Positions 1-8,128 of a DNA stretch of 8,128 bases are shown here, one piece after another. Both the position numbers and the translations under genes were made by a program. The notes beneath the pieces were generated by a model that saw nothing but the letters and a program-made list of their open reading frames with translations, was not told where the DNA came from and searched no databases. Within the stretch, counting starts at the first letter, position 1; each line of letters opens with the position of its first letter. Origin of the DNA: Octopus sinensis (Eukaryota); NCBI RefSeq assembly GCF_006345805.1, contig NW_021828539.1, forward strand, positions 1 to 8,128, read 5' to 3'.

Positions 1-92
1 AAAATATATATAACCACATCAAATATGAAGATTATAAGATACTGTATGCTTAATTGAAAACAGTTGACAAGAGAATTCTGAATGCTAAAGGG

Positions 93-389
93 ATATATAT
101 ATATATATGTGTGTGTGTGTATATATATGTATGTATATTATATATATGTGTGTGGACTTATGTGTATATATATATATATTTATAGATAGATAGATAGATG
201 TGTGTATGTTTATATAAAAGGTATGTTCAAATATGTGTGTGTATATATGTGTGTGTGTGTGTGTATGTATATATATATATATGTATGTATATTATATATA
301 TGTGTGTGGACTTATGTGTGTATATATATATATTTATAGATAGATCGATAGATAGATGTGTGTGTATATATAAAAGGTATGTTCAAATA

Positions 390-422
<33 letters not shown>

Positions 423-605
423 ATGTATATATATATATATTTATAGCTAGATAGATAGATGTGTGTATGTTTATATAAAAGGTATGTTCAAATATGTGTG
501 TGTATATATATGTGTGTGTGTGTGTATGTATATATATATATATGTATGTATGTATATTATATATATGTGGTGGACTTATGTGTGTATATATATATATATA
601 TATTT

Positions 606-639
<34 letters not shown>

Positions 640-702
640 GTGTGTATGTTTTTATAAAAGGTATGTTCAAATATGTGTGTGTGTATATATGTGTGTATAT
701 AT
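93..702. repeat. Higher-order tandem repeat built from (TA)n/(TG)n/(GATA)n blocks, about 4 units
   Basis: The anchor AAAAGGTATGTTCAAATATG recurs at 216, 372, 477 and 656 (spacing 156, 105, 179). The anchor GGACTTATG recurs at 154, 308 and 572 and is absent from the third unit. Confidence 0.92.
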
Positions 703-796
703 TTACATCTGTGTGTCAGATTGTAAGGAATGGTTTTCATATAGTGTGGAAATATATATGATGTATGTATATAAAAATATATATCTGGTGTACAGA

Positions 797-841
797 ATAT
801 ATATATGTGTGTGTGTGTGTGTGTATATAAACTCTGAAATA

Positions 842-893
<52 letters not shown>

Positions 894-925
894 GATACAG
901 AGAACTGTATGTGTGTATATATTTA
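797..925. repeat. (TA)n/(TG)n microsatellites
   Basis: Direct reading: (TA)n(TG)n at ~797-829 and (TA)n at ~848-891. Confidence 0.9.
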
Positions 926-981
926 TATCGTTCGTTATTTTGTAAAGAGATAGTTTGTTAGGTCCATCAGCTTAATTTTTT

Positions 982-1043
982 GAGAGAAAGAAGGAGGAAA
1001 GAGAGGAAGAGTAAGAGGTGCAAAGAGAGACAGAGAGAGAGGT

Positions 1044-1074
<31 letters not shown>

Positions 1075-1083
1075 GAGAGTGTG
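982..1083. repeat. Polypurine tract with (GA)n and (AGAC)n microsatellite
   Basis: GA-rich run followed by about 6 AGAC copies at 1048-1073. Confidence 0.9.
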
Positions 1084-1084
1084 T

Positions 1085-1445
1085 TTCCCTGTCTGCCCCG
1101 CGAACTACTCCTCCCACTACTTGCAGCCCGTGCAGACACAGTGGCGCCCTCTGTCCTCACATCGCTTCCACAAGTCCGCCGCTAATTCAGAGTTGTCTCC
1201 TCCTTTTGCAGTGCCACCTCTCTGTACTCCTCCTCATCGTCATCATCGTCATCGTCATCATCGGCGGCGGCGTCATCGTTGCCCTTCATACATGTCCTTG
1301 GTCGTCATCGTTGTCTGAGTTGCTGGCGGGGAGTCACAAGACCGGTGCCCTGAAGTTTAAGAAAGATCCCCTTAAGCGACTATGCCTTTCTCGGCAAGGG
1401 ACAAACAAAGGCGGGTGGGGGCGGGCAGGACGTTGGGAGGGTCGA
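1085..1445. other. Unique GC/CpG-rich island, possible exon or promoter region
   Basis: Visibly GC- and CpG-rich relative to the AT-rich flanks. It contains a (CAT/CGT)n-(CGG)3 triplet run at 1234-1278 and GC-box-like GGCGGG (1410-1415) and GGGGCGGG (1418-1425). No recognisable protein domain. Confidence 0.4.
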
Positions 1446-1518
1446 GGATGGAGAGCATGCGACAAAATTTATATGGTTGTGGGTGTATGAAAGAAGGGTG
1501 TATAAGATTGCTTTATCT

Positions 1519-1744
1519 TATTTCTTTATTGCCCACAAGGGGCTAAACACAGAGGGGACAAACAAGGACAGACTAAGGGATTAAGTCGATTACATCGACC
1601 CCAGTGCGTAACTGGTACTTTATTTTATCGACCCCGAAAGGATGAAAGGCAAAGTCGACCTCGGCAGAATTTGAACTCACAACGTAGCAACAGACGAAAT
1701 ACCGCTAAGTATTTCGCCCGGCGTGCTAACGTTTCTGCCAGCTC
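1519..1744 (-). mobile_element. Near full-length tRNA-derived SINE (octopus-type) with target-site duplication
   Basis: The minus strand begins GAGCTGGCAGAAACGTTAGCACGCCGG (A-box-like), has a B-box GTTCAAATT (plus strand 1668-1676), a core GTCGACTTTGCCTTTCATCCTTTCGGGGTCGAT, and an A-rich tail AATAAAGAAATA. It is flanked by the direct repeat GCTTTATCT at 1510-1518 and 1745-1753. Confidence 0.85.
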
Positions 1745-1903
1745 GCTTTATCTATTACACAATGGGGTGATTCACAGTAGGGGTAGGAGCTCTATGTACC
1801 ATTCTTAATATCAAAATTGTTAGCTAGACCCACTTCACAATCCCGGGGACAATCTAGTTGCAGGATCTGCTTTTCTGAGAAACTTCATATACTCGTGCAA
1901 CTA

Positions 1904-1952
1904 ATATATATATATATATATTATATACACATTAGGTGTGTGAGTGTGTGTG
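1904..1952. repeat. (TA)n(TG)n microsatellite abutting a SINE body
   Basis: Direct reading. Confidence 0.85.
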
Positions 1953-2125
1953 TCTGTCCCTCCAACATCACTTGGCAACTGATGCTGGTGTGTTTACGTC
2001 CCTATAACTTAGCGGTTCAGCAAAAGAGACCAATAGAATAAGTATTAGGCTTACAAAGTATAAGTCCTGGGGTCGATTTGCTCGGCTAAAGACTGCTCAA
2101 GCATGGCCACAGTCAAATAAAAGAA
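1951..2125 (+). mobile_element. 5'-truncated SINE body (second octopus-type family), 3' half
   Basis: GATGCTGGTGTGTTTACGTCCCTATAACTTAGCGGTTCAGCAAAAGAGACC...CTGGGGTCGATTTGCTCGGCTAAAG...AGCATGGCCACAGTCAAAT. Homologous segments recur inverted at 2150-2200, 2231-2284 and 7299-7473. No Pol III head is present. Confidence 0.8.
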
Positions 2126-2149
2126 TATATATACATATATATATATTTA

Positions 2150-2200
2150 TTTTTCATCTAGTTACAGCTCACGAGCTGTGGCCATGTTGGGGCACCGCCA
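2150..2200 (-). mobile_element. SINE 3'-end fragment (variant tail)
   Basis: The reverse complement reads TGGCGGTGCCCCAACATGGCCACAGCTCGTGAGCTGTAACTAGATGAAAA and shares GGTGCNCCARCATGGCCRCAG with the other copies. Confidence 0.7.
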
Positions 2201-2230
2201 TATATATATATTTTGTTCTTATTCTGTTAG

Positions 2231-2284
2231 TTGTTTCAGTCATTTGACTGCGGCCATGCTGGAGCACTGCCTTTAGTCGAGCAA
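2231..2284 (-). mobile_element. SINE 3'-end fragment
   Basis: The reverse complement TTGCTCGACTAAAGGCAGTGCTCCAGCATGGCCGCAGTCAAATGACTGAAACAA aligns to 2078-2118. Confidence 0.8.
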
Positions 2285-2633
2285 TATATTCTTTGCTGAC
2301 ATTTACTCGCTAGGCGACATTCTAGCCATGGCAATTCCATCTTTATTTACAGACTACATTTTTTTCTTTCTCCTTTTTTTTAAAAAATTTTATTTGGTAA
2401 TTTTTTTCCCTCAGATTTTTTCCTTTTCTTTTTCTCTTTCTTCTTCTCTTTGGTCATTTCTAAAATGTATCTGGGACCGGGACTTAATTAGTCAAAAAGT
2501 TGTTTATTTACAATAAACACCCACAGCAAAAAAAAACAAAAAAAACAAGGGGTCAAAAGGAAGACAAAGAATGGCAGTGGGGGGGAGAGGGTATTGCGAA
2601 AGGGGGGGGGTTATAAGTTTGGTCAGAAGAGGG

Positions 2634-3066
2634 GGGGTGATGGTGGTGGTGGCATTTAGAGTTGCTACTTATAATAGTTGTTATTGTAGTAGCTGGTGTA
2701 GTAGGTGGTGGTGGTATTCGTGGATGTGGTCATTGTAATGGTGGTGGTGGTAGTGTTGGTGATGTTAGTGTTGGCATTGGTGATGGTGTTGGTGGTTGTA
2801 ATGTTGTTGGTGATGGTGGTAGTGGTGTTGTTGTTAGTAGTGGTGGTCATGGTGGTGTTGACACTGGTGGTGGTGGTGGTGTTAGTGGTATAGATGGCGC
2901 TATTGTTGGGTTTGTTGTTGTTGATGGTGATGGTGGTGGTGGAGGTGACAGTTGTGATGGCTGTGGTGATGATGATGGTGGTAGTGTTGGTGGTTGCGTT
3001 GTCTGTGGTGGTGGAGGCGTGGCAGTTGACTCTAGTAGTTTTGCTAGTTTCTTTGTTGTTGTTGTT
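2634..3066. repeat. Degenerate trinucleotide repeat (GGT/GTT/GAT)n
   Basis: A triplet-periodic G/T-rich tract, open in several frames (poly-G/V on plus, poly-T/N on minus) purely from composition. Confidence 0.9.
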
Positions 3067-3136
3067 CTTTGTAGAGGAAGTATGAGTGTGAGAGGTCATG
3101 TCTGGAGAGTAATCACATGTGCTTGCGTGGTAAATG

Positions 3137-3410
3137 AGTGTGTGTGTGTGTGTGTGTGGAGACAGACAACTAGATAAGGTGGAGAAATAAATTGAGAGAG
3201 AGAAAGAGAGATAGAGAGAGAGAAAGAGAGAGAGAGAGAGGGAGAGAGAGAGGGAGAGAGATAGATAGATAGATAGATAGATAGACAGATAGATAGATAG
3301 ATAGATAGATAGGTTGGTAGATAGATAGATAGGTTGGTAGATAGATAGATAGATAGACAGATAGATAGATAATTAGGTAGGTAGGTTGGTAGACAGACAG
3401 ACACACAGAC

Positions 3411-3441
<31 letters not shown>

Positions 3442-3611
3442 TAGATAGACAGACAGACAGACAGATAGATAGACAGACAGACAGACAGATAGATAGACAG
3501 ACAGACAGATAGATGAAACATACTTGAATAGACAGAAAGAGATAGATAGAAGGGGAAAGAGAAATATGGATTAGATGATAGATAGATAGATAGGTAGATA
3601 GATAGATAGAG
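3137..3611. repeat. Compound microsatellite (TG)n - (GA)n - (GATA/GACA/GGTA)n
   Basis: (TG)n at ~3137-3158, (GA)n at ~3194-3262 and tetranucleotide repeats at ~3259-3611. Confidence 0.95.
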
Positions 3612-3988
3612 TGTTCACAGTATCCACATAAGGTCATAAACCTTTCTCTACAGAGTACCAAATAACCAGATAAGCCACATAACAATATTTAACAAAAACA
3701 ATAAGGATTCCTTCGGGGGGTTTTCGTTTTGGTCCCCCCCTTCATCTTGTACCTTCCTTTTGAAATCATTGTCGCAGCCAACACCATTCATAGTGAAAGA
3801 CAAGGGACGTAACTAATGCGGGGACAGGAGAAATACAGGGAACGGCTTTGAGTTGCATACACATGTATTGTACTCCAGGAGTTTTTGTGGAGTTTTTCGG
3901 TTTGACCGGCAGTTTTTTTCCAGCGGGGTCATATGAAATTGTCACCCATAATTATGACCCTTGTATCGATCTATTGCATTTCAATCTG

Positions 3989-4395
3989 TTTTAGGGTTAG
4001 GGGTGGGGGGAAGGGTATTTTTTTTTCTTCAGAAATGTAAATAAACCCAATCTGTTTCTTAAACGAGGGACATATTCATACGGCACAGAATGTTTTTTTT
4101 TACCTCAATAGACGTCATTGATTGGTTGGAATTGCAGAAATTGAAGAAAAAACAACAACAAATATCTTACAAACTATAGAATTTTAGGGGTAGGGTTATT
4201 TAGGGTTAGGGTTAGGGGTGAGGGGAAGGGTATCTTTTTTTTCTTCACAAATGTAAATAAACCCAATCTGTTTCTTAAACGAGGACAATTTATGACACAG
4301 AATGTTTTTTTACCTCAATAGACGTCATTGATTGGTTGAAATTGCAGAAATTGAAGAAAAAACCCAACAAATATTCTTACAAACTATAGAATTTT
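3989..4395. repeat. Two-copy ~200-bp tandem duplication inside the TIR element
   Basis: AAGGGTAT...GTAAATAAACCCAATCTGTTTCTTAAACGAGG...CCTCAATAGACGTCATTGATTGGTTG...CTTACAAACTATAGAATTTT occurs twice (AAGGGTAT at 4011 and 4226). The junction has TTTT microhomology at 4182-4185. Confidence 0.93.
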
Positions 4396-5814
4396 CTCAA
4401 TAAAGCCAAGAGAAAAAGATGTTTTATAAACACATTTACAGTATACAAGTTTACAAGTGTTTAGTTACGTGGAAATTATTTTAAAAAGCTGCTGTTCAAA
4501 CCGAAAAGACCCAAATATCTTACAAACTATAGAATTTTCTCAATAAAGCCAAGAGAAAAAGATGTTTTATAAACACATTCTACCAGTATACGAAGTTTAA
4601 AAGTGTTTAGTTACGTGGAAATATTTTAAAAAACTGCCGGTCAAACCGAAAAGACCCAAATATCTTACAAACCATAGAATTTTCTCAATAAAGCCAAGAG
4701 AAAAAGATGTTTTATAAACACTTTCACAGTATACGAAGTTTAAAAGTGTTTAGTTACATGGAAATATTTTAAAAAACTGCCGGTCAACCGAAAAAAAAGA
4801 CCAAAATCTTACAAACCATAGAATTTTCTCAATAAAGCCAAGAGAAAAAGATGTTTTATAACAACACTTCTACCAGTATACGAAGTTTAAAAGTGTTTAG
4901 TTACATGGAAATTATTTTAAAAAACTGCCGGTCAAACCGAAAAGACCCAAATATCTTACAAACCATAGAATTTTCTCAATAAAGCCAAGAGAAAAAGATG
5001 TTTTATAAACACATTCTACCAGATACGAAAGTTAAAAGTGTTTAGTTACATGGAAATTATTTTAAAAAACTGCGGTCAAACCGAAAAGACCCAAATATCT
5101 TACAAACCATAGAATTTTCTCAATAAAGCCAAGAGAAAAAGAGGTTTATAAACACATTCTACCAGTATACGAAGTTTTAAAGGTTTAGTTACATGGAAAT
5201 TATTTTAAAAAATGCCGGTCAACCGAAAAGACCCAATATCTTACAAACCATAGAATTTTTCCAATAAAGCCAAGAGAAAAAGATGTTTTATAAACACATT
5301 CTACCAGTATACGAAGTTTAAAAGTGTTTAGTTACATGGAAATTATTTTAAAAAACTGCCGGTCCAAACCGAAAAGACCCAAATATCTACAAACATAGAA
5401 TTTTCTCAATAAAGCCAAGAGAAAAAGATGTTTTATAAACACATTCTACCAGTATACGAAGTTAAAAGTGTTTAAGTTACGTGGAAATTATTTTAAAAAA
5501 CTGCGGTCAAACCGAAAAGACCCAAATATCTTACAAACATAGAATTTTCTCAATAAAGCAAGAGAAAAAGATGTTTTATAAACACATTCTACCAGTATAC
5601 GAAGTTTAAAAGTGTTTAGTTACATGGAAATTATTTTAAAAAAAACTGCCGGTCAAACGAAAAAGACCCAAATATCTTACAAACTATAGAATTTTCTCAA
5701 TAAAGCCAAGAGAAAAAGATGTTTTATAAACACATTCTACCAGTATATGAAGTTTAAAATTTTTTGGTTGCCTAGAAATTATGTTAAAAACTGCCATTCA
5801 AACCAAAAAGATCC
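4368..5814. repeat. Tandem array of ten ~145-bp monomers, each ending in a copy of the right TIR
   Basis: Monomer starts (CAAATATCTT-like) are at 4368, 4512, 4657, 4802, 4948, 5092, 5234, 5380, 5523 and 5669, giving periods of 142-146. Interior monomers end with AAAAACTGCCGGTCAAACCGAAAAGACC. Confidence 0.97.
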
Positions 5815-5854
5815 GTTTTTGCTTTGTTTTACTAACGAGACCAATGCTTGTATA

Positions 5855-6837
5855 TGGTATGTAAAAAGCACCATTTGTGCATTGGACCTCATAGAGGCAA
5901 TGTGGCTGATGCTGGGGTCACATAACTGGCACCTGTGTTGGTGGCACATAAAAAGCACCACTTCAGTTTTGGGCCTTATGGAGGCAATGTGGATGATGCG
6001 GGTGTCACATAACTGGCACCTGTGTCGGTGGCACATAAAAAGCACCCTTTGAACATTGAGCCTCATGGGAGCAGTGACAAGTGACCAAGGCCTTTGGTTA
6101 TATATTCTGTGCTTGAGAAGACATGTCAAGCTGAGAGAGATCGTAGTTTTTGGCCAATGTCGGTGTTTCATAACTGGCACCTGTGTCGGTGGCACATAAA
6201 AGCACCACTTCAGTGTTGGACCTCATGGAGGTAATGTGTCTGTTGACAGTATCACCTAAATAGCACCATTTGAGCCTCATAGAGACAATGTGGCCGATGT
6301 CAGTGTCATGTAACTGGTTCCCATGTCGGTGGCACATAAAAAGCACCATTTGAGCACTGAGCCTTATGGAGGCAATATGGTTGATGCCGGTGTCACAAAA
6401 CTGGCACATAAAAGGTACCATTTGAGCATTGGGCCTCAAAAAGACAATGTGGCCAATGTAGGTGTCATGTCAGTGGCACATAAAAAGCACCATTTGAGTA
6501 TTGGACCTCATGGAGGTAATATGGTCGATGCCAGTGTCACATAACTGGCACCTGTGCCAGCGGCACAAAAAAGGGCACCATTTGAGCGTTGGGCCTCTTG
6601 GAGTTGTTGGTGATAGGAAAAGCATCCAGCTGTAAAAACCTTACCAAACCTGATCTTGTGCCATGTAAAACACACTCAGTCCGCTTTGCAGGGTGGCTGG
6701 TATTAGGAAGGGTATCCAGGTGTGAAAATCCTGCCAAAACTGACACAGCAGCCTGGGGTAGTCTTCTACCTGGTTGGCTCTTGTCAGACCGTCCACCCAT
6801 GCCAGCATGGAAGGCTGACATTAAACAATGATGATAA
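5855..6837 (+). mobile_element. Degenerate (GAT)n-tailed retroposon (SINE/LINE-3'-like) with an expanded ~87-bp internal tandem array
   Basis: The anchor AAAAAGCACC or a variant occurs at 5863, 5950, 6037, 6198, 6258, 6338, 6410, 6482 and ~6567. It is followed by TAGGAARRG(C/T)ATCCAG (twice) and CCGTCCACCCATGCCAGCATGGAAGG...TTAAACAATGATGAT. Homologous to 7507-7810. Confidence 0.75.
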
Positions 6838-7191
6838 CGCAGGGTGGATAGACATGTTACGAATGTAAAACTCTGATGACGCAGAAGGATAAGGCTCCAA
6901 AGGTCAAATTTATATGGGAAAAAAAATCTATATAAACATAAGCCACCCACGATGAAGTGCGTAAAACATTTCACATCCTGATGATCAGGATGAGAAAGTA
7001 TGGAAATGAAGAATTAGATGACACAGGGAGGATTATTGTAATGATGGGATAATGAATGGGTGGATGGGCAGGTGGGGATATGCAGATGTGGGGAAAGGTG
7101 GATGGATGTGATGACAACATAAGGTTATTGTGTCTTTAATAAAGGGTGTTTCAAAGAGCGGTTCGCTATAAGCCTATACCTATACAAATAC

Positions 7192-7296
7192 ATACACACA
7201 CACACACATAAAATTATATGCACACACACACTATCACATGCACATACACACACATAATCACATACATACACACTATCACACGCACATACACACATA
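7192..7296. repeat. (CA)n-based compound repeat with a ~40-bp duplication
   Basis: CACACACTATCACA(T/C)GCACATACACAC occurs twice (~7224 and ~7267). Confidence 0.8.
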
Positions 7297-7298
7297 CG

Positions 7299-7471
7299 TT
7301 TATCTTTTACTGGTTTTAGTCATTAGACTGTGGCCATGCTGGGGCACCACCTCAAAGAATCTTTAATTGACTGAATCAAACTGACTGCTTTTTTTCTTTT
7401 TTGTAAGCCTGGTGCGTATTCTATTGGCATCTTTTGCTGAACGACTAAGTTATGGGGTCCATAAACACACA

Positions 7472-7473
<2 letters not shown>
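7299..7473 (-). mobile_element. Diverged 5'-truncated SINE body, same family as 1951-2125
   Basis: The reverse complement GTGTGTTTATGGACCCCATAACTTAGTCGTTCAGCAAAAGATGCCAATAGAATACGCACCAGGCTTACAAA...GGTGCCCCAGCATGGCCACAGTCTAATGACTAAAAC aligns to 1988-2118. Confidence 0.8.

Positions 7474-7508
<35 letters not shown>
7474..7508. repeat. (TA)n microsatellite
   Basis: Direct reading, about 17 copies. Confidence 0.95.
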
Positions 7509-7510
<2 letters not shown>

Positions 7511-7810
7511 ACATCAAAACTCAATGGAAATTATAGTTGTGATCCCTGTGCCGGTGGCACGTAAAATGCACCATCGGAACGTGGCTGATGCCAGTTCCGC
7601 CTTGATTGGCTTCCGTGCCGGTGGCACACAAAAAGCACCGACTACACTCTTGGAGTGGTTGGCATTAGGAAAGGGCATCCAACTGTCAACTCACTGCCAG
7701 ATCAGACCGGAGCCTGGTGCAGCCTTCTGGCATCCCAGACCCCGGTTGAACCGTCCAACACATGCTAGCATGGAAAACGAACGTTAAACGATGATGAAGA
7801 TGATGATGAT
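7507..7810 (+). mobile_element. 5'-truncated (GAT)n-tailed retroposon (octopus-type SINE/LINE 3' end)
   Basis: Two GTGCCGGTGGCAC...AAA(A/T)GCACC units, then TTGGCATTAGGAAAGGGCATCCAACTGT, then CCGTCCAACACATGCTAGCATGGAAA...GTTAAACGATGATGAAGATGATGATGAT (triplet tail). Homologous to 5855-6837. Confidence 0.8.
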
Positions 7811-8128
7811 ATGTATATATAAAGATAAAATCTAAGTAAAGCCAGTGTGGAAAACAAACAAAGTATATAATTTTTTTCCTTAAATATAAAATACATTATT
7901 ATATCAAGGGCTATTACTATAAGTAACACCTCACGGTTTAAAGGGACTCTAAAGTCAAATTACTTCCCTACATATACATATATGTATTGAAGTAGTTTGA
8001 CTTAGAGTCCCATTAAAGCATGAGGCATTACTTATAGCCATAGCCCTTGATTATAATATATATATGTGCGTGCTTATCGGTATATTTCAACTGATGAAGG
8101 CAGAGCTTCTCATAAGAGAAGCCAGAAA

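What the first reader, a model, noticed from the sequence alone, without database searches (positions are those of the whole stretch)
3889..5814. A TIR transposon with one left end and ten right ends: a satellite made from its own terminus
Seen: the ~145-bp monomer is the last ~145 bp of a TIR element, so every monomer ends in a copy of the right TIR. The 25-mer AAAAAACTGCCGGTCAAACCGAAAA (for example 4919-4943) is a perfect reverse complement of 3894-3918. Interior copies end ...AAAAGACC|C, while only the last ends ...AAAAGATCC and is followed by the TSD-like 8-mer. Collapsing the repeats leaves a roughly 400-bp MITE. Known: satellite arrays inside non-autonomous elements are described (for example central arrays in Helentron/DINE-type elements of bivalves and flies), but there the repeat is normally internal and does not include the terminus. 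Inference: this may be a satellite arising from a transposon end. A transposase could pair the single left TIR with any of the ten right TIRs, giving nested elements differing by ~145 bp and leaving orphan monomers behind, or the array could act as a transposase-binding sponge.
Basis: partly seen in the sequence, partly recalled or inferred. Interest (0 to 1): 0.72.

Follow-up and report, generated by a model that had tools for sequence, protein, structure and literature searches.

The report
Transposon-like element with repeated right end
A 1.9-kb non-coding, transposon-like insertion in an animal genome carries ten tandem copies of its own last ~145 bases, each with the right-hand inverted repeat; this is real and unusual in detail, but transposon-derived tandem repeats are a known class and nothing here shows the extra ends are used.

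Summary
A 25-base stretch of the left end (3894-3918) recurs as its reverse complement once in each of ten ~144-bp monomers and nowhere else in the window. The array (4369-5814) is exactly 10.0 copies. It ends where the inverted homology ends and where a 7/8 direct repeat (GTTTTTGT / GTTTTTGC) begins.

My best reading is a non-autonomous element bounded by terminal inverted repeats (TIRs). Its terminal ~146 bp was first duplicated through a short direct repeat: GAAAAAACCC at 4356-4365 against the monomer end GAAAAGACCC. The array then grew by unequal exchange. The edge monomers m1 and m10 are diverged (about 12-13 substitutions), while the interior ones differ almost only by 1-bp indels.

The 5'-GG tips, ~29-bp TIRs and 8-bp duplication fit the Merlin type, but no transposase was available to test that. 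A Helentron-type non-autonomous element is a serious rival, because the layout is terminal repeat, then microsatellite, then tandem repeats, with T-runs at the ends.

No other genomic copy could be retrieved, so mobility, copy-number variation and use of the interior ends remain untested. TIR-derived satellites (Xstir, Tetris) and Helitron arrays with many 5' ends and one 3' end are precedents. I rate it a new variant of a known kind, of moderate interest.

The parts
3881..3888 (+). Left copy of the candidate 8-bp target-site duplication, GTTTTTGT
   Evidence: It matches 5815-5822 at 7 of 8 positions, at the TIR-defined boundaries. Null frequency is 0.0006-0.0023. It lies inside an 11-bp near-copy of the element tip (GGAGTTTTTGT, 3878-3888).
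3889..3918 (+). Left terminal inverted repeat, GGAGTTTTTCGGTTTGACCGGCAGTTTTTT. Its core CGGTTTGACCG is itself a small hairpin.
   Evidence: It is 25/25 complementary to interior monomer copies and 24/29 to the terminal copy. The CGGT/ACCG stem appears in the folds.
3919..3990 (+). Unique internal segment next to the left end
   Evidence: No homology to the monomer on either strand.
3991..4395 (+). Two ~205-bp 'A' units (3991-4185 and 4186-4395). Each starts with a TTAGGG-like microsatellite and ends with the 27-bp tail CAAATATCTTACAAACTATAGAATTTT, which is also the head of the monomer.
   Evidence: TRF gives 210 bp x 1.9 copies, 92%. Tail anchors are at 4161-4185 and 4371-4395. The A body has no homology to the monomer body.
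4356..4365 (+). Short direct repeat GAAAAAACCC just before the array. It matches the monomer end GAAAAGACCC at 9/10 and is the likely seed of the first duplication.
   Evidence: It is the only position outside the array in 8128 bp with at least 8/10 identity to the monomer-terminal 10-mer. The other A unit has GAAAAAACAA at the same place.
4369..5814 (+). Array of ten ~144-bp monomers: m1 4369-4511, m2 4512-4656, m3 4657-4802, m4 4803-4947, m5 4948-5091, m6 5092-5233, m7 5234-5379, m8 5380-5522, m9 5523-5668, m10 5669-5814. Each ends in a copy of the right TIR.
   Evidence: Raw counts against the interior consensus are 12 substitutions for m1, 13 for m10 and 2 for m2. m3-m9 differ almost only by 1-bp indels. 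The ancestral variant AAACTATAG is kept in the A units, m1, m2 and m10, while m3-m7 have AAACCATAG.
4483..5668 (+). Nine interior right-TIR copies, at the ends of m1-m9. Their 25-mer cores lie at 4483-4507, 4628-4652, 4771-4795, 4919-4943, about 5064-5087, about 5207-5229, about 5350-5375, about 5495-5518 and 5640-5664.
   Evidence: Two are exact. Most of the others differ by one indel. The m1 copy has 3 substitutions.
5786..5814 (+). Terminal right TIR (in m10), AAAAACTGCCATTCAAACCAAAAAGATCC. It is the most diverged copy.
   Evidence: 29 nt, 83% complementary to 3889-3917 (I6). Substitutions include CG>CA and CG>TG changes.
5815..5822 (+). Right copy of the candidate target-site duplication, GTTTTTGC
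   Evidence: GTTTTTG occurs only three times in the window, and two of those are at these boundaries.

Best explanation
3889-5814 is one insertion of a non-autonomous, non-coding cut-and-paste type element with ~29-bp terminal inverted repeats and an 8-bp target duplication. Collapsed, it would be a ~430-bp MITE-like element: left TIR, a 72-bp unique segment, an A unit headed by a microsatellite, a 27-bp tail, and a 117-bp B segment ending in the right TIR.

Two local tandem duplications then occurred. One doubled A plus tail. The other doubled tail plus B, and it was seeded by the short direct repeat GAAAA[A/G]ACCC, one copy of which is the outermost 10 bp of the right TIR. That is why the repeat unit runs exactly to the element's terminus.

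The array then grew to ten copies by unequal sister-chromatid exchange or replication slippage. A single interior variant was amplified recently, while the two edge monomers kept older, diverged sequence.

On this reading the nine interior right ends are by-products. They are intact enough to be recognised by a cognate transposase, but whether they ever are is unknown.

Shown: the anatomy, the direct repeat, the divergence gradient. Inferred: transposon nature, order of events, mechanism. The tips (5'-GG), TIR length and 8-bp duplication fit the Merlin superfamily, but the superfamily is not established.
For: TIRs and their restriction to one copy per monomer.

The array is an integer 10.0 copies and stops abruptly with no residual homology in the flanks.

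7/8 direct repeat exactly at the boundaries.

No ORF of note inside, and no protein homologue for any frame.

The 9/10 direct repeat at the left edge of the array is unique in the window. It is native to the A unit, since the other A copy has GAAAAAAC at the same place.

Substitution gradient of m1 12, m2 2, interior about 0, m10 13, with ancestral CTATAG kept at the edges.

A second TE-fragment tandem array lies 47 bp downstream. So local tandem duplication of repeat pieces happens in this region without any link to this element's ends.

Merlin features are taken from PMC8101967: TIRs of 24-462 bp beginning 5'-GG, 8-9-bp TSDs, and internal tandem repeats in several families.

Microhomology-driven growth of arrays inside MITEs was proposed for miDNA4, as summarised in PMC12628747.
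Against: Only one copy was seen, so mobility is unproven.

The TSD is imperfect, T-rich, and forms part of an 11-bp near-copy of the element's own tip (GGAGTTTTT at 3878 and 3889 only). It could therefore be something other than a TSD.

Beyond the T-run, the tips share only GG.

The left TIR matches the interior copies 25/25 but the terminal copy only 24/29. That is unexpected if the terminal copy was the end used for insertion and everything has aged equally since.

The layout (inverted repeat, microsatellite, tandem repeats, T-runs, hairpin-forming repeat core) also fits Helentron-type elements.
Confidence: 0.5

Rival explanations
1. It is a Helentron-type non-autonomous rolling-circle element (HINE; the DINE-1 / pearl / DTC84 kind). 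CGGTTTGACCGGCAG would be a 15-bp hairpin-forming subterminal inverted repeat preceded by a T-run. The true 3' end would lie some tens of bases beyond the last repeat copy. The 'TSD' would simply be a T-rich target. The array would be the usual central tandem repeat that happens to have absorbed the 3' subterminal repeat. Read on the other strand, it would be a rolling-circle product with many 5' ends and one 3' end.
For: HINE features come from PMC4067079: 12-15-bp, often palindromic subTIRs 2-4 nt from the 5' end and 38-60 bp from the 3' end; a 3' palindrome; T-runs at the boundaries; insertion in TT; microsatellites and tandem repeats filling up to half the element.

The order seen here (inverted repeat, unique core, microsatellite, tandem repeats) is the DINE-1 order.

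In DTC84 every core repeat ends in a conserved palindrome near the junction.

A hairpin (ACTCCA/TGGAGT) sits just outside the left repeat with z = -2.6. That would suit a 3' stem-loop if the element is read on the minus strand.

Helitron arrays with multiple 5' ends and a single 3' end are described.
Against: The inverted repeat is 25-30 bp, not 12-15 bp.

Both copies sit symmetrically at the boundaries marked by a 7/8 direct repeat.

The candidate 3' hairpin on the + strand is no better than shuffles (z = -0.39).

There is no separate right flank module, and the array ends abruptly at 5814.

The microsatellite is hexamer-like rather than the tetranucleotide type described for these elements.
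Confidence: 0.25
2. The interior right ends are functional. The cognate transposase pairs the single left end with any of the ten right ends, producing a nested family that differs in steps of ~145 bp and leaving orphan monomer arrays behind. Alternatively the array titrates transposase.
For: Interior copies keep the full TIR, and seven of nine are within one edit of a perfect match to the left TIR. That is better than the terminal copy.

Extra transposase-binding sites in tandem repeats within TIRs are documented for Galileo, and are discussed as raising transposition efficiency (PMC4079207).
Against: There is no second copy, no transposase and no orphan array to look at.

The only insertion seen used the outermost, most diverged end, if the TSD is real.

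The near-identity of the interior copies is explained equally well by recent amplification of one monomer.
Confidence: 0.12
3. It is not a transposon. On this view a local ~144-bp satellite lies next to a short inverted fragment of itself, produced by a fold-back or template-switch rearrangement that used GTTTTTG microhomology.
For: Only one locus is available.

The boundary sequences are low-complexity and self-similar.

The region is full of other tandem repeats.
Against: The inverted fragment is exactly the monomer's terminal ~30 bp and stops at the monomer junction.

The direct repeat flanks the whole unit at those same points.

The A-unit and left segments are unrelated to the satellite.

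A possible relative of the motif exists in an unrelated eukaryote-like metagenome contig.
Confidence: 0.08
4. The number of monomers is inflated or deflated by assembly, although the structure itself is real.
For: Interior monomers differ almost only by single-base deletions and insertions (4% indels). That pattern is typical of uncorrected long-read consensus in repeats.
Against: The array is only 1.45 kb, which long reads span easily. The distinct edge variants (m1, m2, m10) anchor both sides.
Confidence: 0.15

Closest known systems
Tandem-repeat-containing MITE-like elements of the DINE-1 / pearl / DTC84 type, now classed as non-autonomous Helentrons (PMC3879986, PMC4067079)
   Same: Non-coding. 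Short inverted repeats at or near the ends. A microsatellite next to a short array of ~150-160-bp tandem repeats. A conserved motif at the end of each repeat. T-rich insertion context.
   Different: In those elements the repeats are internal, between distinct L and R modules. The inverted repeats are 10-20 bp and asymmetrically placed, and the 'TSD' is AA/TT. Here the repeat unit contains the right inverted repeat and runs to the apparent terminus, there is no separate R module, and an 8-bp direct repeat flanks the element.
Tetris and other foldback-like elements (FB, Galileo) of Drosophila (PMC4079207)
   Same: Tandem repeats belong to the terminal inverted repeat region. TIR-220 probably arose by duplication of part of the terminal domain, and such repeats can carry extra transposase-binding sites and seed satellites. 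TSDs are 8-10 bp.
   Different: Those arrays lie inside both long TIR arms, behind a unique terminal domain. Here only the right arm is repeated, and each unit reproduces the terminus itself.
Xstir satellite derived from the Xmix MITE, and the miDNA4 MITE/satellite of Xenopus (as summarised in PMC9659126 and PMC12628747)
   Same: A MITE, a composite of MITE plus array, and a pure array can coexist. Xstir is listed as derived from the TIR region. For miDNA4, short direct repeats (microhomology) beside the monomer are proposed to drive array growth.
   Different: The original Xstir paper could not be read here, so I do not know whether each unit carries a complete terminus. The miDNA4 repeats are internal.
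Helitron tandem arrays with multiple 5' ends and a single 3' end (Xiong et al. 2016, as summarised in PMC12628747)
   Same: One kind of end is repeated many times and the other occurs once. The unit is a truncated element that includes a terminus.
   Different: Those arrays are rolling-circle products without TIR/TSD, found in plant centromeres. Here the element has symmetric inverted ends and a candidate TSD.
Merlin superfamily elements with internal tandem repeats (PMC8101967)
   Same: TIRs of at least 24 bp beginning 5'-GG. An 8-9-bp TSD. Imperfect TIRs are common. Tandem repeats of ~160 bp x 3-4 occur near the 3' end in some families.
   Different: Membership rests on the DDE_Tnp_IS1595 transposase, which is absent here. 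Those repeats are not reported to include the TIR.

Membership tests
Non-autonomous cut-and-paste (TIR) element / MITE-like | Terminal inverted repeats at both ends | tested here: met
   3889-3917 against 5786-5814 is 29 nt and 83% complementary. The match to interior copies is 25/25.
Non-autonomous cut-and-paste (TIR) element / MITE-like | Target-site duplication of fixed length directly flanking the TIRs | tested here: inconclusive
   GTTTTTGT against GTTTTTGC is 7/8, with a null frequency of 0.0006-0.0023. It is T-rich and forms part of a near-copy of the element tip. No empty site is available.
Non-autonomous cut-and-paste (TIR) element / MITE-like | No coding capacity | tested here: met
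   The longest ORFs lying inside the element are 43 aa or shorter. The six-frame query found no homologue.
Non-autonomous cut-and-paste (TIR) element / MITE-like | Many dispersed copies with different flanks, and small size (below about 800 bp) | not testable with these tools
   The source genome is not searchable. The metagenome, viral and prokaryote scans gave only one doubtful relative. The size is 1926 bp as found and about 430 bp when collapsed.
Merlin superfamily | TIRs of at least 24 bp that begin 5'-GG (PMC8101967) | tested here: met
   Left tip GGAG...; reverse complement of the right tip GGATC...; interior tips GGGTC....
Merlin superfamily | 8- or 9-bp TSD | tested here: inconclusive
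   8 bp at 7/8 identity, with the same caveats as above.
Merlin superfamily | Mobilised by a DDE_Tnp_IS1595 transposase carrying the same TIRs | not testable with these tools
   There is no transposase in the window and no access to the source genome.
hAT superfamily | 8-bp TSD together with short TIRs that begin with the hAT-type tip (YARNG; from my own knowledge, not checked in a paper here) | tested here: not met
   The TSD length fits, but the tips are GGAG / GGATC.
Helentron non-autonomous elements (HINE / DINE-1 / pearl) | 12-15-bp subterminal inverted repeats, 2-4 nt from the 5' end and 38-60 bp from the 3' end (PMC4067079) | tested here: inconclusive
   A 15-bp core, CGGTTTGACCGGCAG, preceded by TTTTT fits the 5' rule. 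The 3' distance depends on an end that cannot be located. The inverted match is actually 25-30 bp and symmetric.
Helentron non-autonomous elements (HINE / DINE-1 / pearl) | Short palindrome / stem-loop near the 3' end | tested here: inconclusive
   Downstream of the last repeat copy the fold is no better than shuffles (z = -0.39). A better hairpin (z = -2.6) lies outside the left end, which would fit only a minus-strand reading.
Helentron non-autonomous elements (HINE / DINE-1 / pearl) | Insertion between T and T with no target duplication | tested here: inconclusive
   T-runs are present at both boundaries, but so is a 7/8 8-bp direct repeat. No empty site is available.
Helentron non-autonomous elements (HINE / DINE-1 / pearl) | Central tandem repeats plus microsatellite lying between distinct left and right modules | tested here: not met
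   The microsatellite and repeats are present, but there is no separate right module. The array runs to the boundary and the flank has no related sequence.
Foldback-like elements (FB, Galileo, Tetris) | Long inverted arms, both built of tandem repeats | tested here: not met
   The motif occurs once on the left and ten times on the right. There is no inverted copy of the monomer body.
Classical satellite DNA | Long homogeneous arrays at many or large loci | not testable with these tools
   Only a 1.45-kb, ten-copy array is seen here. Abundance elsewhere is unknown.

The most novel reading that the evidence does not exclude
The element is a natural multi-ended transposon. Its transposase can pair the single left end with any of the ten complete right ends. 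One locus would then spawn a ladder of nested mobile elements and shed end-bearing monomer arrays, giving a direct route from a transposon terminus to a dispersed satellite. The observation that the interior ends keep a perfect match to the left end while the outermost one has decayed would then reflect selection on the ends that are actually used.
Probability: 0.1. Interest if true: 0.7.

Novelty: new variant of a known kind. Interest (0 to 1): 0.35.

Why it matters
Transposon-derived tandem repeats are a recognised source of satellite DNA, but the first duplication step is rarely caught. At this locus the seed (a 10-bp direct repeat, one copy of which is the transposon tip), the old edge copies and the young interior expansion are all still readable. 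If the family turns out to be multi-copy, it would allow a clean test of whether extra complete ends change how a cut-and-paste element moves, and whether they help spread satellites. If this is a single decayed copy, it is an ordinary example of local array growth inside a repeat.

Tried and rejected
1. Other copies by DNA. A 20-mer of the TIR was scanned in metagenome contigs, prokaryote genomes and viral contigs, and a monomer 23-mer in viral contigs. L001 and L003 are bacterial coding DNA with no flanking similarity. About one such hit is expected by chance for a 20-mer in about 6e11 bases. L002 is a possible relative only, matching 24 nt exactly and 32 of 34, with a second decayed direct copy 78 bp away.

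2. Other copies by protein. A synthetic query joining all stop-free six-frame segments of the element found nothing. The same approach on the flanking SINE-like repeats, meant to identify the organism, also found nothing.

3. Literature string searches for the TIR, monomer and SINE-like sequences gave no relevant paper.

4. Rfam and tRNA scans found nothing in the element.

5. A decayed 11th monomer or a longer inverted match is rejected, because the flanks score no better than shuffles.

6. Common ancestry of the A unit and the monomer body is rejected.

7. PIF/Harbinger (Tourist-like tips, recalled from memory) and Tc1/mariner are rejected, because no TWA or TA duplication exists at any boundary within ±4 bp.

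8. A higher-order repeat (TRF period 436) is not supported, because the interior differences are single-base indels rather than ordered variants.
Full report
CONTEXT. The window is non-coding, AT-rich eukaryotic DNA packed with simple repeats. No ORF looks like a gene, and there is no tRNA or curated RNA family above threshold. The repeats downstream of the finding look to me like cephalopod tRNA-derived SINEs. That rests on memory only and could not be verified.

The left end, 3889-3918, reads GGAGTTTTTCGGTTTGACCGGCAGTTTTTT. The reverse complement of 3894-3918 is found exactly at 4628-4652 and 4919-4943. With up to five edits it is found ten times on the + strand, once per monomer, and on the other strand only at the left end itself. 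With up to three mismatches there are six sites, where 200 shuffles gave none.

Tandem Repeats Finder reports 143 bp x 10.0 copies at 4368-5811. The alignment gives monomers m1 4369-4511 through m10 5669-5814. Interior monomers end ...CCGAAAAGACC and are followed by the C of the next unit. Only m10 ends ...CCAAAAAGATCC. The real terminal pair, 3889-3917 / 5786-5814, is 29 nt and 83% complementary.

Directly outside these points lie GTTTTTGT (3881-3888) and GTTTTTGC (5815-5822), which match at 7 of 8 positions. Pairs that good make up 0.23% of random 8-mer pairs in the window and 0.06% of pairs drawn from the two flanks. Allowing for slack in the boundaries, I put this at roughly p = 0.01-0.05.

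Neither flank, nor the 72 bp inside the left end, has any residual similarity to the monomer on either strand. So the array is an integer number of units whose right edge coincides with three things: the end of the inverted homology, the array end, and the start of the direct repeat.

ANATOMY. From left to right the element consists of:
- the left TIR (3889-3918);
- a unique 72 bp;
- two ~205-bp A units (3991-4185 and 4186-4395), each headed by a TTAGGG-like microsatellite and each ending in the 27-bp tail CAAATATCTTACAAACTATAGAATTTT;
- (tail + 117-bp B) x 10, where B ends in the right TIR.

The A and B bodies are unrelated. With the repeats collapsed the element is about 430 bp.

HOW THE ARRAY AROSE. 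The 10 bp just before the array, GAAAAAACCC (4356-4365), matches the last 10 bp of the monomer, GAAAAGACCC, at 9 of 10 positions. It is the only place outside the array in the whole window with even 8/10 identity. The other A unit has GAAAAAAC at the same position, so this sequence is native to the A unit and is not a spill-over of the array.

A segment flanked by a short direct repeat is the classical substrate for a first tandem duplication, whether by slippage, unequal exchange or microhomology-primed repair. Here one copy of the direct repeat happens to be the outermost part of the right TIR. That explains why the unit runs to the terminus without invoking the transposase. A transposase-made break at the right end, repaired by microhomology-primed copying from the sister chromatid, would give the same junction and cannot be excluded.

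Later growth shows the usual pattern of unequal exchange. Against the interior consensus, m1 has 12 raw substitutions (a few of them alignment shifts at the junction), m10 has 13 and m2 has 2. In m3-m9 almost all differences are 1-bp indels or the paired mismatches they cause in the alignment. The variant AAACTATAG, shared with both A units, survives in m1, m2 and m10, while m3-m7 carry AAACCATAG. So one interior variant was amplified recently and the edges are old. Several m10 changes are CG to TG or CA.

A second array, made of SINE-head-like units, lies 47 bp downstream. This shows that tandem duplication of repeat fragments happens in this region irrespective of this element's ends.

WHAT KIND OF ELEMENT. 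Symmetric ~29-bp inverted ends, an 8-bp flanking repeat and no coding capacity point to a non-autonomous cut-and-paste element. Tips beginning 5'-GG, TIRs of at least 24 bp and 8-9-bp TSDs are the structural hallmarks given for Merlin, and several Merlin families carry internal tandem repeats (PMC8101967). That is a fit, not a proof, because the defining transposase is absent.

The serious rival is a Helentron-type non-autonomous element. These elements have:
- 12-15-bp, often palindromic subterminal repeats 2-4 nt from the 5' end and 38-60 bp from the 3' end;
- a 3' stem-loop;
- T-runs at the boundaries;
- insertion in TT;
- microsatellites plus tandem repeats (PMC4067079; DTC84, PMC3879986).

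The core here, CGGTTTGACCGGCAG, is 15 bp, forms a small hairpin and follows TTTTT. The module order is the DINE-1 order. Against this reading: the inverted match is 25-30 bp and symmetric, the candidate 3' hairpin on the + strand is no better than shuffles (z = -0.39), no separate right module exists, and the 8-bp repeat would have to be coincidence. Read on the minus strand, a better hairpin (z = -2.6) would follow the single repeat copy, and the element would have ten 5' ends and one 3' end. That arrangement is described for Helitron arrays. I put the TIR reading at about 0.5 and the Helentron reading at about 0.25.

UNEXPLAINED DETAILS. GGAGTTTTT occurs only twice in the window, back to back at 3878 and 3889. 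The candidate TSD therefore lies in a near-copy of the element's own tip, and the reconstructed empty site resembles the left TIR start. This could mean a self-like target choice, a small local duplication, or a mis-set boundary.

The left TIR matches the interior copies 25/25, but matches the terminal copy only 24/29 and the m1 copy with three substitutions. With only 25 bp this is suggestive at best. It is what one would expect if the diverged edge monomers were already present in the master copy, or if the left end and the interior ends are the ones kept intact.

WHAT COULD NOT BE DONE. No other copy was retrievable. The TIR 20-mer gave two bacterial chance hits and one eukaryote-like metagenome contig (L002), which has a 24-nt exact match and a second decayed direct copy 78 bp away. 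Viral scans and protein-space searches were empty. Mobility, copy-number variation, use of interior ends, orphan arrays and the autonomous partner are therefore all untested. The indel-only noise among interior monomers looks like long-read consensus error, so the exact copy number needs read support.

COMPARISON AND VERDICT. Satellites derived from TIR regions are on record: Xstir from Xmix, and Tetris TIR-220 (PMC9659126 Table 1; PMC4079207). So are arrays in which one kind of element end is repeated (Helitrons), arrays inside MITE-like elements (DTC84, pearl, miDNA4), and repeats that add transposase-binding sites (Galileo).

What differs here is the one-sidedness, and the fact that each unit reproduces the complete apparent terminus. 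The seed of the first duplication is also still visible. That makes it a new variant of a known kind. It is a tidy case study rather than a new mechanism, unless a genome-wide census shows that the interior ends are used.

Noticed in passing
window 5862-6552: A second tandem array lies 47 bp downstream of the element. It has 72-87-bp units (AAAAGCACC...GGTGGCACATAAAA), at least six copies, 60-92% alike. These look like repeated tRNA-like SINE heads.
   Followed up: partly
window ~6560-6840 and ~7540-7800: Two SINE-like bodies share motifs (GGTGGCAC.TAAAA.GCACC, TTAGGAA.GG.ATCCA, CATGC.AGCATGGAA, TAAAC.ATGATGA). From memory they resemble octopus/cephalopod SINEs. The string search and the protein search were both negative, so the source organism is not established.
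   Followed up: partly
window 7903-8051: 50-nt inverted arms, 86% complementary, with a 49-nt spacer. miRNA-precursor models hit it on both strands, below their gathering scores. It is probably a small foldback MITE.
   Followed up: partly
window 3872-3899: There is a perfect palindrome, ACTCCAGGAGT, and an 11-bp stutter, GGAGTTTTTGT|GGAGTTTTTCG, straddling the left boundary. GGAGTTTTT occurs nowhere else in the window. The hairpin across the boundary has z = -2.6.
   Followed up: partly
window 3991-4395: A ~205-bp unit is duplicated (x1.9, 92%). Each copy starts with a TTAGGG-like microsatellite and ends with the same 27 bp that begin the 144-bp monomer, so both duplications have a breakpoint at this tail. 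The tail holds the palindrome CTATAG in its ancestral form.
   Followed up: yes
window 4657-5668: Interior monomers differ almost only by single-base deletions or insertions. This is typical of uncorrected long-read consensus, so small variants and the copy number should be checked in reads.
   Followed up: partly
L002 1117-1220 (metagenome contig Ga0256844_10054775): This eukaryote-like contig carries TTTTAATGAAAACTGCCGGTCAAACCGAAAAAAG, which is 24 nt identical to the TIR. A decayed direct copy lies 78 bp downstream. It may be a relative of the motif in another organism.
   Followed up: partly
window 1-1100 and 2736-3610: Very dense simple repeats are present: AT, TG, TATG, ATAG, AGAC, GAGA, AGAT and TGG-rich 24-30-mers. 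A 154-bp unit is repeated at 120-444.
   Followed up: no
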